DNA from: an uncultured Acidobacteriota bacterium
Lineage (GTDB): Bacteria > Acidobacteriota > Vicinamibacteria > Vicinamibacterales > SCN-69-37
Direction of reading: 5' to 3'
Assembly: GCA_963798795.1 (NCBI GenBank)
Contig: CAWCUZ010000001.1
Coordinates: 1,556,099-1,620,098 of the forward strand
DNA: 64,000 nucleotides
The notes beneath the pieces are model-generated. The model was not told the DNA's origin. It made no database searches and was given only the letters and a program-made list of their open reading frames with translations. This document shows positions 1-64,000 of this stretch, in pieces. The position numbers and the translations under genes are program-made. Positions within the stretch are counted from its first letter, which is position 1; each line of letters starts with the position of its first letter.

Positions 1-66
1 CGTCGCCATCGGTCCCCGCTCGGAAAGGACCTCGCACGCTCAGCTCGCTCGCCACCGACATCCGTC

Positions 67-180
67 ATGGCGCTCGCGGTGTCTGAACGCCGCGGCGAGC
101 TGGGCCTCCGCCTCGCCCTCGGCTCGACGCCCCTGCAGGCGATGGGACTCGTCTTGCGCCAGACGCTGATGCTCGGCGAC
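67..180 (+). pseudogene. ABC permease (FtsX/MacB-like) C-terminal remnant
   Basis: AVSERRGELGLRLALGSTPLQAMGLVLRQ matches the 'V..R..EIGIR.ALGA' motif of the other permeases here; similarity stops after about 38 codons. Confidence 0.5.
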
Positions 181-247
181 CCTCAGGTCCTAGGAACAGA
201 ATGGAGGGCCGGGTCTTCCCCGTTGAAGCGCGTCGAGAGCCGAGACC

Positions 248-1108
248 CTAGCGCCCGGAACCTGATCGTGCGCTCTTCACTTCTTCGACGATTTTCTGCG
301 CCGCCGGCAGGCTGATGTCGCAGGCCGGGTCGTTGATGCGGCACTGGGCGAGCGTGAGGTTGCAGCCGCAGGTGCAGTGCTCGGTGTTCAGCCGCTTCAG
401 GACTTCCTCCCGCTGCCCCGGCGTCAGCGCCGACAGGTCGATGCCGGGAATCTCCGTGGCGTAGGCCGCATTGGCGAGCAGCACCTGGCCGGTGTCCTTG
501 ACCACCTCGACGTGCGCGTGCGCGGAGAGACCAGCCAGCACGCGCACCTCCTGCTCGGTGGGCGACGGCAGGAGCATCCCTACGTGCCGCTGCACGATCG
601 CGCCGTCGGCGTTGACGACGAAGGTCGACGGGACTGCGGGGATGCCACCGAACGCCTGCTGCAGCTCGGCGCTGGCGATCGCGATCGGATAGTTGACGTG
701 ATAGCTCGCCGCGAACGCCGCGACGTCGTCCGGCGCGCGCGTGTCGATCGACAGGCCGAGGATCTGGATCTGGTCGCGGTAGCGGTCCTGCAGTGCGACG
801 AGCGTCGGGATTTCTTCACGGCACGGCCCGCACCACGTCGCCCAGAAGTTCACGAGCAGGATCTTGCCGTGCCAGCTCGCCGGGTCGATCGGCGTGCCGT
901 CGAGCGTCTTCAACGACAACGCGGGCAGCGGCACCGGTTTGTCCGACACCGCGACGGTCACTTCGTCAGTCGCCGGCCACAACACCGCCGGCCCGTCCCC
1001 CGCGGTCGCGCCCACGTCGTCTCGTCCCGCGCGCAGCACCACGGCGATGCCGAGCGCGAGGACCGCCAGCACGATGGCGAGCAGCAGGCCGGAGCGCTTA
1101 GGAATCAT
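248..1108 (-). CDS. TlpA/ResA-like thiol-disulfide oxidoreductase with C-terminal Cys-rich domain
   Basis: N-terminal TM; LVNFWATWCGPCREE thioredoxin motif; C-terminal CTCGC..C..C. Confidence 0.85.
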   Translation of the reverse strand: MIPKRSGLLLAIVLAVLALGIAVVLRAGRDDVGATAGDGPAVLWPATDEVTVAVSDKPVPLPALSLKTLDGTPIDPASWHGKILLVNFWATWCGPCREEIPTLVALQDRYRDQIQILGLSIDTRAPDDVAAFAASYHVNYPIAIASAELQQAFGGIPAVPSTFVVNADGAIVQRHVGMLLPSPTEQEVRVLAGLSAHAHVEVVKDTGQVLLANAAYATEIPGIDLSALTPGQREEVLKRLNTEHCTCGCNLTLAQCRINDPACDISLPAAQKIVEEVKSARSGSGR

Positions 1109-1120
1109 CGGATGTCGTGT

Positions 1121-1150
1121 CCCCTGGCCTGAAGACCCGGGGCTCCATCA
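1121..1150. repeat. REP-like hairpin (CTGAAG-loop family)
   Basis: cctggcctgaagacccggggctccatca resembles the second half of the 76-bp unit at 28456. Confidence 0.55.
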
Positions 1151-1152
1151 CG

Positions 1153-1199
1153 CAAATCTCCAAATCTCCAAATCTCCAAATCCCAAATCTCCAAATCCC
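1153..1199. repeat. Octamer tandem repeat (AAATCTCC)n
   Basis: About 6 imperfect copies directly after the S9 peptidase stop codon. Confidence 0.9.
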
Positions 1200-1200
1200 G

Positions 1201-3419
1201 TCACTTGACGCTCAGTCGTTCCGGTCGCATGACGAGATTCTCGATGAAGAACTCCATCATGCGCGCGTTGTTGACGCCGCTGTGGCCCATGTCGGGCCCG
1301 ACCTGCACCTCGAAGCTCTTGCCCGCCCGCTGCAGCGCCTGGATGAGCTGCATCGAGTTGCTCGGGTGCACGTTGTTGTCGGCCGTCCCGTAGTAGAGCA
1401 GCAGCCGGCCCGCGCAGGTTGTCCGCGTAGGTCATGGCGCTGCCCGCGTCGTAGCCTTCCTTGTTCTCCTGCGGGATCCACATGTACCGCTCGGTGTAGA
1501 TCGTGTCGTAGTTGCGCCAGTCGGTCGGCGGCGACGACGCCGACGCGGCGGCGAAGACGTCCGGATGCCGCAGCGATCTCCATCGCCGACGGTGTAGCCG
1601 CCGTACGACGTGCCCGTAGATGCCGACGCGCGCCTTGTCGACGTACGGCCGGTTCCACAGCGCCTTGATGCCCTCGGCCATGTCGTCCATCTCCGTCTGG
1701 CCGAGCTTGAGATAGATCGCGTCGAGCGTCGCGCCCCATCCCGGGCGCCGCGCGCGAGCCGAGGTTCACGATCAGGAACCCGTACTCGGCGGTCGGGTTC
1801 GGATGCTGAACGTCTCCGTCGGCACGTTGCTGCCCGACGCCGGCCCGCCGTAGACCGGCACGAGCATCGGATACTTCTTCGACGGATCGAAGTTCGACGG
1901 AAAACTCGATCTGCCCGTACAAGCGTCGTCCTGCCGTCGGCGGCGAGATAGGTGAACTGCTCGGCCTTCCGCAACCCCAGCGCGCTCGAACTGGGTCAGG
2001 TCGCTCTTCGCCAGCTCGGCGACCACCTGGCCCGTCGCGTCCATCGACGCCGCGAGGCTGGGCGGCATGTCGTGCGTCTGGTACGACGTCAGAACGTGCT
2101 GGCCGTCGGGCGCCAGCGGACACCGCGTGCGTGAACCGTCGGATCGGTCAGCCGCACGTCGCCCGTGCCGTCGAGCCCCACGCGGTGCAACTGCAGCTTC
2201 ATGAAGTTGTCGCCGTCGCGCGCCATGTAGAACATCACGCTGGCGTCCTCGTCCACCTTGACGATGCCGGCCGACCTCGAACGTGGTGTTGCTGGTGATC
2301 GGATTGATCAGCCTGCCGGTCAGATCGTAGAGGTAGTAGTTCGTCCAGCCGTTGCGGTCCGACTCCCAGATGAAGCGGTTGCTGTCGGCGAGGAGCCGCA
2401 TCTGCGGCTGGTTGTCGACCCAGCCGGTCGGCCAGCTCTCGCGCACGACGACGCGGCACTTCGCCGTCGACGGGCTGCACGCGACGAATTCCATGATCTG
2501 CTGCCGCCGGTTGGTGCGGTTCATGAGCAGCTCGTCCGCCGTCCGGCGACCAGCGCACGTCGTAGACGTAGTGCCCGACGACGTCGTTGGTGAAGGGCTT
2601 GCCGTCGCGAACGTCGAGCTTCGTCGTCTGCTTCGTGGCGACGTCGTAGACGAGGACGTCCGCGATCGGATTCGGCGTGCCCGGCTTGGGATACGCCTCG
2701 ACGTCGAGCGAGTCCTGGATTTCCGTCTGGTCCGTCTGCAGGAAGTAGTCGTGCACCTGGCTCTCGTCGAAGCGGTAGAAGGCGACCTGCTGCCGTCGGG
2801 CGACCACCACATCGCCGTGGTCTGGCCGAGCTCCTCGCCGTACACCCAGCTCCCGACGCCGTACTTCGATGCGGTCCTTCTCGCTGCCGTCGGTCGTGAT
2901 GGCGACCTCGCCGCTGCCGTCGGCATTGCTCAGATACAGGTTGCGGTCGCGGTAGTACGCCTTCATCTTGCCGTCCGGCGACGGCGCGCAGGCGCTCTGC
3001 CGGCCGCGCTCGACCTGCTGCTGCCCGCACGGATTCGGCGTGCCGTCCGGCAGCGTCTGCCCGCGTCCGCCGCGGCCCCCGCGTCCGCCGAACGCCTGGC
3101 CGCCGCCGCGGCCGAACCCGCGTCCGGCCGGCCCGGTCGGGGCGTCGCCCGTGACCGTCGCCGTCCCGCTCGCCACGTCGAACCGGTAGGCCTTGCCGCC
3201 CGTCGCATAACTGAAGCTCTGGCCGTCGTCGTCCCACTGCGCGTTGATCGCGCCGGACACGACGACGCCCTGCAACTTGGGCTGCATCTCGACGAAGTGG
3301 CTGTAGCCGGGCATCCCGGCCAGCCGATCCTGCGCCCCCACCGAGGCAAAACCCAGCACCGACGCCGCGGCAACGGCCGCCCCCACTCCCCAACGATTCG
3401 ACCGACTCGGCCTGAACAT
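1201..3419 (-). CDS. S9 family dipeptidyl-peptidase IV-like serine peptidase (multiple frameshifts)
   Basis: Signal peptide; DPP IV propeller segments (WVYGEEL, WWSPDG, YPKPGTPNP), VYGGP, nucleophile GTSYGGY, GTADNNVH and GH spread over several frames; stop at 1201-1203. Confidence 0.85.
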
Positions 3420-3469
3420 GACGTCGCTCCCCTATCGAGGAAGGATACACGACGCGTCCGATCCCCGGC

Positions 3470-3540
3470 GGATTTGGGATTTCGGGATTTGGCGATTTGG
3501 AGATTTGGAGATTTGGAGATTTGGGGAGATTTGAGGATTT
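3470..3540. repeat. Octamer tandem repeat (GGAGATTT)n
   Basis: About 8 imperfect copies; reverse complement of the 1153-1199 array. Confidence 0.9.
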
Positions 3541-3566
3541 ATACCTGCAGTGATACATTTGCGGTC

Positions 3567-3893
3567 GTGCCCGCCCCGCTGCCGCCGCACTGGTTCCAGA
3601 TCCTGCTGGCCCTGGCCGACGAGGACCGGCACGGGCTGGCCATCATGAACGCGGTCCTCGACGAGACCGGCGGCCAGATGCGGCTCTGGCCGGGGATGCT
3701 CTACCGCAACCTCAAGCGGCTGGCCGACGAAGGGCTCATCGTCGAGGTCCCGGGGCCGCCGGAGCCGTCGGCCGGCAGCCCGCGGTACTTCCGGATCACC
3801 CCGGCCGGGCGCCGGGCGTGCGGCGAGGAAGCGCGGCGGCTGGCGGGGTTCGTCGAAACGGCCCGCGTCAAACGTCTCATCAAGAAGACCTGA
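3567..3893 (+). CDS. PadR family transcriptional regulator
   Basis: ILLALADEDRHGLAIM...PGMLYRNLKRL..EGLI...RYFRITPAGR; GTG start; directly upstream of a permease. Confidence 0.9.
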   Translation: MPAPLPPHWFQILLALADEDRHGLAIMNAVLDETGGQMRLWPGMLYRNLKRLADEGLIVEVPGPPEPSAGSPRYFRITPAGRRACGEEARRLAGFVETARVKRLIKKT

Positions 3894-3897
3894 CCTG

Positions 3898-6639
3898 ATG
3901 TCCGGCCGCCTGCGATTCGGAGATCGCCTGCTCGTGCGCCTGTACCCGCGCGAACTGCGCGAGGCGGCCGGCTGGGAGCTGGCGCGCGCGGCGCGCCAGT
4001 GCGTCGACCGCGAACGCCGGATCGGTGGAAGGGCCGGCGCGGCCCTGGCGCGCGTCCGGCTGATCGCCGACGCCGTCGCCACGGCGTTCGCCTGGCACGC
4101 ACCCCGGCTGTTCGACCGCACGCGTCACTACCGTTCCACGACCGAACCACCGCCGGCTCCGCGCCGCACGCGACCCGAGGCGTTCATGGACAACCTGCGC
4201 AAGGACCTCGTCTACACCCTGCGCGCGATCCGCCGGCAGCCCGGCTTCGCGCTCGTCGTCATCCTCATTCTCGCCCTCGGCATCGGCGCCAACACGGCCG
4301 TGTTCAGCGTGCTCAACGGCGTCGTGCTCAAGCCGCTGCCCTATCCCGAGCCCGAGCGGCTCGAGCTGGTCACGACGCAGTTCCCGACGATCGGGTTCGA
4401 CCAGTTCTGGATGTCGCTGCCCGAGTTCGTCGAGTTCCGCGACCACAACCACGCGTTCGCGTCGGTCGGCGGCTACCGTGAAGGCACGGTCAACCTGATG
4501 GGGAGCGAGCAGCCGTCCCGCGCCGTCAGCGCGGTGGTGACGCCCGAGCTGATGCCGACGCTCGGCGTCCGTCCCGCGGCCGGCCGCTGGTTCACCGAGG
4601 CCGACTCGCTGCCCAATGCCGAACCGGTCGCGATCCTGTCGACGGAGCTCTGGCAGCGCACGTTCGGCAGCGACCCCGGCGTCGTCGGCCGCGTCGTCAA
4701 GGTGGACGACGCCGACACGCGCATCGTCGGCATCATGCCGCCGGGGTTCGACGTCCATGACGCGAACGTCAGGATCTGGCTGCCGCTGACGATCGATCCG
4801 TCCACGTTCCCGAATTCGCGCAGCAGTCATTTCCTCTATCTCATCGGCCGGCTGAAGCCGGGTGTCGACATCGAACAGGCCCGGTCCGACGCCGACACCC
4901 TGGTGCAGCAGTGGCGGACGTTCGCGCCGACGGGGCACATCCCGGATCCCGAGCGCCACCGGCTCCGCATCGATCCGCTCAAGGAGGACATGATCGGCGG
5001 CGTCCGGCTCACGCTCATGGTGCTGCAGGCCGCGGTGGCCTTCGTGCTGCTCATCGCGTGCGTGAACCTGGCGAACCTGCTCATCGCGCGCGCCGACGCG
5101 CGCATGCGCGAGTACGCCGTCCGCACGGCGCTCGGCGCCTCGCGCCGCCGGGTCTTCATGCAGCTCGTCACCGAGGGCGTCGTCCTGTCGCTGGCCGGGG
5201 CGGCCGCCGGCGTCGGGCTGGCGTGGGGCGGGCTGCAGTGGCTGGTGTCCGTGAATGCCGACGCGATCCCGCGCCTGGCCGACGTCACCCTCGACTGGCG
5301 GGTGCTCGGCTTCACGCTGCTGATTGCCGTGCTGACCGGCTTCGTCTTCGGTCTCGTGCCATTGTTGCGCCTCGGCCGCGGCATCAGCCAGTCGCTGCGC
5401 GACACCGGCACGCGGTCGGCCGCGGGCGCCGTGCGCGCGCGCGTGCGGTCGGCGCTCGTCGTCGTCGAGACCGCCATGGCCGTTCTGCTCGTCGTCGGGG
5501 CCGGCCTGCTGCTGCGCAGCTTCTTCAACCTCACGCACCAGGACCTCGGCTTCGATCGGGCGCAGCTCACGACGTTCGGCATCGAGCTGCCCGGCCGCTA
5601 CGACGCACAGCACCGCGTTGCGTTCTACCAGGACCTCACGACGAAGCTGAACGCGCTGCCCGGGGTGACGTCGGCCGCGGCGATGTCGGGCCTGCCGCCG
5701 CTCAGGAACGTCAACGCGAACACCACCGATTTCGAGCACATTCCCAACATGCGCCCGGCGGGCAGCCTGCCGGTTGAAAACGTCGACTTCTGGCAGGGCG
5801 TCACGGTCGGCTACGTCGACACGATGGGGATTCCGGTCGTCGAAGGGCGCGCGTTCGAGCCGGCGGACGTCGGCGGCGCGCCGGTGGCGATGGTCAACGA
5901 GGCGCTGGCGAAGAAGTTCTTCGAGGGGCGGGACCCGGTTGGCGGGCACGTCAAGCCCGGCTACGGCAACGACGAGCTCCCCTGGTTCACGATCGTGGGC
6001 GTGCTGAAGGACGTGAAACAGGGCGGCGTCGCCGCGGCGGCGGGCACGGAACTGTACCTGCTCGACGAACAGCTTCCACGCACGGTCGGGTTCGCCTACG
6101 GCTCGATGAATCTCGTCGTCCGGTCGACGCGCCCGCTCGACGAGCTGGCGCCGGAGTTCCGCGCCGCCGTCGCCGCGATCGACCCCACGCTGCCGCTCGA
6201 CGACCTGCGGTCGATGGACGAGGTGATCGGGGACGCCGTGGCGCGGCCGCACTTCCTCGCGCTGTTGACGGGACTGTTCGCGGGCCTCGCGCTCGTGCTC
6301 GCGGCGGTCGGCACCTACGGCATCCTGGCGTATCTGGTCGCCGAACGGCGCCAGGAGATCGGCATCCGCATGGCGCTGGGCGCCGATCGCGGGTCCATTC
6401 TCCGGCTGGTCCTCGTGCGCGGGCTGCTGCTCTCGGGCCTCGGCCTGGTCATCGGCCTGGCCGGCTCGGCCGCGCTTACGCGCACGCTCAGCAGCCTGCT
6501 CTTCAACGTCACGCCGACCGACCCGGCCACGCTGGCGGCCGTGGCGGGCGTGATCGCGCTGGTGGCCATGGCGGCGTGTCTGCTGCCGGCCTGGCGGGCA
6601 GCACGAGTGGATCCGCTGGTGGTGCTCAGGGATACGTAG
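3898..6639 (+). CDS. Duplicated MacB/FtsX ABC permease (ADOP type)
   Basis: LALGIGANTAVFS, LLIACVNLANL, RRQEIGIRMALGA, terminal RVDPLVVLR; two periplasmic plus FtsX repeats. Confidence 0.92.
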   Translation: MSGRLRFGDRLLVRLYPRELREAAGWELARAARQCVDRERRIGGRAGAALARVRLIADAVATAFAWHAPRLFDRTRHYRSTTEPPPAPRRTRPEAFMDNLRKDLVYTLRAIRRQPGFALVVILILALGIGANTAVFSVLNGVVLKPLPYPEPERLELVTTQFPTIGFDQFWMSLPEFVEFRDHNHAFASVGGYREGTVNLMGSEQPSRAVSAVVTPELMPTLGVRPAAGRWFTEADSLPNAEPVAILSTELWQRTFGSDPGVVGRVVKVDDADTRIVGIMPPGFDVHDANVRIWLPLTIDPSTFPNSRSSHFLYLIGRLKPGVDIEQARSDADTLVQQWRTFAPTGHIPDPERHRLRIDPLKEDMIGGVRLTLMVLQAAVAFVLLIACVNLANLLIARADARMREYAVRTALGASRRRVFMQLVTEGVVLSLAGAAAGVGLAWGGLQWLVSVNADAIPRLADVTLDWRVLGFTLLIAVLTGFVFGLVPLLRLGRGISQSLRDTGTRSAAGAVRARVRSALVVVETAMAVLLVVGAGLLLRSFFNLTHQDLGFDRAQLTTFGIELPGRYDAQHRVAFYQDLTTKLNALPGVTSAAAMSGLPPLRNVNANTTDFEHIPNMRPAGSLPVENVDFWQGVTVGYVDTMGIPVVEGRAFEPADVGGAPVAMVNEALAKKFFEGRDPVGGHVKPGYGNDELPWFTIVGVLKDVKQGGVAAAAGTELYLLDEQLPRTVGFAYGSMNLVVRSTRPLDELAPEFRAAVAAIDPTLPLDDLRSMDEVIGDAVARPHFLALLTGLFAGLALVLAAVGTYGILAYLVAERRQEIGIRMALGADRGSILRLVLVRGLLLSGLGLVIGLAGSAALTRTLSSLLFNVTPTDPATLAAVAGVIALVAMAACLLPAWRAARVDPLVVLRDT

Positions 6640-6743
6640 GCGCGACTGGGCACCTCGAGCTGCGCGTGGGTGCTCCCCGCAGGAATCAGGGTCGTCGCCA
6701 AACCGGCGTCCCACTGCCAGAGAAACACCTGGGCCGGCGCGCG

Positions 6744-6819
6744 GGCGGTGGATTGGACCCGTGATGCAGAGCCTTCAGAACGAGCACGGCGCAGGTCGCC
6801 AGAATCGCCAGCGTCGTGA
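6744..6819 (-). pseudogene. 5' fragment of a dsbA paralog
   Basis: 76 bp aligning with 10464-10539 (about 66/76 identical by eye); encodes TTLAILATCAVLVLKALHHGSNPP. Confidence 0.8.
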
Positions 6820-6879
6820 GACGCTTTGACCGTGCCGGGCGAAGTCACACCTGGCAGCCTCCGCTTTGCCGGCATCGAT

Positions 6880-9207
6880 TCACTCCATCCGCAGCGCGAT
6901 TGCGGGCGCAATGCGCGTGGCGCGCCAGCCGGAAGCAATGGCTGTCAGGGTCATTGTGGCGAGCACAACGCCACCTGAGAGGGTCGCCGTCGCCCAGTCA
7001 CCGGGCACGATCCCGAAGATCAGGCCCGAGAGGCCTTTTGAAAGCCACCGACCGACGAGCAGTCCGACGAGGCCGCCACCGCACGCTGCTACGCAGGTCT
7101 CGCCCGCCACCAGCGCGAGCACATGCGGTCGTCTGGCGCCCGCGACCAACCGAATAGCAATCTCGCGTCTTCGCCGTGCCACGTTGAATGTAACCATCAT
7201 TACCAGACCCGCCAACGAGACACACATTCCAACTACGGCAAACCCGGTCAGCATCACCGTGCCAAAGGTGCGTTGCCGCACCGTCTGCAGCAGCCGCTGG
7301 CCCAGGGTTTCCACATCGACAACACGGGCGTCTCGATCCAGGCGGTTGAGCGCGGCACCGATACGGTCACGCACTGCGTGCACTCCGCGTGCGGCACCAT
7401 CGCTCCGAACGATGAAGACGGCACGGAAGACGAACCGCGGGAGTGACATGCTGAAGAGTGTCGGACGATGGCCGTTGGCCAGTCCATGGTCCAGCGCGTC
7501 ACGCACAACGCCGACGATACGGCCTCGAGACGGCCCCACCTGCAACGGATAACCGACGGCGGCTTGGCCACCCAAATATCGCTCGACGAATGCCTGATTC
7601 ACGACGAAGCCACGGTCCGGCACGTCGGCGTCGCCGAGAAAACGCCCCGCAACCAGCGACATTCCGGTGGCCTCGAAGAACCCTGGGGCCACCATTGTAT
7701 GGTCCACGAGAAGATGCCGCCCATCGACCACGGCTGCCGAACGCGAAACCGCACCGTCGGCCAACGGGCCGGTCGTGGCGGACACTGAGCGCACGCCAGG
7801 AACGCGCCGCAAGGCCTCGAGAAACGGCGCCAGGTCACGGGGACGCGGATCGACGGCTCCCGCCATTGTGAAATCCACGGTCGCAGCCAGCGCGTTTGGG
7901 TCGTAGCCCGACTCCTGCGCCGTGAGAATGGAGTACGATCGAACGACCATTCCTGCGGCAACCGCAAGCACCAGTGTCAGGGCGGCTTGGGCGGCTGCCA
8001 GCGCGGCGCGAGCAACTGCCAGCCTGCGCGGTGAGCGTCTGCCCGGTGCCACCCGCCCTTCCCACCGCGCCGCTGCCGCCGCCGCCACCGCTGCGGCCAG
8101 GCTAACCGTCACGACGATGCCCGCACCAAACAGCACACCGTCCACCGTGATGTAGGGGACCCCGAACCGAAGGTACGCAGTGGGAATCGTCCTTACTACG
8201 ACCGTCGCTGTGAGGCACGATAAGACCGAACCGGCGAACCCGGCAGCCGCCAGCAGCAGGAACGCCTCGCACCACCAGAGTCTGGCAATCTCGACCGGGC
8301 TGGCGCCGAGCGCCTCGCGCGTCGCCGTCTCGCCGGCACATCGCAGTCCGCGCGCGATCATGAGGTTCGTCACGAACCCGAGGCACACGACTAGAAGCAG
8401 CACAGCGCTGCCGAACGCGCCAAGAGCCAACGGGCGGAGGTCGCGCGTCATCACATCCGCCAGCCGCTCGATTCGCACGGGAACAGGGGGGCCCGGGCGG
8501 TCCGCAGGCGACAGTGCGGCACGAGCCGCCTCGATCGAGACTCCAGGCACCAGCCTGGCGAATACCCGCGATGCCACCAGGTAGTCTGACGTGCCCTCGC
8601 GACGGAGCAGCGGGACCGGCTGTGCGACGATCAGCCCGTCGATGGCTGCCATCCAGGTCGGATCGGGAAACACGAAAGATGCGGGTAGCACACCGGCAAT
8701 GCGCACCTCTCGATCGTCACGGGTGACGAGGGACGCGCCTGGCGCGCGCAAGTGGTCTGGAAGCAGGGCGCTGCCGCTTGCCGTGAGGAACAGCCAGGTT
8801 GCGCCGTCTGTCTGCATGGCAGCGAGGTCAGGCGCAAGACCCGCCGGCTGCAGAACCTGCAGAAAGCTGGGCGTGACTTCGAACGTACGGAGAGGCAGGG
8901 TTTGATCCGGCAGCGTCAGCAGGAGCGTCCGGTTCCCCTGCACGGCGGCCACACTGCTGAATACTGACGTCCTGGCTTGCCAGGACTCGAGCGACGGCCC
9001 CAGTTGTGCGGTCGCCAGTCGATCAATCCCGATCCGCACCAACTCGCCGGGTCGCGTGAAGGGCAGCGTCTTCAGCACATACGGCTCGGTCAGCGAAAAC
9101 ACGAACATGGCGCACCCGAGCCCGGCGGCTAGAGTGGCCACGATGGCAGATGAGGACCGCGGTTCCCGCGCGATCCTGCGCCAGGCAGACCTCAGATCCG
9201 ATCGCAA
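6880..9207 (-). CDS. Divergent duplicated ABC permease (ADOP-like)
   Basis: DLRSAWRRI, ETATREALGAS, RRREIAIRLVAGA, terminal RIAPAIALR; TTG start uncertain. Confidence 0.8.
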   Translation of the reverse strand: MRSDLRSAWRRIAREPRSSSAIVATLAAGLGCAMFVFSLTEPYVLKTLPFTRPGELVRIGIDRLATAQLGPSLESWQARTSVFSSVAAVQGNRTLLLTLPDQTLPLRTFEVTPSFLQVLQPAGLAPDLAAMQTDGATWLFLTASGSALLPDHLRAPGASLVTRDDREVRIAGVLPASFVFPDPTWMAAIDGLIVAQPVPLLRREGTSDYLVASRVFARLVPGVSIEAARAALSPADRPGPPVPVRIERLADVMTRDLRPLALGAFGSAVLLLVVCLGFVTNLMIARGLRCAGETATREALGASPVEIARLWWCEAFLLLAAAGFAGSVLSCLTATVVVRTIPTAYLRFGVPYITVDGVLFGAGIVVTVSLAAAVAAAAAARWEGRVAPGRRSPRRLAVARAALAAAQAALTLVLAVAAGMVVRSYSILTAQESGYDPNALAATVDFTMAGAVDPRPRDLAPFLEALRRVPGVRSVSATTGPLADGAVSRSAAVVDGRHLLVDHTMVAPGFFEATGMSLVAGRFLGDADVPDRGFVVNQAFVERYLGGQAAVGYPLQVGPSRGRIVGVVRDALDHGLANGHRPTLFSMSLPRFVFRAVFIVRSDGAARGVHAVRDRIGAALNRLDRDARVVDVETLGQRLLQTVRQRTFGTVMLTGFAVVGMCVSLAGLVMMVTFNVARRRREIAIRLVAGARRPHVLALVAGETCVAACGGGLVGLLVGRWLSKGLSGLIFGIVPGDWATATLSGGVVLATMTLTAIASGWRATRIAPAIALRME

Positions 9208-9360
9208 CCCTCAAACCTCCGGGGAGACGCTACATCCTGCTGCCGGCCGTCAGCAAGGTCAGCGCCGACCGGTTCCCGGCGCGGCCAACGCACCGGCCCA
9301 GGGTTCCGCGCATACCGCCCGGCGCGAGCGGGTTCGGCCCGGGCCAGCTTCTCGGCACAG

Positions 9361-9654
9361 TCAGACGGGATCGTCGTTGCAGTCACAGTACCCTATCGTC
9401 GGCGTTCCGCCCTGTTCTGGATCACAGTAGTACCTGCGCACGTACCGCCAATCCCCCATGCCAAGTGGATCGCACTCCCAACCGCAGTACGCCTCTTGAA
9501 AAGAACACTCACTGTCGCAGTTGACCCAATAGAAATCTGGGTAGACTCCGCTCCAGCAGGTTTCCTCACGTGTCGCCATTCCCGCCTTTGGGCCTGGCTG
9601 CCAATAGAGCAGCGCGACCAATATGCAGAATGTGACGTTTCGAATGGTTCTCAT
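9361..9654 (-). CDS. Secreted acidic Cys-rich peptide 1 (8 Cys in mature part)
   Basis: AGGAG RBS; signal MRTIRNVTFCILVALLYW; CxxxC and terminal CxC. Confidence 0.75.
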   Translation of the reverse strand: MRTIRNVTFCILVALLYWQPGPKAGMATREETCWSGVYPDFYWVNCDSECSFQEAYCGWECDPLGMGDWRYVRRYYCDPEQGGTPTIGYCDCNDDPV

Positions 9655-9772
9655 CGCTCATCTCCTATCGATCTCATGACGGAGGCATCTGGAGGATCAA
9701 CCACTGACCCATCCCCGCCTTCATGTCCATCCTCTGCCTCAGCACCGGGCGCTTGCGGCACAACCACGTTCG

Positions 9773-10582
9773 CTATTGCGCAACGGCTGATGGCGCCCTT
9801 CGACTCCGCCTGCGCAATGCGGCTGTCACTGTTCCTGCTAGCATTCCTGCCAGAATCACTCCTGAAGCCAGCATCAAGCCGAGCCTGATACGCCTCGTCG
9901 GAGTCGCCGCGTTCTCGACCGCGGTCGCGAAGTCCCCAGCAGGTCTCGCACCATTGAGAATCGCGCGGGCTTTCATGCGCCCGTCCGCCTCCACGGTTCC
10001 GACGAGGAACGTCGGCGTGCTCGTCAGCCGGAGCGACGCCGCGAGCGCGGCATCCTGTTTGATCGCGGCGTCGGATCCGGCCAGGCACGCCGCGAACGGG
10101 CGTTCATCCAGGCCGATCGTGCGTGCGCGCACGGTGAGGCTTGTGTCATCCAGATGCGCCTGGCCTCCGAACAGCGCGTCGTGCATCTCCCAGAACCTGC
10201 CCTGCTCTCCGGCGCACGCGGCGGCTTTGGCCGCCGGCATCGCGCGCGGGTGCAGCTTCTCCAGCGGCAGGTGACGGAACACCAGGAACGCCTGACCGGT
10301 GCGAATGTAGTTCGCCTCCAACGCAGGCAGCGTGTCGCGCACGAAGCGCGCGCAGAACGGACACTGGAAGTCGGAGAACTCGATGATGGCCACCGGCGCG
10401 TTGGGATCGCCCTTGATGGGGGCGTCCGAGATGTCGATCGGCTCGGTCGGGACTGCCGGCGTTGGCGGTGGATTGGGACCGTGATGTAGAGCCTTCAGGA
10501 CGAGCACAGCACAGGTCGCGAGAATGACCAGCGTGGTGATCAGATCCAGCGCGAACCGAACCCGGGGAGAATTGAACGCCAT
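9773..10582 (-). CDS. DsbA family oxidoreductase, membrane anchored
   Basis: KGDPNAPVAIIEFSDFQCPFC, HLPL..LHP.A..AA, cis-Pro loop STPTF; N- and C-terminal TM segments. Confidence 0.92.
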   Translation of the reverse strand: MAFNSPRVRFALDLITTLVILATCAVLVLKALHHGPNPPPTPAVPTEPIDISDAPIKGDPNAPVAIIEFSDFQCPFCARFVRDTLPALEANYIRTGQAFLVFRHLPLEKLHPRAMPAAKAAACAGEQGRFWEMHDALFGGQAHLDDTSLTVRARTIGLDERPFAACLAGSDAAIKQDAALAASLRLTSTPTFLVGTVEADGRMKARAILNGARPAGDFATAVENAATPTRRIRLGLMLASGVILAGMLAGTVTAALRRRSRRAPSAVAQ

Positions 10583-18914: not shown

Positions 18915-20474
18915 ATGAGGATCGGTATCCCCAGGGAGATCCACGAGGGAGAGATGCGTGTGGCGACCACCCCCGAGGTCGTCGCCGACCTGCTCAAACT
19001 CGGATTCACGGTCGCCGTCGAGCACGACGCAGGGGCCGGCGGCAGCTTCGACGATGACGCGTACCGGAAGGCGGGCGCCGAGGTGGTGGACGACACCCGG
19101 CAGCTCTGGTCGTCGAGCGACATCGTCATGAAGGTCCGGGCGCCCGAGCCGCACCCGGCGCTCGGCGTCCACGAGGTCGACCTGCTGCACGAGGGCCAGA
19201 CGCTCATCGCGTTCCTCTGGCCCGCGCAGAACCCCGACCTCGTCAAGCGGCTGGCCGAGAAGGGCGTGACGTCGCTGTCGATGGACAGCGTGCCGCGCAT
19301 CTCGCGCGCGCAGAAGATGGACGCCCTCAGCTCGATGGCCAACGTCGCGGGCTACCGCGCCGTCATCGAAGCCGCCGAGCACTTCGGCCGCTTCTTCACC
19401 GGCCAGATCACCGCGGCCGGCCGCATCCCGCCCGCCAAGGTGCTCGTCATCGGCGCCGGCGTCGCCGGGCTCGCGGCCATCGGCGCGGCGCGCAGCCTGG
19501 GCGCCATCGTCCGCGCTTTCGACACGCGGCCTGAGGTGAAGGAGCAGGTCGAGAGCATGGGCGGCGAGTTCCTCGAGCTCGACTTCAAGGAGGAAGGCGC
19601 CGGCGTCGGCGGCTACGCCAAGGTGATGAGCCCCGAGTTCATCAAGGCCGAGATGGCGCTCTTCGCTGCGCAGGCGAAGGACGTGGACATCATCATCACG
19701 ACCGCGCTCATTCCGGGCAAGCCCGCGCCCAAGCTCATCACGGCCGACATGGTCGCGTCGATGAAACCGGGCAGCGTCGTCGTGGACCTGGCCGCCGAGC
19801 AGGGCGGCAACTGCGAGCTGACCGAGCCGGGCCAGCGTGGCGCGCAAGCACGGCGTCACGCTCGTCGGCTACACGGACCTGCCGAGCCGGCTGGCCGCGC
19901 AGTCGAGCCAGCTCTACGCCACCAACCTTCGCCATCTGCTGTCGGACATGTGTTCCAAGAAGGATGGCGTGCTCGTCGTCGACATGACCGACGAGGTCGT
20001 GCGCGGCGCCACCGTGGTCAACGTTCACGAGGTCACGTGGCCGCCGCCTCCGCCGAAGCTCTCGGCGGCGCCGGCGAAGAAGGCACGCCGAGCCGGCCAA
20101 ACCGAAGGCCCCCGCTCCGCCCGCCGAAACGGAGCGCCGCGGGGCCGATCGTGATGGCGCTCGTGGCCGCGCTGGCGCTCGCGGGGATCGGCATGTCGGC
20201 GCCGCCCGAGTTCCTGGCGCACTTCACGGTGTTCGTGCTGGCCGTGTTCGTCGGCTACATGGTGGTCTGGAACGTGACGCCGGCGCTGCACACGCCGCTG
20301 ATGAGCGTCACCAACGCCATCAGCAGCATCATCATCATCGGCGCGCTGGTGCAGATCAGCTCGCCGGTGCCGCTCGTCATGTGGATGGCCGGCATCACGG
20401 TGGCCATCACGAGCGTCAACATCGCCGGCGGATTCGCCGTCACGCAGCGCATGCTGCAGATGTTCCGGAAGTAG
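18915..20474 (+). CDS. pntA: NAD(P) transhydrogenase alpha subunit (two compensating frameshifts at about 19835 and 20090)
   Basis: [54 protein letters not shown]; the [15 protein letters not shown] segment lies in another frame. Confidence 0.95.
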
Positions 20475-20482
20475 GGGCGGCC

Positions 20483-21886
20483 ATGCCCATGGGTCTCGTC
20501 ACCGTCTCCTACATCACGGCCACCGTCCTGTTCATCCTCGCCCTCGGCGGGCTGAGCAATCCCGAAACCGCACGGCGCGGCAACCTGTTCGGCATCATCG
20601 GCATGCTGCTGGCGCTCGGCGTCACCGTCGCCGGCATCGTGACGCAGCACGACGCCCTGCTCGCCGGCGCACTCGTCGGCGGCGGCAGCATCGGCCTCGT
20701 GCTGGCCAGGCGCGTCCGCATGACGCAGATGCCCGAGCTGGTCGCCATCCTCCACAGCCTCGTCGGGATGGCCGCCGTGCTCGTCGGCTTCGCGAATTTC
20801 CTGGGGATCCACCCGGTCATGACGCCGGCCGAGATGACGATCCACAGCGTCGAGACGTACCTCGGCATCCTCATCGGCGCCGTCACGTTCTCGGGGTCGG
20901 TGATCGCGTTCGGCAAGCTCAGCGGCAGGATCGGCGGCAAGCCGCTCACGCTGCCGGCGCGCCACTGGCTGAATCTCGGCCTGCTGCTCGTCGCCATCTG
21001 GGCCGGCTGGCAGTTCATCGATCAATCGGCGGCCGGTGGCGGGCTCACGCCGCTCCTGATCATGACGACGGTCGCGCTGCTGTTCGGTCTCCACATGGTG
21101 ATGGCGATCGGCGGCGCCGACATGCCGGTCGTCGTGTCGATGCTCAACAGCTATTCCGGGTGGGCGGCGGCCGCGACCGGCTTCATGCTCAACAACGACC
21201 TGCTCATCGTCACCGGCGCGCTGGTCGGGAGCAGCGGCGCGATCCTCAGTTACATCATGTGCCGCGCCATGAACCGCAAGTTCATCGCCGTCATCGCCGG
21301 CGGCTTCGGCGGCGGCGAGGGCCAGCACCCGGCGGCCGGCGGCGCGGCGGCCGACCAGGGCGAGGTCTCACCGATCTCGGCCGAAGAGACGGCTGAACTG
21401 CTCAGGCACGCCAAGGACGTCGTCATCGTGCCCGGCTACGGCATGGCCGTCGCGCAGGCGCAGCATGCCGTCTACGAGATCACGAAGCTCCTGCGCGACA
21501 AGGGCGTGAAGGTGCGGTTCGCCATCCACCCGGTGGCCGGCCGCATGCCGGGCCACATGAACGTGCTGCTCGCCGAGGCCAAGGTCCCGTACGACATCGT
21601 CTTCGAGATGGACGAGATCAACGAGGACTTTCCCGACGTGGACGTGTCGGTGGTCATCGGCGCCAACGACATCGTGAACCCGTCGGCCGAAGACGAGCCC
21701 GACAGCCCCATCGCCGGCATGCCCGTCCTCCAGGTGTGGAAGGGCAAGACGACGATCGTGATGAAGCGGAGCATGGCGACGGGCTACGCGGGCGTGCAGA
21801 ACCCGCTGTTCTTCAAGGAGAACACGCGGATGCTGTTCGGGGACGCGAAGAAGACGCTGGAGGAAGTGCTCAAGAATCTCAGGTGA
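20483..21886 (+). CDS. pntB: NAD(P) transhydrogenase beta subunit
   Basis: [46 protein letters not shown]. Confidence 0.97.
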
Positions 21887-21890
21887 CGGT

Positions 21891-21944
21891 GGATTTGGGG
21901 ATTTGGGGATTTGGAGATTTGGAGATTTGGAGATTTGGAGGTTT
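21891..21944. repeat. Octamer tandem repeat (GGAGATTT)n
   Basis: About 6 copies right after the pntB stop. Confidence 0.9.
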
Positions 21945-22942
21945 CCAGTTCTGCGTGTTCAACGCTGAAGTGGGGCGTGCTCGGCGTCGCGAAGATCGCG
22001 ACGACCAAGGTCATCCCGGCGATGCAGCGCGGCGCGTCGACGGAAGTCGTCGCCATCGGGTCGCGCGACCTCGCCCGGGCCGAACGGGCGGCGGCGGACC
22101 TCGGGATCATGCGCGCGCACGGCTCCTATGAGGCCGTGATTGCCGATCCGGACGTCGAGGCGGTCTACATCCCGCTGCCGAATCATCTCCATGTCGAGTG
22201 GACGACGCGCGCGGCCGAGGCCGGCAAGCACGTCCTGTGCGAGAAGCCGATCGGATTGAACGAAGCGGACGCGCGGGCGCTCGTGGCCGTGCGCGATCGC
22301 ACGGGCGTGCGCATCCAGGAAGCGTTCATGGTCTGCACGCATCCGCAATGGACGATGGCGCAGGACCTGGCGCGGTCGGGCGCGCTCGGCGATCTTCGCG
22401 CCATGACCGGCGTGTTCAGCTATCACAACGACGACCCGGCGAACATCCGGAACATCGTCGAGTCCGGCGGCGGCGCGCTCTTCGACATCGGCTGCTACTT
22501 CGTCATGACGTCGCGGTTCATCGTCGGCCGCGAGCCCCGGCGCGTCGTGGCCGCCATGGAGCGCGACCCGACGTTCGGCACCGATCGGCTGACCTCGATG
22601 ATCCTCGACTACGGCGACGCGACCTTTGCCGGCACCTGCGCGACGCAGATGGCGCCTTCGCAGCGCATCCAGATCGCCGGCACCATCGGGCGCGTCGAGA
22701 TCGAGCTGCCCTTCAATCCGATCGCCAACGAGCCCGCGTGGGTCGTCCGGGATGGCGAGCGGACCGCGACCCCGCCGTGCGATCAGTACCGCATCCAGGG
22801 CGACCGGTTCGCCGAGGCGCTACGTGACGACCGGCCTCAGCCGTACCCGCTCGAGGAATCGGTGGCCAACATGCGGGTGATTGACGCGCTCGCGCGGTCC
22901 GCCGCGAGCGACGCCTGGGTGGCGCTCCGTCCGGGCAACTGA
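21911..22942 (+). CDS. Gfo/Idh/MocA family oxidoreductase (start uncertain, homology begins near 21960)
   Basis: WGVLGVAKIA, AVYIPLPNHLH, GKHVLCEKP, GGGALFDIGCY. Confidence 0.9.
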   Translation: MEIWRFGDLEVSSSACSTLKWGVLGVAKIATTKVIPAMQRGASTEVVAIGSRDLARAERAAADLGIMRAHGSYEAVIADPDVEAVYIPLPNHLHVEWTTRAAEAGKHVLCEKPIGLNEADARALVAVRDRTGVRIQEAFMVCTHPQWTMAQDLARSGALGDLRAMTGVFSYHNDDPANIRNIVESGGGALFDIGCYFVMTSRFIVGREPRRVVAAMERDPTFGTDRLTSMILDYGDATFAGTCATQMAPSQRIQIAGTIGRVEIELPFNPIANEPAWVVRDGERTATPPCDQYRIQGDRFAEALRDDRPQPYPLEESVANMRVIDALARSAASDAWVALRPGN

Positions 22943-22953
22943 CAGGCCCGCGC

Positions 22954-23646
22954 TCATGGCACCGTGGGCCTCTCGGCAAAGGCAGCACCGTGATCGGCAA
23001 CCCATTGGCGAAACGTCCGAGGCGGCGATCCGGTGATGTCCGCCACGGTGGAGGTGACCAGCGCCGGCTGCCCTATCGTGGCTCCCCATGCGGCCAGGAG
23101 CATGTCCACGACCGGACGCGGCCAGATCCCCGCGGTCTCGCGCCGGAACTCTTCCGGCGACAGCTCCTCGAACCGGATCCGACGTCCAATCGCGGCGCCG
23201 ATGATGCTCACCTGCTCGGCTTGACTCAGTGACTCCGGGCCCGTGAGGACGTAGTCACCGCCCGCATGCCCGTCCTCGAGAAGTGCGCGCGCCGCCACCG
23301 CCGCGATGTCGCGCTCGTCGATGGGCGCCGTCTCCGCCGCGCCATAGGGCCACCGGACGACGTCGCCGTCACGGATCGCGGATCCCCACCAGAACTGCGC
23401 GTTCGACGCGAAGATCCCGGGCCGGATGAACGTCGACTGGAGTCCGGCAGCCGCCATCAAGCCCTCCATGTCGGCGTGGAAGCGAGCCATGGGGTTCGGC
23501 TGCCGGAAGAACGGGTGTGGTGTCCGATGCGGCGAAGAAAGAAAGGCGACGCGCCGCGGGTGGGCCGCCAGACGGTCGACGACGGCCGGCGCGGTGCCCG
23601 GCGGCGCGGTCCAGAGCAGGAAAACGGCCGCTACGCCCTGCAGCGG
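22954..23646 (-). pseudogene. NmrA-like NAD(P)H-binding protein, 5'-truncated
   Basis: GVAAVFLLW, FIRPGIFASN, APIDERDIAAVAA, LTGPESLS; N-terminal GxxG region absent and an in-frame TGA lies upstream. Confidence 0.7.
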
Positions 23647-23715
23647 TCACCGAAATACATCTTGATGACGATTAATATTAACACCCTGGATGGTGCGTGT
23701 CCGTCGATGTTGTGC

Positions 23716-23779
23716 GTCCAACACTCCGGCTCAGCGGCGGGCCGCGCAGCGGCCAGGCCGCTGCAACCGGTTGTTAGAC
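23716..23779 (-). mobile_element. Integron attC site 4
   Basis: Minus strand GTCTAAC...internal palindrome...GTTGGAC (RYYYAAC/GTTRRRY). Confidence 0.8.
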
Positions 23780-23840
23780 CGCAGCTGGACCTAGCGAAAG
23801 CCAAGCGTCAGCGGCCATTAGTTTCCAGGGCGTCGCGAGA

Positions 23841-24371
<531 letters not shown>

Positions 24372-24409
24372 GTCTCTTCCTCTTCTTGAGCGCCGGACGT
24401 GTTTCCTGC

Positions 24410-24484
24410 GGTCAACGTCCGCGCGTCAGCCACGGCGGCTCAGAATGGCACCAGCCCGCCGTCGGCTGCAAGCGCTTGTTGGGC
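24410..24484 (-). mobile_element. Integron attC site 3
   Basis: Minus strand GCCCAAC aagcgcttgcagccgacggcgg...ccgccgtggctgacgcgcggac GTTGACC. Confidence 0.75.
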
Positions 24485-24511
24485 GGCGAATCCGAGCGTA
24501 AGATCGAACGC

Positions 24512-24745
24512 ATGATCAAGCCCGCCGAAGCCGTTCTGGCCGACGCCTTGCGTCGGGATCTCGACGCCCGCGCCGAGGTTGCCGTCGAACTCCTGGCGAG
24601 CCTGGATGGGACCGACCCGGATGCTGAAGCTGCCTGGGCAATCGAGATTGAGCGGCGCGTCGCCGCGATCGAAGCTGGAACCGCCAGGCTCGAGCCCTGG
24701 GACGACGTGAAGCGCCGGATTGAAAAAGAGGTTTTCGGTCGGTGA
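24512..24745 (+). CDS. Addiction module antitoxin component (cassette, inverted orientation)
   Basis: RAEVAVELLASLD...AEAAWAIEIERRVAAIEAG...PWDDV. Confidence 0.8.
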   Translation: MIKPAEAVLADALRRDLDARAEVAVELLASLDGTDPDAEAAWAIEIERRVAAIEAGTARLEPWDDVKRRIEKEVFGR

Positions 24746-24813
24746 CCCTGGCCGTCCGTGCAGGCGAACCAGCCTCTGACGAATTCCGTGAGGCGGTCCG
24801 TTCGTACGAGGCT
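24742..24813 (+). pseudogene. RelE/ParE toxin N-terminal remnant
   Basis: GTGA overlap; VTLAVRAGEPASDEFREAVRSYEA then runs into attC2. Confidence 0.6.
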
Positions 24814-24885
24814 AACGCTAGCCGTCAGCCGCGGCGGCGCTCATCGTTACACGCGCCGCCGTAGGCTGCACCGCAAGTTCTAGGC
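24810..24885 (-). mobile_element. Integron attC site 2 (degenerate R'')
   Basis: Minus strand GCCTAGAAC...gcagcctacggcggcgc...gcgccgccgcggctgac...GTTAGCC. Confidence 0.65.
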
Positions 24886-24895
24886 GGTGCTTCGA

Positions 24896-25348
24896 CTAGC
24901 AGACGATCAGCGACGAGACCTTGCCCACCCAGCCCGCTGGGGTCTTCGTGACGTCAATCAGAAGCGTGGTACCGCAGGCCAGCAGTACCAATCCATCCCG
25001 CGGCGCGGGAATCGGCCCCATCGTGCCGGTGACTGTGGCGCTGTCGTCGTGAAATCGAATGGACTTGAGCAGAAAGTAGCCAGCGGGAAGGTCATACGTC
25101 GCAGTCCTCGGCACCTGCTTCGATGGGATTGCACGGAGTTCGCGCGTGAGGACCGCAGCGGTAGCCTCATCAATGGTCGGGTCAATGACGAACACCTCGA
25201 CCTTGCCGACGTGGAACTCGATTCGCTCTCGCGCGGCTGCAACGACCGCCAGGAGGCGCGCTTCGCCTGAAGGCAGTGTTGCCTGTCGCACGTGAGTGGC
25301 CGTACCCGCAATGGCCAGCCCGACGAAGAGGGCGATCTTCAGAATCAT
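24896..25348 (-). CDS. Secreted hypothetical protein (gene cassette)
   Basis: ATG about 16 nt after the attC1 core; signal MILKIALFVGLAIAGTA. Confidence 0.65.
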   Translation of the reverse strand: MILKIALFVGLAIAGTATHVRQATLPSGEARLLAVVAAARERIEFHVGKVEVFVIDPTIDEATAAVLTRELRAIPSKQVPRTATYDLPAGYFLLKSIRFHDDSATVTGTMGPIPAPRDGLVLLACGTTLLIDVTKTPAGWVGKVSSLIVC

Positions 25349-25357
25349 TCTTGACCC

Positions 25358-25470
25358 GCGTAACGCCGCGGCGCTCTGCTGCGGCGTGTCTATCATAATC
25401 GCGGCCGGCGAGCGCAGCGAGCCGGCCGCCTCCCTGACCCCACGCCGTCGGCAGCAGCGCCTCGTTAGCC
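25358..25470 (-). mobile_element. Integron attC site 1
   Basis: Minus strand GGCTAAC (contains the upstream gene's TAA)...long palindrome...GTTACGC. Confidence 0.75.
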
Positions 25471-25653
25471 AGCGCTGCCGTGAGACCTACGAATCCAGAT
25501 ACCCGACACCAATCCAACCAGGAACCCAATCATCATGATCCAACTCATCAAGTCACGCTGTCCACCCATTAGCTGAAACGCAGCGGCCAGCACGCCAATA
25601 ACATTGCTACCAAGCCACACATTGAGCGCTACGACCTGAGCGTCTGGTTTCAT
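25465..25653 (-). CDS. Small two-TM membrane protein (first cassette)
   Basis: 62 aa, GGAGG RBS, two hydrophobic stretches. Confidence 0.6.
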   Translation of the reverse strand: MKPDAQVVALNVWLGSNVIGVLAAAFQLMGGQRDLMSWIMMIGFLVGLVSGIWIRRSHGSAG

Positions 25654-25678
25654 TGTATGCCTCCGTGCTACGTCGTCT

Positions 25679-25710
25679 GGCTAACGACAATTGAACGACA
25701 ATTAGGCTGA
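25679..25710 (-). mobile_element. Putative attI site
   Basis: Minus strand CAGCCTAATTGTCGTTCAATTGTC-GTTAGCCAG; GTTAGCCAG is the exact complement of cassette 1 R'' CTGGCTAAC; no attC hairpin upstream. Confidence 0.55.
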
Positions 25711-25970
25711 CCTCAATAGTCCGGTGGGTTCGGCAGGCCCGCAGTGTAGCACCGGCCTTTCGTCACGATTCTTTGCAAAGTCCATGGGATCGGCGAAATA
25801 GGCCGACCGGCGTATTCCGATATGCCGGACGGGCCGCCGCGGTCTAAATTCGAGAGGTGTGCCCCGCACGACCAGCCCTGCCGGCCTTGGCGCGAGGCCT
25901 GGTGCCAAAGGCCTGGTGTCCATCTCCAAGCGCAGTGACACGACCGAGCCCCCGCGCGATCGAACCGTCG

Positions 25971-26016
25971 CACCCTCGGACCTTCGGACCTCGTACCTTC
26001 GGACCCTCGCACCCTC
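25971..26016. repeat. Degenerate octamer repeat (ACCTTCGG-like)
   Basis: caccctcggaccttcggacctcgtaccttcggaccctcgcaccc directly after the permease stop. Confidence 0.6.
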
Positions 26017-28434
26017 CTACTCACCCCTGAGCGCCACCACCGGATCGACCCTCGTCGCCCGCAACGCGGGGACGACGCTCGCGAGAAACGCGGTCAGCAG
26101 CAGGAACGTCGCGACGCTCGAGAACGTCAGCGGATCGAACGGACTGACGCCGTAGAGCAGCGACTGGGCCGCGGGCATCGCGACGGCCGAGAGGACCAGA
26201 CCGATGGCAACGCCGATGCCGGCGAGCACGAAGCCGGACACCACGATGAGACGCAGCACCTGGCGGCGGCCGGCGCCGAGCGCCATCCGCACGCCGATCT
26301 CCTGCGTCCGCTGCGACACCGAGTACGACAGCACGCCGTACACCCCGAGCGCCGCCAGCAGCAGGCCCACGATGCCGGTCGTGCCGAAGACCCAGCCGAA
26401 CAGTCCATACTGCCAGTAGCCGAGCCGGCGCAGGTCGTTCATCGTACTGACCTGGAACATGGGCAGGTTCGGATCCGACGCCTTCAGCGCTGCCCGGACG
26501 GCTGGCGTGACCGACGCCGGATCGCCCGTCACGCGAATCGTCAGGCCGGTGTTCAGCGTCTGCTGATAGGCGTAGGGCACGAACGCCATCGGCGACGCCT
26601 GCTCGTCCGACGGATCGACGCCGTACAGCCGCGCGTCGGCGGACTCGCCAATGACCGTGAACCAGTCGGACGTCTCCTGCGCGGCGGAGGCCATGCGGAA
26701 CCGGTGTCCGATCGGATTGCCGTCGCCCCAGAAGCGCTTCGCCATCGCGCGGTTGACGATGGCCACCGGCTGGTGCTGAAAGCCCTCAGACCGCCGGAAG
26801 TCGCGCCCGCGCAGCAGTGAAATCCCCACCGTCTTGAAGAAACCCGGCGTGACGCCGATGAAGTTGATCTGCGCGCGCTCACCGGTCTGTACCGGCTGCC
26901 CTTCGATGACGACCGGACCGCTGCCTCCGCCGCCGCTGAGCGGCACGTGATTCGACGCGAACGCCGCCTCCACGCCTGGAATGGCTTCGACGCGCTCGAT
27001 GATGTCCTGCACGCGCTGGAGCCGGGCGTCGGCCGGCGCGTACGGCTCGCCCGACATCGTGAAGCGCATCGTCATGAGCGGCGCCGCCTGGAATCCAAGG
27101 TCGTACGTGTCCATGTTGGAGAACGTGCGTACGAACAGGAGCGCGCCCACCAGCGCCACGAGCGCGAGCGAGACCTGCGCCACGACCAGGCCGCTCCGCA
27201 CGAGCGACCGCCGCGCGCTGTTGCCGCGCGTGCCCTCCTTGAGGGTCTCGTGCAGGTTGCCGCGCGTCGACTGGAGCGCCGGGAACAACCCGAAGAGCAC
27301 GGCCGTCGTGAACGCCACGCCGATGGCGTACAGGAGCGACCGCCAGTCCACGCCGAAGTGGATGTAGTAGGGCACCTGGTCGGCAGGAAAATCGGCCGCG
27401 ATGAGGCCCGTCCCTGTCGCGGCCAGCACGGCGCCGACGGGCACGCTCACCAGCGAGAGGACGACGCTCTCGGTGATGAACTGCCGGACGATCCGCGCGC
27501 GGCCGGCACCCAGCGCGGCGCGCACGGAGATCTCGCGCTTGCGGGTCGCGGCGCGGGCGAGCAGCAGGTTGGCGACGTTCGAGCACGCAATGAACAGCAC
27601 CAGCGTAGTGCCCGCCATCATCAGCCAGATCACGAGCGTGACGTCGGGCGGAATGAACGTCTCGCGCAGCGTGCGGATGCGCGCGCCCCAATCACGGTTC
27701 GTGTCGGGATACCGCGTCGCGAGCTGCGACGCCAGGGCCGCCAGCTCCGCGAGGGCCTGGTCGCGCGTCACGCCGGGCGCGAGCCGCGCGAACGTGAACA
27801 GCCCGCGCGCGTTGCGCGGGTTGTTCACCACTTCCGGCACGAGCGGCAGCCAGATCTTCTCGTTCTCCGGAAACTCGAATTCCGGCGGCATGATGCCGAC
27901 GATGACGGTCGGCGCCGCGTTGATCAGGACGCGCCGGCCGATCACGCCCTCGTCGCGCTGATACCGCGTCGTCCAGACCGCGTAGCTCAGCAGCGCCACC
28001 GCCGGCGCGCCCGGCTTGTCGTCGTCGGCCGTGAACGCCCGGCCGCGGATGGGCGACTCGCCGAGCATCGCAAACAGGTCCCAGGAAATCAGCGCGCCCA
28101 GGTACCGCTCCGGCTCGCCGGCGCCGTCCGAAATCGTGAGACTGCGGTTCGTGCTGGCCGCGATCGTCGAGAACCCCCGCGTCGCCTCCTTCCAGTCGCG
28201 CAGGTCGAGGTAGGACAGCCCCGCCCGATCGATCCCCGCCTTCAGGTTCGTCTCGTTCAGGACGACGATGCGGTCGGGTTCGGGATAGGGATACGGCTTC
28301 AGCAGGACGCCATCCACGATGCTGAAGATGGTCGTGTTCAGCCCGATGCCGAAACCCAGGCAGAGGATGGCAACGAGGGCGAAGCCCTTGCTCAGCCAGA
28401 GGTTGCGGATCGCGTAGCGGAGGTCTGCGAGCAT
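26017..28434 (-). CDS. Duplicated ABC permease (ADOP type)
   Basis: DLRYAIR, GIGLNTTIFS, IACSNVANLLL, QRTQEIGVRMALGA, RVDPVVALRGE. Confidence 0.93.
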   Translation of the reverse strand: MLADLRYAIRNLWLSKGFALVAILCLGFGIGLNTTIFSIVDGVLLKPYPYPEPDRIVVLNETNLKAGIDRAGLSYLDLRDWKEATRGFSTIAASTNRSLTISDGAGEPERYLGALISWDLFAMLGESPIRGRAFTADDDKPGAPAVALLSYAVWTTRYQRDEGVIGRRVLINAAPTVIVGIMPPEFEFPENEKIWLPLVPEVVNNPRNARGLFTFARLAPGVTRDQALAELAALASQLATRYPDTNRDWGARIRTLRETFIPPDVTLVIWLMMAGTTLVLFIACSNVANLLLARAATRKREISVRAALGAGRARIVRQFITESVVLSLVSVPVGAVLAATGTGLIAADFPADQVPYYIHFGVDWRSLLYAIGVAFTTAVLFGLFPALQSTRGNLHETLKEGTRGNSARRSLVRSGLVVAQVSLALVALVGALLFVRTFSNMDTYDLGFQAAPLMTMRFTMSGEPYAPADARLQRVQDIIERVEAIPGVEAAFASNHVPLSGGGGSGPVVIEGQPVQTGERAQINFIGVTPGFFKTVGISLLRGRDFRRSEGFQHQPVAIVNRAMAKRFWGDGNPIGHRFRMASAAQETSDWFTVIGESADARLYGVDPSDEQASPMAFVPYAYQQTLNTGLTIRVTGDPASVTPAVRAALKASDPNLPMFQVSTMNDLRRLGYWQYGLFGWVFGTTGIVGLLLAALGVYGVLSYSVSQRTQEIGVRMALGAGRRQVLRLIVVSGFVLAGIGVAIGLVLSAVAMPAAQSLLYGVSPFDPLTFSSVATFLLLTAFLASVVPALRATRVDPVVALRGE

Positions 28435-28455
28435 GTTGGGCTTCTCTCACAATGG

Positions 28456-28765
28456 AGCGCCGGACCTCCAGGTCCGGCGACGCCCCCGGGGCTGAAGCCC
28501 CGGGGCTCCATCACGGACCATTCACGCACGTAGCGCCGGACCTCCAGGTCCGGCGACGCCCCCGGGGCTGAAGCCCCGGGGCTCCATCACGGACCATTCA
28601 CGCACGTAGCGCCGGACCTCCAGGTCCGGCGGTGTCCCCGGGGCTGAAGCCCCGGGGCTCCATCACGGACCATTCACGCACGTAGCGCCGGACCTTCAGG
28701 TCCGGCGACGCCCCCGGGGCTGAAGCCCCGGGGCTCCATCACTCGCTACGTCCCCGGGGCTCCAT
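28456..28765. repeat. Tandem REP-doublet (BIME/REPIN-like) array, 76-bp period x4
   Basis: Units start at 28456, 28532, 28608 and 28684: GTAG + CGCCGGACCT-cc-AGGTCCGGCG hairpin, then CCCCGGGGC-tgaa-GCCCCGGGG + CTCC. Confidence 0.9.
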
Positions 28766-28777
28766 CATTCGCGACCA

Positions 28778-30061
28778 TCAGAGTTCGCCCTCCGCCGCGG
28801 CGAGCGCCAGGTCCTTCTCCGACGCTTCCTTGAACTCGCCTTCCCACTTCGAGACGACAACCGACGCCAGGCAGTTCCCGACGACGTTCGTCATCGTGCG
28901 GCCCATGTCCATGACGGCGTCGACGCCGAGGATGAGCGTGACGCCTTCGAGCGGCAGGTTGTAGCTGGCGAGCGTGGCGGCCAGGATGACGAGGGCGGCG
29001 CGCGGCACGCCGGCCACGCCCTTGCTGGTGAGCATCAACGTGATCATCATCGTGATCTGCTGGCCGATCGACAGGTGCACGCCGGCCGCCTGCGCGACGA
29101 AGATGGCCGCGAGCGACAGATACAGCGTCGTCCCGTCGAGGTTGAACGTGTACCCGAGCGGCAGCACGAACGCGACGATGCGGCGCGGGCAGCCGAGCCG
29201 CTCCATCACCTCCATCGCGCGCGGCAGCGCGGCCTCGCTCGACGTCGTGGAGAACGCGATGACGGCCGGCTCGCGTACCGCCAGCACGAACTTGCGCAGC
29301 GGTACCTTGAACAGCAGCGCCACCGGCACGAGCACGCCGACGAAGAACACCGCCAGCGCCAGGTACAGGGTGCCAATCAGCATGGCCAGGTTGCGCAGCA
29401 CCTGCCAGCCACCGGCGCCGACGGTATACGCAATCGCGGCGCCCACGCCGATGGGCGCGTACTTCATGATGATGCCGGTGAACTTGAACATCACCTCGGA
29501 GACGACCTCGCACCACTGGATCACCGGCTTGCCCTTCGGGCCGAGCATGCCGAGCGCAATCGCGAAGATGATGCTGAAGACGACGATCTGCAGGACGTCG
29601 CCGCGCGCCATCGCGTCGATCACCGACGTCGGCACGGCGTGCAGCAGGATCTGGTCCCACGTCTGCACGGTCCCGCCAAGATTCGACGCCGCCGTCGGCA
29701 GCGCCACGCCCGCCCCAGGCCGGATGATGTTGACGGCCAGCAGCCCGATGACCAGCGCGACCGTCGTGACCGCCTCGAAATAGAGGATGGCGCGCAGGCC
29801 CATGCGGCCCACGTCGCGGAAATGCCCCGCGCCGGCGACGCCCGCCACCAGGGTCGCAAAGATCAGCGGCGCGATGATCATCTTGATCAGGTTCAGGAAC
29901 AGCGTGCTGAACGGCTTGACGTAGCCCGCCCACCGCGCCGCCGTCGCCGGATCCTGGTTGTTGATGAGGATGCCCGCGAGCACGCCCACGGCGAGCCCGA
30001 GGAAGATCTGCTGGGTCAGCGACAGCCCTCGCCGGGCTTTGGCGCGCGGTTTCGTCGTCAT
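28778..30061 (-). CDS. Dicarboxylate/amino acid:cation symporter (GltP/DctA family)
   Basis: FLNLIKMIIAPLIF, AFSTTSSEAALP, LPLGYTFNLDGT, SKGVAGVP, DMGRT. Confidence 0.93.
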   Translation of the reverse strand: MTTKPRAKARRGLSLTQQIFLGLAVGVLAGILINNQDPATAARWAGYVKPFSTLFLNLIKMIIAPLIFATLVAGVAGAGHFRDVGRMGLRAILYFEAVTTVALVIGLLAVNIIRPGAGVALPTAASNLGGTVQTWDQILLHAVPTSVIDAMARGDVLQIVVFSIIFAIALGMLGPKGKPVIQWCEVVSEVMFKFTGIIMKYAPIGVGAAIAYTVGAGGWQVLRNLAMLIGTLYLALAVFFVGVLVPVALLFKVPLRKFVLAVREPAVIAFSTTSSEAALPRAMEVMERLGCPRRIVAFVLPLGYTFNLDGTTLYLSLAAIFVAQAAGVHLSIGQQITMMITLMLTSKGVAGVPRAALVILAATLASYNLPLEGVTLILGVDAVMDMGRTMTNVVGNCLASVVVSKWEGEFKEASEKDLALAAAEGEL

Positions 30062-30202
30062 AGGGCGCGCCGATGATAGCGGGCGGCCCGCGCCGCGGGC
30101 AAATGCGGTCCGGTGCGGCGGGGCCGGGCGCGCGGACAAGCCCGCGACCGAGCCTTGTCGTGACCGGTCCGAATGACCTACTCTGCCCAGTCGGAGGGAC
30201 TC

Positions 30203-31399
30203 ATGTCTGTCACTCGCTTCGTCCGAGCCGCGTTGACGACCACCGCGGCGCTGGGTCTGGCCGTTGGCGTCATGCAGGCGCAACCGGCCGCGCAGCGCGG
30301 CGGCCAGGCGCAAGCCCCGGCCCCGCCGCAGGGCCCGTTGGCGCCCGAGAAATACAAGAACATCCAGGTGCTCACCAGCGTCCCGGCCGACCAGTTCGAC
30401 CTGACGATGCGGTTCGTGTCGGCGGCGGTCGACATGCCGTGCAGCAGCTGCCACGTCCGGGACGACGCGACCGGCGAATGGCAGTACGACAAAGACGACC
30501 GCCGGTCCAAGCAGACCGCGCGCAACATGATGAAGATGGTGCTCGCCGTCAACGCGAACGCCCGCGACTACGGCCTGAACAGCATCAACTGCGCCACCTG
30601 CCACCAGGGACACAACCAGCCGCAGGGACTGCAGCTCGCGCAGATGGCCACGCCCGAGGAAATCGCCCGGGCCCAGGCCATCGCGGCGGCACGACAGGGC
30701 GGCCAGGGCGGACGCGGGGGGGCGCCCGGCCAGGGGCGCGGCGGCCGCGGCCAGCAGCCGCCGGCGCCGCCGGTCGACGACGTGCTCAACAAGTACATCG
30801 ATGCGATCGGCGGCCGCGCCGCGCTCGAGAAACTCCAGACCCTCGTCGAGTCGGGCACGATGACCAACCGGATGAACGAGAAGGCGTCGTTCACCATCGA
30901 GAGCAAAGCCCCCGGCAAGTTCCGCGTCACGCTGCCGTCGATGACCGCGGGGTTCGACGGCTCGACGGGCTGGCAGCAGGCCGACAACCGCGTCGACGAT
31001 CTGGCCGGCTTCCCGCTCGACCAGGCGTCGCGGATCGCCGATCCGACCCTCGCCCTCCGCATCAAAGACCGCTTCCCCACCCTGCAGGCTTCGGGGCGCC
31101 CGGCGCGGATCGATGACAAGACCGCCACCCTGGTGCAGGGCCGGGACGGCAACCTGATCGAGCAGTTCTACTTCGATACGGACACGGGCCTGCTGCTGCG
31201 GCGCCGCATCACGACGCGCACGCCGCTCGGCCCGCTGACCGAACAGGTCGACTACGGCGACTACCGTGACGTCGCCGGCGTGAAACTGCCGTTCCGGATC
31301 ACCTACAACACCTGGAACCAGTTCGACACGTACGCGGTCGTCGACGTGAAGCCGAACGCCCAGATCGCCGATGCGCGGTTCGCGAGGCCGAAAGGGTAG
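30203..31399 (+). CDS. Diheme c-type cytochrome (PufC-like N-domain) fused to a LolA-like beta domain
   Basis: Signal peptide; YKNIQVL, CSSCH, KQTARNMMKMV, CATCHQG; C-terminal FYFDTDTGLL..YGDYRDVAGVKLP. Confidence 0.8.
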   Translation: MSVTRFVRAALTTTAALGLAVGVMQAQPAAQRGGQAQAPAPPQGPLAPEKYKNIQVLTSVPADQFDLTMRFVSAAVDMPCSSCHVRDDATGEWQYDKDDRRSKQTARNMMKMVLAVNANARDYGLNSINCATCHQGHNQPQGLQLAQMATPEEIARAQAIAAARQGGQGGRGGAPGQGRGGRGQQPPAPPVDDVLNKYIDAIGGRAALEKLQTLVESGTMTNRMNEKASFTIESKAPGKFRVTLPSMTAGFDGSTGWQQADNRVDDLAGFPLDQASRIADPTLALRIKDRFPTLQASGRPARIDDKTATLVQGRDGNLIEQFYFDTDTGLLLRRRITTRTPLGPLTEQVDYGDYRDVAGVKLPFRITYNTWNQFDTYAVVDVKPNAQIADARFARPKG

Positions 31400-34006
31400 C
31401 CCACGGACGTCCCCGTCTACGAATCGGACGTCGTCCTCCGGGACGGGTCGACGCTGCACCTGCGGCTGGCCCGTCCCGAGGACGCCGCGGCGCTCGCCGC
31501 ACTCGGCCCGCCCATCGTCCCCCGCCACGGCGGCGCGCACGACGTCGTCCTGGTCGGTGAATCGGCCGGACGCGTGAGCGCGGCGGCGCTGTACAGCCGC
31601 AATCCCGTCGCGCCGGACCACGCCGAAATCGGCTTCGTGACCGCCCCGGCGTTCCAGGGACGCGGCATCGCCACGCGGCTGCTCGAGGCGCTCGCGGAGA
31701 TCGCGCGCCGCGAGCGCATCCACACCTTCGACGCGTTCGTCCCGCCCGAGGACGACCGGATGGTCCGGGTGCTGGTGGACTCGGGTTTCGGAATCGACCG
31801 GCGCGTCGACGCCGGCGCCGTGCACGTGGTGCTGTCGCTCGAGGCCACGCCGGGGTACGAGGAACGCGCGGCCGTCCGCTCCGAGGTCGCGGCCGGCGCG
31901 TCGATGCGCGTCTTCTTCGAACCGGCCAGCGTCGTCGTCGTCGGCGCCAACCGCGAGCGCGGCAAGATCGGCGCCGAGGTCCTGCACAACGTGCGGTCGG
32001 GCGGGTTCACCGGCCGGCTTGCCGCCGTGCATCCGTCGGCCGGGGAAATCGACGGCGTGCCGGCGTACCCGCGCGTGACGGACGTGCCGGGCGACGTCGA
32101 CCTCGCGGTGATCTGCGTGCCGGCCGAGCACGTGAACCTGGTCGCCGACGACTGCATCGCCAAAGGCGTGCGCGCGCTCGTCGTCATCAGCGCCGGCTTT
32201 GCCGAGATCGGCGCGACTGGCCGCGCGCGCGAGACCGCGCTCGTGGCGAAGGTGCGCGAGGCGGGCATCCGGCTGGTGGGCCCGAACTGCATGGGGCTGC
32301 TCAACACCGACCCGGCCGTCCGGCTGAATGCGACGTTCGCGCCGGTCAATCCGCCGGCCGGCAAAGTGGCGATGTCCACGCAGAGCGGCGCCCTGGGCCT
32401 CGCGATCCTGGACTACGCCCGACAGCTTCACATCGGCCTGTCCACGTTCGTGTCGGTGGGCAACAAGGCCGACGTGTCCAGCAACGACCTCATTCAGTAC
32501 TGGGCCGCCGATCCGCGCACCGACGTCATCCTGCTGTACGTCGAGAGCTTCGGGAATCCGCGCAAGTTCGGACAGATCGCGCGGCGGATCGGCCGGCGCA
32601 AGCCGATTGTCGCCGTCAAGTCGGGCCGATCGACGGCGGGCGCGCGGGCCGCGTCGTCGCATACGGGCGCGCTCGCGTCGAGCGACGTGATCGTCGAGGC
32701 ACTCTTCCGGCAGGCCGGCGTCATCCGCACGACGACGCTCGAGGAACTGTTCGACGTGGCGGCGCTGCTCGCCAATCAGCCGGTGCCGGCGGGCCGACGG
32801 GTCGCGATCCTGACGAACGCGGGCGGACCGGCCATCCTGGCGGCCGACGCCTGCGAATCGCAGGGGCTGGAACTGCCCGCGCTGTCGGCAGGGACGGTAT
32901 CGGAGCTGCGGTCGTTCCTGCCGCCCGCCGCCTCGGTCGGCAACCCCGTGGACATGATCGCGTCGGCCAGCGCCGAGCAGTACGGCCGCGCGCTGCGCGC
33001 GCTGCTGGCCGACGAGCGCGTGGACAGCGTGCTCGTCGTGTTCATCCCGCCGCTGGTCACGCGCGGCGACGATGCCGCGCGCCAGGTGCTCGCGGCCGCG
33101 GAGGGCCATGCCGGCAAGCCGGTGCTGGGCATCTTCATGTCGACGGAGAGCCCGGCCGACCTGCTCGCGCCGATTCCCTGTTTCATGTTTCCCGAGGCCG
33201 CGGCGGTGGCGCTCGCCCGCGCGGCGACGTACGGCGAGTGGCTGCGCGCGCCCGAGGGCGTGGTGCCGGCATTCGGCGACCTCGCCGAAGCGGTCGTCCG
33301 TGACCCGGTCGAGCGGGCGCTCGCGCGCGGCGGCGGCTGGCTGACGCCCGGCGAAGCCCAGCGGCTGCTCGTGAGCGCGCGAATCCCCGTGGCCGCCAGC
33401 GAGGTCGTGTCGAGCGAGGACGCCGCGGCGGCCGCGGCGGACCGCATCGGCTATCCCGTCGCGCTCAAAGCCATCGGCCCGGAGATCGTGCACAAGACGG
33501 AGGTGGGCGGCGTGCGCCTCGGGCTGGCCAGCGCGGACGACGTGCGCGCGGCCTGGCGGGAGATGCACGTCAGGCTGTCGGGCCTGATGACGGGCGGGCT
33601 GGTGCAGCAGATGGTGGCCGGCGGGGTCGAGATGCTGATCGGCGTCACACAGGACCCGACGTTCGGGCCCGTGCTCGCGTGCGCGTCGGGCGGCACGATG
33701 GCCGAGCTGACCGCCGACAGCGAATTCCGCCTGCACCCGCTCAGCGACCGCGACGCCGCCGCGATGATCGACGGCCTGCGCGGTGCCCGCCTGCTACGCG
33801 GCTTCCGCGGCGCCCCACCCGCCGACGAGGGCGCGCTCAGAGACGCCCTGCTGCGCCTGTCCGCCGTGGTCAGCCTCTGCCCCGAAATCGAAGAGCTCGA
33901 TATCAACCCGATCGTGGTCCGCCCCTCCGGCGCGCAGGCGCTGGACGTGCGCGTGCGCGTCGAGAAGATCAGGAGCAAGCCGCTGGCGCGCAGGGTGACG
34001 TACTGA
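31400..34006 (+). CDS. GNAT plus acyl-CoA synthetase (NDP-forming)-like fusion, protein acetyltransferase Pat type (start unresolved)
   Basis: DVVLRDGS, QGRGIAT, RLVGPNCMG, QSGALG, SVGNKADV, NAGGP, HKTEVGGV, ELDINP. Confidence 0.9.
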   Translation, partial: PTDVPVYESDVVLRDGSTLHLRLARPEDAAALAALGPPIVPRHGGAHDVVLVGESAGRVSAAALYSRNPVAPDHAEIGFVTAPAFQGRGIATRLLEALAEIARRERIHTFDAFVPPEDDRMVRVLVDSGFGIDRRVDAGAVHVVLSLEATPGYEERAAVRSEVAAGASMRVFFEPASVVVVGANRERGKIGAEVLHNVRSGGFTGRLAAVHPSAGEIDGVPAYPRVTDVPGDVDLAVICVPAEHVNLVADDCIAKGVRALVVISAGFAEIGATGRARETALVAKVREAGIRLVGPNCMGLLNTDPAVRLNATFAPVNPPAGKVAMSTQSGALGLAILDYARQLHIGLSTFVSVGNKADVSSNDLIQYWAADPRTDVILLYVESFGNPRKFGQIARRIGRRKPIVAVKSGRSTAGARAASSHTGALASSDVIVEALFRQAGVIRTTTLEELFDVAALLANQPVPAGRRVAILTNAGGPAILAADACESQGLELPALSAGTVSELRSFLPPAASVGNPVDMIASASAEQYGRALRALLADERVDSVLVVFIPPLVTRGDDAARQVLAAAEGHAGKPVLGIFMSTESPADLLAPIPCFMFPEAAAVALARAATYGEWLRAPEGVVPAFGDLAEAVVRDPVERALARGGGWLTPGEAQRLLVSARIPVAASEVVSSEDAAAAAADRIGYPVALKAIGPEIVHKTEVGGVRLGLASADDVRAAWREMHVRLSGLMTGGLVQQMVAGGVEMLIGVTQDPTFGPVLACASGGTMAELTADSEFRLHPLSDRDAAAMIDGLRGARLLRGFRGAPPADEGALRDALLRLSAVVSLCPEIEELDINPIVVRPSGAQALDVRVRVEKIRSKPLARRVTY

Positions 34007-34193
34007 GGTTCCGGGTTCGGAGTTCGGGGTTCCCGGGTTCGGTGCCGGGGTTCCCGGGTTCGGTGCCGGGGTTCCCGGGTTCGGTGCCGGCGTTCCCGGG
34101 TTCGGTGCCGGGGTTCCCGGGTTCGCTGTCGGGGTTCCCGGGTTCGGTGCCGGCGTTCCCGGGTTCGGTGCCGGGGTTCCCGGGTTCGCTGTC
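34007..34193. repeat. Left arm: 37-bp terminal inverted repeat plus 21-bp tandem repeat x8
   Basis: Unit GGGGTTCCCGGGTTCGGTGCC over 34026-34193. Confidence 0.9.
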
Positions 34194-34345
34194 GAGATTC
34201 CGGCTTCTCAGCGGGCGTATCGACATTCTGCCATTCCGCCCGCAGTCGAACGTCGCATGTTCTGCGACCGCTGCCGGCCATTTCCAAAGAACGGGCCCGT
34301 TTCGGGTCATTCACCGGCGGCACCGGTCGTGCTCTGAGACACGAC

Positions 34346-34774
34346 GTGGCGGCAGTGAAGAGCCATCGCGAACTGGAGGTGTGGAAACTCGCGGATCAAC
34401 TGCGCCGCGCCGTGCGGGATCTCACGGCGAAGCCATGTTTCACCCGGATGGTGAAGTTCCGCGACCAGCTCATGGAATCGGCCGAGTCCGGCTGTCCCAA
34501 CATCGCCGAAGGTTTTGCCCGTTTCTACCCGCGCGAGTTTGCGCGTTTCCTGCGGATCGCAAAAGGGTCCTTCGCTGAAGTGCCGGAACATCTGGATCGG
34601 GCCTTGGCCCTGGCCTTCGTCTCGCAGCGGGAGTACGAGGACGTGTGCAGTCTCTGCCACCGCGCCAGTGCTGCCGCGACCGCCCTGATCGTGTACCTCG
34701 AGGGCGCCGCCACGCCAAATCGAAGGACGCCTGAACATCGGCGGCGAACGCGGAACCGCGGCCCTGAACCCTGA
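34346..34774 (+). CDS. Four helix bundle protein (23S rRNA IVP/Avd-like family)
   Basis: SHRELEVWKLA...DQL..SA.S...NIAEGF.R...EFARFLRIAKGS.AE. Confidence 0.9.
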   Translation: MAAVKSHRELEVWKLADQLRRAVRDLTAKPCFTRMVKFRDQLMESAESGCPNIAEGFARFYPREFARFLRIAKGSFAEVPEHLDRALALAFVSQREYEDVCSLCHRASAAATALIVYLEGAATPNRRTPEHRRRTRNRGPEP

Positions 34775-34859
34775 ACCCCGGAACCGAACCCGGGAACCCG
34801 GAACCGAACCCGGGAACCCGGAACCGAACCCGGGAACCCCGAACTCCGAACCCGGAACC
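34762..34859. repeat. Right arm: GAACC tandem repeats plus 37-bp terminal inverted repeat
   Basis: 34823-34859 is the exact reverse complement of 34007-34043. Confidence 0.9.
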
Positions 34860-34862
34860 GCG

Positions 34863-35612
34863 CTATCTCTTGAACAGCGACCCCACAAACGCCAGCGCCG
34901 CCAGCGTAACGATGACCGGCCCGGTTTCGCGGTGCAGCCAGCCGGCGAGCGCGGTGCCGGCGACGATCGCAACCGCCGCGATGGCGGCCGAAATCACCAG
35001 CATCTGCGTGAGGTTCTGCGACAGGCGCTTGGCGGTCGCGGCGGGGATGATCACGAGCGATCCCATCAGCAGCACCCCGAGGTACCGCAGGCCGAGGGCG
35101 ACGGTCAGCGCGAACGCCTGCAGGTACAGCAGATTCAGCCGGCGGTGGTCGATGCGCGCGGTGCGCGCGATGTCCGGCGACACCAGCATGATCACGAGCC
35201 GGTGCTTCTGACGGATCACGAAGGCCACGACGACCGCGGCCCCCACAAGGCCGACGACCGCCTCCGGCCACTCGAGCGGCGCGGTGCGGCCGAACAGCGC
35301 CTCGACCAGGTCCTCCCCCGATGCCATCAGGCTGCCGATCGCGAGCGCCACCGAAAAGACGACGCCGATGACCGTTTCGGTGGCGAGCCGCGTCTGGTGC
35401 TCGAGCGCCCAGACGATCAGCGCGCCGAACGACAGCATCGCCGCCGCGCCGAACAGCGGATTGACGTGCAGCGCCAGCGCGATCCCGATGCCCGGCAGCG
35501 CCACGTGCGAGAGCGCGTCGGCCGCGAGCGTCATCCGCCGCATCACCGCAAAGCAGCCGATCAGCCCCGCCGCCACCGCCACCGACGTCGCCAGCAGCAG
35601 GTCAACGGTCAT
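34863..35612 (-). CDS. Metal (Zn/Mn) ABC transporter permease
   Basis: VMRRMTLAADALSHVALPG, GVLLMGSLVIIPAATA. Confidence 0.9.
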   Translation of the reverse strand: MTVDLLLATSVAVAAGLIGCFAVMRRMTLAADALSHVALPGIGIALALHVNPLFGAAAMLSFGALIVWALEHQTRLATETVIGVVFSVALAIGSLMASGEDLVEALFGRTAPLEWPEAVVGLVGAAVVVAFVIRQKHRLVIMLVSPDIARTARIDHRRLNLLYLQAFALTVALGLRYLGVLLMGSLVIIPAATAKRLSQNLTQMLVISAAIAAVAIVAGTALAGWLHRETGPVIVTLAALAFVGSLFKR

Positions 35613-36354
35613 GGACGTGGAACGCCAGCGGCGAGCCGTACACCTCGCGCAGCCGATCGGGCGTCAGGATCGTCTCCGGCGTGCCGTAACAGATCTGCTG
35701 GCCATGGCCGAGGCACAGCACCGCCGTCGCGTACCGGAAGACGATCGACAGCTCGTGCGAGATGAGCAGCACGGTGAGCCCGCGCTCCTCCTGGAGGCGA
35801 TGCGTCAGATCGTAGAGCCGCTCCTGGCCGGGTTCGTCGACGCCGGCGGTCGGCTCGTCGAGCAGCAGCACGTTGGGGTCGCCGATCAGGGCAAAGGCGA
35901 CGAGCAGCCGCTGGAATTCGCCGCCCGACAGCGCGCCGATCGGCCGCCGGCTCGCGGCCTCGGTGAGGCCCACCAGGGCGAGGAGCCCCGCAATCTCGCT
36001 GGCGCCGGTCTGGTGCAGGCCGGCGCGCGCGTGCAGAAAATCGAGGCCGGTCAGCGGCACGTCGCGCTCGAGATCGAGCTTCTGCGGCACGTAGCCGATG
36101 CGCACGTCGTCGGCCCAGCGCACGTGCCCGGTGTAGGGAATCGCGCCAATCAGCGCACGGAACAGCACGGTCTTACCCGATCCGTTCGGTCCGACCACCG
36201 CCACGGCGGCCCCGCGCGGCACCTGAAAGCTGACGTCGTCCAGCACCGTGTTCTCGCTGAACCGGACCGTCACATGACCGACGTCCAGGACGACGTTGCC
36301 GATCTCTCGCGGGGCAGGAGCCGTCGTTGAAGGCATCGGGCGCGTCCGGCTCAT
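35602..36354 (-). CDS. Metal ABC transporter ATP-binding protein
   Basis: GPNGSGKT, IGYVPQ, LSGGEFQR, LLLDEP, ISH. Confidence 0.9.
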   Translation of the reverse strand: MSRTRPMPSTTAPAPREIGNVVLDVGHVTVRFSENTVLDDVSFQVPRGAAVAVVGPNGSGKTVLFRALIGAIPYTGHVRWADDVRIGYVPQKLDLERDVPLTGLDFLHARAGLHQTGASEIAGLLALVGLTEAASRRPIGALSGGEFQRLLVAFALIGDPNVLLLDEPTAGVDEPGQERLYDLTHRLQEERGLTVLLISHELSIVFRYATAVLCLGHGQQICYGTPETILTPDRLREVYGSPLAFHVHDR

Positions 36355-36518
36355 TATGGTCCGGGCCCGCGCGAGATCCCGCCCGACCGGGTGAAAACTG
36401 CACGCACGGCCTGCGCGGAGGGCGTGCGCCACGTCCAGGCGGCTCGGGCCACCGGGCACGCGATTTGCTGTTTGGCCGTGGAGGCCGGATTTCCGGGGGC
36501 GTCGGCCGGGTCGACGAG

Positions 36519-38552
36519 ATGATGCGCTTTCGAAATCGCACGGACGCCGGCAGACATCTGGCACGCCACCTCGGCGAATTCGCCAGCCGAACCGACGTCG
36601 TGGTGCTGGGTCTGCCGCGCGGCGGCATTCCCGTCGCCGCGGAGGTCGCGCGCGCGCTGGGCGCGCCGCTCGACGTGTTCCTCGTCCGCAAGGTCGGCGT
36701 CCCGGGCCACCCCGAGCTGGCGATGGGCGCCATCGCGGAGGGCGGCGTGCGGGTGCTCAACGAGAGCATCGTGCGCGAGCTGGGGATTTCCGAGCGCGCG
36801 ATCGACCAGGCGGCGTCGCGGGAGCGGTTCGAGCTCGAGCGCCGGGACCAGCTCTATCGCGACGGCCGGCACCGGCCGGATCTGCGGGATCGCGTTGTCA
36901 TCCTCGTGGACGACGGGCTGGCGACCGGCGCGACGATGGAAGCGGCCGTCGTGGCGCTGCGCGAGTCGCATCCGGCATCGGTCATCGTCGCCGCCCCGGT
37001 CGGCGCGCGCGAGACGTGCGATCGGCTGGCGCGCATCGCGGATCGCGTCGTCTGCGCCGAGACGCCGGAGCCGTTTTCGGCGGTCGGTCTCTGGTACGAG
37101 GACTTCGCGCAGACGACGGACGAGGAGGTCCGTGACGCGCTCGCGGCCGTCGGCCGGCACCGGCAGGCCCCCTGGCCGGCATCCCCCGGCCAGGACGCGC
37201 GGCCGTCACCCGGCCACCACACGAATTCACACGACGACATGGCCGCGCTCGTGCGCGACCGAACGGTGCCGCTCCGCGGCGACGCGTCGGATTACGACGC
37301 GCTCATCGATGCGATCGGCGACGCGCGTATCGTGCTGATTGGCGAGGCGACGCACGGCACGCACGAGTTCTACCGCCAGCGCGCGCTGATCACGCGGCGG
37401 CTCATCGCCGAGTGCGGCTTCTCCGCCGTGGCGGTCGAGGCCGACTGGCCCGACGCCTACCGCATCAACCGCTACGTCCGCCTGGCGGGGCCCGACGAGG
37501 ACGCCGTCGAGTCGCTGGGCGACTTCGAGCGCTTTCCCGCCTGGATGTGGCGCAACGCCGACGTGCTGGACTTCGTCGGCTGGCTGCGCGAACACAACGC
37601 GCCGCGGCCAGACGCGGCCCGCGCCGGCTTCTACGGTCTCGATGTCTACAGCCTGCGCTCATCGATGGCCGCCGTGCTCGGCTATCTGGCCAGGGTCGAT
37701 CCCGAGGCCGAGCGGCGTGCCCGGGCGCGGTATGCGTGCTTCGATCGGTTCGGCGAGGAGCCGCAGGACGACGGCTACGCGGCGGGCCTGGGGCTGACCG
37801 GGACGTGCGAGCGCGAGGTGGTCGCCGAGCTCGTCGACCTGCGCCAGCGCGCTGCCGGGCACGCCACGCGCGACGGACGGATCGCGGCCGACGACTACTT
37901 CTTCGCCGAGCAGAACGCCCGCGCGGTCCGCAACGCCGAGGCGTACTACCGCACGATGCTGGGCGGGCACGTCGAGTCATGGAACGTGCGCGACCGCCAC
38001 ATGGCCGACACGCTGGAGGAGCTGATCCGGTTCCTCGAGGCGGGCCGACGCCAGGCGCGCGTGGTGGTCTGGGCGCACAACGCGCACCTGGGCGACGCCC
38101 GCGCCACCGAGATGGGCGAGCGCGGCGAGCTGAACATCGGCCAGCTCGTGCGGGCGCAGTACGGTATGCAGGCGGCGCTCGTGGGATTCACCACGCACGC
38201 CGGCACGGTGACCGCCGCCTCGGAATGGGACGGACCGGCGCATCGCAAGACCGTTCGCCCGTCGCTTGCCGGCAGCTACGAGCGGTTGTTCCACGACGCC
38301 GGCGTGACGCGCGGATTCCTGCCGCTCCGCACGGACCTCGATCTGGCGTCCGCGCTCGACGCGCCGCGGCTCGAGCGCGCGATTGGCGTGCTCTACCTGC
38401 CCGAGATGGAGAGCCACTACTTCCGTGCGCGGCTCGCGAGCCAGTTCGACTACGTGCTGCACGTCGATTCGACGCGCGCCGTCGAGCCGCTCGAAAAGAC
38501 GACGCCCTGGCAAGCCGGCGAGCCCGCGGAAACGTATCCCTCGGGCTTGTGA
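36519..38552 (+). CDS. Phosphoribosyltransferase-erythromycin esterase family fusion
   Basis: LGLPRGG, VILVDDGLATG; IGEATHGTHEFY, VEADWPDA, VWAHNAH. Confidence 0.9.
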   Translation: MMRFRNRTDAGRHLARHLGEFASRTDVVVLGLPRGGIPVAAEVARALGAPLDVFLVRKVGVPGHPELAMGAIAEGGVRVLNESIVRELGISERAIDQAASRERFELERRDQLYRDGRHRPDLRDRVVILVDDGLATGATMEAAVVALRESHPASVIVAAPVGARETCDRLARIADRVVCAETPEPFSAVGLWYEDFAQTTDEEVRDALAAVGRHRQAPWPASPGQDARPSPGHHTNSHDDMAALVRDRTVPLRGDASDYDALIDAIGDARIVLIGEATHGTHEFYRQRALITRRLIAECGFSAVAVEADWPDAYRINRYVRLAGPDEDAVESLGDFERFPAWMWRNADVLDFVGWLREHNAPRPDAARAGFYGLDVYSLRSSMAAVLGYLARVDPEAERRARARYACFDRFGEEPQDDGYAAGLGLTGTCEREVVAELVDLRQRAAGHATRDGRIAADDYFFAEQNARAVRNAEAYYRTMLGGHVESWNVRDRHMADTLEELIRFLEAGRRQARVVVWAHNAHLGDARATEMGERGELNIGQLVRAQYGMQAALVGFTTHAGTVTAASEWDGPAHRKTVRPSLAGSYERLFHDAGVTRGFLPLRTDLDLASALDAPRLERAIGVLYLPEMESHYFRARLASQFDYVLHVDSTRAVEPLEKTTPWQAGEPAETYPSGL

Positions 38553-38562
38553 TGGAGGTCTG

Positions 38563-39264
38563 ATGACTCTGCCGTCAACGCTGCACAGCGGACCCGTCCA
38601 GGTGCCGATTGGCGACCGCCGACTGGATGGCGACCTCACGCTGCCGGCCGGCGCGACCGGCCTCGTGCTGTTCGCGCACGGGAGCGGCAGCGGCCGCAAG
38701 AGCCCACGCAACCGCTATGTCGCCGACGTGCTGGCGACCCGCGGCGGCTTCGCGACCCTGCTCATCGACCTGCTCACTCCCGCCGAGGAGGACGTGGACC
38801 GGCGAACCGCGCATCTGCGGTTCGACATCCCGCTGCTTGCGGCCCGTCTCGCCCTGATCATCGACTGGCTCCGGACGCAACCCGAGACCCGGCCGCTGCA
38901 GATCGGCCTCTTCGGCGCCAGCACCGGCGGCGGCGCGGCGCTCGTGACCGCGGCCGACCGGCCGAACGACATTGCCGCGGTCGTCTCGCGCGGCGGCCGG
39001 CCGGATCTGGCGAACGGGGCGCTGGCGCGTGTCAAGGCGCCCACCCTGCTCGTCGTCGGCGCCCGCGACACGTCCGTGCTGAAGCTGAACCAGGACGCCA
39101 GGCAGCGGATGCCGGGCGACGTCGAGCTGGCGACCGTTCCCGGCGCCACGCATCTGTTCGAGGAGCCCGGCGCGCTGGAACGCGTCGCCGAGCTGGCGAC
39201 GCAATTCTTTGAAAAGAAGTTGGTCGGCGGGGCACCTCTGGGGTCGGACGCGGGTCAGGCCTGA
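38563..39264 (+). CDS. Dienelactone hydrolase-like alpha/beta hydrolase
   Basis: FAHGSGS, GLFGASTGG, VSRGGRPDL, GATHLFEE. Confidence 0.88.
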   Translation: MTLPSTLHSGPVQVPIGDRRLDGDLTLPAGATGLVLFAHGSGSGRKSPRNRYVADVLATRGGFATLLIDLLTPAEEDVDRRTAHLRFDIPLLAARLALIIDWLRTQPETRPLQIGLFGASTGGGAALVTAADRPNDIAAVVSRGGRPDLANGALARVKAPTLLVVGARDTSVLKLNQDARQRMPGDVELATVPGATHLFEEPGALERVAELATQFFEKKLVGGAPLGSDAGQA

Positions 39265-40175
39265 GGTCGGCCCCGTGTCTGACCCCAGGCCCGCACGGTG
39301 AGCACCGGCTGCCGCGCCAGTCGGATGACGCGGTGCGCCGTCGAGCCGAGCACGACGAGACTGGCGGCGTTGCGGCCGCGAAGGCCGAACACGATGAGGT
39401 CGGCACGGCGGGCATCGGCTGCCCGCAGGATTTCGTCCGCCGGCCGGCCGATGGCGACGACCTCTTCCGTGCGGCACTCGATGAGCGGAAGGACGGCCTC
39501 GCGAAGCCGTCGGGCGGCGTCGTGCTCCAGGCTGTGCTGCAGTTCGCGCATCGCCGGCGGCTGCAGCTCGCGGGATGGATCGCCGAACGGCCACTCCACC
39601 ACGTGCAGCGCGACGAGCGTGGCGCCGACGTCGCCCGAGAACGTGCAGGCGAACCGCACGCCGTCGGCCGCGGCGGCCGAAAAATCCGTCGCGGCCACGA
39701 TGGTGCGGAACCCCACGCCCGGCGCGCCAATCGGGCCGGCCTCGTGCGGCGGAATGGTCAGCACCGGGCACGGCGCCTTGTGCAGGATCTTCTCGGTGAC
39801 CGAGCCCAGCACCAGCCGCTCGAACCCGCTGCGGCCGTGCGTGCCCATCACGAGCAGGTCGGCGCGCAACTCCTCCGCCTCGCGCAGAATCTCGGGCACG
39901 ACCTGGCCTTCGACGAGCCGCGCGTCCACCGTTGGCGTGCCGGCGGCATCGCGCGCGAATCGTTCGAGATCGGTCTGCACGTCGTGGCGCGCCTCGGGCG
40001 TGAGGCAGTAGACCGGGGACGCCGTGCCTGGTACGGGCGGCATGGCGGTATCGACCACCTCGAGCACCCGCAGCCGTGCGTGGTAGCGGCTTGCCAGCGC
40101 CGCCGCGTACTCCAGGGCGCGCCGCGACATCGGCGAGCGATCGACCGGACAGAGGATGTTCGCAATGTTCGGCAC
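39255..40175 (-). CDS. Tandem universal stress protein
   Basis: ILCPVD...DLLVMGTHGRSG...LGSVTE; IVAATDFS...DLIVFG...LGSTA. Confidence 0.9.
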   Translation of the reverse strand: MPNIANILCPVDRSPMSRRALEYAAALASRYHARLRVLEVVDTAMPPVPGTASPVYCLTPEARHDVQTDLERFARDAAGTPTVDARLVEGQVVPEILREAEELRADLLVMGTHGRSGFERLVLGSVTEKILHKAPCPVLTIPPHEAGPIGAPGVGFRTIVAATDFSAAAADGVRFACTFSGDVGATLVALHVVEWPFGDPSRELQPPAMRELQHSLEHDAARRLREAVLPLIECRTEEVVAIGRPADEILRAADARRADLIVFGLRGRNAASLVVLGSTAHRVIRLARQPVLTVRAWGQTRGRPQA

Positions 40176-40194
40176 GACGCCCCTCTGCGGGCGA

Positions 40195-41460
40195 TTATGC
40201 CCGATGCGGGCGGACACGGTGCAGGAGGCTGCGCATCCACGGGCGCCGGGCGGCGCCCTTCGGTTTCATGCGGCGCGCGAAGATCGGGCGCGCCGCCCAT
40301 TTCACCGTGCGCCGGTACGCCTCGTACGCATAGAACCCGCCGGTGTGCGCCGCCAGCATCGCGGCATCGTCCGGATTGACGACGATGCTGACTTCGATGT
40401 TCGGCGCGGCGCCAATCGGCAGCCAGTGCCGGCGGCACGCGTCGTAGACGTGCGTCATGACCCGGCGCATGTCCTCGTAGGATGGCGGCAACCAGTCCTC
40501 CATGTCGCACCCGACCGTCGGCCGGAAGATGCACACCGTGGGAAACGCGCCCAGGTCGGTGATGTAGTCGATCGCCGCGAGCGTCTGCTCGATCGGCTCG
40601 ATGCCCGCGATGATCTCGCCCGACACCGCGCCGTGCGGCATGCGCTTGGCGCAGTACTCCATCGCGCGGAAGAACAGGTCCTGGCTGAGCATCCGCGCCT
40701 TGCCCGGACACACCCGCGCGAACCATTCGGGGTCGAACAGCTCCACGCAGAACGACACGTGATCCACCCCGGCGTCGATCAGCCGGTCGTAGTGGCTGAA
40801 GTCCTTCTCGGGCGCGAGCTGCACGCCGACGAGCAGCCCGACCTGTTCCTTGATGGCGCGGACGTACGGCTCGGTGAACGCGATGCCGCGCGACCCCTGG
40901 AACCCGCCGTTCAGGTGCACGAAGGTGATGCCCGACTCGTCGCGCGCGGCCCGGCACGTCTCGACGACGTCCTCGATCGTCTTGTCGGCCGCTTCGGCCA
41001 CGCCCACGTTCTGGCCGGTCGTGCAGAACTGGCAGTTGAGCGCCGGGTTGTAGTTCCAGAACGCGCACGTCATGTTGACGTAGATGCCGAGATACGTCCC
41101 CTGCAGCACGCCGACGCGGCTCATCGGCACGCCCGACGTCGTCGTCCGGCCGTACCAGGACGGCTCGGACGGCAGGCGGATCGGAAAACGCGTCGCCGTC
41201 CGCTCGTCGATGACGACGTAGCCTCGTCCGGGCGACCCGGCCAGGCGGTACGGAGACGAGGCGACGAACGGCTCGACGACCGGCACGTTCACCCAGACCT
41301 CGTCCTTCAGCCACGAGCCGGTCGGCAGCACGATCTCGAGTCCCGACCCCAGACCGGCGCGGGTGCGCGACACGCCGCGGGCTCCGTCGAGGGCCACCTC
41401 ATCCGGGACCCGCATGCCCTTGCAGAGCAGATCGATCTCCAGTTCGCACGCGTTGAACAT
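40195..41460 (-). CDS. Radical SAM protein with CX10CX2C motif
   Basis: CAFWNYNPALNCQFC; downstream core motifs (CVELFD, PGK, EIIAGIE, FRPTVG). Confidence 0.8.
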   Translation of the reverse strand: MFNACELEIDLLCKGMRVPDEVALDGARGVSRTRAGLGSGLEIVLPTGSWLKDEVWVNVPVVEPFVASSPYRLAGSPGRGYVVIDERTATRFPIRLPSEPSWYGRTTTSGVPMSRVGVLQGTYLGIYVNMTCAFWNYNPALNCQFCTTGQNVGVAEAADKTIEDVVETCRAARDESGITFVHLNGGFQGSRGIAFTEPYVRAIKEQVGLLVGVQLAPEKDFSHYDRLIDAGVDHVSFCVELFDPEWFARVCPGKARMLSQDLFFRAMEYCAKRMPHGAVSGEIIAGIEPIEQTLAAIDYITDLGAFPTVCIFRPTVGCDMEDWLPPSYEDMRRVMTHVYDACRRHWLPIGAAPNIEVSIVVNPDDAAMLAAHTGGFYAYEAYRRTVKWAARPIFARRMKPKGAARRPWMRSLLHRVRPHRA

Positions 41461-41581
41461 GGCGGCGGTCGAGGATTCAAGAAGCAGGCCGGGCGGATTG
41501 GCGGGAAATGGCGCGTCGCGGCTCCGTGGCTCGTCGAGAATCCCGCGGTGGGTGGGCAAATCTCCGCATCCGAATCCGAAT

Positions 41582-41611
41582 GGCGCGCGGGGGCTTCAGA
41601 CCCCGGGGGGC
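41582..41611. repeat. REP-like hairpin
   Basis: gcgcgggggcttcagaccccggg. Confidence 0.5.
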
Positions 41612-41622
41612 GATCCGGGTCG

Positions 41623-41730
41623 GTTCAGAGGTACAGGGTTCAGAGGTTCGGTCCCGGGTTCGGAGTTCCGGGTTCGCGAACGGCTGAACCTCGAACCCGG
41701 AACCGAACCTCTGAACCCTGAACCCTGAAC
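41623..41730. repeat. 108-bp imperfect palindrome of GGTTC/GAACC repeats
   Basis: Two 54-bp arms centred at 41676/41677; shares CCGGGTTCGGAGTTC with 34011-34025. Confidence 0.85.
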
Positions 41731-41748
41731 GGTACAATCGCCAGAACC

Positions 41749-42486
41749 ATGTTCCATCGAGTCCAGGTCGTCGGCCGCGGCCGGGTGGGCGCGGCGCTGG
41801 CCGGCCGCCTCCACGAGCGCGGCATCGAGGTCGTCGACGGCACAGCCCGCATCGACCTCGTTCTCCTCTGCGTGCCGGACGCCGCGATTGCCGAGGTCGC
41901 GGTCGCCGTGCCCGTCGGCCCGTGGGTGGCCCACGTGAGCGGCGCGACGCCGCTCGCCGCGCTGGCCCCGCACGCGCGCCGCTTCGGCCTGCATCCCCTC
42001 CAGACGTTCACGCTCGCGCGCGGCGCGGAACAAATCGACGGCGCCTGGGCCGCCGTCACGGGCGAGTCTCCCGAAGCGCTCACCCGCGGCCGCTGGCTCG
42101 CGACGACCCTCGGACTCGAGCCGTTCGATCTGCGCGACGACGCGCGTGCGCTGTACCACGCGGGCGCGGCAGTGGCGTCGAACTACCTCGTGACGCTCTA
42201 CCGCACGGCCGCGCATCTCCTCTCGCTCGCCGGCGCGCCGGCCGAAGCGCTGGTTCCGCTGATGCGCCGCACGATCGAGAATGGTTTCGATCTCACCGGT
42301 CCCATCGCGCGCGGCGACGCGGCCACCGTGGCTGCGCATCGCTTGGCGCTTCGCTCACACGCGCCCGAACTGCTCGCGCTGTACGACGCGCTCGCGGACG
42401 CGACCAGAGTAGATGGAGAGCCGGGTCTTCAGACCCGGCGTGATCAGCCGGGTCTGAAGAGCCGGCCCACCACCGGCGAACGATGA
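41749..42486 (+). CDS. Rossmann-like/DUF2520 protein (likely PanG-type ketopantoate reductase)
   Basis: VGRGRVG, LCVPDAAI, HVSGA, HPLQTF, YHA....ASN, LTGPIARGD; next to panC and panB. Confidence 0.8.
   Translation: MFHRVQVVGRGRVGAALAGRLHERGIEVVDGTARIDLVLLCVPDAAIAEVAVAVPVGPWVAHVSGATPLAALAPHARRFGLHPLQTFTLARGAEQIDGAWAAVTGESPEALTRGRWLATTLGLEPFDLRDDARALYHAGAAVASNYLVTLYRTAAHLLSLAGAPAEALVPLMRRTIENGFDLTGPIARGDAATVAAHRLALRSHAPELLALYDALADATRVDGEPGLQTRRDQPGLKSRPTTGER
42414..42468. repeat. REP doublet within the 3' end of the DUF2520 gene
   Basis: GGAG agccgggtcttcagacccggc ... gccgggtctgaagagccggc. Confidence 0.7.
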
Positions 42487-43319
42487 TCACGATCCGGACC
42501 ATCGCTGAAATGCGCGCGGCCCTGGCGGCCCGCCGCCATGCGACCCTCGGCTTCGTGCCGACGATGGGCGCGCTGCACGCCGGACACGTGGCGCTGTTCG
42601 ACGCCGCGCGCCAGCAATCCGGCGTGGTCGTCGCGAGCGTATTCGTCAACCCGGCGCAGTTCGGCGACGCGGCCGACCTGGCGGTGTATCCACGGGCCGG
42701 TGCCCGCGATGCGGCCATCGCCGCCGACGCGGGGGTGAACGTGCTGTTCGTACCGGACGTCGACGAGATGTATCCGCCGGGATTCGCGACCTGGGTCGAG
42801 CCGCGGGGCGCCGCGCTCGGTCTCGAGGGCGCGTTCCGGCCAGGCCATTTCCGCGGCGTCGCCACCGTCTGTCTGAAGCTCTTCTCGATCGTTCAGCCGG
42901 ACGTCGCCTACTTCGGCCAGAAGGACGCGCAGCAGGTGGCCGTCATCCAGCAGCTCGCGCGCGACCTGGCGCTGCCGCTGGCCATTCGCGTCGTGCCGAC
43001 GGTGCGCGATCCCGATGGCCTCGCGCTGTCGTCCCGGAACGCGCGGCTGTCGGCCGAGGAACGGCGGCGCGCGCTGGCGATCCCGTGCGCGCTCGAGGCC
43101 GGCGTGGCGGCCCACCGCCTCGGCGAGGACCCGGAAGCCGCCGCGCGCAAGGTCCTGGCCGGCGCCGACGTCGACGTCGAGTACGTCACGGTCGCCGCAT
43201 GGGCCGACGCGCCGACGCTGGCGATTGCCGCCCGCGTGGGTGCCACCCGGCTCATCGACAACGCCGTGCTCGAGCTGGCGCCCGGCGACGGCGAGGCTTA
43301 CTATCGACGGGAGCGCTGA
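42483..43319 (+). CDS. panC: Pantoate--beta-alanine ligase
   Basis: FVPTMGALHAGH, SVFVNPAQF, RPGHFRGV, FGQKDAQQ, DGLALSSRN, RLIDN. Confidence 0.96.
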   Translation: MITIRTIAEMRAALAARRHATLGFVPTMGALHAGHVALFDAARQQSGVVVASVFVNPAQFGDAADLAVYPRAGARDAAIAADAGVNVLFVPDVDEMYPPGFATWVEPRGAALGLEGAFRPGHFRGVATVCLKLFSIVQPDVAYFGQKDAQQVAVIQQLARDLALPLAIRVVPTVRDPDGLALSSRNARLSAEERRRALAIPCALEAGVAAHRLGEDPEAAARKVLAGADVDVEYVTVAAWADAPTLAIAARVGATRLIDNAVLELAPGDGEAYYRRER

Positions 43320-43423
43320 AATGAGCACGGGGCTGTCCCCGAACGTCAGGGACTGACCCGGTGGCCGGGTCGGTGCGATCGGTCGGTGCGATCGGATCGA
43401 CGTGAGCAACAGCGACGCGACTG

Positions 43424-44260
43424 ATGAGCAGCAACATGCACGGCAAGCTCACCCTCACCGATCTGGCCGCCATGAAGGCGGGCGGCCGCCGCATCGCCAT
43501 GCTCACTGCGTACGACGCGCCCGGCGCGCGCCTCGCCGAGGCCGCCGGACTCGACGTCCTGCTCGTCGGCGACTCGGCCGCAATGACGGTGCTCGGCCAC
43601 ACGTCGACGCTGCCGATCACCCTCGACGAGATGCTGCTCCTCACCCGCGCCGTCGCGCGGGGCGCGCAGCGGCCGCTCATCGTCTCGGACATGCCCTTCG
43701 GCTCGTTTCAGGTCTCGGATGCCGACACGGTCGCGAACGCCGTCCGCCTGATCAAGAATGGCGGCGCGGACGCCGTGAAACTCGAAGGCGCCGGGCCGAT
43801 GCTGTCGCGCGTTCGCGCGCTCGGCGACGCCGGCATCCCCGTCATGGGCCACGTCGGCCTCACGCCGCAGTCGGCCACCCAGCTCGGCGGCTACCGGGCC
43901 CGGGGCCGCACGGCGCCCGAGGCGCACAAGCTCATGGACGACGCCGCGGCGCTGCAGGCGGCCGGGTGCTTTGCCGTCGTCCTCGAGGCGATGCCGGCGG
44001 CAGTGGCCGAGCGCATCACCGCGGCGCTGCGCGTGCCGACGATCGGCATCGGCGCCGGCGCCGGCTGCGACGGGCAGGTCCTCGTCTGGCACGACCTGCT
44101 CGGCCTCACCCCCGGCCACCTGCCGCGCTTCGTGAAGCAGTACGCGGACCTCGCGCACACGACCCTCGCCGCGCTCGAGGCGTACGTCGCCGACGTGCGC
44201 GCCGGACGCTTTCCCGAGGCCAAGCACGAATACGCGATGAAAGACGGCGAAGCGCTGTGA
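43424..44260 (+). CDS. panB: 3-methyl-2-oxobutanoate hydroxymethyltransferase
   Basis: MLTAYD, LLVGDS, DMPFGS, VKLEG, GHVGLTPQS, TIGIGAG..CDGQVLV. Confidence 0.96.
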   Translation: MSSNMHGKLTLTDLAAMKAGGRRIAMLTAYDAPGARLAEAAGLDVLLVGDSAAMTVLGHTSTLPITLDEMLLLTRAVARGAQRPLIVSDMPFGSFQVSDADTVANAVRLIKNGGADAVKLEGAGPMLSRVRALGDAGIPVMGHVGLTPQSATQLGGYRARGRTAPEAHKLMDDAAALQAAGCFAVVLEAMPAAVAERITAALRVPTIGIGAGAGCDGQVLVWHDLLGLTPGHLPRFVKQYADLAHTTLAALEAYVADVRAGRFPEAKHEYAMKDGEAL

Positions 44261-44270
44261 TGTGACGTGA

Positions 44271-44297
44271 CGGAGCGCCGGGGCTTCAGACCCGGCT
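44271..44297. repeat. REP-like hairpin, possibly acting as terminator between convergent genes
   Basis: GGAG cgccggggcttcagacccggc. Confidence 0.6.
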
Positions 44298-44298
44298 G

Positions 44299-46401
44299 CT
44301 AGGTCAGCGTCACCGGCAGCTTCGTGGCGACGGAGCCGAACGCGCGCGCGGCGCTGCCGATGGCGGGCGCCACGCACACGATGGGCGTTTCGCCGGCGCC
44401 GGCGGACGGCAGGTCCTTGCGGTCGAGCAGCACGACCTCGATGGGCGGGACGTCCTTGAAGCGCGGCACGCGGTACTGCGCCATCGTGCCGTTGAGGATC
44501 TGGCCGTCGGCGAACTCGACCGCTTCGAAGAGCGCGCCGCCGAGGCCCATGATCGCCGCGCCCTCCACCTGGTTGCGCAGGCCGTCGGGATTCACGATGG
44601 CGCCGCACTCGAACACCACGACGAGCCGCTCGACGGCGAATCCGTCCGGCGTCTTCGACAACTCCGCGGCCGTGGCGACGTAGCCGCCCTTTTCGAGGCC
44701 GCAGGCGATGCCGAGCGCCCGCCCCGTCGCCGGCGCCCGGGGCCAGCCCGCGTGTTCCGCCGCGGCGGTCAGCACCGCGCGCAGCCGGTCGTCGTCGATG
44801 TGCTTCAGCCGGAACTCGACGGCGTCGGCGCCCGCCGCGCGCGCCATCGCGTCCATGTGCATCTCGCGCGCGTAGTGATTGGCCGTCGCCGCGAGGCCGC
44901 GGTAGGAGCCCTGTCGCAGCGGCGAGTCCGACTGATGGAACGCCTCGCGCGTGTTCGCCACGACGTACGGCGTGTTCAGGCCGGAGCCGCCCGAGTTGTA
45001 GTTGTCGAACTCCCAAAACGTCAGCCGTCCGCCCCCGTCGATGCCGGCCGCGACGTCGATCACGCCGGCCGGGCGGAAGTAGCCCCACCAGAATTCCTCG
45101 GCGCGCGTGTAGACGAGCTTGACCGGTCGTCCCGCCGCCTTGGCGAGCCGCGCGGCTTCGACGGCGCACTCCCCCGTGTGCTTGCCGCCGTACCCGGACC
45201 CCATGTCGGGAACGATGACCCGCACCTGATCCTCTGAGAGATGAAACGCGCTGGCCAGCTCGCCGCGCACGCCGAACGGCCGCTGCGTGCCGGTCCAGAC
45301 GGTGAGCTTGCCGTCCGACCACTCGGCCACGGCCGAGCGCGGCTCGAGCGGCACGTGGGCGATGTACGGAATCTCATACGTCGCGTCGAGCGTGCGCGCC
45401 GATTTCGCCCGCGCCGACGTCGTGTCGCCGTTCGCGCGCGGCGACGACCGCGACGCCGTCTTTCTGAGATGGTCGTACACGGTGTCGGACGACGGCAGGC
45501 CCGTCGGCATCTTCCAGCGGACGTTGAGGCCGCTCGCCGCCTGCCGGGCGACGCGCTCGTTCGGCGCGACGACGCCCAGGAACTCGCCGTCGCGGACCAC
45601 GCTCACGCCCGCCATCCCGCGCGTCTTCGCGTCGTCGACCGACTGGATGGTGGCGCCGTAGGCCGCCGGCCGGACGATGCGGCCCATGAGCACGCCCTCG
45701 CGCTGCACGTCCGGCGTGTAGGCGTGCTGCCCGGTCACGATCTCGCGGCCGTTGACCTTGTGCGCGGGCCGGCCCCGGACGGTCCATTCAGACGCTGGCT
45801 CGACCTCCACGCCGGCCGGGACGACGCCGGTCAGCTTCTGGCCGCGGGTCAGCTCGCCGTACGCGATCGATCGGCCGCCAACATCGACAATGTGACCATC
45901 CTTCGCGTGCAGGCCGGCCGCCGGAACCCGCCACTGCGCCGCGGCCTGCTCGATCAGCATCCGCCGCGCGGCGGCCGCCGCGCGCGCCAGCACCGGCGCC
46001 ATCGTCGGCGTGGTGCGCGAGCCGAACGTGCCCTGGTCGAACGGCGTGAGGTCGGTGTCCGCCATCTCCATCGTGATGGATGGCAGCGCGACTGCCAGCT
46101 CGTCGGCGACGGCCTGCGCCAGTGACGTGCGGATGTTCTGGCCGATCTCGACCTTGCCCGTGTAGACGGTGACGCGGCCGTCTTCGCCGACGTGCAGCCA
46201 CGACGCCAGTTCGCTCGTTGCCGCGCCCCGCCGCTGACCGCCGCGACCGGACTCCTGCGCGTCGACCGGCAGGGCCGCCACGACGATGAGTCCCCCGCCC
46301 ATCGCGGTGAACAGGCGCAGAAAGTCGCGCCGGTCCACTTCGAACCGGTAGCGCGCCGGCTCGGTCAACTCGTAGCGTTCTGGTTCGTAGTTGAAAGACA
46401 T
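44299..46401 (-). CDS. Xanthine dehydrogenase family molybdopterin-binding subunit (IorB-like)
   Basis: Tat-like RRDFL; KVEIGQ, GTFGS, HVPLEP, GSGYGGK, NQVEG, GAGE. Confidence 0.9.
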   Translation of the reverse strand: MSFNYEPERYELTEPARYRFEVDRRDFLRLFTAMGGGLIVVAALPVDAQESGRGGQRRGAATSELASWLHVGEDGRVTVYTGKVEIGQNIRTSLAQAVADELAVALPSITMEMADTDLTPFDQGTFGSRTTPTMAPVLARAAAAARRMLIEQAAAQWRVPAAGLHAKDGHIVDVGGRSIAYGELTRGQKLTGVVPAGVEVEPASEWTVRGRPAHKVNGREIVTGQHAYTPDVQREGVLMGRIVRPAAYGATIQSVDDAKTRGMAGVSVVRDGEFLGVVAPNERVARQAASGLNVRWKMPTGLPSSDTVYDHLRKTASRSSPRANGDTTSARAKSARTLDATYEIPYIAHVPLEPRSAVAEWSDGKLTVWTGTQRPFGVRGELASAFHLSEDQVRVIVPDMGSGYGGKHTGECAVEAARLAKAAGRPVKLVYTRAEEFWWGYFRPAGVIDVAAGIDGGGRLTFWEFDNYNSGGSGLNTPYVVANTREAFHQSDSPLRQGSYRGLAATANHYAREMHMDAMARAAGADAVEFRLKHIDDDRLRAVLTAAAEHAGWPRAPATGRALGIACGLEKGGYVATAAELSKTPDGFAVERLVVVFECGAIVNPDGLRNQVEGAAIMGLGGALFEAVEFADGQILNGTMAQYRVPRFKDVPPIEVVLLDRKDLPSAGAGETPIVCVAPAIGSAARAFGSVATKLPVTLT

Positions 46402-46404
46402 GAT

Positions 46405-46429
46405 GAAGGCAGAAGGCAGAAGGCAGAAG
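46405..46429. repeat. Heptamer repeat (GAAGGCA)x3
   Basis: Fills the intergenic gap between the Fe-S and Mo subunits. Confidence 0.75.
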
Positions 46430-46900
46430 TCAGGGGCCCGATGTCGCGTTGCTGACCTTGCGAATCGCCGCGACGATTCTCGGAAACGTTCCGCATCGGC
46501 AGACGTTGCGATCCATCACACGCGCAATGTCGGCCTCCGTCGGACTCGGATTGTTCTGGAGCAGGCTGATGGCCGCCATCACCATTCCCGGCGTGCAGTA
46601 GCCGCACTGGAAGGCCTCGGCGTCGAGAAACGCCTGCTGCACCGGGTGGAGCTTGCCGCGCACGGACACCGCTTCGATCGTCGTCACGCGCTTGCCGTTG
46701 ACGGCGCCGAGCCGCGTCACGCACGAGCGCGTCGCCTGCCCGTTGACGAGCACGGTGCACGCGCCGCAATACCCCTCGCCGCAGCCGAACTTGCTGCCGG
46801 TGAGGTTCAGCTCGTAGCGGAGGACGGAAAGCAGACTATCGCCGGGCTCACCGGAAACGTGGTGGGTCTGGCCGTTGACTTCGAAGACGAACTCGGCCAT
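46430..46900 (-). CDS. (2Fe-2S)-binding subunit (IorA/CoxS-like)
   Basis: KFGCGEGYCGACTV, QCGYCTPG, CRC. Confidence 0.93.
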   Translation of the reverse strand: MAEFVFEVNGQTHHVSGEPGDSLLSVLRYELNLTGSKFGCGEGYCGACTVLVNGQATRSCVTRLGAVNGKRVTTIEAVSVRGKLHPVQQAFLDAEAFQCGYCTPGMVMAAISLLQNNPSPTEADIARVMDRNVCRCGTFPRIVAAIRKVSNATSGP

Positions 46901-46909
46901 ACGGGCATC

Positions 46910-47704
46910 CTACACCCATACGATCGCGACGGCCCAGACGATGAGCGCCACGCCGGCGGCGCGGCCGACCAGGACGCCGTGCGGCAGGACCTTCTCGACG
47001 AGCACCACGGCCGCGATGACGGCCACCCAGACCAGGTTCATGACGCCCGCGACGAACAGCAGCGCCATCAGGGCCCAGCAGCATCCGAGACAGAACGCGC
47101 CGTGACGCACGCCCATGACGACGGCGCCGCGAACGCCTTCGCGCCACTCAGCCATCAGAAAGCCCATCGGCGACCGGCACTTCTTCAGACACGCCTGCTT
47201 CGCGGGCAGCCACTGGTAGACGCCGGCCACGGCCAGGATGGCGGCCGCCAGGTACGGGCTGGTGCTGGCCATCATCGGCGAGAGCAGCGCGGCTTCGTGC
47301 AGCGCCAGTTGCAGCGCGGCGGCGCCGGCACTGAACAGCGTCCAGACCGCGAGGTAGCCGACCGTGAAGCCGAGCGCGGCCAGGGCGGAGCCACGACCGC
47401 CGCGGCCGCGGTGGACGCCCGTGACCAGCAGAATGGTGGGCGCCGCCGAAGGAAGCATCATCGCCGCCATCATCACGGCCCACATCACGAAGAGGAGAAA
47501 CCACTGCAGCACGGACCAGGCGTGCGGGTCGGGCATGGCCATGTCCATGCCGGGCATGTCCACGCCGGTCATCGTGCCGCCGGCCGCCACGGCGGGCATC
47601 GACGCCGGCATCCGCAGCAGGTAGATCCAGCAGAGGAGCGTCAGCGCGGCCAGCGCCGAGGCGACGAGCGCGCGGTCCCGCCGGAGAAGCCGATCGAGCG
47701 GCAC
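46910..47704 (-). CDS. DUF2182 family metal-binding membrane protein
   Basis: MWAVMMAAMMLPS, YQW..K..CL..C..P, CLGCCWALM....GVMNL. Confidence 0.85.
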   Translation of the reverse strand: MPLDRLLRRDRALVASALAALTLLCWIYLLRMPASMPAVAAGGTMTGVDMPGMDMAMPDPHAWSVLQWFLLFVMWAVMMAAMMLPSAAPTILLVTGVHRGRGGRGSALAALGFTVGYLAVWTLFSAGAAALQLALHEAALLSPMMASTSPYLAAAILAVAGVYQWLPAKQACLKKCRSPMGFLMAEWREGVRGAVVMGVRHGAFCLGCCWALMALLFVAGVMNLVWVAVIAAVVLVEKVLPHGVLVGRAAGVALIVWAVAIVWV

Positions 47705-47705
47705 C

Positions 47706-48323
47706 CTACGTCTGGTTGGTCCAGTTGACCTCGGCGGCCGCCGCGTACCGGTCGGGCCAGTCCATGGCCAGGTCGCCGTACTCCGAGCGCATCGTGGACG
47801 TGGTGGAGACGTGGCCTTCCTTCCAGAAGAACCCGCCGTTCGGATACACGATGTAGACGGTCTTGTCTTCCTTGCTGACCGGGTTCTTCAACGGCGTGAA
47901 CTGCATTTCGGCCACGCCGGGCGCCTTCACCGTCGACCGCACATCGTCGAGGGTGATGTCGATCGGCGTGCGGACGGGACCCTCGAATCGCGCCCACGTC
48001 TTCCCCAGGGCCTCCCACGGCATGCCGCCCAGCTTGCCCGACACGATCGACGTGAAGGCATCGGCTTGTTCGGCCGTGGCCCTGGCGTCGACGAAGAACG
48101 CGGCGTGGCCGTTTCCCTGGTGGATGGCGCCTGGATATTTCATGACGACGAGCGAGCGGACGCCGTCGAGGACGACATTGCCGACGCGTCCGTTCTGCAC
48201 CTGGTACGCGATGACGAACTCGCAGAACCCTTCGTTCGGAAACCCGCCGAACTGGCAGTTGCAGCCGTGCGCGCAACTGCAGGCTTCGAGGCTCTGGGCT
48301 TTGACGCGGTAGGGGATCGGCAT
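47706..48323 (-). CDS. DUF1326 family protein
   Basis: EACSC...C.C.....P..G.C, PGAIHQGNG. Confidence 0.8.
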   Translation of the reverse strand: MPIPYRVKAQSLEACSCAHGCNCQFGGFPNEGFCEFVIAYQVQNGRVGNVVLDGVRSLVVMKYPGAIHQGNGHAAFFVDARATAEQADAFTSIVSGKLGGMPWEALGKTWARFEGPVRTPIDITLDDVRSTVKAPGVAEMQFTPLKNPVSKEDKTVYIVYPNGGFFWKEGHVSTTSTMRSEYGDLAMDWPDRYAAAAEVNWTNQT

Positions 48324-48469
48324 CCGCCAACGCTAGGCAAGCCGGGCGCCAGAGTCAAGAGCCCATGCCGCGGAGTCAATGCGCCGGTCCGCAGCGGTAC
48401 GCCCGAGCAACAGCACGACCTGCCCGAACAACAGCCACGCGGATGGGGTCCAACCGATCAGAGGGCCAG

Positions 48470-48892
48470 ATGGCGAGTCGAGCGGTCCGCGCGTCGCTGG
48501 TCGTGACCTTCGTCACCGCGACCGCGGCGATGACGGTGGGCGCGACGCCGCTCGTGCGCCGCGCCGCGGCGCCAGGATCGATTCCTCACGTCGGCCCTCT
48601 CGACGTCTTCGCGGCCCTCTACGACACCAGCACGTCAACCGCGACGGATCGTGCGACCTGGGGCTCGGCGGCGCGTCGGTTTGCGCGCGCGATACGATCC
48701 GAAGCCGGCGGCCACCTCGACGTCTCGCGCGCGCTGCAGGGCGCGGGCGACGAATACCTCCAGGGCGTCCTGACGCGCCGCGCCCGCTACTTCGACGGCC
48801 CCAGCGGGTCGCCGACCTGGGCCGCGCTGAGCGACTACCGGAAGGCCCACGACCCGCGCGCCGCCGCCTTCCACTTGCCAGCGGCCCACTAA
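48470..48892 (+). CDS. Hypothetical secreted protein
   Basis: GAGGG RBS, signal-like N-terminus; no family recognised. Confidence 0.45.
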   Translation: MASRAVRASLVVTFVTATAAMTVGATPLVRRAAAPGSIPHVGPLDVFAALYDTSTSTATDRATWGSAARRFARAIRSEAGGHLDVSRALQGAGDEYLQGVLTRRARYFDGPSGSPTWAALSDYRKAHDPRAAAFHLPAAH

Positions 48893-48904
48893 TCTGTTAC
48901 AGAT
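48892..48904. promoter_or_regulatory. Palindrome upstream of BlaI (candidate operator)
   Basis: ATCTGT-t-ACAGAT 6 nt before the GTG start. Confidence 0.4.
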
Positions 48905-48910
48905 CGTCAC

Positions 48911-49294
48911 GTGACACGACGTAACAGTTCAACGCACCCGCTGACGACGCTTCAGCAGGCGATCCTCGACGTGCTGTGGACCGCCGGCCCGTCGACGGCC
49001 GACCGCGTCCGCGAAGCCCTGCAGCCACGGCATCCCCTCAAGGACTCGAGCGTGCGGACGCTGCTGCGCCGGCTCGAGGTGCGCGGGCTGGTGCGTCATC
49101 GCATCGATGGCAAGGTCTTCGTCTACGAGGCGAAGCTGCCGGCCCAGAGCGTGGCCGCCCGCGCCGTGCGGAGCCTCATCGATCGGTTCTGCGCAGGATC
49201 GACGGAACAGTTCCTCGCCGGCATGGTCGACGAGAAGGTGCTGTCACTCGACGAGCTGCAGCGGCTCGCCCGCAAGGTGAGGAGGCAGCGGTGA
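48911..49294 (+). CDS. BlaI/MecI/CopY family repressor
   Basis: ILDVLW...TADRVRE...SSVRTLLRRLE.RGLV...VFVY; LIDRFC.GS. Confidence 0.9.
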   Translation: MTRRNSSTHPLTTLQQAILDVLWTAGPSTADRVREALQPRHPLKDSSVRTLLRRLEVRGLVRHRIDGKVFVYEAKLPAQSVAARAVRSLIDRFCAGSTEQFLAGMVDEKVLSLDELQRLARKVRRQR

Positions 49295-51729
49295 CGCCCT
49301 TCCTGGACCAGACGCTCGAGATCTCGGCCCGCGCGCTGCTGGTCGCGCTGCTCGTCGGCGGCGTGCTGCGGCTGATCCGCGTCCGCGCCCCGGCCTTGCG
49401 ACATGCCGCCTGGACCACCGTCCTTGGCGCGATGCTCTTGATGCCGGTACTGCCGCGATTCGTGCCGGCCCTGCGCGTGCCGGTGCCCTTCCAGTTGCCG
49501 GCTGTCACGATTCAGACGCCGCCGCGCGCCGCACCGGCCGGAGCGGTCAGCGAATCAGGCGCCACGACCACCGCGACCGTCGTGACCGTGACGACGGCCG
49601 GTCGGGCGGCGCGAGCGACCGGTCCCGATTCGCGACCCGACGCGCCCGCGGCCGCCAGCCTGCCCGACTGGCGGACCATCGCGCTCGCGGCGTACCTCGC
49701 CGGCCTCGTCGTGATGCTGGCGTCTCTCGGCGTCGGCTGGCGGCGCTCGCGGGCGTTGCTCGGCCAATGCCGCCCGGTCGAGAGCGACCTCCCTCCGACC
49801 GGCCGGGTCATCGTCGTGGAATCGGCGCAGGTGGCCACGCCTGTCTCGATCGGATCGATCGCGCCGCGCATCGTCCTGCCGATCGTCTGGCGGTCGTGGC
49901 CGGAGGCCACGCTCCGCGCCGTCCTGGCGCACGAAAGCGCGCACGTCCGGCGTCGCGATCCGCTCGTCGGCCTCCTCGCGCGGGTCAATCGCGCGATCTT
50001 CTGGTTCCATCCGCTGGCCTGGTGGCTCGAACGCACGCTCGCCGCAGCCGCCGAACAGGCGTGTGACGACGAGGCGGTCGTTGCGGTGGGCCGGGGCCGG
50101 CCCTACGCCGAGGTCCTGCTCGACATGGCCGAGACCGTACGACGGAACGGCGGACGGCTGGCCTGGCAGGGCGTGGGCGTCAATGGTGGGGGCCGCCTCG
50201 GCGAACGGATCGAACGCGTGCTCCGGGCCGACGTCGTTCGCGCGGCCTCACGATGGCGCAAGGGGGCGGTCGCCACCGGCTGCGTCCTTGCGATTGGCGT
50301 GGCCATCGCATGCCAGCGTCAGGTCCCGCCGCTCCGTCCCGATCCGCAGATCGCTGCGCTGATCGCACAACAGGACGCCGACTCGGCGGCCTCCAAGACG
50401 GCGCGCGAGTTGACGGCCGATCGGACCGCCGTCCTGATGGACACCTGGCGGCGCCACCCGGACGACCTCGACACGCTCGAGACGCTGCTGCTGCACTACA
50501 GCCACGACTTCAGCGGCAAGCCGAATCCCGACAAGGACGCCATCGTGGCCATCCGGCGGCCGCTGATTCTGTGGCTCATCGAGCACCATCCCGAGAGCCC
50601 GCTGGCGGGATCGTGGGGCACGAGGATTTTCCCGTCGAGCCGCGATCCGCTGGCGGACCCGGCCGGCTACGCGCAGGCGAAAGCACTCTGGCTGTCGCAG
50701 GCCGAGGCGCACGCTGATGACGTGGCGGTCCTGAGAAACGCAGCGACGTTCCTCGAGGTGTACGACCGGCCGCTCGCTGAAGACCTGCTCTTGAAGGTCC
50801 GGTCGCTCGATCCGAAGGCCGGTGCCTCGTCGGCGCTCGGACGGCTCTACGCGATTACCGTGCTCGGGTCCAACGCCTCGATGCCGCTCAACGTCGTCCG
50901 GTCCTGGAGCCTGGCGGACGCGCACAGCGCCTACGCCGACACCGCGCGCCAGACGCTCGCGGACTCCGCCGACCCGCTGCTGCTCACCGCCGCGGCGAAC
51001 TACCTGCGGGGAACTCAGCAGAAGGGCCTCGACTTCGATCCCGAAGGCGCTCGCGCGAACCTGCCTGGAGCGTGCAGTCGCCTTCAATCCACAATACGCG
51101 CCGGCTCACATCCTTCTCGTGAGCCTCGACCATGCGGCTCGGGACAATCTGTTGTACGACCGGATCCGGCAGGTGGACCGGGAACAGCAGCCGGCGGTTG
51201 TCGCGTCGATTCCGGAAGCCGAGCGATTTGCCTTTCTCATCGACCTGATGAGCGACGACTACATGCGCGCCGAGGCCGCTGAAGGCACAGACGCTCAGAA
51301 AGCCGCGGACGGTCGGGCGCGGTCCAAGCAGTATGCGCTCGATGCCCTCGCGCTGGCCGGGCACCGGAAAGACGACCCGAACTACGGCACGGTCTACTAC
51401 GCGGCGAACATCACGCTGGGCACGCTGGCCCTGCGCGAAGGCGACGTGCGCGCGGCGGTCCGCTACATGCTCGAAGCGGTCAACGCGCCGGCCACCCAGG
51501 AGCTCGAGTATGGTGCCGTCGTGCTGGAGGGCCGTCTGACGAACTACCTGCTGCGGGCCGGCGAGCGCGAATCGGTGGCGACCTACTACGAGCGCGCCGC
51601 GGCGATCCTGGACGAGCCGGGCCGATCACTATCGCCAGCAGGCCGCCAAGTATCCGCCGCGGCGAGATGCCGGAGTCGTATCAGTTCCTGGTGGCCCGGA
51701 CCTGGAAGACCGACGGCGCTGGGCACTGA
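49291..51729 (+). CDS. M56 (BlaR1-like) metallopeptidase with helical TPR-like C-terminal domain (frameshifted near 51040 and 51620-51650)
   Basis: LAHESAHVRRRD, FWFHPLAW, EQACDD; GTGA overlap with BlaI. Confidence 0.85.
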
Positions 51730-51740
51730 ATCGGTCGTTC

Positions 51741-54237
51741 ATGACCGACCTGCGCTACAGCCTGCGCGTGCTCGCCAAGAGCCCCGGCTTCGCGGCCGTG
51801 GCCGCGCTCGTGCTCGCGCTCGGTATCGGCCTCAACAGCGCCATCTTCTCCATTGTCACTGCGCTGTTCTTCCGGACGCTGCCGGCGTCGCATCCGGACG
51901 AACTGGTCTACCTGTATGCGGTGACGGCCGCGCGCGGACAGGAAATCATCACGAGCCAGTACCGAATACGACTTCTTCCGCGCGCATCGCGAGGCGTTCA
52001 GCGACGTCACGACGCACTGGGGCAGATCGGTTCCGATCGCCGTGGGCGATGAGACCGAGGTGACGCACGGCGAGTTCGTCAGCGCGAACTACTTCGATGT
52101 CCTCGGCGCGGCGCCCGCCATCGGCCGCACGTTCGGGCCCGAGGCCGACGACCCGGCGAACACCGACCTCGCCGTCGTGATCAGCGACGCGCTGTGGACC
52201 CGACGCTTCGCGCGTGATCCGAACGTCATCGGCACGAGCGTGCGGGTGCGCGACAAGGTTGCGCGGATCAGTGGGGTGATGCGGCCCGGCTTCGCCGGCC
52301 TGAGCGATCCCTGGCATCCCAGCGAGTTCTGGATGACATCAGTGGCGCTGAATGGACCGGACGCGCGGAGGTTCTCGGCCGGTCTGATCGGCCGCCTTCG
52401 TCCGGGCGTGTCGCTCCAGCGGGCCCGGACGGTCGTCACGGTTCAGACGAGCCAATGGGCCGATTTCATGGCCGGCATTTTCGGCCGGCGGCCCGCGCTC
52501 GATCCCGAGCGGCCCAGGTTCGTGCTCTATCGCGCCGCCGACGTCCTGATGCCGTTCTTTCCTCAGACCGAGGTGATTCCGGCCCGGCTGGCCGCGGCGG
52601 TCATCGTCGTCGTCGTGATGGTGCTGCTCATCGCCACGACCAACATCGCGGGGCTGGTGATGGCGCGCGGGGTCGCGCGCACCGGTGAACTGGCCGTGCG
52701 CCAGGCGCTCGGTGCCCGAGCCGGGCGGATCGTCCGGCAACTGCTGTCGGAGACGCTGCTGCTCTCGCTGGCCGGCGGCGCGCTCGGCCTCGTGCTCGCG
52801 AGTCTCCTGCTCGCCATCTACCGCGCCGTGACGCCGAGTCGATTCGTGCTCGGCGCGTCGCTCGACTGGCGCGTCGTGCTGGTAACGGGGGCCGTCTCCG
52901 TGGGCACGGCGCTCGTCATGGGCCTGGCGCCGGCGCTCCAGGCGATTCGCGTCGACGTGGTCAGCGCGCTTGGCGGCCTGGCAAGCGGATCGGGCCGTGT
53001 CCGTGCGCGTCTGCGGCACTGGATCGTCATCCCCCAGGTCGGCCTCTCGCTCGTCCTGCTGCTCGTTGCGGGCGTGCACGTGCGCGCGCTGATGACCATC
53101 GAAAGCGGCGGTTTCGGCTACGACACAGGCGACACGATCGTGATGAATGTCGGGTCGTGGGAACCGGCTGAGCCGCGTCTTCCGCCCGGCAGCGCCGCCG
53201 ATGCCTTGCGCCAGCAAGCCGAGCGCCAAGCCGAGCGGGCTCGCACGTTCTACCGCGAGATCTTCGACCGGGTGAAGGACATCCCGGGCGCGGCCCTGGC
53301 CGACAGCCTGCCGGTGCGTTCGGAGCCGTCGTTCGAGGCAGTCGTCACCGAGGAGGCGTATCTCGCCGGCGGTCAGTCCGGCACGCCCGTGCTGCGCAAG
53401 ACGGTCTCACCAGGCTACTTCCGTGCTACCGGCATGTCGCTGCTGGCCGGCCGCGACTTCGACGATCGCGACACCCGCCTCACGCCGCACGCCGCCGTCA
53501 TCAGCGAGAGCCTGGCGCGTGCGCTGTGGCCCACCGGCGGCGCCATCGGCCGGCGCTTCGCTTTCTACGATCCGAAGAAGCCGAATCAGAGGATTGACTG
53601 GCTCCACATGGCGGGCATCGTCAACGACGTCGATCCCATCCTGCGCGACGCGCACGACGCGGCCGTCGTGTACCTGTCACTGGGACAGGAGTACCGGCCG
53701 TCCTGGTACTACGCGGTGCTTCGCGGCACGACGCCGGCGACCGGCGTGCCTCGCCTCAAGCAGGCGGTGCTCGGTGCCGACCCGTACGCGCAGGCGTACA
53801 GCGCCCGGACGATGCGGCAGGTCGTGGCGGAGATTCTCTATCCGCGTCGTCTGGCCGCCGGCCTGCTCGCGGCGTCGGGTCTGGTGGGACTCCTGCTCGC
53901 GAGCATCGGGCTGTACGGCGTCGTGTCGTACTCCGTCGCGCAGCGGCTGCGCGAGATCGGCATCCGCGCCACGCTCGGCGCGCAGCGGCGCGATCTGATG
54001 CTGCTCGTGATCCGCGAAGGCGGCACAGTCGCGCTGTTCGGATCGCTCGCCGGCTTCGCGCTGGCCTTCACGGCGCTGCGCCTCACGGCGAACCTGGTCG
54101 GCCCGCTTCCGCGGACCGACCTCGTGGCCTTCACGGTCGCGCCGATCGCGCTCGGCGCGGTGATTCTCGCCGCCTGCTACGTCCCGGCGCGCCGCGCCGC
54201 CGGCGTCGATCCCATGGATGTGCTCCGCGGGCTGTGA
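51741..54237 (+). CDS. Duplicated ABC permease (ADOP type; frameshift near 51960)
   Basis: [52 protein letters not shown]. Confidence 0.88.
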
Positions 54238-54271
54238 AGGTCCGAAGGTTCGCCCTGGGATCCTGAGACCC

Positions 54272-55036
54272 TCAAGAGTCCCAGACGCCTGTGACGGCCT
54301 CGATGCGTGCGTCCGTCCCGAAGGTGAAGACGTTGGTGCCGCGGCCGCGCGGCTGGCCGTCAGCGCCAGCGGCGGTCCAGTCGGCGAGCACGGTGCCCTG
54401 GCAATGGCGCACGGCGCCCTGCCGGGTGAGGCGGATGCCGGGCATGAACCGCTGCGCTGCCGCAATGTGCGGCTCGAGGTCGGCGATGCCGTCGAGGACG
54501 CTCCAGCGGTCGCGGAAGCGCACCTCGGGCGACGCGATTCGCGTCAGCGTGCGGCCGCGGCTGGCGGCATCGGGATCGGCCCAGACGTCGAACCAGGCGT
54601 CCACCGCCGCCTCGGCGCCTGCGTGGAGCTCGTTGGCCACCACGTTGGCGAAGAGCGAGAGCTGATAGCGCCAGCCCTGCACGTGCTCGTCGCGGACGCC
54701 GGGCTCGGCGAATTCGTGCGCGAGGTGCAGCCGCGTGCCGCCGGTGGCGCGTTCGAGGCGGATCGTCACCCGCGAGCTGTCGGGCGGAATCGGCGTGCCG
54801 CTCTCGAAGCCCGTGGTGAAGACGATCCGATCGGGCGGCTCGATCTCGAGCACTCGCCCGGATGCCTCGGCTCCGTTCGGATACCGGATGAACGCGCGCC
54901 CGCCTGGCCGCGGATCGATGGTCGAGCCAGCGCCCCACCACGCTGCCCACCGGCTGCTGTCGGTGAAGTACCGGAACACGAGATCCTGCGGCGCCTGAAT
55001 GAGGATGATGCGGTCCAGTCGATGCGGCAGCGTCAT
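54272..55036 (-). CDS. SRPBCC (AHSA1/START-like) domain protein with SnoaL-like C-terminus
   Basis: [36 protein letters not shown]. Confidence 0.82.
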
Positions 55037-55068
55037 GGCCGTCCTTTCTGCGGTTCAGGTACCCGGCC

Positions 55069-55524
55069 TCAGGCCTCAGGCACTAGTCTTCTGTCTTCTG
55101 CCTTCTGCCTTCTGCCTTCTGCCTCTCCTTCTGCCTTCTGCCTTCTGCCTTCTGCCTTCTGCCTTCTGCCTTCTGCCTTCTGCCTTCTGCCTTCTGCCTT
55201 CTGCCTTCTCCTCGGTCCCCGCCGGCCGGCCTCGAGCTCGGCAGCCAGTTTCAGGCGCCAGAGGGCGTCGTCCCACATCTGTTCGAGCACACGTCCGACC
55301 GGCCCGAGCGCCTTGCGCCGAGCCCGGTAGAAGCGCTGGCGGCCGGCCGCCCGCGCCTCCACGAGGCCCGCCTCGGCCAGGGTCCGCAACTGGAGTGACA
55401 CGGCGCCGAAGGTCACGTCCGGCATGGCCCGGCGAATCTCGCCCGCGCTCTGTTCTTCGCGCCACACCAGGCGCAGGATCTCGCGGCGGCGCGGTGAGGC
55501 GAGCAGGTCGAGGGCCGAGGGCAT
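55069..55524 (-). CDS. ArsR/SmtB family regulator with repeat-encoded tail
   Basis: [31 protein letters not shown]. Confidence 0.85.
55088..55208. repeat. Heptamer tandem repeat (TTCTGCC)n, about 16 copies
   Basis: Lies inside the ArsR 3' end and encodes RRQKAEG repeats. Confidence 0.92.
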
Positions 55525-55530
55525 CCTGAT

Positions 55531-55559
55531 ACTTTAGATTAAACTAAAATATACGTCAA
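55531..55559 (-). promoter_or_regulatory. Sigma70-type promoter with overlapping inverted repeat (probably leaderless arsR)
   Basis: Minus strand TTGACG-N17-TAAAGT, ATG 6 nt later; TTTAG-N6-CTAAA palindrome at 55533-55548. Confidence 0.7.
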
Positions 55560-56768
55560 CTATCGACCCTCCAGCTCCGTCACGCCGAGCTCGGAGCGCC
55601 CGTACTGCTCGATCCAGCCGCCGAAGGCGTCGCGATCCGCGCCACCCGGGTCGGGGAATGCGCGCTGGAGATCGGGACGCCGCCGATGTACCTCGAACCA
55701 GAAGCGGGCGATGCCGCGGGAATCGCCGGCGTCCCGACGCGAGGTGATCCACGCGAACCACGATCCGGCGCCCGCGGTGGCGAACGGATCGCCGAACTCG
55801 GCGCCGGCGTCGATCAGCTCGCCGTACAGCGCGCGCACGACGGCGGGAATCAGCCGGCCGTTGTCGAATCGTTCTCCCGGTCCGGGGCCTTCGGCGATCG
55901 GGCCGATGGATCGGGCGGCGCGCACGCGGTCGGCGTACACATCGAAGAGCGCCGCGGCCTCGCCGATCGCGTCCCGCCCGAGATCCGAGTGCCGGCTGAT
56001 CCGCCCCGGTGCGTCCACGTCGAATCCGCTGAAGTGGACGCTGCGGAGCGGACCGCCGCCGGCCCGCCATCGCCCGTTCACCAGCCGGACGTCCCGCTCC
56101 GGAAGGTTCCAGTACGCCACGTTGACGCCCGCATCCCGCAGGACCTCGACGTCGGCGAAGCCGCCGGGCACGAGGTTCAGCCAGGCCTGGTCCTCGTGCA
56201 GTCCCGCCGCCAGATCCAGCCGGCAGTGCGTGCGCACCCGGTCCTGCCACCATCGCAGCATCGCGCGGGCGGAGGCGGAGTTGCTCACCGCGACGCAGCC
56301 GGCGTTGAACGCGCCGGCGCGCACGACCCGCAGTTCCCGCGCCGCCCCGCCGGCCTTCTCCGGCACGAGACGATGGGGCGTGAGCGTGATGGCGGCGGGC
56401 CCTGGCGGCTCGAGCAGGGGTGTCAGATCGTCGAGCACGAGCGTGTCCGCGTCCAGAAAGACGGCGCGATCGAAGCCGCGGTCGAGCATCCACTCGAGCA
56501 GGAAGGGCTTGAGGGCGATGACGAATCGGTCGAGCGAGTACCGAAAGCGCAGCCGCGGCAGGTCGGGAATCCCGAGCTCGGTCGCATCGGCCGTGCGGAA
56601 CGGCTCCGCGGGCGCGGGCGCGCCAGCCGGCTGATCGGGCAGCACGACGACATACGGCATGCCGGCGTGCCGGTCGGCCAGCGACCCGCCGAGCACGCGG
56701 GCATGCGGCAGGAACCTCCGGCTCGCGATGGTTGCGACCGCCACCCCTCCGGACGGGGCCCGGTTCAT
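55560..56768 (-). CDS. GT-A-fold glycosyltransferase-like protein
   Basis: ALKPF, VFLDAD, LTPH, GAFNAG, DQAWL, NVAYWNL, HFSG. Confidence 0.75.
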   Translation of the reverse strand: MNRAPSGGVAVATIASRRFLPHARVLGGSLADRHAGMPYVVVLPDQPAGAPAPAEPFRTADATELGIPDLPRLRFRYSLDRFVIALKPFLLEWMLDRGFDRAVFLDADTLVLDDLTPLLEPPGPAAITLTPHRLVPEKAGGAARELRVVRAGAFNAGCVAVSNSASARAMLRWWQDRVRTHCRLDLAAGLHEDQAWLNLVPGGFADVEVLRDAGVNVAYWNLPERDVRLVNGRWRAGGGPLRSVHFSGFDVDAPGRISRHSDLGRDAIGEAAALFDVYADRVRAARSIGPIAEGPGPGERFDNGRLIPAVVRALYGELIDAGAEFGDPFATAGAGSWFAWITSRRDAGDSRGIARFWFEVHRRRPDLQRAFPDPGGADRDAFGGWIEQYGRSELGVTELEGR

Positions 56769-58012
56769 CGCACGGGCACGCGCGGGAGGAAGGCCTGGCT
56801 CACATCGAGTTCACGCGCACCGTGCTGCGCGATCCAGGCGAGGAACGCCCCTTCGTCGGCCCCGGGCACGGCCGGAAACGCCACCTGCAGGTCCGCACGC
56901 CCACGATGGACATGCTCCCACAGCCGGGTCAGGCCGCTGTCGCCGCCGGGGGCACTGTGGCCGGTCCCTGCGGACGCCGGAGCATTCAGCCAGGCGAAGA
57001 AGGCGCCGGCGTCGCCGGCTCGAAGCGGATCGTAGAACGCCCGCGCGGCGTCGCCGAGTTCGGCATAGATCGTCCTGGCGATCGCCGGCACCGGCACGCC
57101 ATTGTCGAACGTGTCGTACGTGTACGGCCAGTCCTTCGTCCGATGATAGCCGGCCGCCTCGAGCTCGTCGCGCACGCGTTCGAACAGCGCCCACGCCGCT
57201 CCGAGATTCGACGGCGTGAGCCGATTGAGGTACCGGGTGGGCCGCTCCGGCCGATCCGGGTCGAACCCGCTGAAGCGGAACAGCCGGCAGCGGTCGCCGT
57301 CCACCGTCACCGTGCCGTCCGGCGCGACGGCGACGCCGCGCTCCGGCAGATTCCAGTGCCCGACGTTGTAGGCCGGGTCGCGCAGGAGGTGGACGCCGTC
57401 GAAGAAGCCAGGCGCCAGGTCGAGCCAGCGCTGCTCGAAGTGGAGCCCCTCGCCCACCGCGTGCACGCAGTGCGTCGACAGGCGATCCTGCCACCAGTCC
57501 AGGAACCGCCGCGCCTCGGGCCGGTCGGCGACGCCCAGCAGCCCGACGTTGTACGCACCGGCTCGCACGACCTCCAGCTCGCGAGTGATCCGGTCCGGAC
57601 CGTGGAGCGGCGCCAGCAGGTGCGGCGTCAGGACCAGCGCGTGGTGGTCCAGCAGATTCAGAACCGTGCGGTGGCTGCCGAACACCCGGCTCTCCTGTTT
57701 GAAGAACAGCACCTTGCCGAATCCGGCCTCGATCAGATGACGCACGACGATCGGCGTGCACGCGTAGCTGAGCGGCTGCTGCTGGTACCGGAACCGCAGC
57801 GCTTCGATCCCCGGGACCCTCAGGTCGGCCAGCGTGAGCAGATGAAACGGTTCGGCCGCCGGCTCGAACCACCCGTCGATCTCGTCAGCCAGCAGCACCA
57901 CGAAGGGAATGCCCGGGTGGTGCTCGCGGAACGAACGGGCCAGCACGCGCGCGTGTGCGAGCGTGCGTTTCGACGACACGGTGGCGGCCGCGATTCGGGG
58001 CACAGCGCTCAT
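56765..58012 (-). CDS. Glycosyltransferase-like protein, paralog of 55560-56768
   Basis: ARVLARSF..HHP, LTPH, GAYNVG, EQRWLD, YNVGHWNL, FRFSG. Confidence 0.75.
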   Translation of the reverse strand: MSAVPRIAAATVSSKRTLAHARVLARSFREHHPGIPFVVLLADEIDGWFEPAAEPFHLLTLADLRVPGIEALRFRYQQQPLSYACTPIVVRHLIEAGFGKVLFFKQESRVFGSHRTVLNLLDHHALVLTPHLLAPLHGPDRITRELEVVRAGAYNVGLLGVADRPEARRFLDWWQDRLSTHCVHAVGEGLHFEQRWLDLAPGFFDGVHLLRDPAYNVGHWNLPERGVAVAPDGTVTVDGDRCRLFRFSGFDPDRPERPTRYLNRLTPSNLGAAWALFERVRDELEAAGYHRTKDWPYTYDTFDNGVPVPAIARTIYAELGDAARAFYDPLRAGDAGAFFAWLNAPASAGTGHSAPGGDSGLTRLWEHVHRGRADLQVAFPAVPGADEGAFLAWIAQHGARELDVSQAFLPRVPVR

Positions 58013-58120
58013 CCTACTATTCCGTTCGTCGACCAATTTTTCCGGTCGGCGATTCGTCCGGTCGAATGACAGATCTGCAATCACCGCCTGGATGCGCCCG
58101 GCCCGATATTGCCGCCGCCC

Positions 58121-59296
58121 ATGACCGCCCACCGGCCGCCGGACGTCGAATCGGAGCTCGCGTTTCACCTCGAGATGCTCACGCGCCGGTACGTCGCCGA
58201 GGGACTCGAACCGGCGGCGGCCCGTGCGAGAGCGCTCGCGCGAATCGGCGACGTCCCTGACGTGCGCCGCACCTGCCGGCGTATCACCGATCGATCGGAG
58301 AGCCACATGTCATCGCGCCACTGGATCAACGGAATGGGACACGACGCCCGTCACTCACTGCGCCTCTGGCGCCGCGCGCCGCTGTTCGGCCTGGCCGTGG
58401 TCCTCACGATGGCCATCGGCATCGGCGCGACCACCGCCATCTTCAGCGTCGTGCACGCCGTGCTGCTTCGGAGCCTCCCGTACCGGACTCGGGCCGGCTG
58501 GTGATGATGTGGAACCCCTATCCGACCCTGCCGGTGGCCGCCATCGCACCGGCTGAATTTGCCGACATCCGCGAGACTCAGCGGACGTTCGCCGGCGTCG
58601 CCGCGGTGCGCGCGCAGGATTCGACGCTCGTCGCCGGCTGCGGGGGCTGCGAACCGGAACGGCTGGTGGCTTACGCGGTTTCGCCGGACATGGTCGACAT
58701 CCTCGGCGTCGCCCCCGCGATCGGACGGTCGTTCCTCGCGGAGGACGGCGCCGCCGACGCCGATCTGGTGGTTGTGCTGAGCCATCAGTTGTGGCGGCGC
58801 CGGCTCGGGTCCGACCCGGCGGTCATCGGCCGCACGATTGATCTCGGCGGGCGGAGCCGCACGGTCGTGGGCGTGCTCCCGCCGGACGCGCGCCGCACGC
58901 CGAATACGCTGTGGCGCTGCCAGGCTCCTTCAGCGTCCTCGGCATTCCCCTCGTGGCCGGGCGTGATTTCTCGCCGCAGGACACGCGCGATCGGCCGCAG
59001 GTCGTCGTCATCGACCAGGCGCTCGCCCGCCAGTACTTCGCAGGACAGGATCCGATCGGCCGGCACGTGCCCGTGTTCGGCGACGACCCGGCGACCGTGG
59101 TCGGCGTGGTGGGCCACGTGCGACGGGCGCGCTCCTCACGCCTGCCATCGACGGCCTGCTCTTCGGTGTCGCGCCCGTGGACCCGGCGAGCTACGCGGCC
59201 GCCGCCGCCGTGCTCCTGCTGGCGTCGCTGCTCGCCTGTGTCGTGCCGGTCCGGCGCGCCATGCGCGTGGATCCACTCGACGTGCTGCGCGCCTGA
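58121..59296 (+). pseudogene. Internally deleted ADOP permease
   Basis: Prefix domain SELAFHLEM, AIGIGATTAIFS, first periplasmic part, then jumps to GIPLVAGRDF and to GLLFGVAPVDP...RVDPLDVLRA*; 1.2 kb against about 2.5 kb for intact copies. Confidence 0.8.
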
Positions 59297-59338
59297 GCGC
59301 CCGTTGCCTTGCGCACGGCGGACGCGAGGCGTACATTC

Positions 59339-60220
59339 GTGGACGTGCGGATCGTCTCCGTGGTTCTGACGGCTGCTCTCGCGTCTCTCGCACTGGCCGC
59401 GCGCGCCGTCCCGGCGCTCAGCGTGGCGATTGCCGCCCGGTCGATCCAGCCCGGTGAACTCACCCTCCTGACCCTCACCACGGGCCGCCCTGCGAGTGCT
59501 GTGCGCGTGCGGGCCTTCGATCGGGAGGTGCCCGCGGTCCGGACGAGCGCGAGCGCGTGGCAGGCGATCGTCGGCATCGATCTCGACGTCAAGCCGGGAC
59601 GCTACGTCGTGTCGTTCGAAACGAGTGGGGGCGGAGCGCCGGAGTCCACCACGTACGATCTGATCGTCCGGGCGAAGTCGTTTCCCACGCGGGTCCTGAC
59701 GGTGGACCCGGCGTTCGTCAATCCGCCCGCCGACGTCATGCCGCGCGTCCTGCAGGACGCCGCGGACCTCGCCGCGTGCTGGGCGCATTCAGCGCCGGAG
59801 CGGCTCTGGACCGAACCCTTCGTCCGGCCCGTCCCGCAACCGGCGAACAGCGCGTTCGGCACGCGCAGCGTCTTCAACGGCCAGCCGAAAAGCCCGCACG
59901 GCGGCGCGGATTTCCTGAGCCCGGCCGGCACGCCGATCGCGGCCCCGAACGCCGGCCGCGTCGTGATCGCGCGCGATCTCTACTACACCGGCAACACGGT
60001 GGTGATCGACCACGGCCTGGGGTTGTTCTCACTGCTCGCGCACATGTCGGCCATCGAGGTGCACGACGGCGACCGCGTCGCCGCCGGCGACATCGTCGGT
60101 CGCGTCGGCGCGACCGGACGCGTTACCGGGCCGCATCTGCACTGGACGGTCCGCGTCGATGGCGCGCGCGTGGACCCGCTGTCACTGCTCGCCGTACTGG
60201 GAGCAGATACGAGCCGCTAG
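59339..60220 (+). CDS. M23 family metallopeptidase
   Basis: HGGADF, GNTVVIDHG, GATGRVTGPHLHW; signal peptide. Confidence 0.9.
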   Translation: MDVRIVSVVLTAALASLALAARAVPALSVAIAARSIQPGELTLLTLTTGRPASAVRVRAFDREVPAVRTSASAWQAIVGIDLDVKPGRYVVSFETSGGGAPESTTYDLIVRAKSFPTRVLTVDPAFVNPPADVMPRVLQDAADLAACWAHSAPERLWTEPFVRPVPQPANSAFGTRSVFNGQPKSPHGGADFLSPAGTPIAAPNAGRVVIARDLYYTGNTVVIDHGLGLFSLLAHMSAIEVHDGDRVAAGDIVGRVGATGRVTGPHLHWTVRVDGARVDPLSLLAVLGADTSR

Positions 60221-60230
60221 GCCTCGGGCC

Positions 60231-64000: not shown

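Follow-up and report, generated by a model that had tools for sequence, protein, structure and literature searches.

The locus under study occupies positions 34007–34859 of the window, the stretch of 64,000 nucleotides that we analysed, and fills the space between two convergent host genes. Upstream, on the plus strand, a gene with GNAT and ADP-forming acyl-CoA synthetase-type domains (31574–34006; Pfam and ORF list) ends with a TGA codon at 34004–34006, and a left arm begins at the very next base. Downstream, a right arm ends at 34859, 3 nt short of the stop codon of an ABC-3 metal transporter permease gene on the minus strand (34863–35612; Pfam PF00950, E 4.4e-50), whose TAG lies at 34863–34865. 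Both boundaries agree with the preliminary description of this DNA, and so does the terminal inverted repeat: in a script comparison, the 37 nt at the outer end of the left arm (34007–34043) are the exact reverse complement of those at the outer end of the right arm (34823–34859), with 37 of 37 bases matching. The inverted pairing extends inward past these outer segments (51 nt at 92%; with blastn, 89 nt at 93%). Each arm is a tandem array. For the left arm (34007–34188, plus strand), TRF reports a period of 21, 8.7 copies and 92% matches, and by eye the 21-mer consists of three heptamer-type subunits, GGTTCCC GGGTTCG GTGCCGG. For the right arm (34745–34859, plus strand), an array inverted with respect to the left one, it reports a period of 20, 5.7 copies and 82% matches or, alternatively, a period of 7. 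The tandem continuation of the terminal repeats was therefore rightly described, while the earlier figure of three 20-bp units on the right side counts the clean units only. A leader (34189–34345, plus strand) separates the left arm from the open reading frame; a conserved motif appears in it twice, as TTCTGCCA at 34226–34233 and as TTCTGCG at 34260–34266. An Rfam scan of 33800–35000 with E values up to 1 gave no match, and scans for consensus sigma-70 promoters and intrinsic terminators gave none either.

As first proposed, the sole plausible gene inside the arms encodes a four-helix-bundle protein, and there is no transposase among the listed ORFs. This gene (34346–34774, plus strand) codes for 142 amino acids with a predicted pI of 9.7 and matches PF05635 (E 1e-20, 74.3 bits against a cut-off of 33.8; no other Pfam family matched), TIGR02436 (E 4.8e-19, 68.6 bits against a cut-off of 24) and PDB chain 2gsc_A, the solved XCC0516 protein of Xanthomonas campestris with five chains (E 1.4e-6). 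The family assignment is thus sound, and the kinship that had been stated for it, with proteins of 23S rRNA intervening sequences (IVS) and with Avd, is in print (PMC4990558, PMC10053308). The protein lacks any known catalytic domain, and PMC4990558 describes the function of PF05635/S23p proteins as unknown. Basic character is general in the family, 34 of the 36 PF05635 proteins that we collected having a pI above 8. The Arg-rich C-terminal tail of the protein studied here is encoded within the inner part of the right arm, and such an overlap between four-helix-bundle ORF and right arm is common among cassettes.

The genome assembly (5.3 Mb in 12 contigs, 70% GC, 85.6% complete) contains seven PF05635 matches, and TIGR02436 recovers the identical seven; our own family HMM added one truncated fragment devoid of arms. 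Reading of the loci combined with a search for inverted partners revealed inverted tandem arrays on both sides of all seven genes, so that the survey of paralogues called for in the preliminary description does not refute it. In one of these cassettes, an insertion sequence (IS) splits the gene from its right arm, displacing the latter by 1.9 kb. Different loci have different arm units (GGTTC-type, GGTGCGG, CGATCGG-type, GAAGGCA, GGATTCAA and GATTTGGA), and no near-identical cassette copies with common termini were found among the seven. An automatic criterion for armed loci, demanding an inverted arm of at least 21 nt with periodicity of at least 0.6, selects four of the seven, the misses being a period-21 arm, a period-32 arm and the IS-split locus; under the same treatment, 2 of 600 random genome positions pass, one of them a RAYT-like locus. 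Among 29 loci from 30 related genomes, 23 have some inverted match and 17 pass the strict periodic criterion. The cassette between the acyl-CoA synthetase-type and permease genes is, therefore, one of seven IVS-type gene cassettes in the genome of this soil bacterium. An eighth candidate at C2:1201207, a helical ORF of 115 aa that has both the leader motif and an array on its left side, was discarded given an hhalign probability of only 0.7%.

The two arms of one cassette are 85–100% complementary and stand in register when counted from the outer end. Even so, between cassettes whose proteins are 58–61% identical, the sharing of arm 6-mers is just 0–0.1, implying that arms turn over much faster than the gene. 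Over all pairs, protein identity and arm 6-mer overlap are weakly correlated (Mantel r 0.24, a value reached by 0 of 2000 permutations). The complementarity kept inside each cassette points to selection for pairing or to copying from arm to arm, as judged from these sequence comparisons.

Just inside the left arm, the cassettes carry a partly palindromic leader motif close to GCAG-N-TTCTGC(C/A)A, often in two copies 35–45 nt apart and always 5′ of the four-helix-bundle ORF. In four of six cassettes, TTCTGCC is found no more than 150 nt inward of the left arm, when 0.0074 would be expected per cassette, although this count was made post hoc. The motif is also present at two ordinary divergent promoter regions that have no arrays, so that it is probably a lineage-specific regulatory site and not a feature of the arms. 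The motif core is the reverse complement of the commonest array unit. A second small motif, GATAG, is found outside the arm, no more than 12 nt away and on the strand reading inward, at 6 of the 14 ends of cassettes (expectation 0.0036 per end, also post hoc) and is rare at gene-less arrays (6 of 145). An excess of TAG stops among genes running into arms did not reach significance (P 0.07). The constant side of the leader motif bears on the idea of an invertible switch, in which recombination between the arms would flip the gene with respect to outside promoters. Long, near-perfect inverted repeats around a gene that looks promoter-less would suit such a device, but no invertase gene lies nearby, the leader motif never changes side and the alternative orientation is absent from the thin, low-depth data at hand, which makes a switch scarcely credible.

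The arms belong to a much larger population of repeats. TRF detects several hundred short-period arrays in the genome, grouped into few unit families, and 165 of the 392 arrays with a periodicity of 7–11 are matched by cassette arms, the counts for the seven cassettes being 60, 33, 23, 22, 14, 8 and 5; a further 27 of the 392 match an 11-mer family. An inverted partner lies within 4 kb of 78 of 799 arrays, often leaving a loop of 5–250 nt, and many of the arm-matching arrays are short-loop hairpins without a gene. One such gene-less hairpin, of the GGTTC type and with a 14-nt loop, was located by blastn of the TRF arrays in the window itself (41634–41730; C1:1597732–1597828), 6.8 kb downstream of the cassette with whose arms it shares its unit family. 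Many arrays sit at gene ends, a stop codon being within 18 nt of 100 of the 145 gene-less ones. This position, together with the slippage-prone nature of arrays and the unequal copy numbers of the arms, could suggest that we deal with intergenic filler, or with terminator-like hairpins produced by slippage, that contain a four-helix-bundle gene by coincidence. Against this stand the enclosure of all seven genes as compared with two of 600 random positions, the register of the arms from their outer ends and the near absence of arrays in relatives devoid of the gene (see below), and we regard coincidence as highly improbable.

Inverted arrays also enclose other things. A tRNA gene is found between them at C1:312086–312360; mscL, a VapBC-like pair and an IscU-like gene occupy other loops; and IS transposases lie between very long inverted GGTGCGG arrays at three loci, in addition to the IS inside one of the four-helix-bundle cassettes. 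As the arrays in question are of the arm families, the four-helix-bundle gene has no exclusive claim on the arms. These observations, as well as the unrelated arms around proteins that are 58–61% identical, are what would be expected under the main rival to our reading, namely that the hairpins spread alone, by slippage or otherwise, and serve as landing pads into whose loops four-helix-bundle genes, like the IS found here, preferentially insert or where they survive, in which case the arms would be local genome repeats external to the gene's own element. By contrast, the occurrence of seven genes out of seven in hairpins would then amount to an extreme target preference for a gene without a recombinase, and the common extension of the ORFs into the right arm also speaks against this model. 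Taking these points with those discussed below, we judge the landing-pad model unlikely, though it is the rival to be taken most seriously. In a test for one protein per repeat family, P was 0.026 but rose to 0.20 when two similar families were merged, so that this pattern is not firm.

The distribution of arrays in related genomes follows that of the gene. Restricting the TRF count to arrays with a score of 50 or more, 3.5 copies or more and a period other than a multiple of 3, we found 1 in 400 kb, 0 in 345 kb, 0 in 318 kb and 0 in 269 kb of four relatives without the four-helix-bundle gene, that is, 1 in 1.33 Mb, versus 4, 10 and 10 per 400 kb, or 24 in 1.2 Mb, in three relatives that possess it and that were sampled away from the gene; the density in the genome studied here is 227 in 5.32 Mb, or 42.7 per Mb. 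The genome samples are small and related genomes are non-independent points in such co-occurrence counts; the contrast is moreover confounded, because all four genomes without the gene also lack Y1_Tnp. The units themselves are matched to the genomes. When three-unit patterns taken from five cassettes were counted across 31 related genomes, three consecutive GAAGGCA units had 136 matches in the genome studied here as against 10 in the 30 others together; the arm unit of G007 had 50 matches in G007 and 0 elsewhere; that of G016, 48 in G016 and 1 elsewhere; and that of G022, which has only one PF05635 gene, 26 (spread over about 19 loci) in G022 and 0 elsewhere. The unit common to cassettes of G023 and G030 had 3 and 6 matches in these two genomes, respectively, and 0 in the other 29. 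Outside the genome or genomes in which a cassette bears them, the five arm units are thus nearly absent.

The linked absence of Y1_Tnp makes it necessary to consider mobilization in trans, in which the hairpins, as single-stranded DNA, would be moved by a Y1/HUH enzyme of RAYT type or by some other host enzyme, the four-helix-bundle protein being a passenger or an accessory. Three Y1_Tnp (RAYT-like) genes exist in the genome, two of them with REP-type flanks, and the four sampled array-poor relatives lack Y1_Tnp. Nonetheless, the two flanked genes lie between inverted copies of repeats of their own, different from the cassette arms (an 11-mer array in one case and 43–46-nt GTAG REPs in the other), and three relatives have armed cassettes and no Y1_Tnp match: G023 (17 PF05635 genes, 94% complete), G005 (3 genes, 99% complete) and G007 (8 genes, 64% complete), the last one with the 50 unit matches just mentioned. 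Mobilization in trans appears, accordingly, quite improbable.

A further case comes from a distant phylum, in Xanthomonas. In the supplement of PMC4692102, repeat 15, of the GGGAATC type, is placed at the start codon of XCC0516, which encodes the 2GSC protein. Scanning with a GGGAATC-type 28-mer yielded 21 loci, in 17 of which our own HMM finds an adjoining four-helix-bundle ORF between accB and accC. Both arms consist of four variant units in identical order, and the right arm stops at the ATG of accC; across the 14 loci where a script located the accC start, the right arm has a single variable position. Each of two complete Xanthomonas genomes has one PF05635 gene, orthologous to that of 2GSC, yet the arm-unit pattern has 386 and 331 matches in them, as compared with 5 and 4 for control patterns. 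The arms of the Xanthomonas gene are thus built of a unit that is found in genus-wide heptamer arrays. Extending the count to 61 genomes of the Xanthomonas family, at least 20 matches occur in 19 of 30 PF05635-positive genomes and in 5 of 31 negative ones (odds ratio 9.0, p 2e-4, medians 113 and 0), figures that concern related genomes and the pattern of one unit only; 11 genomes are PF05635-positive yet poor in the pattern. The five array-rich negative genomes indicate that arrays can exist without the gene, in agreement with a landing pad. This model also predicts matched units and co-occurrence as well as ours does, so that these two lines of evidence cannot separate them.

If transcribed across, the arms would pair with one another, and the long stem envisaged from the outset is indeed predicted: the folded RNA has an outer stem and a minimum free energy of −506.9 kcal/mol, as compared with −402.3 kcal/mol for 20 shuffled sequences (sd 8.3; z −12.7). 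Direct traces of movement were looked for in several ways. The permease orthologues of three relatives (64–67% identity) have different downstream neighbours, and in all of 80 metagenome loci that encode a homologue of the acyl-CoA synthetase-type protein (34–68% identity), tblastn at 1e-5 detected neither this four-helix-bundle protein nor the permease downstream. The synteny around the cassette is therefore not conserved in the relatives examined, and no exact empty allele can be defined. The 10 nt beyond each end of the cassette differ, revealing no target-site duplication. Three low-depth DNA sequencing runs from soil contained no piece across the cassette and no junction removing it. Because empty site, target duplication and second identical copy are all missing, we infer insertion from the way in which the cassette exactly fills the gap between two stop codons, from the location of its paralogues at unrelated sites, from the Xanthomonas copy inside accBC and from the equal layout of the elements in rRNA.

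We propose, with about even confidence, that the locus is a cassette of IVS-like type, with arms that pair into a long stem in RNA, and that among a family of dispersed hairpins it is the member carrying a gene, much as RAYT genes relate to REPINs. Gene and arms would constitute one inserted unit, occupying here the gap between convergent genes. In a transcript crossing it, the arms would pair into a dsRNA stem of about 90 bp, of the type that RNase III cuts; the stems of 23S rRNA IVS are cut by this enzyme (PMC4990558). The cassette would therefore be excised or looped out of the host RNA, which would insulate host transcripts and make the element tolerable both between genes and inside operons. 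The dispersed arrays would then stand to the cassette as REPINs stand to a REP-flanked RAYT gene, and the periodic units are probably bound by the basic four-helix-bundle protein, a pentamer in the 2GSC structure. We prefer this model to a landing pad because the rRNA elements presumably come equipped with arms: the ORF in 23S rRNA arrives with complementary arms and, in Coxiella, with heptamers (PMC4990558), and a pre-existing repeat hairpin would not be expected at rRNA sites.

The similarity of PF05635 proteins to Avd (PMC10053308) suggests another route, by which an Avd-like four-helix-bundle protein and a reverse transcriptase (RT) would copy the stem-closed RNA and the copy would reintegrate. 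The proteins are basic and the genome has two RT loci (C1:76492–77116 and C1:2110963–2111496), but neither adjoins any of the seven cassettes and no pair of template and variable repeats was seen; we hold retro-mobility to be very improbable.

Beyond the individual cassette, and as a tentative extension that we consider possible but doubtful, PF05635 proteins in general may bind nucleic acids periodically and with specificity for a unit, and may give rise to, and propagate, short-tandem-repeat hairpins of their own, such as the GGGAATC repeats of Xanthomonas and the arrays of the acidobacterium studied here; IVS proteins, IVS and the heptamer arrays of particular lineages would then be parts of a single selfish system with two tiers, comparable to RAYT and REPINs but lacking a recognisable transposase. 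A full-text search of the literature recovered no link between PF05635 proteins and flanking or dispersed tandem repeats outside rRNA, and neither the text of PMC4692102 on heptamer repeats nor a further paper on such repeats mentions the four-helix-bundle/23S-intervening protein family. New here are the arms around seven of seven paralogues, the presence of the arm units at gene-less sites, the co-occurrence of gene and arrays, the matched units and the Xanthomonas case. Together they join two open puzzles, the function of the four-helix-bundle family and the source of the heptamer repeats that abound in intergenic DNA, which is left unexplained in PMC4692102 and PMC4679880. There is also a consequence for annotation: if our reading is true, array-rich intergenic DNA is derived from elements and is not filler. 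Cassettes of this kind are found between operons and also inside them, as between accB and accC in Xanthomonas.

Several known systems resemble the cassette in part. Like MITEs, it has terminal inverted repeats, no transposase and an intergenic site; unlike them, it contains an intact conserved gene, its tandem-array arms differ between copies and no target-site duplication was seen. With Avd of diversity-generating retroelements (DGR), the protein shares a homologous small, basic four-helix-bundle fold (PMC10053308), but the cassette has no adjoining reverse transcriptase and no template/variable repeat pair. Because all seven cassettes lack a neighbouring RT, membership of their genes among DGR Avd genes was rejected. 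The arms taken alone are described by the class of long SSRs (Mrazek et al. 2007, as cited in PMC4679880), whose definition, tandem units of 5–11 nt that are longer than chance and mostly intergenic, they fit according to TRF; this class leaves unexplained the inverted pairing around one gene family. In the same vein, the heptameric SSRs of Xanthomonas and Nostoc, of which an Xcc genome has about 186 arrays, are intergenic tandem heptamers often arranged as convergent pairs (PMC4692102), which they have in common with the arms.

RAYT/REPIN systems and rRNA IVS offer the closest parallels. As in the former, inverted repeat copies flank a gene and recur elsewhere, often as inverted hairpin doublets (PMC3116915, PMC3337134), and the gene is single-copy in Xanthomonas and in G022. 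True RAYT-like examples of this layout, the two flanked Y1_Tnp genes out of three, exist in the genome studied here as well, which lends some support to the analogy. Unlike a RAYT gene, the four-helix-bundle gene lacks HUH/Y1 motifs, the Y1_Tnp matches of the genome lying elsewhere, and it has seven copies here, each with a unit family of its own; unlike REPINs, the repeats are tandem units of 7–8 nt and not REP palindromes. As in the 23S IVS of Coxiella burnetii and Leptospira (PMC4990558), a PF05635/S23p ORF is looped between complementary terminal arms, but our cassette lies between two protein-coding genes. An IVS within rRNA was rejected for this genome, whose 23S gene (C2:1260696–1263684) measures 2989 nt against a model of 2925 positions and has no large insert, so that all seven cassettes are free-standing. 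In Coxiella, the IVS combines an S23p ORF with a stem of 28 bp and with tandem heptamers (GACAGAT) in a number that varies among strains (PMC4990558). The cassette shares with it the presence of tandem heptamers within the element and departs from it in its arms, which measure 115–182 nt, as opposed to a 28-bp stem, and are themselves built of tandem units that are dispersed over the whole genome.

The cassettes, in which a PF05635 four-helix-bundle (4HB) gene lies between inverted tandem-array arms, have short motifs next to their arms. In most cassettes of this bacterial family, a partly palindromic leader motif, approximately GCAG-N-TTCTGC(C/A)A, is found on the inner side of the left arm, ahead of the 4HB open reading frame (ORF); the window cassette contains copies at 34226-34233 and 34260-34266. 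Reverse-complemented, the core of this motif gives the commonest array unit of the genome, and the motif is also present at two ordinary divergent promoter regions (C6:44589 and C7:282719; C numbers denote contigs of this genome). Of the 14 outer ends of the seven cassettes, 6 have the sequence GATAG no more than 12 nt away, on the strand that reads inward, as at window 34860-34869 (reverse strand), and at several cassette ends GATAG provides the TAG stop of the neighbouring gene.

The same types of repeats are scattered elsewhere in the window. A gene-less hairpin with a 14-nt loop (41634-41730) is built from the GGTTC-type unit family that forms the arms of the 34007-34859 cassette. Octamer arrays of CAAATCTC / GATTTGGA, whose family also forms the flanks of a different 4HB gene in this genome, occur as a mutually inverted pair 2.3 kb apart (1153-1199 and 3470-3540) and as a further array at 21892-21944. 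The commonest array unit of the genome, CTTCTGC / GAAGGCA, is represented by arrays of 17.7 copies (55088-55209) and 4.1 copies (46405-46433).

Inverted arrays also enclose genes other than 4HB. Two RAYT-like Y1 transposase genes (C3:24683-25597 and C1:2199531-2199815) are each surrounded by inverted arrays of their own repeat, an array of the 11-mer GGGTCAGACCA at one and classical GTAG-type REPs of 43-46 nt at the other. Very long inverted GGTGCGG arrays, with up to 47 copies, enclose IS transposase genes (C1:2376924-2379437, C2:1156662-1159398, C6:338276-340442 and C2:975400-977797), and one of these IS lies within a 4HB cassette, where it severs the 3' side of the 4HB gene; together, these arrangements suggest that IS insert into hairpin loops. 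Inverted arrays of cassette-type families likewise surround a tRNA gene (C1:312086-312360), mscL (C6:469122-469670), a VapBC-like pair (C6:314313-315369) and an IscU-like gene (C1:2363595-2364153).

In Xanthomonas and relatives (loci L256-L276), the cassette occupies a recurrent position, with the order accB-4HB cassette-accC and the accC start codon adjoining the right arm. Across the 14 loci where this start was located, the right arm has one variable position, unlike the short spacer next to the left arm, which is variable. In one Xanthomonas-family genome (G073), the backwards-read control pattern yielded 77 matches against only 12 for the forward arm-unit pattern, and this genome therefore contains another array family.

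Several loci resemble partial cassettes. At C2:1201006-1201551, a 115-aa helical ORF is accompanied by the leader motif and by a left array that begins 4 nt past the neighbour's stop; similarity of this ORF to PF05635 was not detectable and the right arm is absent. A gene-less hairpin with GTGATTT-type arms (C2:411350-411700), whose loop of about 290 nt holds the leader motif, may be a cassette after loss of its gene. An N-terminal part of a truncated 4HB gene, devoid of arms, lies at C1:2137162-2137386. Finally, a broken ORF comes after the leader motif at C6:180524-180760; its sequence has a putative resemblance to GxxExxY / PDDEXK_3 proteins, another family encoded in 23S rRNA intervening sequences.
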